Virus record (IMG/VR): IMGVR_UViG_3300009408_000001
Location: 32,001 to 96,000 of that record
DNA length: 64,000 nt
DNA from: a virus
Direction: 5' to 3' (one strand)
Positions 1 to 64,000 of the stretch are shown in pieces (position 1 is the first letter of the stretch; each line of letters opens with the position of its first letter). A program made the position numbers and the translations under genes. The notes under the pieces were generated by a model. The model was not told where the DNA came from, searched no databases, and saw only the letters and a program-made list of their open reading frames with translations.

Positions 1-5
1 TTAAC

Positions 6-515
6 ATGTTGAGCATGAAAACGCTGGGTCAGAAAGTCCGCACCGAGCGGAACATAAAAGGAATCACCATTAAGGACTTGTCAAAGAGTTCAGGTGTGTC
101 CGCCAGTACCATCTCCCGGGTGGAGAATGGTTTACCAGTAAAGGAGGCCATCCTTGCAAGGGTTTTACATGCAAGTGGCCTGTCCACCGAAGACTATTAT
201 TTCGGTAAGGATGAACCCGTGTGGATCAAGGCAGGTGAATACATTCCGGAAGACCATAATGCACCATCCTACTGGATCTACAGTAAACAGAACGGGGTGA
301 GTCTCATTCCTCGCCGTACCTTCTTGCACAAGGTGGCCACACACTGCCCTACTATGTGTATGTTCCAGTTGTCAGATGTGAGACTCCCGCCTCCTCCGGT
401 AGGGGTACACATGGAAGACAATGTGTACACACCGGTCATCACCGTCACCTCTGCTGTCCCTCCAGAACACCTGGATGCGTATGAACGAATGCGCAACGAC
501 TTGGCTGGCCTATAA
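6..515 (+). CDS. XRE/Cro-C1 family helix-turn-helix protein with unknown C-terminal domain
   Basis: N-terminus LGQKVRTERNIKGITIKDLSKSSGVSASTISRVENG matches the HTH_3 pattern. Confidence 0.8.
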   Translation: MLSMKTLGQKVRTERNIKGITIKDLSKSSGVSASTISRVENGLPVKEAILARVLHASGLSTEDYYFGKDEPVWIKAGEYIPEDHNAPSYWIYSKQNGVSLIPRRTFLHKVATHCPTMCMFQLSDVRLPPPPVGVHMEDNVYTPVITVTSAVPPEHLDAYERMRNDLAGL

Positions 516-562
516 AGGTATGTAGGTGTGCGTTTCGCACACCAATTGCCGAGGGTTCTAAG

Positions 563-760
563 GTGCCTACCGTTGTTAAAGTACTTATGGTTGTTGTGTC
601 ACTAATATTGCTCGTCTACTTGGAAGGCGAGTTTGTATTCCGGTTCATTGACGGTGGATTTATACACCGAACGGTTGTTTACGGCAGGGTCGCCATGGTA
701 ACCTGTTGTATTGTAATTGTATCAGTCATAGGTTACTGGTACTATGAAAAGGAGAAGTAA
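563..760 (+). CDS. small membrane protein, hypothetical
   Basis: Two hydrophobic stretches; stop overlaps the next start (TAATG). Confidence 0.55.
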   Translation: MPTVVKVLMVVVSLILLVYLEGEFVFRFIDGGFIHRTVVYGRVAMVTCCIVIVSVIGYWYYEKEK

Positions 761-1008
761 TGGAACTGTTTGCTAATGTGGTTTCTGTATTGTTTTGGAT
801 GCTTGTGACCTTTGTGCTACTTGGAACGGTATCCGCCATCGCACTGGTGGTGTATGGCGATTCCCTAGTAGGGGAAGCAAGTACCGGGGAGGTCATAGCC
901 ACCCGGATAACATTGTTCGTTATTTCAATATTGTTGTTCACATTGAACATCCCGAAAACAACATACGGAACCGTGCTGTTCATATATGTATCATACATGT
1001 TCGTATGA
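760..1008 (+). CDS. small membrane protein, hypothetical
   Basis: GGAG RBS, 2-3 hydrophobic segments, ATGA overlap with the next gene. Confidence 0.6.
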   Translation: MELFANVVSVLFWMLVTFVLLGTVSAIALVVYGDSLVGEASTGEVIATRITLFVISILLFTLNIPKTTYGTVLFIYVSYMFV

Positions 1009-1295
1009 TGTTGCGAGACACCCGTTGGGTGTCCGTTTTTTTATGCCGGGAGTTAGTTATATGTGGCACGCACTGGGAGTGGGATGTGATTCATGAAAGA
1101 CCCGATGGTACTGTAAGGGAGACGTTCTGTCTTTCTACCGGGCATTGGATAGTGATTGAAAATGAAAGTTACGTTAGCGTAGATACGAGTGCGGTATTTA
1201 CTGGGGCGCGTGTACGGTATTATCCTGGGGGATACACCTGTGTATCTCAAACAGGAGAGGTTATATTCTTACTTAGTAAACGAGGGGTGCCCTAA
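1005..1295 (+). CDS. hypothetical protein (start moved to ATG 1005)
   Basis: ATGA coupling with the upstream stop; 3' part of ORF 795..1295. Confidence 0.5.
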   Translation: MMLRDTRWVSVFLCRELVICGTHWEWDVIHERPDGTVRETFCLSTGHWIVIENESYVSVDTSAVFTGARVRYYPGGYTCVSQTGEVIFLLSKRGVP

Positions 1296-1319
1296 TTGGG
1301 GTTACTGGAACAGGAGTAG

Positions 1320-1514
1320 ATGATGAACAAGTATGAAGTGATGGCTTGGGCAGTTGGAACCATTGCCACCATGATGTTTGTAACCAACCTAACCAGCAAC
1401 GAGTTGGCAAAGGGAGGGACCAGTTACCGACACACCCGTGTACCTGTAGCAATCGATCAGTTTTCGACTGATACTATCCCTACCCTAAACCAGGGTCAAT
1501 TACACACAAGGTGA
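1320..1514 (+). CDS. hypothetical protein containing one copy of the 41-bp repeat
   Basis: AGGAG RBS upstream; ORF track. Confidence 0.45.
   Translation: MMNKYEVMAWAVGTIATMMFVTNLTSNELAKGGTSYRHTRVPVAIDQFSTDTIPTLNQGQLHTR
1378..1418 (+). repeat. 41-bp dispersed direct repeat, copy 1 (copy 2 at 62632-62672)
   Basis: TTGTAACCAACCTAACC[A/G]GCAACGAGTTGGCAAAGGGAGGG, 40/41 identical by eye. Confidence 0.9.
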
Positions 1515-1520
1515 TTTAAC

Positions 1521-1799
1521 ATGATAGTGGACACACTGTTAACAACAGAAGATACCCCAGGTATAAGGAAACTTTACCTTAAACGCAATGGGGGTAAACG
1601 AGTACTGGGTATATTTGACACCACTATTGCTGCACCGAATCCAAGCAGCGGTACACTCCCTGTAGAGTGGAAAGAAGGTAAGTTGGGTACCCGGCACCTC
1701 AAAGTGGATGGATACGCGAATGGGAAACGCTGTTTCTGGTATGTTGTAGATGAGGGTAAACGCTACCCACAGATGCGCGAACAATACGTCTTGTATTAA
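1521..1799 (+). CDS. hypothetical protein
   Basis: ORF track; in the co-directional gene run. Confidence 0.55.
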   Translation: MIVDTLLTTEDTPGIRKLYLKRNGGKRVLGIFDTTIAAPNPSSGTLPVEWKEGKLGTRHLKVDGYANGKRCFWYVVDEGKRYPQMREQYVLY

Positions 1800-1851
1800 A
1801 GGGGAAGTAGATGAAATAACTTAAAGAAGTAATGCGACGCTGGTCCCCCAT

Positions 1852-2277
1852 GTGGCGGGATTGAGTTACAGACTGATGCTCACCGTGTGTATCGCATCGG
1901 TTTATCTGTATACAACAAAGGCTCCTTACAGGAGTGTACCACCAACCCGAGGATTTAAGAAAATGTTTACCATGGTATTTTGGATTTACACTTTATTCCG
2001 CATTGTGGATTACATTGACGATAGGCATTGGAGAAAGGTAGGGTTAACACCAACCACGTATGTGTATAGGGGAAAGGGATTTAGGTTTGGTAGGGTAACC
2101 GAGAACACTGGGTACCTTAGCAGACCTATCTTTAACCGATACCTAAACCGTCGGCATGGCAACGATCCCCTACCCCTGGTAAAGGTTAAGGAAGGTTACG
2201 TGTTCAAACAGCCGGAGCGCAGCTACCTACTCAGAAGTACCGACCACAAAATCGTTGTCTGGACTGACAACAAATAA
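1852..2277 (+). CDS. hypothetical membrane-anchored protein
   Basis: ORF track; two N-terminal hydrophobic segments. Confidence 0.5.
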   Translation: MAGLSYRLMLTVCIASVYLYTTKAPYRSVPPTRGFKKMFTMVFWIYTLFRIVDYIDDRHWRKVGLTPTTYVYRGKGFRFGRVTENTGYLSRPIFNRYLNRRHGNDPLPLVKVKEGYVFKQPERSYLLRSTDHKIVVWTDNK

Positions 2278-2317
2278 CCCAGGTGCCCAAACGGGCACCT
2301 GCACTAGGAGAAGTAAA

Positions 2318-3124
2318 ATGAAACAGTATAAAGCATTGATTCAAGAAGTCGTTGACAATGGTTCATTTCGACCAGATCGGACTGGGACGGGTACCTTCGG
2401 GTACTTCGGGTTACAACAGGAGTGGGACCTTAGAAAGGGGTTTCCACTGGTAACCGGGAAGAAAACTAACTTCGACATGATCGCCACAGAGTTACATTGG
2501 TTCCTATTGGGCGGTACAAACACCCGCTACCTAACAGACCGAGGGTGTAAGATCTGGAATGAGTGGGCAGATGAAAAGGGTGAATTGGGTCCTGTGTATG
2601 GTAAACAGTGGCGTAGTTGGTTGGATTCTGAAGGGTTCACTCACGACCAACTGGAAACCCTGATTGACGGTCTCATAGGTAACCCGTATGGCCGACGACA
2701 CATTGTCTCCGCTTGGAACACAGGTGACCTACAGCGGATGGCACTGGAGCCCTGTCACATTTTGTTTCAGTGTCACGTACAGGATGGGGTGTTGTCACTG
2801 CACATGTACCAACGCAGTGCGGACCTCTTCTTAGGGGTCCCTTACAACATTGCCTCCTACGCATACTTGCTGCACCTTCTAGCTGCGTACACGGGTCTCA
2901 CGGTGGGTAGACTGATTGTAAGTTATGGAGACATCCACATTTATAACAACCACCAGCAACAGATTGCGGAGTACATGCACTCCCCCACATACACCTTACC
3001 CGAACTGATCCTAGATGTCGATGCCGTTAAGCGATCGGACCTGTTGACACAGTTACCTGACAAACCGTATACGTTAGTCGAGTACGAACATGGTCCTTAC
3101 ATTGCCGCTAAAGTCGCAGTATGA
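2318..3124 (+). CDS. thyA: thymidylate synthase
   Basis: Motifs DRTGTGT, FPLVTGKK, GELGPVYGKQWR, catalytic PCH, YQRSADLFLGVPYN, GDIHIYNNH; AGGAG RBS before ATG 2318. Confidence 0.97.
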   Translation: MKQYKALIQEVVDNGSFRPDRTGTGTFGYFGLQQEWDLRKGFPLVTGKKTNFDMIATELHWFLLGGTNTRYLTDRGCKIWNEWADEKGELGPVYGKQWRSWLDSEGFTHDQLETLIDGLIGNPYGRRHIVSAWNTGDLQRMALEPCHILFQCHVQDGVLSLHMYQRSADLFLGVPYNIASYAYLLHLLAAYTGLTVGRLIVSYGDIHIYNNHQQQIAEYMHSPTYTLPELILDVDAVKRSDLLTQLPDKPYTLVEYEHGPYIAAKVAV

Positions 3125-3552
3125 ACACGACAAGGACAACACCAGAATACAACACGCGGTTCAAGCCCAGGACTTCGGTTACACTGGAACCGGGCATGGG
3201 GCTATACGACGTCAGTGTTACAGATTCCAATGGTGTTGCGGTTGCCACGTATTCAAACTACATAGTCCCTATGGTGGTGGTAGATGGGTTAGTAGCCTGG
3301 GTACCGGATACAGGATTCCTATATGGGTGTGGCATTCCCAATATGCCTCTTACCATGTATCGCATGGTTCCAGACATTGATGTAGAGATATCACGGGCGC
3401 TTAAGTTTGACCCCGTCCGTATTCTTCAGAAAAAGAAACAATTACTTATCCCAGTTTACACCTCCGGATTAGTATTAAGTGGCTATATTCTTGGGATAGC
3501 TACCTCGGTGTTTTTCTCCCTATTCTTCGAAATGAGCATACCGTGGAGGTAA
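3121..3552 (+). CDS. hypothetical protein
   Basis: ATGA coupling to thyA stop. Confidence 0.6.
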   Translation: MNTTRTTPEYNTRFKPRTSVTLEPGMGLYDVSVTDSNGVAVATYSNYIVPMVVVDGLVAWVPDTGFLYGCGIPNMPLTMYRMVPDIDVEISRALKFDPVRILQKKKQLLIPVYTSGLVLSGYILGIATSVFFSLFFEMSIPWR

Positions 3553-3554
3553 CC

Positions 3555-4061
3555 ATGTGTAAGTTAAGTTTGTTCACGGCTGTCAGTATGGACAGTTATT
3601 TGGGAGACACGGCCTCCCGTTTGTTATTTACAAACCCACACGCACTGAAGCGACTGAAGGAGATTTCACAGAACAGTGCGTTGATCGTGGGTAAGCACAC
3701 CCATGCACTACATGTAGACCAACTGAAGGGAACAGCGTGTACAGTGGTCACAAAGGATGCAGAATACACCGTACCGACTGGACATAACCTGGCGTACAGT
3801 CTCGTGGAGGCACTAACGTGTACAGCGTGGGACTCGAAGAAACTGCACTTTAAGAACGGACCGTATGTGATCGGAGGGGAGTCTCTTTTGGGGGAGGCAG
3901 TAGCAAGGGGTGCCTTCTGTGAGGTAATGTTTCTAAAGGACTGTATCCGAGAGGGCATTCATTTCAAGACAGACTTCCTCATTCCCCATGCGCGGGAGGT
4001 TGCGATTATGCATTTGGCGGAAGGGGGTACCCACTCTACCGCGTATGGCCTGGGATCTTAA
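3555..4061 (+). CDS. dihydrofolate reductase-fold protein, catalytically divergent
   Basis: Aligns by eye to FolA (LSLFTAV..LG, LIVGKHT, YVIGG) and lies near thyA; GGAGG RBS; the Asp27 and Arg57 equivalents are substituted. Confidence 0.75.
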   Translation: MCKLSLFTAVSMDSYLGDTASRLLFTNPHALKRLKEISQNSALIVGKHTHALHVDQLKGTACTVVTKDAEYTVPTGHNLAYSLVEALTCTAWDSKKLHFKNGPYVIGGESLLGEAVARGAFCEVMFLKDCIREGIHFKTDFLIPHAREVAIMHLAEGGTHSTAYGLGS

Positions 4062-4092
4062 TAAGGTTGGATCAAGCCGGATTAAAAACCAT

Positions 4093-4108
4093 ATTACCTT
4101 AACGATCA
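4093..4108 (+). promoter_or_regulatory. putative phage early promoter (ATTAC-N5-YGAKMA)
   Basis: CATATTAC CTTAA CGATCA; resembles the phiKZ early motif TATATTAC and recurs at seven other sites. Confidence 0.65.
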
Positions 4109-4168
4109 TAAGCGTTGTGTTTATGGCATTATATTAATCACCGCTCTTACTGAGCAAAGGATACCCAT

Positions 4169-4588
4169 ATGTTTAATCGCGGCCAAGCAGTCCAAACGAT
4201 GAAAAAATTTATCTTCACCACCGGCACCAGGGCTACTGATGTGTGGGTTGGAGCTGGAGGAGCAATGCTCCTGAAAAGCAAATACCTGAGAACGATGACG
4301 TCAGACCTAGATGTTGGGGTGGATGCAAGGGAGTACAACCGGCTGAAGTCTCACCCACTGTGTCTTGGCGAACAGCCGATCCATGGGATGCCTGGGGAGT
4401 TCCTACTCTCCTTCCCGGATGAGGTTGATGTACACAAGGAGGACCGCCGCTTCCTTAAGCTGGAGTCGTACTGCGGCATTCTTCACTGGTCGATGGGGGA
4501 CGTGCTGAAACTAAAGTTACGTCTCAACCGGCCGAAGGACATTGGTGACATCGCCAAACTGAAAAGTCCAAAGGGGAATTGGCTGTGA
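4169..4588 (+). CDS. small nucleotidyltransferase-fold protein (AbiEii/DUF6036-like)
   Basis: GGAMLL...TSDLDV and C-terminal RPKDIGD are pol-beta-superfamily NTase motifs. Confidence 0.7.
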   Translation: MFNRGQAVQTMKKFIFTTGTRATDVWVGAGGAMLLKSKYLRTMTSDLDVGVDAREYNRLKSHPLCLGEQPIHGMPGEFLLSFPDEVDVHKEDRRFLKLESYCGILHWSMGDVLKLKLRLNRPKDIGDIAKLKSPKGNWL

Positions 4589-4764
4589 CACCCAGTGTAA
4601 TTGGAATCCTGGTCGCCCTCCTGGCAGGGTGTGCTTGGATCGCCAGTTCGCTACGGGAAAAGAAACTGGATTCGTGGGTTAAGTCCCACACTCCAGTTGT
4701 AATAACCTCTCCTTCCTCCCGGAAGGAGAACTCAATCCCGACTCTTACGGACCGGGTAAACTAA
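4579..4764 (+). CDS. small membrane protein, hypothetical
   Basis: N-terminal hydrophobic helix; overlaps the upstream gene. Confidence 0.4.
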   Translation: MAVTPSVIGILVALLAGCAWIASSLREKKLDSWVKSHTPVVITSPSSRKENSIPTLTDRVN

Positions 4765-4809
4765 TAAACGACCGGGTGTAACACTCACCCGGTCAAGGAG
4801 TATGCTATA

Positions 4810-5718
4810 ATGAGTAAATCCCGCGCACCAGTATTTTCCCAGTCGGCTGCACCGTCTGGCCCATTGTCCATCCACCCACTTCCCGTCGGGCGGAGTGGCC
4901 ATGTCGAAGTCCGAACCGCCAACGGGCAAACCCGCCTGGTGGTCAAGCCAGTAAAACGCAATACCTATATCTCCATCCGGACACTAAGTCCGGATGAGCG
5001 TTATCAGAGAGGCTTCTCCACGGTCTCTGATTGTGGTAGATATTTCGCCTTCGGGCATGTAGAAAACAATAAGAAAAGGGAGAGAGCAATCGCTGTCTTA
5101 CTTTACTCCAGTACCGGTCGGTACTACGGAGTGGTACGTCAACTTGACTCCTCAAGGGGAGTCGAGGTCCTCACCGCTGAAGAGATCACCGCGATCACTG
5201 GTACAATCCACGAGGCGGCCACAACACCGCCCAATCTGGCTAATGTGGACCTGGGGAAGTATTCCTCGTCCATTGGGTCGATGCTTAACCCTCTTCTTCC
5301 GGACATTTCAACCCCCCAACAACTATGTTACGGAGCGTTCCTTCGCTCCGGTGTAGAAGGCGGTGCATACCTCCACCTTGATCTGGTTGACCCAATGGGC
5401 GAAAGCCTGTTAAAGGAACCACTTAAGGTCATAGCGAGATCAGATGCTGTGGCATCAGACGACAGTACTGTGGTCATTACCGTCAGTGCCGTCATGTTCC
5501 ACTCACAGATTATGGAGATTATGAAAGTCCACATTCTGTCGGACGGACACCTGTGGCCGGTTGCAGAGGTGTCTCTTGCTAAGGGCGTTCGTGCCAACAT
5601 GGCGGTGGCAACCGCTGTTGGTAAAGCAAGTTTCCTCCTCGAGGCTGCAGCCTTGATAAAGACTGATCTCCCCGGATGTTCAGGCATTGCGCCGTATTCC
5701 GTTTCGGATATCGCGTAA
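4810..5718 (+). CDS. hypothetical protein, possibly a degenerate beta-propeller or virion protein
   Basis: 302-aa ORF preceded by a hairpin (4770-4794) plus TATGC and followed by a terminator. Confidence 0.6.
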   Translation: MSKSRAPVFSQSAAPSGPLSIHPLPVGRSGHVEVRTANGQTRLVVKPVKRNTYISIRTLSPDERYQRGFSTVSDCGRYFAFGHVENNKKRERAIAVLLYSSTGRYYGVVRQLDSSRGVEVLTAEEITAITGTIHEAATTPPNLANVDLGKYSSSIGSMLNPLLPDISTPQQLCYGAFLRSGVEGGAYLHLDLVDPMGESLLKEPLKVIARSDAVASDDSTVVITVSAVMFHSQIMEIMKVHILSDGHLWPVAEVSLAKGVRANMAVATAVGKASFLLEAAALIKTDLPGCSGIAPYSVSDIA

Positions 5719-5720
5719 TT

Positions 5721-5752
5721 AAGAGGAGGGGATATCCCCTCCTTATTTTTTT
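5721..5752 (+). terminator. intrinsic terminator
   Basis: GGAGGGG-ATAT-CCCCTCC followed by a T tract. Confidence 0.8.
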
Positions 5753-5755
5753 CCA

Positions 5756-6181
5756 ATGGAGTACAGTATGTATACGGAGTTAGAGAGACTGGTAATAGAT
5801 ATGGCGGAAATGTTACAGTTACTCCAGAAAGGAGTTCACTGGATTGCAGATGGGGAAAAACTGACAGATAAAAATGTCACTGCGTTACCCTGTCCAACCC
5901 TTACCGAGATCATAAAAAAACTGCAGCAGGCTACCTTCCTGACTAGTCCTGAGAAGCTGGCCGCTTTCGCAAGAGGAGAGTACAATGGTACAGATCTACT
6001 CAATGTTAAAGAGGATATCGTGACCATTGACAATGCGCAGGTTGGCATCCGGGTAGCAATGACACTGGGAAATGTAGCACCGAGACACAAAGCGATCCTT
6101 AAGAACATGTACAATTTCGAAGGGTCGCTTACCTGTACAATTGGTCCACCAGAACCACCCATGTCCAATACCATACACTAG
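5756..6181 (+). CDS. hypothetical protein
   Basis: ORF track. Confidence 0.6.
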   Translation: MEYSMYTELERLVIDMAEMLQLLQKGVHWIADGEKLTDKNVTALPCPTLTEIIKKLQQATFLTSPEKLAAFARGEYNGTDLLNVKEDIVTIDNAQVGIRVAMTLGNVAPRHKAILKNMYNFEGSLTCTIGPPEPPMSNTIH

Positions 6182-6190
6182 GAGAAACAG

Positions 6191-7267
6191 ATGCCCTCTA
6201 GTATATCGTACCGCCTAAATCCCACTGTAGCAAAATCCCTTACTACCTTTAATGCATCGGGAACCCACATGGCGGTGTTTGTCACACATGTAAGAAGGGA
6301 ACCCGTTATAAAGGTGTACCAAAATAACACTGCTGGAGAGTGGGTGGAGATACATGTCATCACCTCAAACCTCACTCCCGTGCTGTCCATGTCGGGTGAC
6401 GGAAGTGTTTTGTACTTCTTGAGGGGCGGCGTTACCAGTGGACTGTTTTCACTTAACCTGAGTACCCTTGGTGAAACACGGGTGGGTGAAATCCTACCGT
6501 ATACCACTGCGATGATGGTATCTCACTTAGGGAACACCGTAGTTAGACATCTTAACATGGGAATTGGGTACGCCCCAGAGGTGTGTATCGAACGAATAGA
6601 TGCGGGCGTTTCCATTGACACGGTCACGGTGGAAGGAGATTCCTGTACAGTTTCAAACAGTGGGGATACCTGTGTTGTAAGTTACCCCTGTCGAACTGGA
6701 GTACCCGGAGACAGTCGGGTCATAGAGTGTGTTTCTAATACGTGGAAGGTAGGTTCCGCTACACTGGGTTCCATGTTGACAGGACGCACTTCAAACGACC
6801 ATGGTCTCGCTGCAATCTCTGGAGATGGGAATGTCATATTTGCTGTAATGGTAATCGTGAGTTCCAGAGGGCGACAAAAGGTAAGTGACGTAGAGACGCT
6901 TGTTCAATATAAGCGAAGTCCAACTGGCTGGCAGTACGTGGGGAGTGTTACTGGCGGAGGGGCCTGTGGTAAGGAACCTGTCCTTAAACCGATCAGTGCG
7001 ATAGTGTGTTGCAACCGAGGGGCACACCTGGTGATGTACGGCCTTATGGAAGCTTCATTACCCGCAGGAAGGTTGTTTAAACAGGATGGCAATGGTAGTT
7101 GGTCCAAACACGAACTCCCAGTCAGTACTGAAAGTGTACTGAGTCAGTCACGTGAAACACCCTGTAAGCCAGGACTTTACGTAACCGCTAAAGAAGCGAC
7201 ACTCGAAATACGTCACACCTGTGAGGGTGGAATGTCAAGTGTCTTACTGATGCTTGATTCACTATAG
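6191..7267 (+). CDS. divergent beta-propeller protein (putative tail/baseplate accessory)
   Basis: Blade-like repeats SMSGDGSVLY, AISGDGNVIF; AGGAG RBS. Confidence 0.65.
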   Translation: MPSSISYRLNPTVAKSLTTFNASGTHMAVFVTHVRREPVIKVYQNNTAGEWVEIHVITSNLTPVLSMSGDGSVLYFLRGGVTSGLFSLNLSTLGETRVGEILPYTTAMMVSHLGNTVVRHLNMGIGYAPEVCIERIDAGVSIDTVTVEGDSCTVSNSGDTCVVSYPCRTGVPGDSRVIECVSNTWKVGSATLGSMLTGRTSNDHGLAAISGDGNVIFAVMVIVSSRGRQKVSDVETLVQYKRSPTGWQYVGSVTGGGACGKEPVLKPISAIVCCNRGAHLVMYGLMEASLPAGRLFKQDGNGSWSKHELPVSTESVLSQSRETPCKPGLYVTAKEATLEIRHTCEGGMSSVLLMLDSL

Positions 7268-7276
7268 GAGAACAAA

Positions 7277-7666
7277 ATGAAGAGAAGATTTACAAACACA
7301 GTTGCATTGTTAGACAACTTGATTGACGGTTTCCCCATTCCGGTACTAGGGGTACACAACGGTAGGATCATACGGGTATTCGCTAAAGAATTCGAGGAAC
7401 CTTTCCCGGGTGTGTTACTGGACCCAAACAAGGATGACTGGTTTTACAATGGGATCCCTTCTGGAGGTGGCATTGTTACATGTGGTGACACCCTGTATCT
7501 GGTTTCCAGAAGGACGAATCGCGTATTTTCAACAGGCGGGGATACAATCACGTATGTATCCGTTGACCCACATACTGAGGAGATCACTGTGAAAACAGAA
7601 GGTGGGACGACGGTGTCCTTCTACGATGTGACATGTCCGGTAGACTTACCAGGGTGGTCAGGATGA
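7277..7666 (+). CDS. hypothetical protein
   Basis: AGGAG RBS; ATGA overlap with the next gene. Confidence 0.6.
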   Translation: MKRRFTNTVALLDNLIDGFPIPVLGVHNGRIIRVFAKEFEEPFPGVLLDPNKDDWFYNGIPSGGGIVTCGDTLYLVSRRTNRVFSTGGDTITYVSVDPHTEEITVKTEGGTTVSFYDVTCPVDLPGWSG

Positions 7667-8814
7667 TTGTCATTCCCGATCCAGTGACGAGCGAATACAT
7701 CAGCCGAATCGGCTGTATCTCTATCGCAATGGACGGTACTAGAGTGGTGGGTTGTCCGGACACAAATGAGGTGTTCATCGAATACCCGGACCCACTGGTT
7801 AGACCCACCCACCACATTGGCCTTTCCGACCTTACGGGGTACGGTATTGCAGTAATGATATCCCCTGACGCGAATGTGTTGGCAGTGGTATCATATGAAT
7901 CACCGTTTCTCACTCCAGTTGAATCTGACTTAAATCCGTCTTTCATATCCCTGTACGTGTACCAGTACGTGGGGGGCGTGTGGCAGGAACGGGAGGTACA
8001 TGAATCTATTTGCATGGCAACTCCCCATGCTGGCATGTTGGACATGTCGGATGATGGATCCACTATTGTCCTGTCCGGTTCACTGGAGTACGAGGTACAT
8101 GGTTCTTCAGATCCAGCAGTGGGTGGTCAAGATGTCATTGAATTCAGTGATAGGTCCGCTGAAGTTATCCTCCTTACATCGGTTGACCTGGTAACGTGGT
8201 CCACTACAAACCGCAGCATCGCGGGTAACATTCGTGGACTGCCTCAAAACTTCGATACACCTGCGTTCATTAACTCTACCGGAGATGAACTGTACACGGT
8301 ATGCTGTTGGTCTACTGGAGGTAGTTCGGGGTCAAGACTTTATGTATCTAAGCTAGTGGGTGGCTTCTGGTCGGCACCTCAGTTGGTGATATCCGAAATA
8401 GGTGGAAACTTATCCCTTTCGGCAAACAAGACAGTTGGGGTTTGCTCCTATGTTGAAACCGCACCTATCAACGGTCACTTCTGGTCACTGGCGAAAGGTC
8501 CGGTAGGTTGGGCACAGGTGAACATTCTTCCAGACCCTGCGGCACGTTTGGATCCACTGATGTTAGGTAAGAGTGTTAAGGCTGGGTTGGCTGGTAGGAT
8601 CATGGCAGTAACCTCTAGATTCGATGAAGCGGTTTCGGGTAACATATCGCTGTTCACCGCCGGTGGAGCCTGGACACAGGCTACCATACAAACACCGGAT
8701 TCACAGCTGGGTCATTTCGGACACTTGCTACAGGTAGACGACAGAAACCCTTTAGAGACAATTCTTTTAACCACACATGACAAGACGCTGTATACGTACA
8801 CTGTTGCAGTCTAG
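7663..8814 (+). CDS. divergent FG-GAP-like beta-propeller protein
   Basis: GYGIAVMISPDANVLAV, DMSDDGSTIVLSG, GHFGHLLQVD blades; start at ATGA overlap. Confidence 0.65.
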   Translation: MIVIPDPVTSEYISRIGCISIAMDGTRVVGCPDTNEVFIEYPDPLVRPTHHIGLSDLTGYGIAVMISPDANVLAVVSYESPFLTPVESDLNPSFISLYVYQYVGGVWQEREVHESICMATPHAGMLDMSDDGSTIVLSGSLEYEVHGSSDPAVGGQDVIEFSDRSAEVILLTSVDLVTWSTTNRSIAGNIRGLPQNFDTPAFINSTGDELYTVCCWSTGGSSGSRLYVSKLVGGFWSAPQLVISEIGGNLSLSANKTVGVCSYVETAPINGHFWSLAKGPVGWAQVNILPDPAARLDPLMLGKSVKAGLAGRIMAVTSRFDEAVSGNISLFTAGGAWTQATIQTPDSQLGHFGHLLQVDDRNPLETILLTTHDKTLYTYTVAV

Positions 8815-8822
8815 GAAACACG

Positions 8823-9968
8823 ATGGTAACAATAAACATTGACCCACCCCAGCCAGTGGACGGCATGAGGTTTGGATCGCACTTGGCAATGAGTCGATGT
8901 GGAAGGATTCTAGCAGTAGGTTCGGACGGATTGTGGAGTAAAGACCACAATGTGTTCCAAATCGATTTATATGAGTTACACGGGGAAGAGCGGGTTAAGC
9001 ACTTACAGCAAATCACTGTAAAGCTCCCAACAATCTTTCCTGTAACAGAGGTTGGTGGAATGGCACTGTCTGAACACGGCAGTACCCTAGTAGTGTCGGT
9101 GGGGGGTAACATCATTACCTATTCCAACTTCACACAGTCAACCACCTGGAATGTACGCCAGTTTTACTCCCTTGTAAAACCATGGAGTCGCATTCGGAAC
9201 TGGAAGGTTAGCTGCAATACTAACGGCACTATTTGTACCGCAACGCCCACGTGTCTATTTCGAACAGAGAGTGGCAGTGGTCCGATGTTATCGCTGTTTA
9301 AGAAGTCAAATTGGGAAGTGAAGAGTAGAGAAACAACGTACTTCCCTATGGCTGGCTCTTCTGCATCTGAAGAACTGGATACTTGTTTGTCTGACAACGG
9401 TAAAACATTGTTACACCAGTCGATAGTAGGTCGTGGTACCGGTGAAGGACGTCGCCGTATTTCCACATCCCGTCGAGACGGGGGAGGAGAATGGTTGTAT
9501 GACCAAAGCTGTAATGTTCCAAGTGGTGACCCATGGCCAGGTCGGAGTGGACCAGGGATTGCATTGTCCGGTAACGGTAAGGTAGCATACGCGCTTGATA
9601 CGGGACCTGCCTTGTTTAAGATGAAGGTGTCTCGACAGAAGACTACAGCGAGAATCCGGTGTACATTACCAACGTACGCATACACCGGAATGCTCGGTTG
9701 CAGCGTGGATGGTAGATTTGTGTTTCTAGGGTATACCGCACCTAAGGGAGGAAGCTTCACAAATAACATCCTGTACGGGGAGATAGATGAACAGGACCCG
9801 GAAGCAACTCCCTTTAAAACACTTACATCCTTTCCGGGGTACAGTGGCTCAAAACAAGAGTTCGTCGTAGATAGGAATGGCGCTACAATTGTAGTTTCGG
9901 ACCGACACCATGGAGTAGAAGGACACCAATACGGGAGGGTTCATCTCCACCTTACCAATCGGTTGTAA
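8823..9968 (+). CDS. divergent FG-GAP-like beta-propeller protein
   Basis: RFGSHLAMSRCGRILAVGS, MALSEHGSTLVVS, IALSGNGKVAY blades. Confidence 0.7.
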   Translation: MVTINIDPPQPVDGMRFGSHLAMSRCGRILAVGSDGLWSKDHNVFQIDLYELHGEERVKHLQQITVKLPTIFPVTEVGGMALSEHGSTLVVSVGGNIITYSNFTQSTTWNVRQFYSLVKPWSRIRNWKVSCNTNGTICTATPTCLFRTESGSGPMLSLFKKSNWEVKSRETTYFPMAGSSASEELDTCLSDNGKTLLHQSIVGRGTGEGRRRISTSRRDGGGEWLYDQSCNVPSGDPWPGRSGPGIALSGNGKVAYALDTGPALFKMKVSRQKTTARIRCTLPTYAYTGMLGCSVDGRFVFLGYTAPKGGSFTNNILYGEIDEQDPEATPFKTLTSFPGYSGSKQEFVVDRNGATIVVSDRHHGVEGHQYGRVHLHLTNRL

Positions 9969-9970
9969 AC

Positions 9971-10000
9971 AGGAGGCCCTTCACGGGGCCTCTTTTTTCT
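9971..10000 (+). terminator. cassette-type terminator GAGGCCC-loop-GGGCCTC-T tract
   Basis: Same hairpin family as 10453, 28849, 29250, 29662. Confidence 0.85.
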
Positions 10001-10028
10001 TTGCGTTTCAGACATTATTAAGAACCAC

Positions 10029-10060
10029 ATTACCTTAATGATAACACCTCCGTGTTATTT
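10029..10060 (+). promoter_or_regulatory. putative early promoter plus leader hairpin ATAACAC-N4-GTGTTAT
   Basis: Near-identical to the leaders at 28509, 28907, 29316. Confidence 0.75.
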
Positions 10061-10081
10061 AATTCATTTGGAGATACTAAG

Positions 10082-10395
10082 ATGACACATGCTGAACAGG
10101 CAGAACGGATACGCCATTTGGAACTAATGGTAACATCCCTAAAGTTTGACCTAGCCGAAGTACGAGGGGAGCTACGTAAGGAATTACTGGATCACAGCGG
10201 ATCCCTGGACAACCACACCTTGAGCGACAAGCGACACCTAAAGCTAGCCACAGCGACTCCCTGGACAACCACACCTTGAGCGACAATCGATACCTAAAAC
10301 TAGTCACACAAGCACTGGACACGGTTAAAGCAGTAGAGGCTAGAGAGGCGATAAATGGGATACCATCCTACATCAACCCTGTGGAAAAGGACTAG
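10082..10395 (+). pseudogene. small cassette gene apparently frameshifted by a 56-bp tandem duplication
   Basis: GGAG RBS and ATG 10082; frame ends at 10279, while repeat copy 2 (from 10258) reads on in another frame to TAG at 10393-10395. Confidence 0.55.
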
Positions 10396-10452
10396 GTCAC
10401 CAGTCACCGGGGTTCCCAGCAACAAAGACGATACCGATAAACCAACATAAAT

Positions 10453-10483
10453 AGGAGGCCCCTTTACGGGGCCTCTTTTTTTT
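10453..10483 (+). terminator. cassette-type terminator
   Basis: GAGGCCC-CTTTACG-GGGCCTC followed by a T tract. Confidence 0.85.
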
Positions 10484-10532
10484 GCCCATATCCGCATAGA
10501 AATACTATGCACAACAACAAGGATACATTGTT

Positions 10533-11750
10533 ATGGCTACCAAGTCTCATTGGGACACCGTTACTGACGTGGCTCCTGACACTGAGTTTACCGGAAAAGA
10601 TTCCCTTAGGATCTGTATGGCGATCTCAGCTAATGGTCAAGTTTCAGTAACGGGGAATCCAGGCGATGGCGTTGTGCGCGTACTTAGGTTGTTCCCTGAC
10701 TCAGGGTGGGAAGAGACTGCGTCTCTCTCTGTAGATCAGGAAGGTCCTCTTCAGAAGTCTGCATTTGGCACTTCTGTAGGGATTTCATCTGATGGTACCA
10801 CGATTGTAGTGGGTGATCCCGATGACGACGAACGTGCGTTGCACGGTGGATCAGCGTATGTATTTACATACCGACGAGGCGAGTGGAAGCTTTCAGGAAA
10901 GTTTTATCCGACTGACCTACATTTTGCTGCTAAGTTTGGGCATTCTGTCAGTATCTCGGGTGATGGTAAAGTGGTAGCGGTTGGGGCATACATGAGTTCC
11001 AACAGTTCTGATTACGCGGGAGATGTATACCTGCTTAGGAAAGGATTGTTTGGTTGGGACGAGTTGTGCATATTGTCCCCACCTGTGCCACGTACGGGTT
11101 CTTTTTTTGGCATCAGTGTGTCTCTATCCTTTTCGGGTAAAGAGCTCCTGGTGGGCGCTGATGGAAGCGAGCGGGCATACATCTATGGGACGTATGACTT
11201 CTCCAGGTGGATTCTCATAAAAGAACTTGTTCCAACTGCTAAGGGTAAGCACAACTTTACTCAGTTTGGTGCCTCTTGTGCGATTGCTGCGGACGGGAAG
11301 TCTGCGGTAGTAAGTGCGCATACAGAAGACATCAGGCAAGTGATTGGTGCTGGTGCAATTTACCATTACATTTCCTGCCGTGACCAGTGGGTCCAACGTT
11401 CTAAGATTTCGTTAAAGAATGGAAAGACGTTGGATTATTTTGGGTATAACCTGGATCTGTCCGGAGACGGAAGTGTCCTTGTAGTAGGTGGATACGCCTC
11501 TGTTGTAGATGGTGTTTGTGATCGGGGTGGTTATGTCATGCGTCTGGAATCTGGAGGTTGGGAACTGGATCGTAAGATCTCTCCAACGGACATTAAGGAA
11601 GATTCTGTTTTATCCTACGTAGCGGCAGTTGACCATTCTGGAGAAACGGTGGCATTAGCAAGAGGAGTCTCAACAGCTCCACTTGAGAAAAATGACCTCG
11701 CTAGCAATCTTCTCCGGCAACAGCTAAAGGACAAGCAAAGGAAGGCATAA
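10533..11750 (+). CDS. FG-GAP (integrin-alpha-like) seven-bladed beta-propeller protein
   Basis: Repeats FGTSVGISSDGTTIVVG, FGHSVSISGDGKVVAVGA, FGISVSLS, FGYNLDLSGDGSVLVVG. Confidence 0.85.
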   Translation: MATKSHWDTVTDVAPDTEFTGKDSLRICMAISANGQVSVTGNPGDGVVRVLRLFPDSGWEETASLSVDQEGPLQKSAFGTSVGISSDGTTIVVGDPDDDERALHGGSAYVFTYRRGEWKLSGKFYPTDLHFAAKFGHSVSISGDGKVVAVGAYMSSNSSDYAGDVYLLRKGLFGWDELCILSPPVPRTGSFFGISVSLSFSGKELLVGADGSERAYIYGTYDFSRWILIKELVPTAKGKHNFTQFGASCAIAADGKSAVVSAHTEDIRQVIGAGAIYHYISCRDQWVQRSKISLKNGKTLDYFGYNLDLSGDGSVLVVGGYASVVDGVCDRGGYVMRLESGGWELDRKISPTDIKEDSVLSYVAAVDHSGETVALARGVSTAPLEKNDLASNLLRQQLKDKQRKA

Positions 11751-11813
11751 CTCAGTAACTGGTTCCCAGGGCAGAAATGTCCTGGGATTTTATGCAATCA
11801 TCAGGAGAATGCA

Positions 11814-12737
11814 ATGGAGTCGTGTACAAAGATAATGTCACTTGGGTATGTGGCCATGAACAAACCCACCGATAGCAACCTAATTGAAGTCTGTCCAATC
11901 GAACACCTACACCGTTTGGACGGTGAGATCACTACAGACACCGTAGAGGTGAGTTCATGTGGGATTGATAAGGAAGGTACACCTTACACCGTAAGCATCA
12001 ACATGGGCACCACCGTACCTTGTACGTGGTATGGTGAGACAAACCACATGTTATCCCCCGATGTCCGGCGGGGTGAACAAGTTTGGATATGGGCAATGGG
12101 AGACAGTAACCAGTACTATTGGATGAGTGCCGGTAGAGATGATCACCTTAGACGACTAGAGACACAGCGTTACAGGTGGAGTGGACTGCCGGACAACATA
12201 GATGAAGAGATCAATGAAGGCAACTCGTACTACCTGGAGATCTCCACACATAAAAAGACGGTTACCTTTAAGACATCGATGCGAAACGGGGAACGTGCAG
12301 GATACACAATGCAGTTTAACACCGGTGACGGCCAGGTTACCCTAGTAGACAATGAAAAGAATATCTTCCAACTGGACACGGCCAATACCCATATCTGGAT
12401 GGAAAACTCCAGGGGGTCCATTGTAGAGTTAAATAAACAAAACATACGGGCGTGGAATCCCGGTAACTGTGAAGTATGGCTAAAGGACAAGGACATATTT
12501 GTTCATAACGGGAACGGTGTTAAGGTTGAACTGGTTGGTCCCAACCTTACTACCACTGCACCAGGTACCCACACTTTAAATGCAGCGGCGTTCATAGTGA
12601 ATGCCCCTACGAAGCACAACAAGCCGGTTGTAGGTGGAACAGCGACGTATTCGAAGATTAACGCAGGTAGTATCTCCGCTGGTAAGATTAGCGTTGGCAT
12701 ACTGGTAGCAGGTAAGTTCAACTATCCAAAGCCCTAA
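11814..12737 (+). CDS. baseplate central spike protein (phiKZ gp164-like)
   Basis: N-terminal OB-like part with PDVRRGEQVWIW, then a short beta-strand-repeat region; AGGAG RBS; family recognised from memory. Confidence 0.75.
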   Translation: MESCTKIMSLGYVAMNKPTDSNLIEVCPIEHLHRLDGEITTDTVEVSSCGIDKEGTPYTVSINMGTTVPCTWYGETNHMLSPDVRRGEQVWIWAMGDSNQYYWMSAGRDDHLRRLETQRYRWSGLPDNIDEEINEGNSYYLEISTHKKTVTFKTSMRNGERAGYTMQFNTGDGQVTLVDNEKNIFQLDTANTHIWMENSRGSIVELNKQNIRAWNPGNCEVWLKDKDIFVHNGNGVKVELVGPNLTTTAPGTHTLNAAAFIVNAPTKHNKPVVGGTATYSKINAGSISAGKISVGILVAGKFNYPKP

Positions 12738-12747
12738 TTACGACATA

Positions 12748-12780
12748 AAAGGAAACCTCCCGGATAGGGAGGTTTCTTTC
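12748..12780. terminator. bidirectional terminator
   Basis: GAAACCTCCC-GGATA-GGGAGGTTTC between convergent genes. Confidence 0.8.
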
Positions 12781-12805
12781 TATGCCCGGCTGACAGGGTC
12801 CGCCG

Positions 12806-13387
12806 TCATCGAATGAATTCCCTTGTGAGGAACTCCCGATGTGCTTTGTCATACAGGTTATAAACCGGTACTCCAAAATGCCTTGCAGTTCTAACCGCCA
12901 CCGCTGGATACCCAGCAAAGGGACTTGATGTAGACTCGGTGTAAATTATCACCATCTTTGAAACATCAGAGGGACGCAGTGAGGAAAGTGCGGGTGAACG
13001 GTTAGAACCCACTCTAACATCATCCCACTCTCCAGCAACGGAATGGAACTGACTTGCGTCTTCCATCTTTACCGCTTTAGAGTGGCGAATTATCCCAGGA
13101 GAGATGGATTCCTTGTCCAGGTAATGCACAGCATCTATTAGACCTCTTCCTTGTAAGCTGAACCGGTACTTGGTACTGAAACATTCATCCTTCCTATAAC
13201 CAGAAGAACAAACCCAGGCTTCCCTGTTAGGAGACACCCTTTCAAATGCCTCGCACATCCCAGCCTTCCCGTTGCTTCTAAGGTTCCATCCTTTGAGGTC
13301 CAATGCCGTACCCAATTCCTTAGCGAAATCACACGCCCAACTGGGAGCATCTTCCGGTCCGATCCCCGTATACCACAGTTCACTCAT
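12806..13387 (-). CDS. SLOG/DprA-like nucleotide-binding fold protein with degenerate motifs
   Basis: YTGIG..., G.nLRS.G..G...AFE and C-terminal GVPVYNL follow the phage SLOG pattern. Confidence 0.65.
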   Translation of the reverse strand: MSELWYTGIGPEDAPSWACDFAKELGTALDLKGWNLRSNGKAGMCEAFERVSPNREAWVCSSGYRKDECFSTKYRFSLQGRGLIDAVHYLDKESISPGIIRHSKAVKMEDASQFHSVAGEWDDVRVGSNRSPALSSLRPSDVSKMVIIYTESTSSPFAGYPAVAVRTARHFGVPVYNLYDKAHREFLTREFIR

Positions 13388-13424
13388 CGTACTACCCTTC
13401 TGTATTTACCATACACAATCGTGA

Positions 13425-14873
13425 TTAGATTACCCCACAATCGACTTCGTCGACAAACAGGACGTCTGGTAGTTTCGGAACGATGATTGCTTCACCCATG
13501 ATGTACCCATCGAAGATGTCACCATCTGCGAACACTTCAACAACCACTGTTTCAGTAGCGTCTGGTGAGGCAGGATCACTGACGTCGCCATCGGTCACAT
13601 TCGAATCGGTGGTGGACGTGTCGCTGACATTGGAATCCGCGATATCAACCACTGTGTCAGACCCATCCGTATTGGCAGTATCGCTTGCGGACTGGGCTTC
13701 TAAGACATCTACAGTATCTGACACCGTCGTGGTAGAGGCCGCTCCATCCGGTCGGGTTATGGTCGTGGTCGTATTAGTCCCATCGTCCACAGCGACAGCC
13801 ACAGTGCCATCTACATAGAGCGTGGTAACTGTGCTGGTGCCATCTGGATTGGTAACCGTAGTGACCGATGCCACTGCACTTGCGATTTCGGTAGCTGTGT
13901 CAGACACCTGTCCATCGCTGGAATCCGAGACAGAACCGTCGCTGGAGGCAGTGTCGGTGGAATCCGAAGCCGTGTCACCACTGGAGGTAGTGTCGGTGGA
14001 ATCCGAAACAGAGCTGTCACTTGATGTGTTATCTGTGGAATCCGAAGCCGTGTCACCACTGGAGGTAGTGTCGGTGGAATCCGAAACATTCGAACTGGTG
14101 GTGGTTGTGGTGACAACCCCTTCGGAGTCCGTCTCAGTGGCGATAACCGTTACTGTAGTGTGGTTAGCAAGATGGGCGTCAAACTCCCCACGTAACGTCG
14201 AAATGGTCCCAAGTGCTACATCGTACTTGTCTTGTAAAACACGCATGTTACTGAACATCATGTTCATGTCTTCGCGTATTCTACCAATGACCTGCATGGT
14301 GCGTTCGTCTTGGTTCCTAAGTTCCTCTGCCGAACCCACAAGTGTACGAGAGCCTAAGAAGGCAGAAGCCAGTTCTTTTAGCGCTCTTGGAATGGGGTCC
14401 AGCTCGATGAGATCCTGCAACCGATGATCGTGTTCCCCAGGTGTCCACAGTACCGGTTTGCCCTTGAGGGAGTTAAAATCAACCTCCCTTCCCAACGCTG
14501 CGGTGATTGCCTTTTCGATGTTTTCCAGGACACGGGTTGTCTTAGATTCTGAACCACCTACGGCGTTGTACGTTACGTATATCGTACCGTACAACTGTGC
14601 ATTGGTTAACACTATACTGCCTGCAACTTCTAGCCCTGTATAGGCGGTTGCTTCTGGATCGAAGCCTTCGAATTTGTAATCTGTCCCAGGGACAAGAGGT
14701 GCCGAAGACCCTTCTGCACGTACGGAGAATCCTTTTGTGTAAAAGATTCCCTCCCGCATGAGGATATCATTACCACCTATCGCATTTAACACATGTGGTT
14801 CATCTACAATGTTGTTTGTCGGGTTTGTACCCGACCCATCTACGGAGTACTTTGATAGCTGGAAGACGCTCAT
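13425..14873 (-). CDS. virion tail/baseplate structural protein with Ser/Asp/Thr-rich repetitive C-terminal half
   Basis: N-terminal domain shared by eye with 24496 and 26197 genes; SDSTDTTSSGDTA repeats with a 78-bp period. Confidence 0.75.
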   Translation of the reverse strand: MSVFQLSKYSVDGSGTNPTNNIVDEPHVLNAIGGNDILMREGIFYTKGFSVRAEGSSAPLVPGTDYKFEGFDPEATAYTGLEVAGSIVLTNAQLYGTIYVTYNAVGGSESKTTRVLENIEKAITAALGREVDFNSLKGKPVLWTPGEHDHRLQDLIELDPIPRALKELASAFLGSRTLVGSAEELRNQDERTMQVIGRIREDMNMMFSNMRVLQDKYDVALGTISTLRGEFDAHLANHTTVTVIATETDSEGVVTTTTTSSNVSDSTDTTSSGDTASDSTDNTSSDSSVSDSTDTTSSGDTASDSTDTASSDGSVSDSSDGQVSDTATEIASAVASVTTVTNPDGTSTVTTLYVDGTVAVAVDDGTNTTTTITRPDGAASTTTVSDTVDVLEAQSASDTANTDGSDTVVDIADSNVSDTSTTDSNVTDGDVSDPASPDATETVVVEVFADGDIFDGYIMGEAIIVPKLPDVLFVDEVDCGVI

Positions 14874-14915
14874 TTGCTATCCTCCCATTTGTTACGGATG
14901 ACCATGTCTCTCTCC

Positions 14916-16634
14916 TTAGCCTAGAACGTAAGCTGTTCCAGAGAGGTTTCCGGCTGCATCAACGCCATCTGCTCCCGCAATACCCCTAGAGCCATCCCAG
15001 TTAGAAGAGACAGAGGTACCAAGATAATCCAATGTCAGTGCAGAAGCTACCGTAACTTTGATACTTTCTGTCCATACACCAGCCACATTGCTCATAACGT
15101 AAACCGCACCTGTGTCAACCGCACTGCCGTCTACACCCATTGCGCCAATCAACAGTGTTGCACCGTCACTAGACAGGTCAACAGCGTGTCCATACAGGTC
15201 ACCGGTTGCTTTCACAGTTGAACCCAACTTAGCACTAAATGCCCACCCGGATGCAGTGAGATCGTAAACGAACACACTTCCCGCATTTGACACGATACTG
15301 TCTTCACCCTTAGCACCCACTACCACGCGTTTGCCATCACCGGACATGGTAACAGAACATCCGTAGTAATCGTAGATGCTTACATCGGTACTGGTTAACT
15401 CGACCAGTTCTGTCCATGCACCAGCGACGTTACTGAATAGGTACGCTGTTCCAGAGTAAGTCCCTCTTGTGGAATCTCCCTGTACCCCGATTACCATGGT
15501 TGACGCGGTAGAGTCAGTTGCAACGTCCCAGCCAAAAAAGGCAGACGCCGATGGGGTGACAGCGGTTATCTTAGAAGACTGTGCCCACTGTGAGAGTGAA
15601 TCACGGGTGTAGGTAAACACAGCCCCTGCGTCGGCCAAGGTACCAGAATCCTTCATAGGAGCACCTACGGTTACCGTAGAGCCATCCCCAGATACATCCA
15701 CAGAGTGACCATATCCATCATAGTTCGCATGATCCAGTGCGGTTAACTGTGTTTCCTCAGACCAACCACCACCGTTGTTAAGGAAGACATAGGCTTTCCC
15801 GGAGTTAGTTAACAGTCCGGTTGGTGCATCTCCACTTGAACCCACTACGATTACGGTACCGTTGTCACTTATGGACAGGGCATTTCCAAAAAGACCCGAA
15901 GCGACCGGAGTAGATGACACCAGTTTGGCTTCTTCAACATATACCCCGTTTGTAAGGCGATACACGTAAACCGCTCCTGCAAAGGAACCTGCGGTAGAAT
16001 CCCCAGGAGCACCTACTGCAATAACCGTACTGTCAGCAGAAATAACGCTCGCACCACCGTAACCCGCATCGGCTACTGGTGTAGATGCAGTTACTGTAGA
16101 AGAGACACCGGTGATGTTATCCGGTTCCACCGAAAAGTAACTTACTGGTCCAAATGGACTCACCACACCAGATACACCTTCATGGGCACAGCGTACGTAA
16201 TACGTAGTACTCCCCAATAAGGACACTCCGGCAGCGGCTAGGTTATATTCCGATAAGTACGTGGTGGTTCTCCCACTGGCGTGGTCGACTGTACCAAACG
16301 CTGGGTCAGTTGAAAACTCCCAATAGGCGGCAGACTGTACTTCACTTTCATATGCCTGTGTGATTCCAACGAACAAACTCGATGTAATCGTTGGGGTGGA
16401 TACAATACCCACCGCCCCGGTTACGGGGTGTGTGATTTCCGGAATGGCAATACCGGTGATGATCGTTGGTTCGATGGGTTCCCCACCGGGGGTTGTAGCA
16501 TTGTGGATACACAACTTATTCACATTTGATGTGAAGTCAACGGTCATCTCGTCCATAGCGCCCACATACGCGGCGTGGGCGGGAGATGCCCCTTGCTTCC
16601 AGCGCCAAGGCTGGGTCATTAACTTGAGTGTCAT
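14916..16634 (-). CDS. putative tail adhesin: Mtd_N-like anchor, FN3/Ig-like domain, 7 FG-GAP blades
   Basis: KQGASPAHAAYVGAMDEMTVD...IHNATTPGG N-terminus; seven (F/Y)G.sv.is.dg..i.vGA repeats. Confidence 0.85.
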   Translation of the reverse strand: MTLKLMTQPWRWKQGASPAHAAYVGAMDEMTVDFTSNVNKLCIHNATTPGGEPIEPTIITGIAIPEITHPVTGAVGIVSTPTITSSLFVGITQAYESEVQSAAYWEFSTDPAFGTVDHASGRTTTYLSEYNLAAAGVSLLGSTTYYVRCAHEGVSGVVSPFGPVSYFSVEPDNITGVSSTVTASTPVADAGYGGASVISADSTVIAVGAPGDSTAGSFAGAVYVYRLTNGVYVEEAKLVSSTPVASGLFGNALSISDNGTVIVVGSSGDAPTGLLTNSGKAYVFLNNGGGWSEETQLTALDHANYDGYGHSVDVSGDGSTVTVGAPMKDSGTLADAGAVFTYTRDSLSQWAQSSKITAVTPSASAFFGWDVATDSTASTMVIGVQGDSTRGTYSGTAYLFSNVAGAWTELVELTSTDVSIYDYYGCSVTMSGDGKRVVVGAKGEDSIVSNAGSVFVYDLTASGWAFSAKLGSTVKATGDLYGHAVDLSSDGATLLIGAMGVDGSAVDTGAVYVMSNVAGVWTESIKVTVASALTLDYLGTSVSSNWDGSRGIAGADGVDAAGNLSGTAYVLG

Positions 16635-16642
16635 ATCTAGTC

Positions 16643-18307
16643 CTAGATTAGAACGTAAGCTGCACCAGCCTCGTTTCCGTTTGTACCTTCCCCAAACGCA
16701 CCAACCACTCCGACAGTACCGGCGTCATTAAGTGACACAGAAATACCATAGTAGTCATATGAGGTACTGTTGGATGCAGTAATTGTAGAAGAGGTCTGTG
16801 CCCATTGGCCTGCTGCATCCACACCAAAGATGTACGCTGCACCGGCCACGGCGTTCACCGCATATGCCCCAACCAGGATGGTGGAACCGTTTCCAGAAAT
16901 ACATACAGAACGACCAAATGCATCTCCGTCGGTAGACGTACTTGCTACAATCCGTTGTCCAGCATCCCAGTTTCCGTTGGTCTCGGTAAAGACGTACGCC
17001 CCACCTGCATTCGGGGTGGTTAAGTCAGAACCGTACGAACCAACTACCGCAATTGTACCGGAAGAGTCAATGTCTACACTGTATCCGAAGTACCCGTATG
17101 CTTCTGCCACAGGCGAAACGAGTGCAGCGACTTCTGAGAAACCCCCTTTACCGTCGTGATCGAATATGTAGGCAGCACCTGCATCCACTTCACCGGATGG
17201 CACGTTGAACATCTGTGCGCCAACGATGAATCTGGAGCCGTCTCCACACATTGCGACAGAGATACCCACCTGGTCACCGTAGATGGTATTGTTGCCGATT
17301 AACTCGACAGGTTTAAGAAACCCACCGCCATCGTCCCACCATGCGTATACCGCACCAGAGGAGGTCCCATTGACATCGGCCAGATTAGCTCCAGAAATAA
17401 CCAGAGTAGCGTCATCTGAAATGGCCACGGAGATACCCACCTGGTCACCGTTGTTGCCGTTACCTACAAGAAAGTCCTGTTCCTTCCAGGGTTGGCGATC
17501 TTTGAACACATAGACACTACCATCATCCACACCGGCATCGTCCATCATGTATGCGCCGATGGCACAGAATGCCCCATCTATATTCAAGGCCACGGAGTAA
17601 CCAAATCGGTCACCGGCACCACCTGGATTTGGAATGATATCTGTCTCTACCCATGTACCACCCGACATACGAAAGATGTACACTTGTCCACCGTCTGTCC
17701 CGTTAGAATCTTGTAGGTAAGATCCCACTGCAATAGTAGAACCATCTCCAGATACACTGACAGACTGACCAAAGCGATCAGACCCCAGTGCATCCGATGC
17801 AAACAAGATCGCTTCCTCTGTAGTAACCGCAGCAGATGCAACGGTAAAGCCGACTTCCACGGCCCATGGTGATAAGGGTGCTAGACTGGATTCATGTCTG
17901 ACACGGGCGTAGTACGTTAGCCCAGAAGAAAGAACGGTGCTTGTTGCAGACAAATCCATATTCGTCAGGTTAACCGTATCTCGGCCACTGTCAAAAATGA
18001 TTGCATTGAATGCAGCATCCAAGGCAACTTGCCAGAAGGACGCAACATGTACACCGTCTCCTACCATGGCAGTCGCGGTCAGTACCGGAACAATACCGAC
18101 TCCTGTAGCACCGGAGAGTGGAGAGGTCATTGATGGGGTGGATATCAAATAGGTAACTGGGACAATGGCTGACCCTCCTAAGGTAGTACCGTCCTGGATA
18201 CGGATGTCTCCACCCCCATCACGAATGACCAGTTCCCCAATTGGACCAACATACTGGTCAACCAGGGTTGCTGATCCTTGCTTTAACTTAACTCGGATGT
18301 TAGCCAT
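16643..18307 (-). CDS. putative tail adhesin: Mtd_N-like anchor, FN3/Ig-like domain, 7 FG-GAP blades
   Basis: KQGSATLVDQYVGPIGELVIRDGGGDIRIQDGTTLGG N-terminus; seven FG-GAP repeats. Confidence 0.88.
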   Translation of the reverse strand: MANIRVKLKQGSATLVDQYVGPIGELVIRDGGGDIRIQDGTTLGGSAIVPVTYLISTPSMTSPLSGATGVGIVPVLTATAMVGDGVHVASFWQVALDAAFNAIIFDSGRDTVNLTNMDLSATSTVLSSGLTYYARVRHESSLAPLSPWAVEVGFTVASAAVTTEEAILFASDALGSDRFGQSVSVSGDGSTIAVGSYLQDSNGTDGGQVYIFRMSGGTWVETDIIPNPGGAGDRFGYSVALNIDGAFCAIGAYMMDDAGVDDGSVYVFKDRQPWKEQDFLVGNGNNGDQVGISVAISDDATLVISGANLADVNGTSSGAVYAWWDDGGGFLKPVELIGNNTIYGDQVGISVAMCGDGSRFIVGAQMFNVPSGEVDAGAAYIFDHDGKGGFSEVAALVSPVAEAYGYFGYSVDIDSSGTIAVVGSYGSDLTTPNAGGAYVFTETNGNWDAGQRIVASTSTDGDAFGRSVCISGNGSTILVGAYAVNAVAGAAYIFGVDAAGQWAQTSSTITASNSTSYDYYGISVSLNDAGTVGVVGAFGEGTNGNEAGAAYVLI

Positions 18308-18318
18308 GGTAGGTTCCC

Positions 18319-19014
18319 TTAGTTAACCAGTTGGTAAAGTTGAGCACGTGGGTTGATTGTAACTAACCGGTTACGGTCACCTGCTAATAAGGCGGTGGTG
18401 ATTTCATCTTCTGCCATAGACAGCGCACTGTGACAGTTTGCATTACGCGTAACCATGGTACTGCACAGCTCTTCCATTTGTTTCAACGTGTCGATCTCAA
18501 TGTTTTTTCGAACATTGGCATTTGAAAAGTCCCCACTCAATGAAGGTGTAACCGGTACCTTTCCACGCCAGATGAGTGAACGAAGCCAACCCTTCTCCAT
18601 GAAAGACAACTGACTCATTGCGGTAGTCACTGACTCTGCATTAGCCCGGATCATTACACCCCGGAACTCGAACCGACCTTCCAGGAGTTCTTTAAAGGCA
18701 ACCTTCGCTTCCAACAGCCGTTGTTTGGCCAACTTACCGGTGTCAATACCGCGTACTTCGTAGTCCAGCACAACCACCGAACCCGTATCCCGCCGTGTCC
18801 AGTTACCGTATTCTTCACCTCGTTCTAATGGGGGTTTGTTCTCCACCACTTGGATCACTTGCAGAAAACCACCTATGTTTGCACTGGCGCGCAATACGGG
18901 TGGTACCATGTCTGGGTTAATACCACGTGCAGCACATATGTCACGTAACATGTCCTGGCTGTACAGTAGTGGACCCGCGATTAACTCATCGTTGTAGTAA
19001 ATCTCGCATTTCAT
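18319..19014 (-). CDS. tail-fibre assembly/chaperone-like protein (DUF4376-like C-terminus)
   Basis: Located among fibre genes; C-terminal part resembles fibre chaperones. Confidence 0.5.
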   Translation of the reverse strand: MKCEIYYNDELIAGPLLYSQDMLRDICAARGINPDMVPPVLRASANIGGFLQVIQVVENKPPLERGEEYGNWTRRDTGSVVVLDYEVRGIDTGKLAKQRLLEAKVAFKELLEGRFEFRGVMIRANAESVTTAMSQLSFMEKGWLRSLIWRGKVPVTPSLSGDFSNANVRKNIEIDTLKQMEELCSTMVTRNANCHSALSMAEDEITTALLAGDRNRLVTINPRAQLYQLVN

Positions 19015-19023
19015 GTTATTCTC

Positions 19024-20730
19024 CTAACTAAAGATGATAGCGGTACCACCGCCTACAAAAAGACTCTCGTTACTCGGTGCGCCAGACAACAGGACATCCG
19101 CTCGAGATGATAGTGAAACAGAACTCCCTAACGCTGCTAACGCAGTGGTGGTCGAACTTGTTACTGTTCCAGAAGGAGGCCATGTGCCGCCAGCATCCTT
19201 ATTGAACAGGTGTACTGACCCAGAGTTATTCAGGGTGGTGTCGTTTCCAGGGGCACCCACTGCAATGGTAGAGCCATCGTCACAGACACTGACTGACTTA
19301 CCGAAGGTTTCAAGTGACACGTCGTTACCCAAGAGGCGTGTAGAAAACACAAAGTCCCCTGTTGTACTGGAACGGGCGTATACGTGACATGCCCCTGCCC
19401 CTGTGAGGGTGTGTACTTCTCCTGGTGCGCCGATGGCCAGAACATCACCGGTGTCACTCAGTGACAGGCTGGAGCCGTAGATGCCGCCAGCAGCAGGGTT
19501 ATTAGACGAGATCTTCTGAATCTCTACCCACCCGGCTACTTGTAACGCGTACACATACACTGATCCAGAATCGGTACTCACAGCATCATCTAGGTGTGCG
19601 CCAACCACAATCAAAGACGCGGTTGAGTTAATAGCGACAGCCTTACCAAACGACGTAGCGCTAAAACCATCTGCACTGGTTAAGGATCCACGCAGCACCC
19701 ATACCCCACTGACATCAAGTGTAAAAACAGATACCTCACCAACAAGCGTTGGGTTGGTAGACCCGATGACCACGGTAGTTAGGTTATCTGAAATGGCGAC
19801 GGACGTACCGAAGCGACCACCTACTTTCGGAGTGGGGGGTACGAAGTTACTGATGAGTGACCACACCCCACCGGAATCCTTTCGGTACAGATAAGCACCG
19901 CCCGATTCCACAAGGCCCGTGTTTGCACCTGGTTCTCCAACGATTGCAGTAGAGCCATCTGCACTCATAGCAACACTTGTTCCAAAGTACCCGGATGTAA
20001 TTGGACTGGGTGGAGATACTTTTGTAGTTTCTACCCAGCCACTGGCTGTGTTGGAATAGAAGTAAACTGATCCGGCTAAGGCTACACCACTAGGTGCTTC
20101 ACCGGGTGTCCCTATGACACAGGTAAGGCCGTCGTCTGACATCCCTGTAGCAGATCCAAACAAGTCACCGGTTGCCAGGTCAGAGGAGGTTACGGTAGCC
20201 CGTTGTGTCGTGGGCATCGCCTGAGATACATCAAATGTAACGGTAGCTGACCACTCGCTCAATATGCCTGTATCGCCCTCATATCGGACGCGTACGTACT
20301 GTGGGCCAATCGGAAGTACAACACCCACTGCATTCAAGTCTAAGGTAGTAAGGTAATCCGTTGTCAACCCGGACAAGTACGTGGTGGAAATAAAGCCAGC
20401 ATCCGCTGATACTTCCCAGTACGAACCCATGTGGTTGTCTAGGACATTCCCCTCTCCAATCCCGTTGAACAAGGATGCAGTAACGATGGGTGACGGGAGG
20501 ACACCCGCTGTCCCTGTACGTGGGGATATAATCACTGGGGTTGCTACACCCCCAGTACCGGCTGTCCCAACGGGGACACCACCGGGTTTACCATTCGCCC
20601 CAATCCGTAGCTTTGTTACCCCACCTCTTCTATCTATGATGAGTTCTCTGTCCAATGGAGTGAATGCGAACATCGTGTCGTCAGAAAACGACTGGAGTGG
20701 TACAGGACTGGTTGGTGTTTTCGTCGCCAT
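19024..20730 (-). CDS. putative tail adhesin: degenerate Mtd_N-like anchor, FN3/Ig-like domain, 7 FG-GAP blades
   Basis: SYWEVSADAGF...YVRVRYEG module shared with the two paralogues; seven FG-GAP repeats. Confidence 0.85.
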   Translation of the reverse strand: MATKTPTSPVPLQSFSDDTMFAFTPLDRELIIDRRGGVTKLRIGANGKPGGVPVGTAGTGGVATPVIISPRTGTAGVLPSPIVTASLFNGIGEGNVLDNHMGSYWEVSADAGFISTTYLSGLTTDYLTTLDLNAVGVVLPIGPQYVRVRYEGDTGILSEWSATVTFDVSQAMPTTQRATVTSSDLATGDLFGSATGMSDDGLTCVIGTPGEAPSGVALAGSVYFYSNTASGWVETTKVSPPSPITSGYFGTSVAMSADGSTAIVGEPGANTGLVESGGAYLYRKDSGGVWSLISNFVPPTPKVGGRFGTSVAISDNLTTVVIGSTNPTLVGEVSVFTLDVSGVWVLRGSLTSADGFSATSFGKAVAINSTASLIVVGAHLDDAVSTDSGSVYVYALQVAGWVEIQKISSNNPAAGGIYGSSLSLSDTGDVLAIGAPGEVHTLTGAGACHVYARSSTTGDFVFSTRLLGNDVSLETFGKSVSVCDDGSTIAVGAPGNDTTLNNSGSVHLFNKDAGGTWPPSGTVTSSTTTALAALGSSVSLSSRADVLLSGAPSNESLFVGGGTAIIFS

Positions 20731-20757
20731 TGTTTCGGTCCTCGTTGGTTTAACCGG

Positions 20758-21009
20758 TTATTTCAGCACATCTTCTTTAGATGTACCAATGAATGAAGAG
20801 GTCCCATTGCAGAAAGAGATTATCGCAGACAGACTACCGTATAGGGAGTCTACGCGCTTGGTTCTCTCTACTGGATCAGATGACTCTCTAATTAAGGCAT
20901 ACTGTTTGTCAAAGGACTCTCCTGCGCGCTTGAACCATGTCGCTAACCCCCTTGCGTCTTTTTCCTCACGTGACTCAACTGCCATTGGTATTCTCCTTTG
21001 AAAGCGCAA
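20758..21009 (-). CDS. hypothetical protein
   Basis: ORF in the tail operon; GGAG RBS suggests a start at ATG 20985. Confidence 0.55.
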   Translation of the reverse strand: MRFQRRIPMAVESREEKDARGLATWFKRAGESFDKQYALIRESSDPVERTKRVDSLYGSLSAIISFCNGTSSFIGTSKEDVLK

Positions 21010-21229
21010 TGGCTTCTTCTGCCACCTGGTTAGATAAGTGTAGGTAGTATCGTTTTAGAAACTCCACATGGGTTGTAAACTCTTGTCTGCTCTCTTTAGA
21101 AAGGACAAGTTCAGGTGGGTTGTTTGCAGCAGCCACCTGTAGGATAGTCAACACTCGTTTAATCTCAACGCTGGTTGCTTCCGATGTAGGTAGCTGACTT
21201 GTATCTTTATACGTAATTTCTAGTAACAT
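20975..21229 (-). CDS. hypothetical protein
   Basis: ORF directly after terminator plus TATGC. Confidence 0.55.
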   Translation of the reverse strand: MLLEITYKDTSQLPTSEATSVEIKRVLTILQVAAANNPPELVLSKESRQEFTTHVEFLKRYYLHLSNQVAEEAIALSKENTNGS

Positions 21230-21235
21230 AGCATA

Positions 21236-21263
21236 AAAAGACAGGGGCCCAAACGGGCCCCTG
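21236..21263 (-). terminator. intrinsic terminator
   Basis: AGGGGCCC-GTTT-GGGCCCCT then a T tract on the minus strand. Confidence 0.8.
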
Positions 21264-21324
21264 ACTCCCTCATAGGTTAACCAGGCCGAGGTGACCTAGC
21301 AGTTTAATGATTTGGAACTTCAGC

Positions 21325-22347
21325 TTATACCAAAGCATCCAATTGACTCACCGTCATCTTAACGCGGAATGCTTCATACAGAACCAATTTCGCAGCTTTG
21401 GTGATGGGGTCCAGCTCGATGAGAGCCTGATCGTTAACCCATTTACCGGAGAGAGCGTCGTACATTTGTACTGTGGGGACCAAGAATTCTCCAGACAGAC
21501 CATGGGTGAACTGATGCAGGGTTCCTTCAGTAACAGAATCGAAGGTTGCAACGCGAGCGTTCAACTGGCTGGTAAGTGCAGATGCACCAGCACCAGCTTC
21601 AGCTTTAACACTGTTGATCGCGTCAACCAAGCTACCAGTGGCGCTTGTGGTCAAGTTGGCCAGATTACCTTCAGCCCCTTCAGCACGGAGTACTTCAGCG
21701 GCAAGGTCACCACCGAGTCCACTTACAACAGCATCGTTAGCGGTTTTGTAGTCACTCAGATCAACACCGTTTGTGGAAGCCAGTGCAGCCACTTCATTGA
21801 TTGCAGCAACCAAGCTGGAGGTGTTGGCGGTGTTCAGGACATGGATGTCACCAAGATCACTTGTGATCGAAGCGATGGCAGCCTGAGCTTCACCAAAGGT
21901 ATCCATTGCACTATCAGCAGTACCTTGAATGGTGGAGTCCAAATTAGCGATAGACACGTTGACCAGGTTGGTCAGGGTGTTAGCGATATCGGGATCATCA
22001 TTCAGTGCAGCAGCCAGTTTTGTCAGAGTGTCGAGAGCTGCAGGAACAGCGGTACCCAACAGACCAGCAATTTGTTGTGCAACAGAACCACTAATGGTAG
22101 CATCACCAGACAGTTGATCCACAACTGCTTTGATAACCAGCATATCTTCTTCTTCAGCGAAGGTACGAACAACGATTGCACCAGCACTATCCAAAGAGGA
22201 CAAGCGCATTACTTTATCGATGTTGTTGTACCAAATACGGCCAGCCGTAAGTGGAGTAGGATCAGCATCCAAACGTTCGACATTTAAGTTGTCGATCGTA
22301 GAGGAACCTGCCATTGACATACCGTGTACGCGTCTAAAACCAGCCAT
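21325..22347 (-). CDS. virion fibre/decoration-like protein with helical stalk and C-terminal HxL beta domain
   Basis: GRIWYN motif, Ala/Leu-rich helical middle, strong codon bias. Confidence 0.75.
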   Translation of the reverse strand: MAGFRRVHGMSMAGSSTIDNLNVERLDADPTPLTAGRIWYNNIDKVMRLSSLDSAGAIVVRTFAEEEDMLVIKAVVDQLSGDATISGSVAQQIAGLLGTAVPAALDTLTKLAAALNDDPDIANTLTNLVNVSIANLDSTIQGTADSAMDTFGEAQAAIASITSDLGDIHVLNTANTSSLVAAINEVAALASTNGVDLSDYKTANDAVVSGLGGDLAAEVLRAEGAEGNLANLTTSATGSLVDAINSVKAEAGAGASALTSQLNARVATFDSVTEGTLHQFTHGLSGEFLVPTVQMYDALSGKWVNDQALIELDPITKAAKLVLYEAFRVKMTVSQLDALV

Positions 22348-22434
22348 GATAAATTACCCTTTTGTAGGAAAAAAAGAAACACACTTATCTCGCCTCGCCG
22401 TGTTTACATATTACCCGCAACTAAAAAGGTAGGG

Positions 22435-22746
22435 TTACCGCGTGTAACTGGACATGATGCGTCTAATTGCCAGTAGGGTATCATCTACCTTTCTGGAATG
22501 TGACCCAACGTGTTCAATGCGGTAACTGTTTTCTGACCTGTACGCTACGAAGTCAAAATACTGACCGTCGTACCCCAACATTTTACTATCGGCGTCCGTG
22601 TCGATGTAAGCCACAAGATGCAATTCCTTACGCGAAATGCGCATGACGTGTTCCTGAGACTCAGTCTTTTCGGACAGGTCAGACGTTCTATCCTGGCCCA
22701 TTGTCGATTCCATAACCTGTTCCTCATCTTTCAGTACGGTCCCCAT
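22435..22746 (-). CDS. hypothetical protein
   Basis: ORF in the minus-strand operon. Confidence 0.5.
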   Translation of the reverse strand: MGTVLKDEEQVMESTMGQDRTSDLSEKTESQEHVMRISRKELHLVAYIDTDADSKMLGYDGQYFDFVAYRSENSYRIEHVGSHSRKVDDTLLAIRRIMSSYTR

Positions 22747-22762
22747 ACTATTCTGTAATTAT

Positions 22763-24493
22763 TTAAACGGAACCCAAATCTATCACGTCATTAACAGTGA
22801 TGAGGTCCGAGATGAGTTTTCCACCAATGGTTGTCTGTGCTGCAAAGCTAGCTGCTACCGAAGCAGGTACGCTGGTTGCTACCTCGGTTGCTACTGCTGC
22901 TGGCACAGCAGCGGCTATCGCACTGTCCACAACAGCAGGCGTTTGAGACGCTACCTCTGAAGTAACAATGGCTGGAACGGTAGCCGCTACCGTGTCCGCT
23001 ACTTGTGTTCCCAGTATACCTGCAATGGCAGCGGGAAGCTGGGCTGTCACCTCTGTAGAAACGGTCCCAGGAACCAATGCGTTTACCAGTGTGGAGATCT
23101 CAGTGGTTAACTGTGCTGTTACCTCTGCGGCTACAGCAGTACCCACTACCGCCTGTACTTCTGTGGAAATAGCAGTGGCATATTGTGCGGTTACCTCTGC
23201 TGCCACACTGGCGGATAAGTTGGCGGTCATCCATGTGCCAATTTCCGTGGCAATGTTAGCCGCCGTCTCCGTAGCAATCACGTTACGCAGAGTTGACAGA
23301 TCAGTAACCATTGCTGCGGTTATTGACTGTAACTCGATAGGGAGGTTCGTAAGTACGTTAGCAGCGGTTAACGCTGCCTGTGCAGCAGCCGTTACAATGG
23401 GATCCAAGATAGTGGGCAGGTCTACCGATACAAAGTTAGCCATTGCCGCTGCAACCGTTGTTCCCGCTACTGCAGGGAAGGTGGTTTGTTCCAACTTCAA
23501 TATCTCAGCGGCCATACTGTTAACCACGTTTGTGTTCACAATGGTGGCTAAACTGGATAAATCCGAAACCATCTGTGCGGTGATCTGTGTTAGCTCCACC
23601 GGCAGTTGGTATGTGGTTTCGAAAACAGTCATCGCGTTCTGTACACCGGTGTTGATCGTGTTTTGGATATTAGCGGAGGCGATCGCTGCTGCTACTGTAC
23701 TGGCGATATTTCCTGGGATGTCCAACACGGTTAACTGGTTACCGACCACAGATGTAACTGTATCTGGGATCGTTGTGTTTAGGATAGGTGCAAGTGCGGT
23801 ATTCAATGCCGCTCCGACTTTCCCAGGAACATCCTCTGCGGTAACCCGTGCAGTTACTTCATTAGCGATGGTTGTTGGAATGGAAAGTGCCGCAATTGAG
23901 AGCGTTAGTTCCGCTTTAACAGCAGGTGTCAATCTCAGGTTAAGTGCATCCGTCACCATCGTTGCCGTAGTAGCAGATACCTGTGCAGGTATGTTTGCTG
24001 CAACCAGTGCGGAGTTCAACTCTGTCAGTACGACATTCGGAATATCCAACACGGTTAACTGGTTTTTAACCTGCAACAAGATTGCCGTTGCAATGTCACC
24101 TAAAATGGCGGCTTGCACCTGTGTTGTAACCTGACTCGTCACGGCGTTAGCCACTACTGTGTTCAGGTTAAGTACATCTGCCACCGCAGTAGCCGTAAGG
24201 GATTGGAGGTGTGCAGGTAATACGGTGGTCAGGTCGACTGCCGCAATGGCTGCAACGACCGCTGTATTTACATCAGCTGTAACACTGGCAACAGCCGTGG
24301 CTACACTCTCACCCAGCAATCGAAGATTGATCCACGGGGTACCCACTACAGAAGGCCAGTACCATAACTCACCCGAAATAGATACGAGTGACGGTAACTT
24401 TGGATCTACCGTTGGGAGTTGGGCAAGTTCAGGTAAACCAAATGGAGTGGTGAACTCCATCGGGGCTAAGATTTTTACAGGGTTGGAAACCAT
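22763..24493 (-). CDS. Ala/Val/Thr-rich alpha-helical stalk protein (putative fibre)
   Basis: Low-complexity helical repeats, C-terminal IDLGSV; AGGAG RBS. Confidence 0.75.
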   Translation of the reverse strand: MVSNPVKILAPMEFTTPFGLPELAQLPTVDPKLPSLVSISGELWYWPSVVGTPWINLRLLGESVATAVASVTADVNTAVVAAIAAVDLTTVLPAHLQSLTATAVADVLNLNTVVANAVTSQVTTQVQAAILGDIATAILLQVKNQLTVLDIPNVVLTELNSALVAANIPAQVSATTATMVTDALNLRLTPAVKAELTLSIAALSIPTTIANEVTARVTAEDVPGKVGAALNTALAPILNTTIPDTVTSVVGNQLTVLDIPGNIASTVAAAIASANIQNTINTGVQNAMTVFETTYQLPVELTQITAQMVSDLSSLATIVNTNVVNSMAAEILKLEQTTFPAVAGTTVAAAMANFVSVDLPTILDPIVTAAAQAALTAANVLTNLPIELQSITAAMVTDLSTLRNVIATETAANIATEIGTWMTANLSASVAAEVTAQYATAISTEVQAVVGTAVAAEVTAQLTTEISTLVNALVPGTVSTEVTAQLPAAIAGILGTQVADTVAATVPAIVTSEVASQTPAVVDSAIAAAVPAAVATEVATSVPASVAASFAAQTTIGGKLISDLITVNDVIDLGSV

Positions 24494-24495
24494 AG

Positions 24496-26196
24496 TTAAC
24501 TCCTACTTACTCTTGCTTCCACCATGCAGGAAACAGAGAGTGTTATTGAAATGGTGTCCGCATTAACGCGGTCCACACGCACTGCATCCCTTCGCCACAC
24601 GAGGTCTGTATCTTGTACCCAAATTACCGCAGATACAAAGTTATCGCCCAGCTTGTGGTTTATAGTGTGGACAGTACTCGGTTGGGTTGAGGAATAGTCG
24701 AAAGTACCGGACTTACCATCTAGCACAACTACCCGCAATGCTTCCATTGATGCTGCTAGTGCAGACAAGTCAAGGGTTAAACGATCTTGCTTATCCAGAA
24801 CAACCGCATGTTCAACTCTGGCCAACCCAGCAGCAGACGGGGAATCTTCCACGACTGGCTGAACAACCACCTTCATTCCTGAGTTGCCACTGGACGATAC
24901 CGCAACGGTGTTCAATGAAGACATGCTGATCTTTGTTAGATCATTGCGGTAAATACCCGCACCATCATGAACCCAAACTGTAACAGTAACGAACCCTGTG
25001 TTAAGTAAATGGTTTATGTTTTCCAGTGCAGAGGTGGATTCCAACTTTACAATGTACGCATTGGCCAGTGGTTTCTGAAGTACCACCTTGACGGTAGAGG
25101 GGAAGTCCGTTTCCACCAGAGCGTTGTTGTTGTCGAGGGTGGTTACCCGGGTCATGTCCTGTGTCCACAGGCCATTCCGTTTAACCCACACACAACTGGA
25201 TAGGAACCCACTGTTTAACTCATGTAGAATCGGGTGGTTTGTCTTAGCTGTGAGTGACTCGTACACAAACCCATTGGATATAACCCGTCTGATGCATGCA
25301 CGGAGTCGAATGGGAACGTCCGATGTTACCATAACGGTATTCGCGTCGGTCATCGTCGCATTGGTAATAGGTACAGCAAACGTACCGTCATCGTCTTCTG
25401 CCCAGAATTGAACATCTAGGTCAAAGGAGTTAAGCGCATGTGTGACGATGTGTTCCGTTGCAGGGAGTCTCGAATAGTAACTGTACCCGTCCACATTTTC
25501 GTACTGAGTGTAGTACCCGTCTTCAATAGTCTTCTTTAGAGAAGCGTATTCTTCAGAAGAATCTTTGAAGGACTGGTCAATCGCATTGAACTCAGATCTA
25601 ACGACACTCTGTTTCTGCTCTACGGTTTGTTGCCGCAGTTCGACCTCTGTAACCTGTACCAGGGTGGCCGACGTAGAGTTCTCTGGGGTAAGTCCCTTTA
25701 CCGTTTCCGCTATAGCGGAAACCCCGTCGGTAAGTGCAGCACAGAGTTGATCGTTTTTAAGAAGCGGCCGTCTAAACTCCCGCTGGTATCGTTCGTTTCC
25801 TCTGAAATCCAGCCAGTGTTGTGGACTAGATTTATCAAAGGTGGGTTTGACCATCTCTTCTTGGATCGCATTCACCAGGATCGTATCTACGTACCCACCA
25901 ACTGCTTGGTACGTTACGCGGATATATCTGAACCGGTTATTAGAAACCAGATAGGTGTGTACTTCCCTTGACGTCATGGACGTGAGGGGTAAGAAGAGTG
26001 GTGAGAAATGGTAATCGAGGTTTTCTTTAAGAGGGACCCACCCTGCGGTTTGTGCTAGGTCATTCCCTTCCAGTACTAAGGTGTGTTTGTAAAACGCACC
26101 ACGGGTTGGAAATATACCTACCGTCCTAAGGGTGTCATGTACTTCTGTGAATCGATTAGCCGCCGCGCCTGCTGTCTCGTCGTATGTAACCGCCAT
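24496..26196 (-). CDS. virion structural protein with four HxL beta-domain repeats
   Basis: Shared N-terminal domain; repeats THALNS, HELNS, NHLLNT, NHKLGD. Confidence 0.75.
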   Translation of the reverse strand: MAVTYDETAGAAANRFTEVHDTLRTVGIFPTRGAFYKHTLVLEGNDLAQTAGWVPLKENLDYHFSPLFLPLTSMTSREVHTYLVSNNRFRYIRVTYQAVGGYVDTILVNAIQEEMVKPTFDKSSPQHWLDFRGNERYQREFRRPLLKNDQLCAALTDGVSAIAETVKGLTPENSTSATLVQVTEVELRQQTVEQKQSVVRSEFNAIDQSFKDSSEEYASLKKTIEDGYYTQYENVDGYSYYSRLPATEHIVTHALNSFDLDVQFWAEDDDGTFAVPITNATMTDANTVMVTSDVPIRLRACIRRVISNGFVYESLTAKTNHPILHELNSGFLSSCVWVKRNGLWTQDMTRVTTLDNNNALVETDFPSTVKVVLQKPLANAYIVKLESTSALENINHLLNTGFVTVTVWVHDGAGIYRNDLTKISMSSLNTVAVSSSGNSGMKVVVQPVVEDSPSAAGLARVEHAVVLDKQDRLTLDLSALAASMEALRVVVLDGKSGTFDYSSTQPSTVHTINHKLGDNFVSAVIWVQDTDLVWRRDAVRVDRVNADTISITLSVSCMVEARVSRS

Positions 26197-27183
26197 TTAG
26201 GAACTCACTCTCACTAGGGTTATTCCACATGAAATCCCATCACCACTCACAATCGTTCGTGTGGATGAGGTCTTTACTGTCCGTATTTGTACCGAAACAG
26301 TATCTCGTGCTGCTAGTCCAAGTAAGTCATTCGCTAAAACAGAAGAAGGTTTGATTCTCCCATTCACCGCATATCGGAACTCGTACGCCAGTGGTCCACT
26401 CGCATCTGTCACCGTGGGGTTACCACAGACATTAAGCATATAGCTACCGGTGTACTGAACGGTTAAACTGAGTCCGATGTCCCTCCATTCTCCCGCAACT
26501 GAAATTCCCATGTCCCTAAGGAGACCACCGGTGTTTGCAGAGTTGTGATAAATGGTATTGGATTCCGCGATGATGCGAAGTGCATCGGCCAGGGAACTCA
26601 TTGACGTTACTATCGGTTCAACCAACGAAGTATCTAAGTCTAGGATATCTTCCATCATGATATTTCTATCTGGGGAAGCCAAGACTGTAGAAAGGACTTG
26701 TACTGCCTGCAAGATTGCATCAGTACCGGCCACATTTGAAAGTGTGACATTGTGTGGGGTTGGTGGGAACACTGGATCGACATTCACCACGGTTTCCCAT
26801 GGTGTGTTGATGAGAGAATTTAGCGTGTCCATACCGCTGGAAACCGCTTGGGTTTCTGCGTTTACGTACTTACCACCGAGTGTCCGGTAGATTAAGCGAT
26901 ATGACCCACTTCTGTTGGTATCTAAGAATCCGATTGCTCCAACAATGGGTTTACCTACCTCATCAGTGCCCTTTTCAAATGGCCATGCTGGAAAGTAGTC
27001 TCTCGTGGGTTCAAGCGGTTGGCCTGACTCCATGTCTATCACCACCACGGATTCCGCATAAAACGGAGCGTAGGTGGGTACCAAGTAGTTGTAAGAAGAG
27101 CCGTTGACGAGACTGATTGTGTGGACCTCGTCGGATATACGGTTACCTGGTAATGTTCCCAGGGGATCAAAATCGAAAGCCAT
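26197..27183 (-). CDS. phiKZ-like virion structural (baseplate/fibre) protein
   Basis: FDPLGTLPGNRISDEVH...YAPFY..SV N-terminal domain; AGGAG RBS before ATG 27183. Confidence 0.75.
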   Translation of the reverse strand: MAFDFDPLGTLPGNRISDEVHTISLVNGSSYNYLVPTYAPFYAESVVVIDMESGQPLEPTRDYFPAWPFEKGTDEVGKPIVGAIGFLDTNRSGSYRLIYRTLGGKYVNAETQAVSSGMDTLNSLINTPWETVVNVDPVFPPTPHNVTLSNVAGTDAILQAVQVLSTVLASPDRNIMMEDILDLDTSLVEPIVTSMSSLADALRIIAESNTIYHNSANTGGLLRDMGISVAGEWRDIGLSLTVQYTGSYMLNVCGNPTVTDASGPLAYEFRYAVNGRIKPSSVLANDLLGLAARDTVSVQIRTVKTSSTRTIVSGDGISCGITLVRVSS

Positions 27184-27246
27184 AATGGTTACTCCTGGGC
27201 GATATTCATAATATTTAACTGACACAACCCAATATGGATAAGAACT

Positions 27247-28467
27247 ATGTATGAACTAATCAAAACCTACGTTAGACTTAATTACGAGTGGTCGGTTCTA
27301 GACGCTTCGGATGTTGTTGTAAGTGAATTACTGGGTGCCTACGATACGGTACATGTGGTTATGCACGATGGAGAACAGAGTCACAATGTTATCGACCTTT
27401 ATGATTCCTCATTTGGACAAGACATCACCCGGTTATCCCAAACCCTGAGTACCTGGGTTGCGGCCACTTCCAGTACCGATATGGTAATGTTTGTTAGTCA
27501 CCTGGACCACTCTAAGGTAAAGCGAATGCACGTGAGTGATCTACTTGCGTACCCGGTGAAGATCGCACTTGGGGACTCTACCAACGTCGCAGATGAAGAA
27601 GTCCCACACGGTGGAGCACTGGACATGGTGATAACCAACAAACCGGATGCCGACAAGGATTACGTTTCCGCAATGGCCTCGGGTTGCCTGGTTGCGGTGA
27701 ATGATTATATCTTACCTACCACGTTAGTCGGTAAGTCTCTATTTGTAATTGATGCGAAACCCTTCCTGTCCCTTACAAAGGACACCGCACCCATGGTGAC
27801 CGTCTTAAACCTATCTCCCCTTGGTAAGTGGGTGGACTTTGAGATAACCCGTGAGAACGCACATGTGTTGGAGAGACGTGCAGTAGATAAGGACCGTAAC
27901 CAAACCAGAGTGATTGTAGAAGTCGGTACGTTGGCTGCGGGTACTCCTCTTCTGGTACTGGGTGGACAGCCTCATTTTCTAGATGGCACGGTCACCACTG
28001 TAGATCGAGAACACGTTACCATCATTGTGAGTCACAGATCGGTTGCACGCCGTGGGGTGGAACTCCCACCGGGGGTTGATACATATGGGACAACCATGTC
28101 TGGTGTGGTGGATTCTGACTTTGACCCAATTGGATACCTAATGGGCCCTATGTGTCGCCTCCTTCTGATGGAGAACGATGACATCAATCGAAACATCCGT
28201 TTAGCGGGTAGAACTGGGATCCCAGGCGAGTACACTTTGTTTCAGGGTACCGATGCGCTGATGGTACAATCTAACGGAGACATGGCTAGTTACTACATTA
28301 CGGGTAGGTCAGAGCACAACTTTGCGTTGAGTACCACGGTGGGAATGCGTAAGAACTACCTGAGTGAGACAGCGGGGCACGTACCCTGTGAAGGTGGGAA
28401 CCAACGGGTGGATACATCACCCTACCCGGACGAGGTGAGATTACTGGCATTGTACAGCACGAAGTAA
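27247..28467 (+). CDS. phiKZ-like virion structural protein
   Basis: 406-aa ORF divergent from the tail operon; resemblance from memory only. Confidence 0.55.
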   Translation: MYELIKTYVRLNYEWSVLDASDVVVSELLGAYDTVHVVMHDGEQSHNVIDLYDSSFGQDITRLSQTLSTWVAATSSTDMVMFVSHLDHSKVKRMHVSDLLAYPVKIALGDSTNVADEEVPHGGALDMVITNKPDADKDYVSAMASGCLVAVNDYILPTTLVGKSLFVIDAKPFLSLTKDTAPMVTVLNLSPLGKWVDFEITRENAHVLERRAVDKDRNQTRVIVEVGTLAAGTPLLVLGGQPHFLDGTVTTVDREHVTIIVSHRSVARRGVELPPGVDTYGTTMSGVVDSDFDPIGYLMGPMCRLLLMENDDINRNIRLAGRTGIPGEYTLFQGTDALMVQSNGDMASYYITGRSEHNFALSTTVGMRKNYLSETAGHVPCEGGNQRVDTSPYPDEVRLLALYSTK

Positions 28468-28508
28468 CCGGACTGTCTCTATTGGGCCCGAACCCGTTTC
28501 AAAACCGT

Positions 28509-28540
28509 ATTACCTTACTGATAACACGTCCGTGTTATTT
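28509..28540 (+). promoter_or_regulatory. putative early promoter plus leader hairpin (cassette B)
   Basis: ATTAC CTTAC TGATAACACGTCCGTGTTAT. Confidence 0.75.
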
Positions 28541-28560
28541 ATTCTAAGTGGAGCAGTGGT

Positions 28561-28836
28561 ATGGAAAAGGGTATTAACGTGGGGTTCGAGAAATTAATCG
28601 AAAGCTTCAGGGCAGAGACAGTCCAACTCGAGGACAAATGGCGTGCAGGAACACTGTACCGGCAACTTAAGTACCGTCGGTTAATGGGTTACTCCCGTCA
28701 CCATCGGTCCATTGTGGATGTGGCTAAAAGGGAAGATGAGTTAGAGGAGGCTCACATCCTGATGCTCGCCGAAAGGACACGCGAATTTCACAAATACCTG
28801 AAGGGGTTCGGATACTACGGTTTGTTTCTAGGATAA
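28561..28836 (+). CDS. 91-aa cassette protein, paralogue 1
   Basis: GGAG RBS; ungapped similarity to the next two genes. Confidence 0.85.
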   Translation: MEKGINVGFEKLIESFRAETVQLEDKWRAGTLYRQLKYRRLMGYSRHHRSIVDVAKREDELEEAHILMLAERTREFHKYLKGFGYYGLFLG

Positions 28837-28848
28837 ACCAACATAAGC

Positions 28849-28880
28849 AGGAGGCCCTTAACGGGGCCTCTTTCTTTTTG
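28849..28880 (+). terminator. cassette-type terminator
   Basis: GAGGCCC-TTAACG-GGGCCTC-T tract. Confidence 0.85.
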
Positions 28881-28906
28881 CCGTTTCAGCCATTATTAAA
28901 AACCAT

Positions 28907-28938
28907 ATTACCTTACTGATAACACATCCGTGTTATTT
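28907..28938 (+). promoter_or_regulatory. putative early promoter plus leader hairpin (cassette C)
   Basis: ATTAC CTTAC TGATAACACATCCGTGTTAT. Confidence 0.75.
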
Positions 28939-28962
28939 AACCAATTTGGAGATACAAAGATT

Positions 28963-29238
28963 ATGGAAACAATTACCGATGAGATGTTCCAGAAATTAAT
29001 AGAAAAATTCAGAGTAGTGACAGTCCAGATCGAGGAGACATACCGTGCAAACGCACTTGTACGGCAACGTAAGTGCCGTCGGATAGTTGGCAATCCAAGT
29101 ACTCCGCGTCTCGAGGAGGAGTTGGTTAAAATGGAAGATAGGGCATGTGAGAGACACATCACGTTACTAGCAGAAAGGACACGCAGGTTTCAAGACCACC
29201 TGAAGCGGCTCGGATACCGTGGGGTGTTTCTAGGATAG
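28963..29238 (+). CDS. 91-aa cassette protein, paralogue 2
   Basis: GGAG RBS before ATG 28963. Confidence 0.85.
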   Translation: METITDEMFQKLIEKFRVVTVQIEETYRANALVRQRKCRRIVGNPSTPRLEEELVKMEDRACERHITLLAERTRRFQDHLKRLGYRGVFLG

Positions 29239-29249
29239 GCAACATAAGC

Positions 29250-29282
29250 AGGAGGCCCTTAACGGGGCCTCTTGTTTCTTTG
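29250..29282 (+). terminator. cassette-type terminator
   Basis: Identical hairpin to 28849. Confidence 0.85.
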
Positions 29283-29315
29283 CCGTTAATGGAATCAAGG
29301 ATTCTGAAATACCAC

Positions 29316-29347
29316 ATTACCTTACTGATAACACGTCCGTGTTATTT
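29316..29347 (+). promoter_or_regulatory. putative early promoter plus leader hairpin (cassette D)
   Basis: ATTAC CTTAC TGATAACACGTCCGTGTTAT. Confidence 0.75.
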
Positions 29348-29371
29348 AATCCATTTGGAGATACAAAGACT

Positions 29372-29647
29372 ATGGCAAAAATTACCGATGAGATGTTCCA
29401 GAAATTAATCGAAGAGCACCGGGAACTAACCACACAGCTCGAGAAAGCCTACCACACTGGTGTGGCAAAACGTAAGAACGAGGCCAACCTGGCCTTTGGT
29501 GACGCAATTAGCCCTCGTTTCGAGGAAAAAATGGCTAAACTTGAGGCGAAGATCCAAGAGGAGCACATCCTGTTCCTCGCCGAAAAGACACTCGAATTTA
29601 ACAAAGTACTTAAGAAGTACGGCTACACGGGGGTGTTTCTAAGATAG
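29372..29647 (+). CDS. 91-aa cassette protein, paralogue 3
   Basis: GGAG RBS before ATG 29372. Confidence 0.85.
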   Translation: MAKITDEMFQKLIEEHRELTTQLEKAYHTGVAKRKNEANLAFGDAISPRFEEKMAKLEAKIQEEHILFLAEKTLEFNKVLKKYGYTGVFLR

Positions 29648-29661
29648 TAAGTAACATAAGC

Positions 29662-29694
29662 AGGAGGCCCTTAACGGGGCCTCTTTCTTTTTTT
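29662..29694 (+). terminator. cassette-type terminator
   Basis: Identical hairpin to 28849. Confidence 0.85.
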
Positions 29695-29737
29695 GCCGTA
29701 TTTACTAAAACTGGTTTCAATGATCCTGAAACATTAG

Positions 29738-29753
29738 ATTACCTTAGCGAGCA
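29738..29753 (+). promoter_or_regulatory. putative early promoter of the Csx16-like gene
   Basis: ATTAC CTTAG CGAGCA. Confidence 0.6.
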
Positions 29754-29846
29754 TAGACAATATTGTTTAGATCTATCATGGTACACAACCGTTAAGCGCA
29801 ACGGTTGTTTACCCGGGCAATATCGCCCAACCCTTAGGAGATTGAC

Positions 29847-30137
29847 ATGTTTAAAACTTACTTCATCTCGCGCCATGCCGGTGCACAGGACTGGGCCTTG
29901 GCCCAGGGTATTGAGGCCGAAATGGTCTCACACTTCGACCCATCTGTCGTTAAAGATGGTGACATTGTGATGGGCACATTGCCCGTCCAAATGGTGGCGG
30001 CTGTAGTCGCTTCCGGTGCTCGGTACTTGCACCTCACCATGTCCATCCCAGCAGAAATGCGTGGAAAAGAAATCAGTTCTTCCATGATGAACGAAATGGG
30101 GGCATCTCTGCAAGAGTTTACTGTTAAGGCCATTTAG
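29847..30137 (+). CDS. csx16: Csx16-family (VVA1548-like) protein, putative cyclic oligoadenylate ring nuclease
   Basis: TYFISRHAGAQDW, GDIVMGTLPV, GARYLHL...P.EMRGKEIS, GASLQEF match the remembered Csx16 consensus over the full 96 aa; AGGAG RBS. Confidence 0.88.
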   Translation: MFKTYFISRHAGAQDWALAQGIEAEMVSHFDPSVVKDGDIVMGTLPVQMVAAVVASGARYLHLTMSIPAEMRGKEISSSMMNEMGASLQEFTVKAI

Positions 30138-30145
30138 GTCTTAGC

Positions 30146-30185
30146 AGTTCCCAGTGCGCGCTTGCGCTGGGGCTCTTTCTTTTTT
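30146..30185 (+). terminator. intrinsic terminator
   Basis: GC-rich stem AGTTCCCAGTGC...GCGCTGGGGCT followed by a T tract. Confidence 0.7.
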
Positions 30186-30211
30186 GTATCTCCGCAGGTA
30201 TTCAGAACCAT

Positions 30212-30227
30212 ATTACATAAGTGAGCA
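30212..30227 (+). promoter_or_regulatory. putative early promoter
   Basis: CATATTAC ATAAG TGAGCA. Confidence 0.6.
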
Positions 30228-30267
30228 TGAGCAATTGACTTATGTATTAATTATAACGGAGTACAAC

Positions 30268-30501
30268 ATGTTGTATGTACAAAGACTGTGGGCGATATGT
30301 GTGATTGTCCACTCCCAGAAGACCCTGAGACAGGACTTCACGAAAACGACCTGGTTCTCCATAGCCAGTGGTTCAATCAAGGGCCCCAGAGGCATTGCCC
30401 TGTTCAGCACCTTCCCTGTAGTATCGGGGATCTTTGTATCGTTCATGGTAGTTTGGGCTATCCTGCGTCCCATCTTTAAACGAATAGGTAAGAAAATATG
30501 A
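30268..30501 (+). CDS. small membrane protein, hypothetical
   Basis: GGAG RBS before ATG 30268; C-terminal hydrophobic helix. Confidence 0.6.
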   Translation: MLYVQRLWAICVIVHSQKTLRQDFTKTTWFSIASGSIKGPRGIALFSTFPVVSGIFVSFMVVWAILRPIFKRIGKKI

Positions 30502-30782
30502 AAGACGTATATCTAGTAATCGTAACATTGGTCTTGTTGGGTATTGCTCAGTTCGCACAGGCGAACAACGTAATTGTAGTTGCAGTACAATGTTCGTCCA
30601 ACGTGGTGGTCATTTCCATCAATGATAAGAAACAAACCACGGCGGTAACCATACCGTACAACCACCCTAACTACAGGGCAATACAAATGCGGGTGGATTC
30701 TCTTGCCGTGTGGGCAAATGGGAGCCGTGCTGTTGAACTGTGTCGGGTCTTCTCTGGAATGGGAGCACCTGGTGGTGTTTAA
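30498..30782 (+). CDS. small exported/signal-peptide protein, hypothetical
   Basis: ATGA overlap; N-terminal hydrophobic segment ending AQA. Confidence 0.6.
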   Translation: MKDVYLVIVTLVLLGIAQFAQANNVIVVAVQCSSNVVVISINDKKQTTAVTIPYNHPNYRAIQMRVDSLAVWANGSRAVELCRVFSGMGAPGGV

Positions 30783-30909
30783 GTGGTTACTGAGTTCGAT
30801 TGCCACACTGATGCTCTTAACCATACTAGGGTTATATTTCATTGTACCACACATGGTACCTACCGAGGTATATTACATGCAACCGGGAGCAATCGAACTC
30901 GACAAATAA
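30772..30909 (+). CDS. small membrane protein, hypothetical
   Basis: GGAG RBS before GTG; hydrophobic helix; ends at a terminator. Confidence 0.4.
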   Translation: MVFKWLLSSIATLMLLTILGLYFIVPHMVPTEVYYMQPGAIELDK

Positions 30910-30911
30910 CA

Positions 30912-30948
30912 GCATAAATCCTCCCCAGTATGGGGAGGGTTTCTATGC
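30912..30948. terminator. bidirectional terminator flanked by GCATA/TATGC
   Basis: TCCTCCCC-AGTAT-GGGGAGGG between convergent genes. Confidence 0.8.
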
Positions 30949-31545
30949 ACCGAGGGCAACCAATGCTTCTTCCAGTAAAGCTATCTTTTTTTCCAATGTT
31001 CCGATGGTGTTGTTCAGGTGACTTACTGTGGCGTGGGCGGATGTCCTGTCTCGGATCGCAATAGACCTAGCTCGTTCCAATTCTAGTATGGACGATGCAG
31101 GAATTGGATAGGAGGTAGGGTACCTGTGTTCGGTTATGTGAGGCTTAACCCCAATTACATCTGAGCACAGGTCAGCTATGGCACCCTTCACTGACTTTAG
31201 GGGTAGGGCGTCCGAAACGTACCCCAGTGAAACTGAGAGGTATATTTCATTGTACCCACTGCCACCGCCTGTTGGAACACCGGTAAGGAAGGCATCCGGT
31301 AGGATAGCGCTAGCACCACCACCCGCAGGTGTCAAGGTGACCATACTTACACCCGCTTGCAGGTGTAACTGGTACGTTGCCTCGGTGATTCCTTTTGGGG
31401 CATAGTACGCTACGTATACGTTGGTACCCCGACTTGTCAGTTCACCAATCGTTTCAATCGCGGTACAGGTGTAGGTTACCCCGTTACCAACCACAAAGGG
31501 TGGGGATGCCGTGTAAATCCCCGTTGCGTTAATTAGGGGTACCAT
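30943..31545 (-). CDS. phiKZ-like conserved protein (likely virion)
   Basis: ORF coupled to the upstream gene; resemblance from memory. Confidence 0.55.
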   Translation of the reverse strand: MVPLINATGIYTASPPFVVGNGVTYTCTAIETIGELTSRGTNVYVAYYAPKGITEATYQLHLQAGVSMVTLTPAGGGASAILPDAFLTGVPTGGGSGYNEIYLSVSLGYVSDALPLKSVKGAIADLCSDVIGVKPHITEHRYPTSYPIPASSILELERARSIAIRDRTSAHATVSHLNNTIGTLEKKIALLEEALVALGA

Positions 31546-31548
31546 TGG

Positions 31549-32823
31549 TTATGCTCCTGTGTAGCTCTGTAAAGTCATTACACGGTGATTAACACCGTCT
31601 ACAATGTAAGTAATGTAAACCAACCCGAATTCTTCCAGTCGTTGGAACCCGGTTGGCAACTCTCCACCTCCGTTGTCTTTCTCGGCAATGCGAATGGCCT
31701 GTTCAATCGAAGCAATTGCGTTCCGAGTCTTGGAGGTAAGTAGACCGTTGTTTGATTCGTTCAACGGTATAATCGCGTAATCCGGGTATAGGTCTGAGAA
31801 GGACTTAGAGCTTCCAGGCCCATCGGGGAAAGCAACGAACCCAAGTGCTTTGAAATGGGTGGTTGCCCATCGTGCATTATCAAGTAGGTTAGCATCAACA
31901 CCAGACGGAAATCGCTTGGCCAATGCCGATGCCATACTGGATGGTGACATTACAGAGGAATAAGCATAGTGTGTAGCAACACTTGACGCGATCGCAATTG
32001 CATCCCATACTGGTACCAGAGTTAGTGTTGCGTTAACAATAATGTCGGGTACACGTTCTTGCCAGTACTCTGGACTTCTGCCAGTTGTGGAGAGTAGGAA
32101 ATCCCGAATGGCTACCATCTGGTTTTCACGTACAGCCGCTTGTCTGCCGTATTCCAACAGTACCCAGGTTAGGACCAGACTTTCCCCTGTGACGGTATCA
32201 TACCAGTTAAGCTTAATCGTTGACTGTGCAGTGGGTGGAGATGAACCCTTAGCCACCGAAATGCTTTCTAACATCGTGGTGATGTCTTGCTTAGCCAATG
32301 CGGTTTTAAGGTACGTCGCCCCCTGTGCCAGATCCATCACATTCGGAACGGGGGGTATTACCCGTAATTCATGTTCATCGTATTCTGTTTGGAGTGCTTG
32401 GTCTGACAACCACACCCGGATATCGACACTGATGCCTTCACTTTCCATCGTCCACGAAATCCAGGACGGTAAGGTTGTGTCAGCCGTGGTTACGGCAGGA
32501 CCGGTGTTTGGGTTGTAAAGATCCGCATTGCGACTGCCGAGTTGCGCCGTAAAAGAAATGTCGGGCTGCGCAGTTGTAACAAAGTCGTTCAGGATTCGAA
32601 GGGTAGCGGCTTCTATCGCTGCTGTAACAGGCTCATCGTATTTCTCGGTCTTTGATGAAAACACAACCAAAGATACTGCTGGATACCTGGGGTCAGCCAA
32701 ATTCGTCTTTGTTGTACTGTAAGTACGACTGTGGATGGAAAGTTCTCCGAGGGGGGATGTGTTTCCTACCTCACCGTCCAGTAAATCGTTGATTATGCAA
32801 AACGCCTTTAATGTATAACTCAC
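31549..32823 (-). CDS. phiKZ-like virion structural protein
   Basis: 424-aa ORF with SPLGELS motif; AGGAG RBS; resemblance from memory. Confidence 0.6.
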   Translation of the reverse strand: MSYTLKAFCIINDLLDGEVGNTSPLGELSIHSRTYSTTKTNLADPRYPAVSLVVFSSKTEKYDEPVTAAIEAATLRILNDFVTTAQPDISFTAQLGSRNADLYNPNTGPAVTTADTTLPSWISWTMESEGISVDIRVWLSDQALQTEYDEHELRVIPPVPNVMDLAQGATYLKTALAKQDITTMLESISVAKGSSPPTAQSTIKLNWYDTVTGESLVLTWVLLEYGRQAAVRENQMVAIRDFLLSTTGRSPEYWQERVPDIIVNATLTLVPVWDAIAIASSVATHYAYSSVMSPSSMASALAKRFPSGVDANLLDNARWATTHFKALGFVAFPDGPGSSKSFSDLYPDYAIIPLNESNNGLLTSKTRNAIASIEQAIRIAEKDNGGGELPTGFQRLEEFGLVYITYIVDGVNHRVMTLQSYTGA

Positions 32824-32920
32824 AGCCGTGGCTCCTATTTATGTATAGAATCTTCTTAATTTTAGCATTCGCTGCTAATCTTCTGTACCCAACATTACCC
32901 TTTATTATGGAGATAGTATC

Positions 32921-33337
32921 ATGTCCAATCATCCTGGCATCAATTATGTAATGAACCGAGAGTTCACAGTGAGCCTTGGTTCATTACTCGGGTTCCTACT
33001 CGTTGCGATCATTGGCTTCATTACTGTCTCCATGGTATTTGGTACTGAACGTGCAGAAGCAACCTCAAAGACACAGATTGAATTACCCACAGTACCCACC
33101 GCTAAAGTGACCGCTGACTTATCCTTAATGGCCATCTTTAACGACTATAACGATCAACTCACCACGATCCACCACGGAGATACACACAATGAAGTTCCTG
33201 CTAACTCTATTGGCAGTGCTGCTAGTAACAGCATGTACGGTTACCCTACCGCCAGTTGCACCGACACCCCCGGTCAAACCACAGCGAGTGGAAGTCACGG
33301 TACTGGTGAAGAACCCAATCCCAGTTGTACAACCTAA
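32921..33337 (+). CDS. putative i-spanin (Rz-like)
   Basis: Single N-terminal TM helix; 3' half overlapped by a lipoprotein gene in another frame. Confidence 0.6.
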   Translation: MSNHPGINYVMNREFTVSLGSLLGFLLVAIIGFITVSMVFGTERAEATSKTQIELPTVPTAKVTADLSLMAIFNDYNDQLTTIHHGDTHNEVPANSIGSAASNSMYGYPTASCTDTPGQTTASGSHGTGEEPNPSCTT

Positions 33338-33611
33338 ACCCAGAGTTCGCACGGTATACAAAGAAAGGGTAGTGTATCGCGATAAGAAAGCTAAAGGGTG
33401 TACATTGTCCTCGGATGACCTGCGGATCATTGGCAGGATCAAGAGCTGGCAGAAGGGTAAGCCAGTCGGACAAACTCAAAAATTAGGGTGGGTGAATAAC
33501 CCACGGGACGCCATCATCTACTTCAAAAGACGAGCACTGTACTCAGAGAAGTTCGTTACAACCTACATGCGGGATGTCGAGGAGGCTATCAAACGTGTTA
33601 AGTGCCATTGA
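33189..33611 (+). CDS. putative o-spanin lipoprotein (Rz1-like)
   Basis: Signal peptide with lipobox LVTA-C followed by a Pro-rich stretch; GGAG RBS. Confidence 0.7.
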   Translation: MKFLLTLLAVLLVTACTVTLPPVAPTPPVKPQRVEVTVLVKNPIPVVQPKPRVRTVYKERVVYRDKKAKGCTLSSDDLRIIGRIKSWQKGKPVGQTQKLGWVNNPRDAIIYFKRRALYSEKFVTTYMRDVEEAIKRVKCH

Positions 33612-34989
33612 GATTCCGGAGAATCGAGTAAAACACTGTGACATCTACACAGACGGCGGAGCGAGACCATCCCGAGGTAAAGGCGGATGGGGATACTGGG
33701 GGCACGATGAGAACGGTACCACCTATTCTGGGTTGGGCTATGTCGGCGACATGGTTACGAATAACCGAGCAGAGCTGACAGGCTTTATACGTGCAATGGA
33801 AACCGCGTTGCACTTACGGTGGCAGAGCTTACACATCTACTCTGACTCGCAGTACGTCCTAAAAGGCTCTAAGTCATTCATCAAGGGGTGGTTACGAAAC
33901 GGTTGGGTAAACGCTAAGGGGGAACCTGTATCTAACAAGGATTTATGGTTAGAGATCATTGCCCTTAAGAAGAAGCTCAAAGAAGAAGGAATCAAGTTTA
34001 AGACCAGTAAGGTCAAAGCACACAGTGGGGTATACGGGAATGAGATGGCAGATGCAAATGCCACTCGTGCGATTGAACGGGGTTCACAGGGTGAGACAGG
34101 TGAGACACTGGACATTGTCTTTAAGGAAGACGAGGTTAGGAAGTTAAAACCGTGTGACTGTAACAAGTTGATCTACGGTAAGACCATCCTCTATACCACC
34201 CGTGTTTCAAACGTACTTGAAGACGGTAGGACCTCTTACCTGTTAAACAGTTTCTCAGGGAAGTTTGAAGAAGGTGTAAGAACCGGACTCTTGGCAGCTG
34301 AGTCAGTGTATGGGTGTGTGTTAACTAAAACACCAGTGACCGCATTAGATGTACTCCGTGACAGACAGGACATTGTAACACCTTCGGACTTTGTTCACCC
34401 TGCGTCGATCTTGTTAGCGAACGTTGTAAAGCCAGCAGTATGGGATGACCTAAAAGAGAACGGTACTCTTCACATTGTAGCACGTAGGCTTAACCTGACG
34501 ACCGCAGATGACATTATGTTAACCTACTTCCACAAACCTGCACGACATGCAATGCGAGGACGACAGTACGCAACGGTTGTTAAAGCACGACTATTGGACT
34601 TATCCAGTGGCAACAACGGTAACATGACTCGGATTGACATAACCGATGAGATATTTAAACCAGTACCATCTGTTCCAGAAACCAATGGAAAGAAGAGTAA
34701 GAAGAAAGTAAAGAAACCCGTACGAGCGCTTGTTCCTTCCGTACGAAAACAAAACCACTGCAAGGTGAACGTACCACATGGCAAGTTAACCATACCAGTC
34801 GTATTAACATGGGGACACGATATCCCTCCTGTAAACAACTTGTCTGCGTTAGGCAAGACTAATCCCGAACTCAAAGTTGAGGTTATCAAGTATGAAGAAG
34901 GAAAGGACAGTTTCAGATACGCGATCTACATCGAAACAAATGATTCAACAGCACTGTACGCCGCAGCATCTAACCTAAGGGTAGCATAG
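33574..34989 (+). CDS. rnhA: ribonuclease HI with long C-terminal extension (phiKZ gp155-like)
   Basis: IYTDGG, TNNRAEL, IYSDSQYV, KVKAHSG..GNEMAD: all four acidic catalytic residues present. Confidence 0.92.
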   Translation: MSRRLSNVLSAIEIPENRVKHCDIYTDGGARPSRGKGGWGYWGHDENGTTYSGLGYVGDMVTNNRAELTGFIRAMETALHLRWQSLHIYSDSQYVLKGSKSFIKGWLRNGWVNAKGEPVSNKDLWLEIIALKKKLKEEGIKFKTSKVKAHSGVYGNEMADANATRAIERGSQGETGETLDIVFKEDEVRKLKPCDCNKLIYGKTILYTTRVSNVLEDGRTSYLLNSFSGKFEEGVRTGLLAAESVYGCVLTKTPVTALDVLRDRQDIVTPSDFVHPASILLANVVKPAVWDDLKENGTLHIVARRLNLTTADDIMLTYFHKPARHAMRGRQYATVVKARLLDLSSGNNGNMTRIDITDEIFKPVPSVPETNGKKSKKKVKKPVRALVPSVRKQNHCKVNVPHGKLTIPVVLTWGHDIPPVNNLSALGKTNPELKVEVIKYEEGKDSFRYAIYIETNDSTALYAAASNLRVA

Positions 34990-35033
34990 CTACCCGTGCC
35001 CACCGAGCCATTAGGTTCGGTGGGTAGGTATGC
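34990..35033. terminator. bidirectional terminator
   Basis: CCCACCGA...TCGGTGGG between convergent genes. Confidence 0.7.
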
Positions 35034-35038
35034 TGTAC

Positions 35039-35866
35039 TTATACTACATCGTGTAATTTTTTTTGTGCTAGGTCGTACGTGCCCTGTAGTACGGTGACGC
35101 TGTAAACCAGGGCGGATAACATTTCGGTTTCTTCTGCTGCTGCTGTCACTGCCATTGCTAACTTGTTGATGGCTTGTCGGTTCGTTGGAACAACTGACCT
35201 ATCCTTACTGGCTTGCTCTACGAACAGACGTAACATCCTAGATAGATCCTCTTCACCCCGTAGGATCTTTGGAATAGAGATAGCATTTACTTTCTTCTCT
35301 ACCTTGGAGATGACGTCTGCGGTTTTGAGGAAATCGGTTCCAGTGGCGTACGCTTCTGAGAAGGGGACGTTGCCACTACCTGACGAACGAGCACCCTTTC
35401 TTTCAAAGTGTTTTGCCAGGCGTTTCTTATCCTTCTTAACGTCTCGCATTACCAGGTCTTTATCTGTCCAGATTTTAGGAATCTGGTCCGGGTCACCCAT
35501 AACTGCCTTAAGGTACATCTCTAAGGGTTTATACAGTCGAGAATAAATGTCACTATAGTCCTCAACCATGTCTTCCAGAGTGCGGGCGTATGGGAGTACC
35601 ATTGAGCGTAAACCAGTGGGCGCGGCAATCACGATCTCTTCCAGACCAAGGTCATCTACCTTTGGAAGACGTTTACGCAGGTACGATGACACTACGATTG
35701 TGTCGGAAAGGGGAGATAAGGTTTTAGCTGCGTCAGCAAACGCACTGGTAATCTTAACAGTGTATTTGTCCATGAAGCCTACAATGTCGGCGAAACCTTC
35801 CATGGCTACTAGGTCTGGGTAGTCTGCTGGCAGTAACCCACTTGAAAACTCTGCATTAGAGGACAT
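35039..35866 (-). CDS. putative internal head/virion protein
   Basis: N-terminal VAME-G resembles the (S/A/G)xE prohead-protease sites of phiKZ-like head proteins; start moved to ATG 35866. Confidence 0.55.
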   Translation of the reverse strand: MSSNAEFSSGLLPADYPDLVAMEGFADIVGFMDKYTVKITSAFADAAKTLSPLSDTIVVSSYLRKRLPKVDDLGLEEIVIAAPTGLRSMVLPYARTLEDMVEDYSDIYSRLYKPLEMYLKAVMGDPDQIPKIWTDKDLVMRDVKKDKKRLAKHFERKGARSSGSGNVPFSEAYATGTDFLKTADVISKVEKKVNAISIPKILRGEEDLSRMLRLFVEQASKDRSVVPTNRQAINKLAMAVTAAAEETEMLSALVYSVTVLQGTYDLAQKKLHDVV

Positions 35867-35955
35867 GATGTTTCTTCCCTTATTTTGAAAGGACAGCATT
35901 AATAGAATGTACGGAGATTGCTCTCCACCCTGATATACAATACTAAGGAAGCGAC

Positions 35956-37359
35956 ATGCTGAACATGCCACGTGCAAAACGAATAATCCCCAGGTACAAC
36001 ATGGGGTGTACACTGGATATACCAACGGGTTCCTTTGTAAAGGGTCGTCATGGTAATGCTATTTTGAATGGTGGACTTGTACCCGTTAGCGGAATCGTGG
36101 GTCCAGGTAACGTAGGTAAGTCAGAACTGGTTAACTTGTACATGACTACCTTACTGGGTCGGTACGAGAACAGCTTTGGTCACACGTACGATACTGAAGT
36201 ATCCATGCAGTATGAACGACTGGAACGAAGTCTGAGTAAGTACCCTGCCTTCGATGACGTCATTCTGGATGAAGAGAATGATCGGTACCTAATGGTAACT
36301 TCTGACCAACTGTGGGGCGATGAATGGTTCCAGCTCTATAAAGACAAGCTTAAAGAACGCAGTGTGGCTAAATATCCACTTAGAGAAAGTCCGTTCATGG
36401 ACATGTTGGGAAAACCCATCCTGGTTAAAGACCCTTTCTTTTCGGTGATCGATAGTCTGACACAGTTCCAGATAAAGAAACTCGTTGTAGATGGTATTGA
36501 GTCCAAAGCACTAGGTGACAGTAAGAATAACATGTTCTTTGCCCACGACGGTAAAGAGAAGACGTTGCTCATCACACAAACCCCTAACCTAACCGCCAAA
36601 GCGGGTGCCTCACTCATGACAGTCGCTCACGTCGGGGTTAAGATGGAAATTGATACATACGCTGCGCCTCCACCTAAACTCACTCACAGTGGTCGTGGTA
36701 GAAGCACAAAGGGCGTTCCTGAAAAGTATCAGTCCATCAACGGACATGTGATTGAGATCTTAGGCACTGGGATCCTTAACAACAGCAGTAAGGACAAATC
36801 TTGCAGGTACCCGTTACACACGCGTGACCGTGTAGAAGGTGCTGTTGATTTACTCCTGATGCGGGGGGTGTCTACCCGTAATAAGTACGGTCCCTCAGGT
36901 GTAACTTACAACTTTGTTATCTCTCAGTCCGAGGGTATTGACCCCTTGCTTACCGAGTTCCATCACAACAAGATGTATAATACAAACGGCATCGGTTTTG
37001 GAATGCACGGAAACACACAGAACTACGCGCTTGACTTGCTTCCAGAATGTAAGCTTTCTAGAACGGTTATCCGCAAAAAGTTAGCAGAGGTTCCAGAACT
37101 GGGCGTTGCAAATGGCCTTACATGTGACTTACTACAGATGCAGCAACTGTGGGGACCTGACAAGTTAGACCCCGCTATTAACTGTACTCCCCAGGAGTTA
37201 TATGACGACATTAAGAAACTAGGATACGACTGGTCGGAACTTCTTAAAACCAGACGACACTGGGTATACCCAGAGTTTGAAGATAAAGAACTCCCTCAGC
37301 TTACCATCATGGACCTGCTGTTAATGCGGGCTGGCGAATACAAACCATACTGGATGTAA
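35956..37359 (+). CDS. uvsX: RecA/UvsX-like recombinase (phiKZ gp152-like)
   Basis: Walker A GPGNVGKS, YDTE, Walker B-like VIDSLT; synteny with RNase H and the vRNAP fragment. Confidence 0.85.
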   Translation: MLNMPRAKRIIPRYNMGCTLDIPTGSFVKGRHGNAILNGGLVPVSGIVGPGNVGKSELVNLYMTTLLGRYENSFGHTYDTEVSMQYERLERSLSKYPAFDDVILDEENDRYLMVTSDQLWGDEWFQLYKDKLKERSVAKYPLRESPFMDMLGKPILVKDPFFSVIDSLTQFQIKKLVVDGIESKALGDSKNNMFFAHDGKEKTLLITQTPNLTAKAGASLMTVAHVGVKMEIDTYAAPPPKLTHSGRGRSTKGVPEKYQSINGHVIEILGTGILNNSSKDKSCRYPLHTRDRVEGAVDLLLMRGVSTRNKYGPSGVTYNFVISQSEGIDPLLTEFHHNKMYNTNGIGFGMHGNTQNYALDLLPECKLSRTVIRKKLAEVPELGVANGLTCDLLQMQQLWGPDKLDPAINCTPQELYDDIKKLGYDWSELLKTRRHWVYPEFEDKELPQLTIMDLLLMRAGEYKPYWM

Positions 37360-37360
37360 A

Positions 37361-37723
37361 ATGACTAAAATACCCGACATGCTTACCGTTATACATGGCA
37401 AGTTACTAGACCACGTTGATGACGTAGGTCCGGAAATCTTCATCCGAGACGCAACGAACAGTCTTGGTGACTTAAGTAAAGCGGAGGAATGGTACAGGCA
37501 GGAAGACATTCGCAGTTGGATTGCATTGTACTTCGTGAATCAAGTTGTCAATGCAAACGTGCAAACGGAAGTACCTGGCGTATTTCGCCTTGCGTACGCC
37601 ACCTGTGACACCGACTTCTTAGACATCTTTGAAACATCCGTTCTCCCTGCGTTTGTCAATTTACCGATTGTGGGCGTTGACATTCCACCACCACGAGGAA
37701 GTAAGTATGAGCAATCGTACTAA
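37361..37723 (+). CDS. hypothetical protein
   Basis: Coupled ORF. Confidence 0.6.
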   Translation: MTKIPDMLTVIHGKLLDHVDDVGPEIFIRDATNSLGDLSKAEEWYRQEDIRSWIALYFVNQVVNANVQTEVPGVFRLAYATCDTDFLDIFETSVLPAFVNLPIVGVDIPPPRGSKYEQSY

Positions 37724-38381
37724 AGTAGAAGCCCTGTGGATAAAGGCGATTGATTCATACGAAGGAGGAACGGTCTCTACGACAATACTGAAGGACATCT
37801 TAAAGGACATGTCGGACAAAATGTTCGAGGCCCTCATGGCAGACTTCCGGGACGGTAACCAGTTTCCATTCATAATGGAGCCCCCTGGTGGGGAGGTTAA
37901 ACTCAGTCCTGAAAAAGGACAGGCGGCCTGTAAGAAAGCCGGAATCAATTTGTACCAACGGGTTAAGTACACGGACGCAGTTACAGGTGACGTTATCCTT
38001 ACACCGGATGAACACATGTGTTACATGCTTTCTGTTCGTCGACAAAATCAGCACTGGGAAAAGAAGAACTCCATTCCAGAAGGAGATACGACCATTGACC
38101 ACGTAACCGGTCAGGTAACTGGGACAGATAAGGGTTCCCGTTTGTCTATTCCTGAGGTACAAATCCTAGAAGCCAAGGGATTAAAGAAATCCATCCTGGA
38201 GATGATCAAAGTCAACGGGGGCGATAGGGAAGCCTCTCAGTCTATGAAGAAATCCATCCGGGAAACCGGTGGGTTTGCACTAGAGCCAATCATAGAGGCG
38301 GGTACAAAACCCACGGTAACCAAGTCACTTAAAGCGTACCTATTTGCAATGGGTCTGGATAACACGGTAGGTAAACAATGA
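37707..38381 (+). CDS. virion RNA polymerase beta subunit C-terminal fragment (phiKZ gp149-like)
   Basis: TGQVTGTDKGSRLSIPEVQILEAKG..SILEMIKVNGGD parallels the RpoB C-terminal T.QP..G....G.R.GEME..AL.A.G....L.E motif. Confidence 0.85.
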   Translation: MSNRTKVEALWIKAIDSYEGGTVSTTILKDILKDMSDKMFEALMADFRDGNQFPFIMEPPGGEVKLSPEKGQAACKKAGINLYQRVKYTDAVTGDVILTPDEHMCYMLSVRRQNQHWEKKNSIPEGDTTIDHVTGQVTGTDKGSRLSIPEVQILEAKGLKKSILEMIKVNGGDREASQSMKKSIRETGGFALEPIIEAGTKPTVTKSLKAYLFAMGLDNTVGKQ

Positions 38382-38872
38382 AAACCAATGTAATCTCAAC
38401 AGTCGAAGTAGAAGAATACCTCGATAAAGCAGTGCGTGTCATGCAAACCCACATGACAATAGAAGAAGTACTGTCCGGTAAGGAGTCTACGTTACCGGCG
38501 TCCATTCTACGTGCCTCTATGGGGGTTCCAATCGACAGCCTGTTGGCATCGCCTGAGACCGCCACTAACTACATCAGTAGACTTGAGAAGTCTGAGAAAG
38601 AGAAGCTGCTTTCTCTGTACAGCCGACTTATGTGTAGGATACCCACCCCCAGTGTAAAAGAAGTATCCGCAGTTTTCGCACAGGGTGCATGGGTACATCA
38701 TGTGGTGTCGTCAAATGACCGGCATCCGGTGGAGACGTTAACTACCTTGGCAGAAGCTAACTTGGTAAAGTACCCGATTCTGTTTGTGTCCGCTTTGTTC
38801 TCTAATCTGTCAGCGGAACAATATACAAAGCTTGGGGTGATTTCATCTAACAAGAGATCGAGGATCCGATGA
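38378..38872 (+). CDS. hypothetical protein
   Basis: ATGA coupling. Confidence 0.6.
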   Translation: MKTNVISTVEVEEYLDKAVRVMQTHMTIEEVLSGKESTLPASILRASMGVPIDSLLASPETATNYISRLEKSEKEKLLSLYSRLMCRIPTPSVKEVSAVFAQGAWVHHVVSSNDRHPVETLTTLAEANLVKYPILFVSALFSNLSAEQYTKLGVISSNKRSRIR

Positions 38873-39564
38873 GTTCCCGTCCGAATAGAAAGATCCTTGT
38901 TACCCTTGATTCTCTCCAGGACACATTCTTATCCACCTTATACCTGGCTAACCCAGAAGCAACCATGGCGTGTCTGGAGAACGGTAAGTACCATCGCCGT
39001 TTTTCCAACCGGGCTAGCTTGTTGGACAACCGGTTTGACGACAAGGAGGTTGAACGCCTGTGGAAGAACCGAGGGATGGAGACACTGATGTCGTCCGTCT
39101 GTACGGGGATCGTTCAGGAGATTCAGAAGACGGTGAAAGAGGCTCGTACAGGTGAGGAATCACCTACCCCTACTAAGGTGGAGATACATGTGGACTATGC
39201 TCCGTATCCGCTGGAGGACGGGGAGGTAGCACAGTACGCTCACATCCTGGGTAACCTGTTCGTATGTGATGCTCTCTCTATGGTTAGCTATGGAACGGCT
39301 AACCTTACACCAGCTGGATTGTCTGGATACGACATATGTGTATATCACGAGTACAACGACTGGTTCACCACACACGTAAATACATTACCCAATGGTGAGA
39401 TGCATGAGGTGGAGTTTTGCTTTCCAGAGTTAGTTTCTGCGAAGATGGACGAATGGAAAGATGAGCTACGTGGGTACCTGGCGTTTCATGCCGTGTCTCT
39501 CATGAGTGAGTTCTGTAGACCTAAGTGCATGCCCCTGGCACTGTACAGTGCTCGACACAATTAA
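38869..39564 (+). CDS. phiKZ-like conserved hypothetical protein
   Basis: ATGA coupling; N-terminal ILVTLDSLQDT. Confidence 0.6.
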   Translation: MSSRPNRKILVTLDSLQDTFLSTLYLANPEATMACLENGKYHRRFSNRASLLDNRFDDKEVERLWKNRGMETLMSSVCTGIVQEIQKTVKEARTGEESPTPTKVEIHVDYAPYPLEDGEVAQYAHILGNLFVCDALSMVSYGTANLTPAGLSGYDICVYHEYNDWFTTHVNTLPNGEMHEVEFCFPELVSAKMDEWKDELRGYLAFHAVSLMSEFCRPKCMPLALYSARHN

Positions 39565-39572
39565 GGGACTAT

Positions 39573-39588
39573 ATTACCAATGTGAGCA
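39573..39588 (+). promoter_or_regulatory. early-promoter-like motif facing antisense into the 39619-39996 gene
   Basis: TATATTAC CAATG TGAGCA. Confidence 0.45.
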
Positions 39589-39618
39589 TAGATACCACGC
39601 ACTTAAGCGTGGCATTGT

Positions 39619-39996
39619 TTATGGACTCATCTTCTTCTCAACAAACTCTTCAAAGGTTACTGAGGATACTTCCGTGGATAACTCCCCCTCTATTGGTTCG
39701 AAGGCATCCAGTGCTGACGCGTCAATTCGTTCACCCTCTACTACGTTTGGACCCGGTGGTACCATCCCTGGAGAAGTGGCCTTGGATACCATAAGTAACA
39801 GCGCACCTGCCAGTTCTGTTTTAGCCTTTACACTGTCTCCGTCTACGTTTATTCGGAGTTGTGCGGTAGAGGTTTGTGACATGCTTGACAGGAGCATAAT
39901 CCGTGTTCTCGGGTCAAGGTCATCAGCAGCAAGCGCCAGTCGTTCTCTTTGAACGTAATCTAACATTGTTTGCGGGTCTGTTTTTACCGTACTCAT
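39619..39996 (-). CDS. hypothetical protein
   Basis: GGAG RBS on the minus strand. Confidence 0.65.
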   Translation of the reverse strand: MSTVKTDPQTMLDYVQRERLALAADDLDPRTRIMLLSSMSQTSTAQLRINVDGDSVKAKTELAGALLLMVSKATSPGMVPPGPNVVEGERIDASALDAFEPIEGELSTEVSSVTFEEFVEKKMSP

Positions 39997-40026
39997 TGGT
40001 GTTCTCCAGATATAAGGGACCAGGAT

Positions 40027-40545
40027 ATGTTTGGTTTTTTACTGCGTATGGTCCATGTAATCAAGGTAGATTACTACACGTTTACACTACATACGTATCC
40101 AAAGAATATATACTCCCCCGGGCGTACCCGGGTGGAGATGCAATTATGCAAGCTCATCCTAAGTCGTCGAAACGATACGGTTCACCCGTTACACGGGGAA
40201 TACATCACCTGTACAGCCATAAGTCTACCCGGGTATAGGAAGGCACTGGCTAACAACCTAATCGCCTTACAGGGTAATCGTACGAGACTTGGAACAGATG
40301 CCACCTACATGTCCACCTTTCCAGTAAAGCGAAGCCTGGGAGAGTGGTTATGGCCAACACGACGGGACAACAACTACACCTTATCCACCGTAATACACGA
40401 CATACATGCTAGCCTGACGGTCATCATGTCCACGATAGAAAAGGAGGAGGAAGCTCTCACTAGAAAACAACTGGAAACATGGTGTACCGACCTCACTGTA
40501 ATTAACAGTGAGTTAACCCGGGTACTGATTACAGTACCCAATTAA
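40027..40545 (+). CDS. hypothetical protein
   Basis: AGGA RBS before ATG 40027. Confidence 0.55.
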   Translation: MFGFLLRMVHVIKVDYYTFTLHTYPKNIYSPGRTRVEMQLCKLILSRRNDTVHPLHGEYITCTAISLPGYRKALANNLIALQGNRTRLGTDATYMSTFPVKRSLGEWLWPTRRDNNYTLSTVIHDIHASLTVIMSTIEKEEEALTRKQLETWCTDLTVINSELTRVLITVPN

Positions 40546-40563
40546 TTCCCAGGAGAACTCTCT

Positions 40564-41235
40564 GTGGCGAATAGACGAGGTGTATCAAAAATACACCAGA
40601 TGATTGGCGATATACAGTCTGGGCGACAACCCAGACCATCTTCTATACTCCTTAGCCTTGTGTGTAAGAGTTTCTTTTCACTGGAAGTGAATGGTCCAAA
40701 GTGGGAGAAACTGGTTTCACTCTGGCAAGGAGCTAACTCAAAGGTACTAGGAAAGAAAGCCGCTACCTCCTTAAAGGGGAACCTTGAACAGGCAATTACA
40801 CGCGGCGGCATGTCCTGGTCCATATGGTATCGCTTTATACAAACCATGAACGCGGAGCACCGGTTCAAACGCATCAGGTTTACAGTGACATTCACTGACC
40901 GACAGGATAACGACATTTCAGTATGGACCGACCTAGTAGATAGGGAAGTCGGACTGGGAGACGTAGGTTTGTCAGAAGGAACACTTAATCCAGATGTTAA
41001 GGTACTTAACCCTGGGACCACGGTTGTCCCTGGGACGGTATATTTCGTGACTGACTTTAAGGACTCGAAACTTAATGGCCTTAGTCTGAAGTATACGGGT
41101 AACCACCCGGTAGAAGTACTGGACGGTGACCTTACTGGATTATCTCGGGTAGGCAGTATAATCATGACTGCATCTGGGAATATCGACAATAACTGGAGTG
41201 TTGAAAAGAATGCAGATGGAGTCGACAATGAATAA
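40564..41235 (+). CDS. hypothetical protein
   Basis: ORF overlapping the start of the macrodomain gene; the opposite-strand ORF is judged a shadow. Confidence 0.55.
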   Translation: MANRRGVSKIHQMIGDIQSGRQPRPSSILLSLVCKSFFSLEVNGPKWEKLVSLWQGANSKVLGKKAATSLKGNLEQAITRGGMSWSIWYRFIQTMNAEHRFKRIRFTVTFTDRQDNDISVWTDLVDREVGLGDVGLSEGTLNPDVKVLNPGTTVVPGTVYFVTDFKDSKLNGLSLKYTGNHPVEVLDGDLTGLSRVGSIIMTASGNIDNNWSVEKNADGVDNE

Positions 41236-41680
41236 GGACACCCGTGGGATCATTACTGCGGTTGCGTCAGGTGACTACGATTATGTCTTACACGGGTGTA
41301 ACTGTTTTAACCGATTGGGTCCAGTCGTGGCTAAGTTACTGGCCGATGAATACCCAGAAGTAAAGCGAGCAGACCAGGCAACTGTCTACGGTGATCGGAA
41401 TAAGTTGGGAACCGTATCGTGGGCTAAGGTTGATAACGGGACGGTAATTGTGAACGTGTACTTGCAATACCGGTACGGTCCAGCCAGACAACATCACTTA
41501 GATTACGTTGCCCTACGACGAGCACTCCTATACTTGACAATGGTGTATCCGGACGTCCTAAGTAGCAAAGTAGCATTCCCTAGGATCGGAACGGGAAACG
41601 CCGGTGGTAGGTGGGGGAAGGTTAGGAACATCCTTACTGAATTACTCCCTACATCGGAGCTTACACTTATAACCACGTGA
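41228..41680 (+). CDS. macrodomain (ADP-ribose-binding/processing) protein, divergent
   Basis: VLHGCNC, GDRNKLG, IVN.Y.Q..YG, FPRIGTGNAGG.W. Confidence 0.85.
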   Translation: MNKDTRGIITAVASGDYDYVLHGCNCFNRLGPVVAKLLADEYPEVKRADQATVYGDRNKLGTVSWAKVDNGTVIVNVYLQYRYGPARQHHLDYVALRRALLYLTMVYPDVLSSKVAFPRIGTGNAGGRWGKVRNILTELLPTSELTLITT

Positions 41681-41681
41681 T

Positions 41682-41713
41682 AAAGGAACGCCCTTAGGGG
41701 TGTTTCTTTTTTT
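41682..41713 (+). terminator. intrinsic terminator
   Basis: GGAACGCCC-TTAG-GGGTGTTTC then a T tract. Confidence 0.7.
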
Positions 41714-41727
41714 GGAGTATTCCAGAA

Positions 41728-42696
41728 ATGGCAGCAGAACTCAAGGACTCGGTTTTTACCTCCGGGCCAAACGAAGCACTGGACACGGTGGATGTATACT
41801 CACCAGAAGGACTACTAACCTTAAATAACCTCCTCGGAATACTAGGAGCGGGTGGTGCTACTGATAAGTCATTTGACTACCTGTCCAAGCTACCAGAAGG
41901 AGTGGGATTATCGTTTCCAGTTGGTGACTTACTTGACATGGGGATCTCACCCAATCAGTTAAGGGCACTGTTTCCAAAGGGAGTTCCCACAGGGATAGAC
42001 TTACTCCAGTATTTACGGGATTATCCTGGGCTAGACATGACTGGCTTCCGTGGGTCACTTGCCGCTATTGCTGACCTATATTCACGGGTGGACTTAGATA
42101 ACCTAACCTTAATTGAGTTCGAGCGTCTGGTTTTCTCCGGCATAGAGGGGTCTCACTGGGGACCAGGTGGCAATTACTACCCCGGGATAGAGGTTGCTAG
42201 GCTAGTAGGTCGATTGTCGGAGTTACCTCCTGTCGATGTCATTGTGGCAGTCAGGGAGATCCTCTCTCTTAACCCGGAGGTATCAGTGGCAATGGCTGAC
42301 CACATCCAGGTACTTCTTGCGGCAGTTGGAAACGTGGCTGGTGCTGCTGCTGTTAACGCAAGTGGATTGGGTTCTGGCTCCACACTTGTTGCCAGAATGA
42401 CTGTGGAAAGAGCGTTGGCATCGGTAGCCCACCATGGGCGTACCCCCTCTAAATTGGAGGCAGTGTCCTTTGTTGACTTACTCATCTCGATATTGGCCAC
42501 GTGGGGGTGGGTCATGCGCGGCGGTGTCCTTATTTCTGACCTCACCATTTATGGGTATGCTTCACGCGATGCACTTTACATGATGTTACTCGATCCAAGG
42601 GTAGCCGGTGCAGCGGACATCTGTACCCGCATCAGTGTGGAGAGACATTACGTTCGTGACGTGGTTAACCGTTCCTATCAGTACCTATCCGTATGA
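41728..42696 (+). CDS. phiKZ-like virion structural protein
   Basis: N-terminal SVFTSGPNEALDTVDVY; position next to the gp182-like gene; recognised from memory. Confidence 0.6.
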   Translation: MAAELKDSVFTSGPNEALDTVDVYSPEGLLTLNNLLGILGAGGATDKSFDYLSKLPEGVGLSFPVGDLLDMGISPNQLRALFPKGVPTGIDLLQYLRDYPGLDMTGFRGSLAAIADLYSRVDLDNLTLIEFERLVFSGIEGSHWGPGGNYYPGIEVARLVGRLSELPPVDVIVAVREILSLNPEVSVAMADHIQVLLAAVGNVAGAAAVNASGLGSGSTLVARMTVERALASVAHHGRTPSKLEAVSFVDLLISILATWGWVMRGGVLISDLTIYGYASRDALYMMLLDPRVAGAADICTRISVERHYVRDVVNRSYQYLSV

Positions 42697-42704
42697 CAAC
42701 ATAG

Positions 42705-42737
42705 TTACCCCTCCCTTTTTTGGGAGGGGCTTTATGC
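42705..42737. terminator. bidirectional terminator
   Basis: CCCCTCCC-TTTTTT-GGGAGGGG between convergent genes. Confidence 0.8.
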
Positions 42738-44785
42738 TACCTGTGCACCGATTTGAACAGTCCAGCGATCGTTCTTCCTGGACCGATACCTGAGAACTGC
42801 GCCGCATGGTGAGTTGGTGACATCCATGCTTCAAAACTGGCCAACTGCTGTCGCCATGCTAACTTTAACTTGGCGGTTCCATAGTACTGGTCGTACAGTG
42901 ACAACCCACTCAGACACGCAAGGTATCGTGTGAAAGCGGTTTCTTCATCGAATGCACTCATGGATAAGAAATCCAATGGTCCCGAAAGGGGAGACAGCGG
43001 CATGTGTGCGAGCTTATCTAGGTTCAGTACTGAAATCGTGATATCGATTCGTGCAGGTATGTTATCTACGGTCCACCCAATTCCACCACCGCCTGAAGTC
43101 ACCGTTACGGAATCAATGATTCCCTTCTCAATGTTGTTCTTACCGTGGTGAAACATACGACATAACAAAGGACTCGTATAAGAATGTTTACCCGTGCTCA
43201 GTGGCATAACTCCCGCAAGAATTGCAGCAAGGGGCACCAGGCGAGTTAACATAACCGAGGTTTTATTCCCATATGGACCGCCTAGTGAGATGGTAAATGA
43301 AGAAGTGGGTAACTGGGTAGTAGACGCTTCCCAGAACTCTGGCATATCTACCATTGCGCTTCCGCCTAAGCCAGCTAAGTTTCCCATGCCAATCGAAGCA
43401 AGGCCACCTTCCATCAAGTTTTTTACAGCGGTGAATGCACTTTCCGCCATGCTAGCTATGGCACCATCCCCAACGTTACCATGTGCGAAGTCAAAGAACT
43501 TACTCCTTGCACCAGAACTGGTGGAGTTAAATGATCCTTCTAGGTCGGACTTTCTAGTGGAGTTAGTCACAGACATCTGTGTGGTGGGTATGTGATCTAC
43601 GTAGAACCCTACCCACATGGAACCATCTTCTAGTTCGGCGAGTAGACTACCGTCTCTGGCTTCCTGATGTACGTCTCCTACCTCTTTGGTAGCGTACGAG
43701 ATTGCGGCGTCCTTATCCCCTGCAATTACGTCTGCGTCCAATTCTGCTCTGGTTAATCCCACACCACGCCCAACACTGCTGTTCTTATAGTAGTTGTTCA
43801 TGTACTTTAAGTAGGTAGGTTGGTTTGCATCCCCCGCATTGGCTTGCATGTAGGTTGCGATACCCGGGGGGTCCATGCGTTCCCGAATGTACTTACGAAT
43901 CGCATCATCATAGGATAACTTATCGTTGTATACCGATGCGTCTGCAATTGACTTAAGTGTTCGGTGGTGGTGATTAGCCAGTCGTTGTGCTCTAGTGGAG
44001 ACCGCGAAGATATCAATCCCCCCATTCTTGTTACGAAAGATGTCTGGCATGAGTCGATTCATGACGGAGACGTCGTCCGTGGACATAGCGTCTCCATATG
44101 AAGCGGGTAAACCTGCAGCAGAAGCCGCTTCCTTAACGGTCTCGATCGACTTGTTTAAGAAGTTAAGCGGAACAGGGGGTTCTACGATTCCCAGGTTAAC
44201 CCCAAGCTTGTTTACAATTGTGGACACAGAGCTCCAGTACAGTGCCATGGTTTGTTTTATGTAGTAGAACGATGAGTTGGCACTGCCCAGTAACATTCCG
44301 ACTACGTTGGTAACCATGTTATTAAGGCCAGCAACCGCCTGCAATGGCAACGTAAGTAAGAACCCTATCGCATACCCTGCTTCAAAGAAGAACCCTCTAG
44401 AGTCACCTGTGTTAGCCAGGCGGGCCATCTGTGTATCATAGTACTTTGAAAAGAATCCAGTTAGACTGTTGTGTTTAGGCAGTCCAAACTGGAAGTACAC
44501 GATTTCAGCGTTGTCGTCAATCACACTGCTGTAATATTCCCCCTGTCCGTCAGACATACCAACCGGTCCGAATCCGGGCATACGTGGGTCAGCAAAGGGC
44601 GTAAACTGTGGTTTGGGGTTCAGCCCAAGGTTACCACCCAGTGATGAATCTGTGTATTTCAAATCTGCACTGGTGTAGTTCCGGTTGGCTTTAGCTCTAC
44701 CCCCCATGACTTTACCAGGGATGAGGTAAACTTGCTGTATCCAATCGTGGTCAGATCGTATCTTTAGAAAATCTGCTGCGGCCAT
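42737..44785 (-). CDS. baseplate hub/tail structural protein (phiKZ gp182-like)
   Basis: Directly downstream of the tape measure gene; DTSLGGN..NP.PQFT.FADPR-type motif; AGGAG RBS. Confidence 0.75.
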   Translation of the reverse strand: MAAADFLKIRSDHDWIQQVYLIPGKVMGGRAKANRNYTSADLKYTDSSLGGNLGLNPKPQFTPFADPRMPGFGPVGMSDGQGEYYSSVIDDNAEIVYFQFGLPKHNSLTGFFSKYYDTQMARLANTGDSRGFFFEAGYAIGFLLTLPLQAVAGLNNMVTNVVGMLLGSANSSFYYIKQTMALYWSSVSTIVNKLGVNLGIVEPPVPLNFLNKSIETVKEAASAAGLPASYGDAMSTDDVSVMNRLMPDIFRNKNGGIDIFAVSTRAQRLANHHHRTLKSIADASVYNDKLSYDDAIRKYIRERMDPPGIATYMQANAGDANQPTYLKYMNNYYKNSSVGRGVGLTRAELDADVIAGDKDAAISYATKEVGDVHQEARDGSLLAELEDGSMWVGFYVDHIPTTQMSVTNSTRKSDLEGSFNSTSSGARSKFFDFAHGNVGDGAIASMAESAFTAVKNLMEGGLASIGMGNLAGLGGSAMVDMPEFWEASTTQLPTSSFTISLGGPYGNKTSVMLTRLVPLAAILAGVMPLSTGKHSYTSPLLCRMFHHGKNNIEKGIIDSVTVTSGGGGIGWTVDNIPARIDITISVLNLDKLAHMPLSPLSGPLDFLSMSAFDEETAFTRYLACLSGLSLYDQYYGTAKLKLAWRQQLASFEAWMSPTHHAAQFSGIGPGRTIAGLFKSVHR

Positions 44786-44810
44786 GTGTCATCTTCTCCT
44801 GAGACTGCAT

Positions 44811-44841
44811 AAAAAGGTAACCCCCAGAACGGGGGTTACAC
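44811..44841 (-). terminator. intrinsic terminator after the tape measure gene
   Basis: GTAACCCCC-GTTCT-GGGGGTTAC then a T tract and TATGC on the minus strand. Confidence 0.8.
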
Positions 44842-44852
44842 ACGGGTATATG

Positions 44853-47800
44853 CTATGACTTAAAGTCCACAACCGATTTAAACACCGTAGTGTCTGTGTT
44901 CGGCAGCGCTTTCTTTATGCTGTCATTGCTGTTACCAGAGGAATCACCCTTCACAACGATCGTAGTATCTTTACTGGCAATAGTCTCCAGTTTTTCGATC
45001 ATACGCTCTTGGTTGTTGATCATAGTATTTCTCTGTTCTTCTGCGGCGATACTGAGTGCGATCTGCTGTTTCATCGCACCAACCGTATCATCCCGAGTTC
45101 TAGACGCTAGGTCCATGTGGCGAAGTGCCAACCCATCGGATGCACTTAAGCGTTTCCGGGGAGTTAAACTGACTTCAGCTTCTGGACGACGACGAGTTAC
45201 AGGTACCGGTGTAAATTTAACTGACTCTTGTCTACGGGATGCACGGTACGCCATTTCCTTAGCGTCTTGTTCATCCCGCATCGTTTGCAGTTTACTGGCA
45301 ACCGTAATTCCTTCAGGGGGCTTGGACACAGGCTCCTTAACCGTTACCCTTTCTTCTGGAGGAAGTTGCTTAGCATTTACCCTAGCCACCATGGCGTCAT
45401 GTTCTTCCGATGCAAGCTCATTCCGCGTGGCAGGTGGGGTTGGTTGGTCATCACTAATGAACGTCATGGCCTCCCTAGCAGACAGTTTTGAAAACTGTCT
45501 CATTGTTAGCGGGTGTTTCCCGGACCGTTTCCGGATAGAGTTAACCGCTGTCAATGCCCGTTCTAACCTACTACCCTCTACATTCAGATTCCTTTCTAAA
45601 TCCTTAGAGCGATCGTAAGGTAGGGTACTTGTCCTAGGTTTCTCCGTAGGTGGGGGAGTAACCGAGGAACCGTACTTATTCGCCATCATGGTGTTACCCA
45701 TTGATTTTTTCTCTTCCATAAGCGCACCCACTTCAGTGGCGGACATCGATGCAACCTGCATCATTGACATACCGGGTTTCCCCAGATCAGCCAGGGTGTT
45801 TGACACCATGGTGTACTTACGCTGCATCACACCAATCTCAAGTTGAGACAACCCTTCGGTTGCCTTCTCAATCTCGGCAGCGGTAACTTGGTGCCTAAGT
45901 GAAGTAGGTCGCGTCACAGACGGTGTAACCCGTGTCGTAGGTTGCACAGGAGTAACCCCCGGCATTGTAGGTGCCGTGCCGTACTTATTCGCCATCATGG
46001 TGTTACCTAGGGCCTTTTTCTCTGCAACAAGTGCAGACACGGCCTCCGGTTTCATATCCATGACTTCTTGCATCGTAATCCCAGGTCGACCCAGGTCGGA
46101 TAACATGGCAGATACCATGGTGTACTTACGCTGCATCACGCCAATCTCAACCGGTGTCTTTCCTTCTGACATGGTTTCAATTTCGTCTTTTGTAACGACA
46201 TGTCGTTTTGCAACCACCTTTTCAGGAACAGGAGCAGTAGGAGAACTTCCTTTATCCGATGCAGGGCTGGCAGAATCAGTCAACTTCTGTAGCTTAGCAC
46301 TGGGTGGGGATTGCTTTGCAGCAAGGGTGTCTACCCCTTCGAGGCCATCCGACTGCCCCTCTACCTTACTCCCCTTGGCGATTTCCTCAGCGGTCTTTAT
46401 CTCATTAACCGCTGCTGTTTTGTCCACGGATCTAAAACCGGAAACCGGATCAGTAGTGGGCCCCCACTGTTTAAGGTTCTTCCGCCATTCAAAATGGAGG
46501 TGGTTACCGTCACTAAGTCCTGTGTTTCCAACGGTACCGAGCAACTGGCCCTGGAGGACGGTATCCCCTATATGTAACCCACGTGCGCGTGAGTTCATGT
46601 GGGCATACCGGGTAGATGTCCCATCTGCATGCCTCAGGTAAACGACATTGCCATAACTAGGTGAATAATGCGAACGCATGACCCTACCATCCATAGCAGC
46701 GACGACGGGTGTTCCCTTGGGTGCGGCTATATCTATTCCCTTGTGGAAAGACCGTTCCCCCCCAATGGGGTGTTTACGCCAACCGTACGGAGAACTGATT
46801 CTTCCTTCAGCCGGTATCATCATCTTAGACTTGCGTCCTAGGTCATCCCCACCACCGTATATTACAGAGGCACCAACCAATGCACCCGCAACCAAACCGA
46901 TGGCCTTTTTCTTTCCCTTCTTTTCAGTAGGGGGATTAGGGTCCCGTTCGTTTTCCTTCCTGGCTTTCTCTTCGGCATCGGTTCGTTTCTTATCGTTCCT
47001 AGACTTGTTCTTATCCTCACCAGGTAGTCCTGGTACGAAATCGAAGTCATCTAATTCAGAGTCACTCATAAGGGTTTCTAGCATGCGTCTCGTGTAGTCA
47101 AGTACAATGTCTCGCATGCTGTAAACGGGCTTACCATTGAACGGTGTTGCAAGTACCGCGTATGGGTTGAATCCCCGTTTGATGTCCTTCTCAGTTATCT
47201 GAACCCGATTGATGAACATCGCCTGGTCCTTATCGTCCATCTCATCATCGATGTCAAGTATGTCTACCCCATCGTCTAAACGATACGCTGCTTGGATATG
47301 AGTGTAGAATACGGGAATGAACCGTTTCCGGAACCACGTGTTCCACTCACGACCATGTGCGCGATCGTCCAGAAGCCTATTGAACGCTTCATGGTGCTCT
47401 TCATAGAAGTACGCCGGTTCTTCGTTCAGGGTAGGGGACCCGTTCTTATCCAGATCAATCTCTGACCTTACCTGGTCTTCGAGGGCTCGGATTGCGTAGA
47501 TGAAGTCTTCGTCCTTGAGACTCACCCCGTATTGCAAGAACCTAAGCCCTTCGACAGGTTGTACGTCTGAACCATAGGTTAAATGTTTCGTCAGTTTGTA
47601 CGCGCCCCAGGCGGCCACGCCCACAACCGCAAGGACACCCAGTCCCAACATCAGCGTCCCTACACCCAGTGCCGCAGCAGCCGTGGCTGCTGTGGTGGCA
47701 ACGCTAGTGGCAACGCTAGTGGCTGCCACGGTTGCTGCTACCCTTGCTACCGTTTGCATAACTTTACCTCCAACAGCCTTAGCTGTATCGATCACAACAT

Positions 47801-50800
47801 CCTTAGCCTTATTGACCACTCTACCACCAACATCCATAGCTTTATTGACCACTGCATCCTTAGCTCGGTTGGTATATTCACCAGCCTTCCCGGCGGCCCA
47901 TCCTACTGCGCCCCCTACGCTAGGGATGCTACCCAACGTGTTGGCACGTCGTAAGTTGCGTCGGTTTTGTTCATCTTCCTCCTGTTCTTGATCTTGCCAT
48001 GAACCATCCCGGTCACCGTCGCCATCTGCATCATTCGCGTTGGGACCAGCCGTACTCGCTTCTTGCATCTTAACAAGGTCACTCAACAGTTCAGTCTGAG
48101 TGGACATGTCTTCGCGTTCGTCTTCACCTAACTCTTGGTTCTGTTCGATGAGTGACGTTAACTCGCCAATGGTTCCAAGTAACAGGGCGTTTTCCGGACC
48201 ACTGGATACGCCTGGATTAGAACCCGGTCCATCAGTACCAGTCGTAGTAGGAGTCCCCTGCATCTCTTTCAGATTACTCAGGAGGTTCTCCCTGGACTCC
48301 AGTAACTCTACCTCAGAACTGGGGGTGTTGCGTATGAGTTCCTCTAACTCGGCAATAGATGCTCGCAGTTCTGGAGTGTGTGGCTGTGCGGTAGCTGGTT
48401 CTGGGTTAAGTAAGCGATATTCCTCTTCCGTTAAACCAGCATCGTTTGCACCGGAGGTGCCACTGACGTTGATAGATGTAAGTCCGGATAACCTATTCCT
48501 AATGCGGTCCATACGACTTCCACCGGAGAAGTCAGCATTTGGAACAAATGTTCGACCTGCCACGTCCTCTGTTCCAGGTGTAATAATCTCCGGTCCCACA
48601 TTATCTGAAGGAGTAGGAGGAGTATCCACCTGTTCTTCCACAGCTGCAAGTTCAAGTGCGACGATGTCTTCTTCTGTCAACCCAGCCGCATTAGCACTGG
48701 CGGTGTCAAATGAAGTGGCGTCCCTTAACCTACGGCGCAACCGTTCTAACCGGGTAGTAGTGTAATCAGAGTTCGGTTGGAATACCCGTGGTTCATCGAG
48801 TGGTGGTTCCGAAACCTCTTCTATTCCTGGGCTGGTGGAATCCGAAGTGGGTACATCCAATAGTGCCTCCATACCCGGAAACGGTGTGTTAGCTGCCGCT
48901 TCTGCTTCTGCTAGAGCAACACGAAGTTCCTCAGGCATACCGGTTACCGTTTCTGGTGGAGTTGGACCTTCTTCCATCGCCTGCGCTATCAGAAGATCGT
49001 TCCTTTCGGAAACACTGAGTTCCGACGTACCCACTTCCTGGACCATGGTGTCCGGGCTCGGTGGGTTAACGATTCCCTCTTGGGTGGCAGATACCACTAC
49101 AGGTACTTCCGCCCCAGTGGATCCCTCCCTCATCAGCTCTTCCATCTTAGCATCGTTGATCTGAGCTAAGGTAAGCGGAGTATCTGGGGAGTTGGGAGTA
49201 ATTCCCTCCATGAGATCGGATACCGCTTCTGAATCGGCCCGCTGTGGAACACGGGATGGACCGATGACAGGTGCATCGGTACCAGTACTGTTTCCATCCA
49301 TCAGCTCTTCCATCTTAGCATCGTTGATCTGAGCTAAGGTAAGCGGAGTATCTGGCAGTATTTCTGTTGGCGGTTTTCTTTTCTTGGGGATCGTCAATTC
49401 CAAGGCTTCCATCGCCCCAGAATAATCTTCCGCCTTCCATAGGGCAATTGCCTTCTTAAATACGTCGTCCTTAAGATCGACAGTATCATCCCATGTGAGA
49501 GGGGAACTCCCCTTATCAATGCGCATCCTCAGTTGAACCAAGAGTTCACTCTTCAAAGTGGGGTCCACAAGCTCTGATTCTTCCGTAGTGGTTCCCGGTA
49601 GTTGTACCTCCTCGACAGTATCATCGGGTTCCAACGGGTTGTGTTCCTGTAGTGGAACTGGAGCTAACGTACGACCTGGGGTTTCGTCAACCGGTGACTC
49701 TCCCATGAGTCTGGTGATTTCCAAGTCGTTAACCTGTACGGGTGTCATCTCCACCTTAGAGGACACTTCCTGTTTTTCACCCGGTTGAACTAAGGACACG
49801 GGTACCCGATCGGCACTATTCAAACTCGCTGCCATGAGCGATAACATGTCATCATCATGCCTTTGTGCGAGTTCACGAGGAGTCCCCGGTGACTCCTCTT
49901 CCCCACGGTCTGCTGGTGGGGTTTCTACACTAACGGTATCCTTCCCATCTACAACACGGTCCACTTCAGAATGGACCTGGGTTATAGTTGGTACGGAAGG
50001 GATCCCCGTTGGTGCTTCTTCCATCATAGCGGCGATCTTAGCATCGTTGATCTGAGATAAGGTAAGCGGAGCATCTGGTGCCGCACCTTCCACCTGTACT
50101 ACAGTGGGTTTCACAGGGATGTGTTCCACTGGGACAGGTGTTTCTTCCGTGGTGACCGATGGAGATGCAACCACAGTCGGTTGGGAAACCGGTGCAGGTG
50201 GAGCCTCTTCAGGTTCATCTTCCATCATAGCGGCGATCTTAGCATCGTTGATCTGAGATAAGGTAAGTGTCGTCCCAGGTGTGATGTCGTCCTGTGCGAG
50301 TACTGTGGTCGGTTTAACACTGTCTGTTGTCAGGGTGGTTGGACTAGGTGCGATTGAAAGCGCATCCTTCACTGTTTCCGGTACCACAGGGGCAACGGGG
50401 GTAGTCGGGATAACCACTGGAGAACTACCCGGCAATGGAGCAGGAGTTGCAGGTGCTGGAGTAACCGCCTGTTTTACGCCTTCTGGTTTTGACTCCGTTC
50501 CGGTTAACATTTCCATTGCCAGTGAAACATTCCCTTCCTTGAGTGCAATGGATGCCAGTTCTACAGTGTCACTTACATCGGCGGTGGCTGTCTTAACCAC
50601 CTTACCAATACTGCTGTCTGCAACCTTACCTTTGAGCTCCTTGGCTTTCTTAACCACGGTGCTTTCCGAAATGGTCTTTCCAGCAGTCTCCAGGGCAGAA
50701 CCTACCTCAGAACCCACTTTACTTTCCTTAGCAGACTTAGCAGCGTACTCTGCTGCTTCCTTCATGAACTCTTTAGCAAGCGCATGATCTCCCTCGGCCA

Positions 50801-53800
50801 TGGCTTCCCTAGCCATCTCCAGTGAAGCTGCGGTGTTTTCCTTAACATCCTGTATCCGAATGTAAGTATCTGAGGCCATAATGGTTTCGAGTGTCTCTTC
50901 CTTGAGTTTCTTTGTGTGGGTCACAATGTCCTTAACCGTTTCGGATTCCATGAGTTCTTCTGCTTTAGAGGCTGCGGTCTTAGCCACCTCCTTCGCTTTC
51001 TGACCCAGTGCTGAATCGGACACATCCGCAGCCAAGTCCGATGCCACGTCCACTGCTGAACCCACTGCCTTACCAACCGCAGAGTTACCAACCGCTTTAC
51101 CCACGTCAGATTCGGCTATTTCCTGGCCAACTAACTTAGCCCCATCTGACAAGATGGTACCCACTTCAGCGTAGTTCCCTTTACGAGCCGAGTCGATTGC
51201 CCACTCTGCACTGGTTCCCGCTACTTTCGCAATGTTCGTCGCACGTTTAACCGCGTCAGAGTTTGCGACATCATCCAGTACTTCTGTGGCGTTGGCGACA
51301 ACCGTACTGTGCTTTATGTCTTCCTTAAGTTGCGTCGCTTTCTTTGCGGTGGCCTTGTACGCATCCGTACTCTTAACCGTCTTCTCTACTTGTGCGTACA
51401 CCTTAGCCAGTTCAGACTTGGTCACCTCATCGGTAGCATCCGCCATACCCTGTTTAAGGATAGTCAGTGCTTCTTCCTTGTTACCCTTCTTATACGCCTC
51501 GTAACCCCACTCTAAACTGGTCTTACCAATCTCCGAGATGTTCTTAACACGGGTTACGAAATCAGAACTGGTAATGGTATCAGAAAGGTCTGTCGCTGCG
51601 GTTTTGACTTTCTTAACCGCTTTACTTTCCGATACCTCGGTTGCAAGCTTACCAGTAGCCTTGTACGCTTTGGTCTTGGCTACCTTAGTTTTAACATCCT
51701 TTAAGACACGGGCCAGTTCAGACTTGGTCACATCATCTCTAGCATCCTCCATACCCCGTTTAAGGATCTCGAGTGCTTCATCGGTATTCCCTTTCTTGTA
51801 TGCCTCGTAACCCCACTCTAAACTGGTCCTACCAGTCTCAGAGATGTTCTTAACACGGGTTACGAAATCAGAACTGGTAATGGTACTTACCGTGTCTTTT
51901 GCCATCTGCTTTGCCGACTGTGCTACCTTGCTGTCGGCTACAGCGGTGGCAGTAGAGGATGCGGACTTATACGCCTTACTTGACTTGATGTCCTTTTCCA
52001 GTTCCTTAACTGCTTTAGCGAGTTCAGACTTGGTAACCTGATCAGACGCATCAGACATACCACGTTTAAGGATAGTCAATGCTTCTTCTTTGTTACCAGC
52101 TTCCATTGCCTCATATGCCCAGCCTACCGTAGTCATCCCGATCTCAGATAGGTTAGATACCCTGGTCATCGCGTCTTTCAACGTGGTGCTTTCTACAACA
52201 CTGTCTTTCAAGGTAGTTGCTTTCTCTACTAAGGAGTTAGCAATCTTACTTTCCGTGACGGTGTTCTTCGCAGAATTAAAGAGAGACCCGAGTTTATCAA
52301 TCGCGTTCTCTTTAGGCGCACCCGGTGTAGCAGGGATTACCATTACAGCTGGAGCAGGTGGTGCATCGGGGTCTACCGGCATTGGTTTCCCTTCTGCATC
52401 CAACTGAGGTGCCGCAGGGGCGGCCATTGTCATACCCGCAGGTAAGGTTAAACTCACCGTCGGAGCACTCGTAGAGAACTCCATGATCCGTGTAAGGATC
52501 TTTTTAAGCACTCCAGTCTGTTCATCGATGTGCGGAACAGCGTCGGCTGACATGTAACCGGTACCCACAGAGTCCTTCGACTTCAGCCCCCGGAGTCCTG
52601 CGGCCCCAGCCCCCCTTGTTGCTGAGAAAATACCACGGTTCAGTTTCACAGTGGTTTTGGCCAGCCCCTTGGCAATCGTACTTCCCATGGAAAAGGCCTT
52701 ACCGATCGCTTTCCCGGAGTACCCGGTTAATGCGCGTAGTAATCCACCAGAACCCAACGTTACACCGTTCTTATCAACCAGTCCTTGTTTGATATCGTCA
52801 ACCGTTAAAACGATGTTCTCACCTTCATAGACGTCGCCGTTTATGTCAGTGATTGCTTTTATAGGGCGACCGTCTTTGTCAGTGTACCTACCTGCCAACA
52901 TAAGACGCGACAATAGCCGAGGTGTGCTTTCACCATCAACATACACGTCACGCCGTTTCAGAGATCGACTGGCCGTGTTAAGCAGCCACTTACCAGCACC
53001 ATACGCGCCTTTAATGATTGCTGTCTGTACGCCAAAGACACCACTGACTGCACGGGTAACCGGAGAGAGAAGATCAGAGATAGACTTTCCTCCCTTCTCT
53101 ACCAAACCAGTTTCGATATCGTCTGCTGTTAGGATCACGTTTCCAGTTGCGTTTACAACCGGACCCTTGATGTCCTTAAGTGACTTAATCGGATCACCTG
53201 ACTCTTCATCGAAGTACTTACCCGATTTCATGCCGCGTGCGGTTAAGACCGGTTCAGAATCACCCTTAATGTAAATGTCATCAGTGAAGTAACTGGTAAC
53301 GCCACGGGTTACGGTTTTAACACCCCCTCCGAGGACACTGGCTGCTGCTCCTGCAACTTTACCCATTCCTTTGTAGTAACTACCGAGTAACCCCGTTAAT
53401 GTCCCTACGCCGGATTTCATGGTTCCAAAAACACCAGACGCTAAAGCACCTAATTTAACGCCTCCGCTACCACCTCCAGAAACAACACCTTCCGCAATGG
53501 ACTGAAGGAGTAGGTGTGTGGTTCGTGAGTTGCCATCGATGGATTCCACCACCGAACGGAACCCCGGATCCAAGTCGGAGTATCCTTCGAAAATATCCGC
53601 TGTACTGAAACCACTCGACAGGTGTTCCTTGGCTTTCTCTAAGGCAGTTAACTCTTCCGCTGACTTAGGTGACTCGTCTTCGACTTCCCTAGGTATGGGT
53701 GCTGTTTCAAGTAATGCAGCGGCCCGCTCCAATAGGTCTGAGGTATTGGTTAGTGACGCTGTGGTTGATTCTACCACAACCGCCTCGGTTTCCTCCACTG

Positions 53801-56525
53801 CACTCGGAGTATCCCCGTACTGTAACGCTATCTCTCTGTCATTTCTTTCAGCGGGGGATAACCCTCGTCTGATTCTACCCCATACTCCTTCTCCCTGTTC
53901 AGGTGTTGGTGGAACTGGATCCCCGGATGGAGAAGGGGGTTGAGATGACTCGCTCGCATCACCAGATGGAGAAGTTGGGGTTGGGGTTGGTGGTACCTCT
54001 GCTGGAGTTGGAGTTGGTGACGAAGGATTGGGTTCAGACCTACCGGATAACCAGTTGTCTATTCTACCGAATAGACCGGGTGGAGGTGGGGGTTCCACGT
54101 CGTCCGCATCTGATTCAGAACGGTGTGCATCTGGATCCTCTTCTGTTTCTTCGGCACGTCTCGCACCACCGAAGAAACCAAACAACCGACTGACTACACT
54201 TGTGTCTTCCTCGACTGCGGCTTCTGGTGGAGGTTGTGGAAGTATACGACCATCGTCCTCAATGTGAGCGTACCCTTCCGGACGTGGACCACGGAATCTA
54301 GCACGGTCACGGATATCCCGTTCACCTGCAATGGCACCCATGTGATTCGAAGCGTCTGTCCCTTCTGCGATGTTGGAACCCAGTCTCATGTCGTTCCATG
54401 CTTCGGCGGATATTGCAGAAGACCCGTCCTCCTTATAGGTCAGAAGGCCAAGTCGTTCGAGTGCTTCCCTTTGTCCGTTGTAATGCAGCGATGATGTAAC
54501 CTTATCTGCATCCAGGCTACGGGCCCGCATCCGTTTAAACTTCTTCTGGATCTCCTGCATGTGGCGTCCGTCACGATCGGCGTTAACCGCGTTTAACTTA
54601 CCACTGATCTCCTCACCAATCTCGGCACCGTACTTCTTGGTATAGAAGTCTTCATCGGAAAAGTCACTCACCGCAAACCCAGTACGTTTATCACGGACCA
54701 ACATCATCCGTTCTGCCAGTGCTTCGCGGGCTTCATCAGACAACGTACGGTCTTTATCAAGTTCGTCTACGGCATCGTAGGCTGCACGTTTCTTATGGAC
54801 AACGTCTTCATCAGATACCATCTTCTGCGCGAGAAGGTTGTCATTCTCCTCGGTGGTGATAAATGCTTCTTTCTGAGTAGAATAGACGATTCGATCACCC
54901 GACTCCCCGGCGATCTTAGCAACGGTTTGCAAGATACGGGAGAGGTACCCTGGAATGATCTCGTTGATACTGCGATGGGTTATCGTGTCGAATGACGTAG
55001 CGGTGGATAGGTTGTCTTCCAACTTACCTCCCATTGATAGGTCATCGGAATACGACGGGGCAACTTCCTTAAGGAACTCACCAGCCGCGTTTACCATCTT
55101 TCCAAATGCACCGGGTGTAGAAACTTCCACATCGTCATCATCACCGGGATTGGATGCCAGGTCGCGGGCTTTAGCTCGGGCAGATACTCCGTCGGTTACG
55201 CGTTTGCCAACCCGGGTATCCCCCATTCCAAATGCGTCTACGAACCAGGATATTGCTTTGTCCTTTTTCTTTCCGACATTGGAAGCCATGTTATTTGCAC
55301 CGGCCACCAAGTCCTGGTAGCCCTGCATTTCGGTAACGTCGCCACCCTCTTCTACAAAGGCTTGAAGTGCCGCTGCTTTGTTACCACTGTGGTATCGCAA
55401 CAGGTCATTTAACCTCCCGACGGATTTATTCTTAGCAAAGAACGAACCGAGTTTACGGGCGGCTCTCTCACCGAGTTTACCAGACGCGTATTCTACGGCT
55501 GCACCACCTGCCATTTGACCTGCGCTTGGTCCTCCATCATCATCCCCACTCATTTGTTCAGCCATGTCTGCCGCGCCCTCTATCCCGGAGGATAAAGTTT
55601 CGGCAAAGTCCATGACAACATCTTTAACATTGTTTTTCAGTTCGGAGGTGTACTTAGATGTAAACCGACCAATGCCTTCACTCATATTACCCAACATGCC
55701 ATCTTGCATAATCTCGCCAAGTCGCTCAGTGGCCTTATACTTAACGGTATCAGGTAATCCTGTGTTGTGCTGTATGTTCTGAAGGTGACTAATGTTGGTT
55801 TCGAAGAAGGGCTTTGACACCCCGAGTAAATCCCGCAGTGTGAAGTAAGTGCGATGTTGTAACTCTAATGACTTTCTTTGGTAGTTAACAAGGATGCTAT
55901 CCTGGTACCCTACCAACCTACCAATAGAAACCGCGATCTCTTTATCAACCGCGATTGTCTGGGTATGTCTCAGGTCAGAAGAGTGCTCGGAGGCCTCATC
56001 CCGTTTAACGGTATAATCATCCCTGACGGCATCAACCTCCCTTTCCTGAGTAAAGATCTCAGAAAGGGATGCTTGGATTGCGGATTCATCTGGGTCAACG
56101 TAATCTCTGGAGTAAGAGGTATCTTCTGCAAAGTCCTTTATCCTAGAGGCGATGCCTTCTGGTAGGATCTTCTCGATTACAGACTCTGTACTCCGTAGTG
56201 CGGACTTCATCGAGTCAACAGCGGGCTCTAAAGCCTTTTCGGCGGAATCGTATATCTCCTCGCCTGCTGAAGCGATTTCATCTATGTCATCTAGAGCACC
56301 AGCGTATCCTTTAGGGAGTACGTTTTCTCTGATGGCTCGTCCTGCTGCTTGTGCGGAAGAGGCAGACAAGGCTGTCTCTAATGCACCAGCCTTAACTTGT
56401 CCGGCAATGCTTCGGTCTGATTCGGCGGGGCCATCCGAAAGCCCCTCCATATCTGGGCCATCGCCAAAGTCATCGTCCATGTCGCTCATAAACTCATCTG
56501 GATCAAAATCTAGGTCGTCAGACAT
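44853..56525 (-). CDS. tail tape-measure/cell-puncturing protein (phiKZ gp181-like) with M23 peptidase domain
   Basis: 3890 aa; divergent from vRNAP beta' as in phiKZ; M23 motifs HKGID, YAHM, HLHFE. Confidence 0.88.
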   Translation of the reverse strand: MSDDLDFDPDEFMSDMDDDFGDGPDMEGLSDGPAESDRSIAGQVKAGALETALSASSAQAAGRAIRENVLPKGYAGALDDIDEIASAGEEIYDSAEKALEPAVDSMKSALRSTESVIEKILPEGIASRIKDFAEDTSYSRDYVDPDESAIQASLSEIFTQEREVDAVRDDYTVKRDEASEHSSDLRHTQTIAVDKEIAVSIGRLVGYQDSILVNYQRKSLELQHRTYFTLRDLLGVSKPFFETNISHLQNIQHNTGLPDTVKYKATERLGEIMQDGMLGNMSEGIGRFTSKYTSELKNNVKDVVMDFAETLSSGIEGAADMAEQMSGDDDGGPSAGQMAGGAAVEYASGKLGERAARKLGSFFAKNKSVGRLNDLLRYHSGNKAAALQAFVEEGGDVTEMQGYQDLVAGANNMASNVGKKKDKAISWFVDAFGMGDTRVGKRVTDGVSARAKARDLASNPGDDDDVEVSTPGAFGKMVNAAGEFLKEVAPSYSDDLSMGGKLEDNLSTATSFDTITHRSINEIIPGYLSRILQTVAKIAGESGDRIVYSTQKEAFITTEENDNLLAQKMVSDEDVVHKKRAAYDAVDELDKDRTLSDEAREALAERMMLVRDKRTGFAVSDFSDEDFYTKKYGAEIGEEISGKLNAVNADRDGRHMQEIQKKFKRMRARSLDADKVTSSLHYNGQREALERLGLLTYKEDGSSAISAEAWNDMRLGSNIAEGTDASNHMGAIAGERDIRDRARFRGPRPEGYAHIEDDGRILPQPPPEAAVEEDTSVVSRLFGFFGGARRAEETEEDPDAHRSESDADDVEPPPPPGLFGRIDNWLSGRSEPNPSSPTPTPAEVPPTPTPTSPSGDASESSQPPSPSGDPVPPTPEQGEGVWGRIRRGLSPAERNDREIALQYGDTPSAVEETEAVVVESTTASLTNTSDLLERAAALLETAPIPREVEDESPKSAEELTALEKAKEHLSSGFSTADIFEGYSDLDPGFRSVVESIDGNSRTTHLLLQSIAEGVVSGGGSGGVKLGALASGVFGTMKSGVGTLTGLLGSYYKGMGKVAGAAASVLGGGVKTVTRGVTSYFTDDIYIKGDSEPVLTARGMKSGKYFDEESGDPIKSLKDIKGPVVNATGNVILTADDIETGLVEKGGKSISDLLSPVTRAVSGVFGVQTAIIKGAYGAGKWLLNTASRSLKRRDVYVDGESTPRLLSRLMLAGRYTDKDGRPIKAITDINGDVYEGENIVLTVDDIKQGLVDKNGVTLGSGGLLRALTGYSGKAIGKAFSMGSTIAKGLAKTTVKLNRGIFSATRGAGAAGLRGLKSKDSVGTGYMSADAVPHIDEQTGVLKKILTRIMEFSTSAPTVSLTLPAGMTMAAPAAPQLDAEGKPMPVDPDAPPAPAVMVIPATPGAPKENAIDKLGSLFNSAKNTVTESKIANSLVEKATTLKDSVVESTTLKDAMTRVSNLSEIGMTTVGWAYEAMEAGNKEEALTILKRGMSDASDQVTKSELAKAVKELEKDIKSSKAYKSASSTATAVADSKVAQSAKQMAKDTVSTITSSDFVTRVKNISETGRTSLEWGYEAYKKGNTDEALEILKRGMEDARDDVTKSELARVLKDVKTKVAKTKAYKATGKLATEVSESKAVKKVKTAATDLSDTITSSDFVTRVKNISEIGKTSLEWGYEAYKKGNKEEALTILKQGMADATDEVTKSELAKVYAQVEKTVKSTDAYKATAKKATQLKEDIKHSTVVANATEVLDDVANSDAVKRATNIAKVAGTSAEWAIDSARKGNYAEVGTILSDGAKLVGQEIAESDVGKAVGNSAVGKAVGSAVDVASDLAADVSDSALGQKAKEVAKTAASKAEELMESETVKDIVTHTKKLKEETLETIMASDTYIRIQDVKENTAASLEMAREAMAEGDHALAKEFMKEAAEYAAKSAKESKVGSEVGSALETAGKTISESTVVKKAKELKGKVADSSIGKVVKTATADVSDTVELASIALKEGNVSLAMEMLTGTESKPEGVKQAVTPAPATPAPLPGSSPVVIPTTPVAPVVPETVKDALSIAPSPTTLTTDSVKPTTVLAQDDITPGTTLTLSQINDAKIAAMMEDEPEEAPPAPVSQPTVVASPSVTTEETPVPVEHIPVKPTVVQVEGAAPDAPLTLSQINDAKIAAMMEEAPTGIPSVPTITQVHSEVDRVVDGKDTVSVETPPADRGEEESPGTPRELAQRHDDDMLSLMAASLNSADRVPVSLVQPGEKQEVSSKVEMTPVQVNDLEITRLMGESPVDETPGRTLAPVPLQEHNPLEPDDTVEEVQLPGTTTEESELVDPTLKSELLVQLRMRIDKGSSPLTWDDTVDLKDDVFKKAIALWKAEDYSGAMEALELTIPKKRKPPTEILPDTPLTLAQINDAKMEELMDGNSTGTDAPVIGPSRVPQRADSEAVSDLMEGITPNSPDTPLTLAQINDAKMEELMREGSTGAEVPVVVSATQEGIVNPPSPDTMVQEVGTSELSVSERNDLLIAQAMEEGPTPPETVTGMPEELRVALAEAEAAANTPFPGMEALLDVPTSDSTSPGIEEVSEPPLDEPRVFQPNSDYTTTRLERLRRRLRDATSFDTASANAAGLTEEDIVALELAAVEEQVDTPPTPSDNVGPEIITPGTEDVAGRTFVPNADFSGGSRMDRIRNRLSGLTSINVSGTSGANDAGLTEEEYRLLNPEPATAQPHTPELRASIAELEELIRNTPSSEVELLESRENLLSNLKEMQGTPTTTGTDGPGSNPGVSSGPENALLLGTIGELTSLIEQNQELGEDEREDMSTQTELLSDLVKMQEASTAGPNANDADGDGDRDGSWQDQEQEEDEQNRRNLRRANTLGSIPSVGGAVGWAAGKAGEYTNRAKDAVVNKAMDVGGRVVNKAKDVVIDTAKAVGGKVMQTVARVAATVAATSVATSVATTAATAAAALGVGTLMLGLGVLAVVGVAAWGAYKLTKHLTYGSDVQPVEGLRFLQYGVSLKDEDFIYAIRALEDQVRSEIDLDKNGSPTLNEEPAYFYEEHHEAFNRLLDDRAHGREWNTWFRKRFIPVFYTHIQAAYRLDDGVDILDIDDEMDDKDQAMFINRVQITEKDIKRGFNPYAVLATPFNGKPVYSMRDIVLDYTRRMLETLMSDSELDDFDFVPGLPGEDKNKSRNDKKRTDAEEKARKENERDPNPPTEKKGKKKAIGLVAGALVGASVIYGGGDDLGRKSKMMIPAEGRISSPYGWRKHPIGGERSFHKGIDIAAPKGTPVVAAMDGRVMRSHYSPSYGNVVYLRHADGTSTRYAHMNSRARGLHIGDTVLQGQLLGTVGNTGLSDGNHLHFEWRKNLKQWGPTTDPVSGFRSVDKTAAVNEIKTAEEIAKGSKVEGQSDGLEGVDTLAAKQSPPSAKLQKLTDSASPASDKGSSPTAPVPEKVVAKRHVVTKDEIETMSEGKTPVEIGVMQRKYTMVSAMLSDLGRPGITMQEVMDMKPEAVSALVAEKKALGNTMMANKYGTAPTMPGVTPVQPTTRVTPSVTRPTSLRHQVTAAEIEKATEGLSQLEIGVMQRKYTMVSNTLADLGKPGMSMMQVASMSATEVGALMEEKKSMGNTMMANKYGSSVTPPPTEKPRTSTLPYDRSKDLERNLNVEGSRLERALTAVNSIRKRSGKHPLTMRQFSKLSAREAMTFISDDQPTPPATRNELASEEHDAMVARVNAKQLPPEERVTVKEPVSKPPEGITVASKLQTMRDEQDAKEMAYRASRRQESVKFTPVPVTRRRPEAEVSLTPRKRLSASDGLALRHMDLASRTRDDTVGAMKQQIALSIAAEEQRNTMINNQERMIEKLETIASKDTTIVVKGDSSGNSNDSIKKALPNTDTTVFKSVVDFKS
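45671..46145 (-). repeat. two-copy 309-bp-period repeat in the tape measure gene
   Basis: EIGVMQRKYTMVS...GNTMMANKYG twice; DNA anchors at 45671/45980 and 45805/46114. Confidence 0.85.
46484..46815 (-). other. peptidase M23 (peptidoglycan endopeptidase) domain within the tape measure protein
   Basis: HxxxD (HKGID) and HxH (HLHF) zinc ligands are intact. Confidence 0.92.
49147..50270 (-). repeat. four near-identical LTL(S/A)QINDAK(I/M)..M motifs in the tape measure gene
   Basis: TTAGCATCGTTGATCTGAG recurs near 49147, 49316, 50038, 50238. Confidence 0.85.
51400..52160 (-). repeat. three-copy 306-bp-period (102 aa) repeat in the tape measure gene
   Basis: TTCAGACTTGGT at 51411, 51717, 52023; RV.N.SE.G.T...W.YEA...GN..EAL.ILK.GM.DA.D.VTKSELA. 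Confidence 0.88.
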
Positions 56526-56572
56526 GACAATACTCCTTATATGTTCAAAATATTTGCTAAGAAGGGCCTACT

Positions 56573-58207
56573 ATGAAACAGAAAAAACTCCCGTTTAACA
56601 TTTCCATCCTAACCCCAGACCGTAATAGGATTCGGGGTCTTCTTCCTGTACAGGTGTTGGACATGTACGATAACGTGTCCGGAGAATTCCACCCACAGGG
56701 ACTTTACTCTAATGAAATCTTTGGTCGACCTGGTACACCGGAACGAAGTGAACGCCATGGATTCATGAACTTACGTACTACGTTGTTCCATCCTAAGTTG
56801 TACATCGAGTTAACCCGGTTGAAGTCTCTGTACGGGGATATCTTATCCGGGCGTGGCTTTGCGGTATGGGATAAGAAACTAAGGGACTTTGTTAAGTCAG
56901 ACGTGATCAACGGTGAAACGGGGTATGCTTTCTTCATGGAGCACTTCACCGAGATCAAGTTCGTTCGAAACAAATCGCACCAACGTGACCTCCGGGTTGA
57001 CTTAATCGAAAAATTCAGAGCAGATGCGCTATCGGATTATTGGATCATATTACCTGCTGGATTACGGGATGTCCAGTTGGATGAGGAAGGTCGGCCCATC
57101 GAAGTAGACGTTAATAAGTCTTATCGTAAGCTACTGATGTTAGCCAACACGATCTCAGAGGCGTTTGTGGGCAAGTCTATCCCTATCCTAGATAGAACAC
57201 GACACAGTATGCAGATGACACTACAGGACATCTGGGAATACTTCATGCTCCTGTTCTCTGGTAAGAACGGGTTTATGGAAGCTAAGTTCGGGAGTCGTAA
57301 GATCGCAAACGGTACGACCAATGTGATCTCCTCTATGGACGTGGCTCCTGAATCACTGGATGGTCCGTCTGCGAAAGATGCCAGTGCCAGTACGGTTGGC
57401 TTGTTTCAGTATATGAAAATGACGGATGTTATCATGACTGAGTACGCGATGGTTAAGGGAATCGCAAGTTCATTAATTGAAACGGTTAACGCCACCAGCA
57501 AGTTAATTAATCCTAAGACCCTAAAGTTAGAAAGCCATGACACAACCGAGGTAACCCGTGTGAACTGGGGAACGCTCACGGGTAGACAAGGGTTGGTTAA
57601 CCGGTTTAATGACTCTAGGCACCGCCACAGACCGGTTTGGATTGACGGCAAGTACCTAGCCCTGATTTACAGAGACAACCGTTTCTTCAAAGTACTTTAC
57701 GACATTGATGACCTGCCAGAGTACATGGATAGGTCGAAGGTGTCTCCCTTAACCTGGGCAGAGTACTTTTACATCGAAGCCTGGTCATACAACGACCGTG
57801 TCCGGGGTTTCCTTAACAGGTACCCCATTACAGGAAGCGATAGCATCTACCCGTCTACCATTTATGTTAACACCACCGTGGTCACAAACCGCTTACGGGC
57901 GTTAGACGAATCGTGGGTTCCCGAATATGGAGAAGACTCGGAACTTCCAGAGTTTCCCGATACCGCTGGCGCGAGTGCCTTCATTGATACGTCATCTCCA
58001 CATCCGTTAAAACTGTCTGGCCTGGGTGCGGATTTTGATGGAGATCGGGGTAGCACAACAGGTGTTGCCTCCGATGAGTCAATCGCGGAAATAGACGAAC
58101 ATCTGAACAGTCCAGCCACGTACCTTGCACCAGACGGTACATTACGTATGTCATCTGGTACGGATCTGAATGTTTGGATCTTTAACAACTTTACTGGTTA
58201 CCAGTAA
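56573..58207 (+). CDS. virion RNA polymerase beta' subunit N-terminal part (phiKZ gp180-like)
   Basis: HPQGLYSNEIFG, LPAGLRD, LNRYP, catalytic GADFDGD. Confidence 0.93.
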   Translation: MKQKKLPFNISILTPDRNRIRGLLPVQVLDMYDNVSGEFHPQGLYSNEIFGRPGTPERSERHGFMNLRTTLFHPKLYIELTRLKSLYGDILSGRGFAVWDKKLRDFVKSDVINGETGYAFFMEHFTEIKFVRNKSHQRDLRVDLIEKFRADALSDYWIILPAGLRDVQLDEEGRPIEVDVNKSYRKLLMLANTISEAFVGKSIPILDRTRHSMQMTLQDIWEYFMLLFSGKNGFMEAKFGSRKIANGTTNVISSMDVAPESLDGPSAKDASASTVGLFQYMKMTDVIMTEYAMVKGIASSLIETVNATSKLINPKTLKLESHDTTEVTRVNWGTLTGRQGLVNRFNDSRHRHRPVWIDGKYLALIYRDNRFFKVLYDIDDLPEYMDRSKVSPLTWAEYFYIEAWSYNDRVRGFLNRYPITGSDSIYPSTIYVNTTVVTNRLRALDESWVPEYGEDSELPEFPDTAGASAFIDTSSPHPLKLSGLGADFDGDRGSTTGVASDESIAEIDEHLNSPATYLAPDGTLRMSSGTDLNVWIFNNFTGYQ

Positions 58208-58225
58208 CTCAAGAGGATAGCCCCT

Positions 58226-61200
58226 ATGAAGTACGACCAATACCTTAAGCAATGGACACCACTCCGTATAGACCAACTGGCCACGTTTAAGTCTACTAAA
58301 GACCGTGACCTGGACCTACCGGACTACTCTACAATCCACTACGACAGTGACAGCCCCTCGGATAACGGCATACGTAAGAGCCATCCCCTTCTTAACACCC
58401 ATAAGAAACACATCCGAGTTTACCACGTTACCGACCTGGAGAAGGCACAGGGTAAACCACGAAAGAGGTCCTTTAACTCGAACGGTGCAATCAAACAGTA
58501 CCTACGGGAACGACCCAGGGGTTTCTATAGGACACCTGACCTCAAACGGGTTATGCAGGATAGGAACAGTGCGGTCATCATTGATCGAAGTCTACTCAAA
58601 CACATGTGGGTTTACCAGACCTCCCGTTTGGCCTTTCTGGATGAATGGATTAACGACCTGGCTACCCTAGCGGTTCAGATTAAGAAGGTTAGTACTAACC
58701 GGGTGCAGTTCATCCCAGTCATCTTACCGAAACGTATTCCTGCAATCCAGGAACTCAAGAAGTTGTCTAGCAGCAAGCCAGAAGCTGTAATTCCTGCTTT
58801 GTCTGAAGAACGCATGTTAGACCTCATGTGGTTATGGGACATGGCAACCGGTAATGGAACAAGTGTATCATTACTGGACAATGAACACCTGGAACAATGT
58901 GTCGTGGTCATCATTGATCAAGATGAGGTATTTCAAGTACGGTTATCCAGCTTGGTTACATGGGGAATGGATGAACCCACTAAGTGCTCTATGCTTCTCC
59001 ATAAACGCATGGTTAGCATGGCCAGTAAGCGAATGGAATCTACGGTCGAGGGTAGTACTGAGGGCGATGGGGTAGCACCGGAACCGGTTGGGACGGATCC
59101 TATCTTACTGCCACCAGTGGAAGACAACGTGGGTGAGAACCGCATTAGTTTGATGGTCAATGACCTTGGTAAGTCCGGTAGTTTAACAGTGGCACAACAA
59201 AACCGACTCATCGGACTGGCGTCTTCATATAAGAAGATAAAGAACCCCAGTGGCAAGGGTACCGTCGCAGACGTTATAACTGAGCCCGCGATTGCTAATG
59301 CGGTAGACAGTACCCTCCAAACCTTACCGGACAAAACCAGTGTCATAGATAAGACCTTATTGCGAGCGTCAATTGACACTATGGAAAAAGAAGGTGTCCG
59401 TAACATTCAGAAGGATGTACTTAGTGCTGTGGTCAACATCCAACGGGGTGGAATCATTGTACGGGACATTACCACGGAACGGAAAGATGATGCGTTGAGT
59501 TCAACCACACTGTACAAGGTGAAACTTCAGCCAGTACGTGGAAGCGAATCTACCTTGTCTTTTGAGCTGCCTAATGTAAGTGAGGCGGGTGAGTTTCAGG
59601 TAAACGGTGTCAAGTATCGTTTGGATCCACAACGAGTTGACATACCGATACGTAAGGAAGCACCCTTTAGAACGTCCCTGTCATCGTACATGGCAAAGGT
59701 GTTTGTCACACGTAGTCAGAAGGCGGTCAGTAACTATGGCAGATGGATTCGTTCCAAACTGGCCAAAGATTCCATGGACCATGAGAATGGGGTGGTTACG
59801 GTACTGGTCCTTAATGATAATGTTCTTCCACAGAAGGCATTGTGCAGACATTACACGGCACTGGCCGAGGGCATTGTAGCCATGCGTGCTCATGGGTATC
59901 ACTTTAACTTCGGGTACATCCATCGAGAGGAAACCTTTGGAAAAGAGGTACTTGCTAAGTTAGAGAAAGACGACCGAATTGTTATTGCGTCTGGTAACGA
60001 TGGACACCTGGTGATGGACACGGATGGAATTCTTCACTCTATAGTAAAGGGAAAGGAAACCATGTTATCCAGCTTCCCCGAGTTCATCTCCCCAGGATGG
60101 GGTGAAGGCCCTGCGGAGTATGCCGAGCTTGGTATCTACGGAAAGGGTGTTCCGGTAGGGGTAGCTATTGGGATGATGGTGGGTCTGGAGAAACTTCTAA
60201 AACTTACGAAGTGTACCCACCGCTGGGTTGATTCAGGAAAGGCAGTCAACCTGGAATCCTGGGAATATCGCATTCGTTTTAAGGACGAGTCTCTGGTTGT
60301 GGATAAACGAAACATCCACGCATCCCTCATTGTCGGTGGATACATGGGCATAAAGAAAACCACACCGCTATACGATGTGAGTGCGTTTAATGACCCAGGG
60401 ACATATGGACTAGCCATGGAAAACGAAGGGATTGGAAGACACGTTGGTAAAGAACTCCATCTAATGGTGGATTACTTTGTGGATCCAGTTACCAAAGAGA
60501 TCTTAGAGGAGTACAACGAGCCAACTGAGTTTGTCCCCTTGTTGATCCGTGCTGTAGAGTTGCTCGTCACGGATAACTGGACAGACGAAATGGATCCGGT
60601 GTACATGCGTACTCGTGGTTATGAACGGTTCAGTGGGTTTGTGTACTCTAGGATGTTAGCAGCGGTTCGTGAACAGCGTAACTCCCCTGTACCCGGTAAG
60701 GCGAAGGTAAGTATTCCACCCAGAGAAGTATTGGCTGCGATCTTAGCCGATCAATCGGTTGTACTTGTGGAAGAAACAAACCCGGTACATGCTCTAAAGG
60801 AGAGAGAAGCGGTTACCTTTACAGGTGAGGGTGGACGTAGTCCTAGAACCATGGTTGCTAGAAGTCGTGTCTTTCATAAGCACGATGTTGGTGTTATCTC
60901 GGAAGGAACCCCGGACAGTGCTAAAGTGGGGATTCGGTCCTACCGAACACAGAATGCGAAGTTCACCAGCATGCGGGGTATGTCGGAACGATATGATAAA
61001 AAGGAAGACGGGCTGTCGTCTGCTTTCTCATCTACTGCACTGGTATCCCCTGGTGCCCTCAACAACGATCCCAAGCGGATTAACATGTCCAGCATTCAAT
61101 GGAGTTCTGAAGTAGACTGCATCGGTGGTAAGGTCATGCCAGTTAGAACTGGCGGTGAGATGATCATCGCAAACCGGGCTCCGGATAAGTTTGCTTACAC

Positions 61201-62542
61201 TGCTAAGTCTGCCGGGAAGATAGTCGGGCTGGATGCCGGTTCTATTACACTGAGGTACGACCACGACATTGACTTTAAACCAGGTCGGGTGTTCGAGTCA
61301 GATTACAAAACACATTATGACTTGAACCAAGTGATCTACGATGTGAATGGTAAACGAAGTGCCGAGGTGGTGAACCTTAAGGACTTAGTAACCGGGAAGG
61401 AAAAGAACGACGGTGCAAACTGTGTTCTCTTACTTACGATCGAGGGAAAGGTGGTTGTAGCGGAAGGCGCGTACTTGGTTACGAAAGCGATCAAGGATGG
61501 GAAACGTGCGGTACAGTGTTACATGGCACACGAGGGGATTACTAAGGATGCGGTTATCTCTAAGGCGTCTGCTGCTTCTAAGAAGATCGCAGACGTTTAC
61601 GGTAAGGATGGGGTAGATGATGTAACCTTGCCAGTAGGTACCCACATTGGACGGGGTGCTGGCGCGGTCATTTCTCACAAGATCGTTACTGACTTAAAAG
61701 TGGGACATGTCTTTAAGATAGGTGATGCTATTACCTGGAATGAAGGCCACTTTGCTCGTGACTACGCTAACCCAGGTGGTGTGAGTTTGCGTACGGGTAT
61801 TCCAACCGTAGTGTGCCTTACCGAAGCTTCTGAGACGTATGAGGATTCCTCTGCTATCTCTAAGGAACTGGCACAGGGACTGTCGACCAGCATCGGTAAA
61901 GAAAAGACCCTGCTCATCCGGTTTGACCAGGCCATTAATAACCTTGTGTCCGTAGGCGATGAGATAGAGAGCACGTCTATTTTATGTACCATCGAAGAGT
62001 CCGCTACTGCGGATATCATAGATGAGGACGAATCACTTGCTGGTTTGACAAAGTTGGCAGCCAGCGTTCCCAAGGCGAAGTTTACAGGGGTCATCGACCA
62101 AGTTACAGTGGTCTACATGGGAGATCCAGCTGAGGCAGATGAGTCCGTACAGCGTCTCATCAAGAAAGACAACTCCAGACGCAATGCGTTACGGCGGAAA
62201 CTGACTGAACCCGGTCTTCCTGCGACGGGTGAAATTATGAACTCCACATTTGTGGGTGGTCAACGGGTCACTGCAAATACGATGGCGGTTACCATCGTCA
62301 TCTCGAAAGACGCCGGAATGGTGGTTGGGGATAAACTCGTCGTGGATACGGCTCTCAAGGGAGTACCAGCACGCATTATTGAGGGTGGGGATACTATGGA
62401 AGACGGTACTCCGATTGGAATGTACATGAGCTACAGAACCATCTCGGCTAGGATCATGACTTCTCCTGAGAAGTATGGCCCATACAACTTCGCCTGTGTC
62501 AAACTGGCTAAGACACTATCTGATATTTACTTCGGGACTTAA
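58226..62542 (+). CDS. virion RNA polymerase beta subunit large part (phiKZ gp178-like)
   Basis: 1438 aa; SEGTPDSAKVG, NDPKR.N, ETYEDSSAIS, GDKL; synteny with the beta' gene. Confidence 0.92.
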   Translation: MKYDQYLKQWTPLRIDQLATFKSTKDRDLDLPDYSTIHYDSDSPSDNGIRKSHPLLNTHKKHIRVYHVTDLEKAQGKPRKRSFNSNGAIKQYLRERPRGFYRTPDLKRVMQDRNSAVIIDRSLLKHMWVYQTSRLAFLDEWINDLATLAVQIKKVSTNRVQFIPVILPKRIPAIQELKKLSSSKPEAVIPALSEERMLDLMWLWDMATGNGTSVSLLDNEHLEQCVVVIIDQDEVFQVRLSSLVTWGMDEPTKCSMLLHKRMVSMASKRMESTVEGSTEGDGVAPEPVGTDPILLPPVEDNVGENRISLMVNDLGKSGSLTVAQQNRLIGLASSYKKIKNPSGKGTVADVITEPAIANAVDSTLQTLPDKTSVIDKTLLRASIDTMEKEGVRNIQKDVLSAVVNIQRGGIIVRDITTERKDDALSSTTLYKVKLQPVRGSESTLSFELPNVSEAGEFQVNGVKYRLDPQRVDIPIRKEAPFRTSLSSYMAKVFVTRSQKAVSNYGRWIRSKLAKDSMDHENGVVTVLVLNDNVLPQKALCRHYTALAEGIVAMRAHGYHFNFGYIHREETFGKEVLAKLEKDDRIVIASGNDGHLVMDTDGILHSIVKGKETMLSSFPEFISPGWGEGPAEYAELGIYGKGVPVGVAIGMMVGLEKLLKLTKCTHRWVDSGKAVNLESWEYRIRFKDESLVVDKRNIHASLIVGGYMGIKKTTPLYDVSAFNDPGTYGLAMENEGIGRHVGKELHLMVDYFVDPVTKEILEEYNEPTEFVPLLIRAVELLVTDNWTDEMDPVYMRTRGYERFSGFVYSRMLAAVREQRNSPVPGKAKVSIPPREVLAAILADQSVVLVEETNPVHALKEREAVTFTGEGGRSPRTMVARSRVFHKHDVGVISEGTPDSAKVGIRSYRTQNAKFTSMRGMSERYDKKEDGLSSAFSSTALVSPGALNNDPKRINMSSIQWSSEVDCIGGKVMPVRTGGEMIIANRAPDKFAYTAKSAGKIVGLDAGSITLRYDHDIDFKPGRVFESDYKTHYDLNQVIYDVNGKRSAEVVNLKDLVTGKEKNDGANCVLLLTIEGKVVVAEGAYLVTKAIKDGKRAVQCYMAHEGITKDAVISKASAASKKIADVYGKDGVDDVTLPVGTHIGRGAGAVISHKIVTDLKVGHVFKIGDAITWNEGHFARDYANPGGVSLRTGIPTVVCLTEASETYEDSSAISKELAQGLSTSIGKEKTLLIRFDQAINNLVSVGDEIESTSILCTIEESATADIIDEDESLAGLTKLAASVPKAKFTGVIDQVTVVYMGDPAEADESVQRLIKKDNSRRNALRRKLTEPGLPATGEIMNSTFVGGQRVTANTMAVTIVISKDAGMVVGDKLVVDTALKGVPARIIEGGDTMEDGTPIGMYMSYRTISARIMTSPEKYGPYNFACVKLAKTLSDIYFGT

Positions 62543-62543
62543 C

Positions 62544-62753
62544 ATGAAAACATACACGAACACAGTAAAGGCACATCGGACAACCATGTCCCGTGCCACG
62601 TTGGCAAACGTCTTAGCCCTGGGTCGACGGGTTGTAACCAACCTAACCGGCAACGAGTTGGCAAAGGGAGGGGTTTGTCCTGATGAATACCTCGCTTCTA
62701 AACTGAAAGGGTGGCTGAGCGAGGAATCTGCGAAAGTGAGAATGGAATTATGA
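62544..62753 (+). CDS. small hypothetical ORF or structured intergenic element containing copy 2 of the 41-bp repeat
   Basis: ATG just after the vRNAP stop and ATGA overlap with the next gene; weak RBS. Confidence 0.4.
   Translation: MKTYTNTVKAHRTTMSRATLANVLALGRRVVTNLTGNELAKGGVCPDEYLASKLKGWLSEESAKVRMEL
62632..62672 (+). repeat. 41-bp dispersed direct repeat, copy 2
   Basis: 40/41 identity to 1378-1418. Confidence 0.9.
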
Positions 62754-64000
62754 TTACTCAAGGACAGACTGAAAAGGTACGGGCATCATTGCGTAGCTTA
62801 AGTTGGGAATCCGTGGTTATAACCGCCAAAGCTGGAACACCCCTGGATTGCCTTACCCTTGCCATTGGTACTATCCACGAACCGGATGGTGACGAAGATG
62901 AAGCCGGTAATGAAAAAGCCCTATGTGAGGCAAGTAACTGTGGTGACCACGATCTCGAGTTGACAGAAACCGCAGCATGGGTCACCCGTAAGATCTCTGC
63001 AAGCATTAACTATGCGCGTAACACAATCAACCCACTGGTCACCGACGTCGTTGAAGCATGTGAAGACATTCTCGAACTTCGTAACGATACATGGGAGTCC
63101 ACACACGAGATCATCCCGTTTAAGTTGAGTGAGATTTATTTCCATCCAATCTTTAACGTGTTACTGGATGGTACTACTAACACCCGTGCTACAGGTCACG
63201 CAAGTGTACCCGCTACCATCGTATCCCATCTCGAGAAAACGTACTCCGAAGAAGAGATTATGAAATCTCTCCTAACTGGGGATGAGTCATTTGATACACT
63301 CGTTAGGGATGTAAACCAACACGAGTGGTTGATGAACCTCTCGGGTAGTCGGAACATGACGTCCAACAGTGGGATGTTATCCCCTATTGAACTGAATCGG
63401 CTGTTATTCCGTTTCTTGATATTGGTAGCCATGCGGTCTGGTAAATTGGAAGGCTTCAGTACTCGTGGTTTATCCAATGCAGAGAACTTAGGTTTGGGTA
63501 AAGCGGTTACGTCTATGGGTCACCAACTTAAGGCCCAACTAACCCGCTACCAAGCGATGATCGAGTCGGATACACACTTCATTGCCTCTGTGGAGTATAG
63601 ACGGATCTACGTAAACGAGCGCTCTTACGGCAAGTGGTTGAAAGCAGGTGGTTCTGCTGACAGTATCCTAGGGTTCCTCGATAAGCAGGGCTTAAATGAC
63701 CGTGATCGGGTTAACCTGGTAAATACCGGGACATGGAAAGCATATAGTGAACTCCTCTACAAGTCGCTCAGTGAGCCAGGTGGTTGTCCATTCGCTAAGT
63801 ACCTGTTACGGAAACATCGTACTACCCAGACAGTGAACGCAGGTAAGACCTGTAAGAATGTGGATAAGGCGATCCATGGGATGGTACTCGAGTTCATTCG
63901 CAACCACTACGCTGAAGGAACAGACCCCCGCACTACTCTGGTAACCAAAGCGAATGCCGCATTGGAACACGGTGGTTATCGGGCATCGTATGACATTGAA
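62750..64000 (+). CDS. phiKZ gp177-like virion/ejection protein, partial (runs off the window end)
   Basis: Frame from ATG 62750 (MITQGQTEKVRASL...SINYARNTINPLV) has no listed stop in the ORF track; synteny after vRNAP beta. Confidence 0.65.
   Translation, partial: MITQGQTEKVRASLRSLSWESVVITAKAGTPLDCLTLAIGTIHEPDGDEDEAGNEKALCEASNCGDHDLELTETAAWVTRKISASINYARNTINPLVTDVVEACEDILELRNDTWESTHEIIPFKLSEIYFHPIFNVLLDGTTNTRATGHASVPATIVSHLEKTYSEEEIMKSLLTGDESFDTLVRDVNQHEWLMNLSGSRNMTSNSGMLSPIELNRLLFRFLILVAMRSGKLEGFSTRGLSNAENLGLGKAVTSMGHQLKAQLTRYQAMIESDTHFIASVEYRRIYVNERSYGKWLKAGGSADSILGFLDKQGLNDRDRVNLVNTGTWKAYSELLYKSLSEPGGCPFAKYLLRKHRTTQTVNAGKTCKNVDKAIHGMVLEFIRNHYAEGTDPRTTLVTKANAALEHGGYRASYDIE

Follow-up and report, generated by a model that had tools for sequence, protein, structure and literature searches.

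A full-length, stand-alone member of the Csx16 family is encoded by a metagenomic phage whose gene content points to a phiKZ-like, nucleus-forming jumbo phage, and the protein is likely to be a cytoplasmic ring nuclease, made early in infection, that would degrade cA4 and thereby oppose type III CRISPR immunity. The source is IMGVR_UViG_3300009408_000001, a linear metagenomic record of 197,530 bp with an estimated completeness of 71%. The window analysed is the 64,000-nt stretch at bases 32001–96000 of this record, and positions refer to the window unless they are given as genome positions. The csx16 open reading frame occupies 29847–30137 on the + strand, begins with ATG and comprises 96 codons and a stop; the frame stays open for three further codons upstream.

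The csx16 product matches the Pfam family PF09652 (Cas_VVA1548) over profile positions 1–90 of 91 with an E value of 8.5e-30 and 103.2 bits (cut-off 25 bits), and the NCBIfam model for Csx16, TIGR02620, with 93.6 bits (cut-off 46.35 bits). Four PADLOC Csx16 models match with E values of 1e-27 to 1e-32 (3e-32 for one of them), and a PHROG profile search found no matching family. The first-pass annotation had assigned the 96-aa protein to Csx16 from its residue pattern and had named TIGR02620 and Cas_VVA1548 as the models to search; with both matched far above their curated cut-offs, over the full length in the case of PF09652, and with the PADLOC matches and the invariant residues in place, the assignment is confirmed. 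The motifs on which it was based, SRHAGA (residues 8–13), GDIVMGTLP (38–46), GARYLHL (57–63) and RGKE (72–75), coincide with columns that are invariant or nearly so in an alignment of 30 family sequences. These columns correspond to R9, H10, G12, A13, W16, H29, G38, D39, G43, L45, P46, G57, Y60, L63, R72, G73, A86 and L88, and the phage protein retains the family residue at all 10 invariant and all 8 near-invariant positions. The SRHxGA, GDxVxGTLP, GARYxHL and RG elements make up the presumed cOA-binding face, the residues of which are all present. Judged by its sequence, the csx16 product is a full-length, stand-alone Csx16 family member.

An AlphaFold2 model of the phage protein, calculated from the 30-sequence alignment, has a mean pLDDT of 96.9. 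It contains strands at residues 4–7, 25–27, 40–43, 59–64 and 87–91, with helices between and flanking them, which is the same topology as reported for Csx16 by Hoikkala et al. (PMC12409355). The predicted structure is a confident Csx16-type fold, a five-stranded derived Rossmann or CARF-like arrangement. Structure searches of the PDB with this model returned generic Rossmann-like matches together with weak matches to ring nucleases, and such searches alone do not identify the fold as that of a ring nuclease. A family-profile search of PDB sequences found no solved Csx16 structure.

The window includes genes for the phiKZ-type split RNA polymerase subunits, represented by beta-type subunits that match phrog_2986 (E value 2.6e-166) and phrog_3148, as well as genes for virion proteins, RNase H and UvsX. 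Vibrio jumbo phages are the closest cultured relatives, with approximately 42% identity in one RNA polymerase subunit. A block of genes for a DUF7194 protein, a virion protein, RNase H and UvsX is syntenic with Vibrio phage BONAISHI, but the adjoining cassette region is not. Megablast found no DNA-level relative of the csx16 region among cultured phages, and single-protein queries of IMG/VR found no close relative of csx16 or of the virion protein encoded next to it. A single open reading frame of 3890 aa is present at 44853–56525 on the – strand.

The first-pass annotation had inferred the nucleus-forming lifestyle from a window that lacks chimallin. The inference is now backed by sequence since the record encodes both chimallin and PhuZ outside the window. 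The chimallin homologue is a 647-aa open reading frame at genome positions 135390–137333 that matches phrog_4795 with an E value of 8.8e-33 over profile positions 96–672 of 677, and it shares 24% identity with the protein annotated as nuclear shell protein in Ralstonia phage RP12. It is regarded as a divergent member because phiKZ gp54, used as a query, and the narrow Pfam family PF25677 found no match to it. PhuZ tubulin is encoded by a 356-aa open reading frame at genome positions 127465–128535 (phrog_4733, E value 1.9e-52; Pfam Tubulin at 18 bits only), directly 3' of which there is a second open reading frame of 354 aa. Assignment of the record to a phiKZ-like nucleus-forming jumbo phage is supported by this predicted gene set. 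Searches of the whole 197.5-kb record found no CRISPR array, tRNA, Cas10 of either type or Card1; the lack of cas genes and of an array originally noted for the window thus extends to the entire record with respect to Cas10 and arrays. AcrIII-1 (DUF1874, PF08960) is likewise unmatched in the genome; as originally stated, Csx16 and AcrIII-1 are separate families.

The first-pass annotation had further described the gene as having its own promoter, ribosome-binding site and terminator, and an AGGAG sequence, two flanking terminators and a recurring promoter-like module were indeed found (Table 1). The upstream terminator consists of a hairpin at 29662–29685, a stem-loop of the form AGGAGGCCC-TTAA-CGGGGCCTCTT, followed by a T-run, and is near-identical to those at 28849 and 29250, giving three copies in the region. 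This putative terminator isolates csx16 from transcription upstream. On the other side, the next promoter-like module begins at 30212, 3' of the csx16 terminator.

Table 1. Predicted features of the csx16 cassette (window positions).
Feature	Position	Strand	Basis
Upstream terminator of the preceding cassette	29662..29695	+	Terminator scan and repeat family D6
Promoter-like module ATCCTGAAACATTAGATTACCTTA (core ATTACCTTA, 29738–29746)	29723..29746	+	Motif counts
5' leader with two predicted hairpins	29754..29808	+	ViennaRNA fold
Shine-Dalgarno sequence AGGAG, 6 nt 5' of the ATG	29836..29840	+	Sequence
csx16 terminator, TCCCAGTGCGCGCTTGCGCTGGGG and CTCTTTCTTTTTTG, hairpin at 30149–30172	30149..30185	+	Terminator scan

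The core of the module occurs 7 times in the window, as compared with an expected 0.53. In the complete record, a relaxed form of the core has 23 matches on the + strand, approximately 19 of which belong to an extended module of about 45 nt that consists of AAGAACCAYATTACCTTA and then a GATAACAC...GTGTTATT hairpin; all copies are on the + strand and have an open reading frame within 23–110 nt. The copies in the window are at 4093, 10029, 28509, 28907, 29316, 29738 and 30212, and the module often follows directly after a terminator. The recurring module is probably an early promoter of the phage combined with a leader element. According to a review of jumbo-phage RNA polymerases, each phage that encodes them has a conserved AT-rich motif of about 10 nt 5' of its presumed early operons, and transcript mapping, in every case in which it was carried out, confirmed the motif as the early promoter (PMC7598289). 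An early-promoter reading of the csx16 module is reasonable given this conserved motif, and from the recurrence of the module we infer that it would serve the virion RNA polymerase.

Two properties set the csx16 cassette apart from most others and count against early expression. At one position of its core, G replaces the T of most copies (GATTACC versus TATTACC); the copy as a whole resembles those at genome positions 98207 and 160862. The leader is long and structured, approximately 100 nt as compared with 23–76 nt in most other cassettes, with a predicted folding energy of -28.8 kcal/mol for 29747–29850 (ViennaRNA). Its first hairpin (29754–29769) has a counterpart at the equivalent position in other copies of the module. 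The second, a perfect 9-bp stem formed by ACAACCGTT and AACGGTTGT at 29785–29808, lies beyond the usual leader hairpin and may be a gene-specific regulatory structure.

Upstream of csx16, at 28490–29700, there are three tandem single-gene cassettes (open reading frames 28561–28836, 28930–29238 and 29339–29647), each with its own copy of the promoter-like module, a hairpin in the leader and a terminator nearly the same as in the other two. Their products are paralogues with 38–50% mutual identity and no Pfam match, and a weak fourth relative was seen at genome positions 184997–185146. The cassettes look like a diversifying family of early genes, which is possibly also involved in counter-defence. 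The cassette that follows csx16 (30212–30909) includes small open reading frames, one of which (30498–30782) encodes a 94-aa protein that has no Pfam match and a hydrophobic N-terminus resembling a signal peptide.

An exhaustive phmmer search recovered 1021 Csx16 family members with E values of 0.001 or lower, including stand-alone proteins, tandem double proteins and many fusions of 400–600 aa. Smaller alignments were used for the locus searches, the 30-sequence alignment being too diverse as a query. The closest relative (P0006, L005:148–597; 62% identity) is encoded on a phage-like JGI contig of 6.4 kb together with small open reading frames and a fragment of a T7-type RNA polymerase. This protein has a C-terminal extension of approximately 55 aa that is absent from other Csx16 proteins. 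In total, six IMG/VR contigs (L008–L013) carry Csx16: on three related contigs the proteins are 58%, 54% and 49% identical to the phage protein, and on three further contigs a more distant Csx16 is encoded with a large terminase gene within 3–5 kb. The viral status of L008–L010 rests on the IMG/VR classification, a Rha/antirepressor-like neighbour in L009 and a lack of cas or cellular genes; searches of these three records for chimallin and for two terminase families found no match. By tblastn, Csx16 is the sole gene common to the viral or phage-like relative loci and the phage record. Among 50,697 records of cultured phages, Csx16 was found in Methanobacterium virus Drs3 only (ORF3), and in none of the cultured jumbo phages.

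Cellular homologues, which lie in CRISPR contexts, are at most 53% identical to the phage protein. The best 80 of the 280 confirmed cellular homologues belong almost entirely to Pseudomonadota, chiefly to Thiotrichales, Chromatiaceae, Competibacteraceae and Lysobacteraceae. A homologue of Card1/Can2 flanks at least 22 of these 80 closest loci, often as the adjacent gene, in agreement with the published association of Can1-2 with ring nucleases. One Lysobacteraceae genome has Cas1, then a gap free of open reading frames, Card1 and Csx16, in this order.

A comparison of phage and CRISPR-locus Csx16 in a tree had been proposed with the original annotation. The phage protein pairs with that of the JGI contig (SH-aLRT 88) amid Pseudomonadota sequences, and the viral label changes at least three times on well-supported branches, but trees of a 96-aa protein are poorly resolved overall; one of them had 168 rows, and the cellular rows were picked by similarity to the phage protein. 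The changes of label point to several apparently independent acquisitions of Csx16 by viruses, and an origin in Pseudomonadota is probable. Tandem double-Csx16 proteins of 203–230 aa were among the best matches (P0004, P0005, P0007–P0009, P0012 and P0016). The halves of these proteins belong to separate clades, a pattern suggestive of an old duplication and a resulting single-chain pseudo-dimer.

The first-pass annotation had proposed that the phage captured an off-switch from its host. This holds in part at most: the nearest relatives are viral or phage-like (62, 58, 54 and 49% identity, as compared with at most 53% for cellular proteins). Moreover, codon usage is that of the phage: the CAI of csx16 is 0.786, as compared with 0.772 ± 0.018 for 78 long phage open reading frames. 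The GC content of the gene is 50.9% versus 48.3% for the genome. With both the closest relatives and the codon usage phage-like, there is no indication of direct recent capture from a host.

A Csx16 protein assayed in vitro degraded cA4 completely at a 100-fold excess of substrate and left cA3 and cA6 intact; the specificity of Csx16 rests on this one assayed family member (PMC12409355). The original view of Csx16 as a cOA ring nuclease is strengthened by this specific cleavage of cA4. In the genomes surveyed, characterised ring nucleases, Csx16 included, are accompanied by cA4-dependent effectors only. Type III is the form of CRISPR immunity to which nucleus-forming jumbo phages are reported to remain exposed; it senses their exported mRNA, and the outcome is abortive infection (10.1101/2022.06.20.496707). 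Ring nucleases of viruses serve as anti-CRISPRs, and csx16 is a candidate for such a role because neither Cas10 nor an array nor Card1 is found in the phage record. We consider it likely that csx16 would be transcribed early from the phage-specific promoter and that its product, probably a homodimer, would stay in the cytoplasm. There it would cleave the cA4 produced by the Cas10 of the host. With cA4 removed, cA4-dependent effectors of the Card1/Can2 or Csx1 type would not be switched on, and abortive infection would be avoided. Counting against an anti-CRISPR role is the best-studied type III case directed at a nucleus-forming phage, which signals via cA3 and NucC (10.1101/2022.06.20.496707), because a cA4-specific enzyme would not counter cA3.

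Two other activities of the protein have to be weighed against cA4 cleavage. Binding of cA4 with slow turnover or none, by which the protein would act as a sponge or dampener, is unlikely. Sponges that phages direct at other cyclic nucleotides are a well-known precedent. The assayed Csx16, however, cleaved cA4 with multiple turnover when the substrate was in 100-fold excess (PMC12409355), and the phage protein keeps all the invariant residues of the family. In addition, the signal output of type III systems has been argued to be too high for sponging to succeed, and the authors of that work note that phages are without Csx15, which also speaks against a sponge (PMC13148439).

It is improbable that the protein is an active phosphodiesterase with a different target, namely cA3 or cA6, a non-CRISPR CARF or SAVED effector (for example of the CBASS type) or a function in competition between phages. 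Such a target would fit the known case of a type III system that uses cA3 against a nucleus-forming phage. It also draws on the assay of just one family member, on the broad-spectrum ring nucleases exemplified by Crn4 (PMC12830947), and on the own groupings, albeit weakly supported, that viral Csx16 sequences form. [quoted passage not shown] Cleavage of cA4 is the activity preferred here for the phage Csx16.

It is highly improbable that csx16 is a passenger without function or an artefact, even though the source is an incomplete (71%) metagenomic contig and no close phage relative was found in which conservation of the gene could be seen. The reading frame is intact and retains every conserved residue. 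With phage genes on both sides, it lies approximately 30 kb from the ends of the window and further (at least 30 kb) from either end of the contig. The promoter-like module before it is one that recurs in the phage, the terminator after it is of the type usual for the phage, and its codon usage is phage-typical. Host contamination and chimeric assembly were rejected on account of the regulatory modules, the codon usage and the position of the gene.

The phage protein resembles the Csx16 described by Hoikkala et al. 2025 (PMC12409355) in full-length family membership, stand-alone size (~95–100 aa), conserved residues and predicted fold. That enzyme converts cA4 to linear products, and the chemistry of the phage copy is presumed to be alike. 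The two differ in context, as cellular Csx16 is located in a type III locus, whereas the phage copy lies outside any cas or array context and behind a promoter-like module of the phage. Hence, while Csx16 of a type III locus resets the signal, that of the phage would presumably sabotage it. AcrIII-1 (Crn2; DUF1874, PF08960), which is unrelated to Csx16 at the level of sequence family, is, from the work of Athukoralage et al. in 2020, reportedly a viral ring nuclease proven as an anti-CRISPR in vivo; the phage Csx16 would act in a similar manner but is a candidate only. Crn4 (Chi et al. 2025, PMC12830947) is a CRISPR-associated ring nuclease with orthologues on phages and plasmids, and these mobile copies have been proposed as anti-CRISPRs, but its fold is unrelated to that of Csx16 and its cOA specificity is broad.

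The novelty of a phage-borne Csx16 as such had been overrated at first, given that its occurrence in 2 of 28,114 phage genomes is already published (PMC12409355). The other phage-borne examples, comprising these two genomes, Drs3 ORF3 and L008–L013, are stand-alone or fused, are not accompanied by cas genes and have the same proposed role. They share no other gene with the phage record, and chimallin is absent from those that were checked. Unlike them, csx16 in the phage studied here is part of a phiKZ-like, early-type cassette. Among the papers listed by a literature search, there was no report of a ring nuclease in a jumbo phage or of a means by which a nucleus-forming phage counters type III immunity.

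The principle of a viral ring nuclease and the activity of Csx16 have both been published previously, and the gain is therefore one of breadth and context. It is an evenly balanced proposition that nucleus-forming phages, shielded as they are from defences that target DNA, close the one remaining gap in their protection from CRISPR by means of an early cA4 ring nuclease, that csx16 encodes the first candidate anti-type III factor of a chimallin phage, and that it represents a Csx16 lineage circulating among unrelated phages rather than one freshly obtained from hosts. If true, a small and easily assayed protein would be added to the anti-CRISPRs that degrade cOA. The added interest lies in a phage lifestyle that matches the defence the protein would neutralise: nucleus-forming phages would be combating type III immunity at the level of its signalling as well, and cA4-based systems would be predicted to exert a real selective pressure on them.
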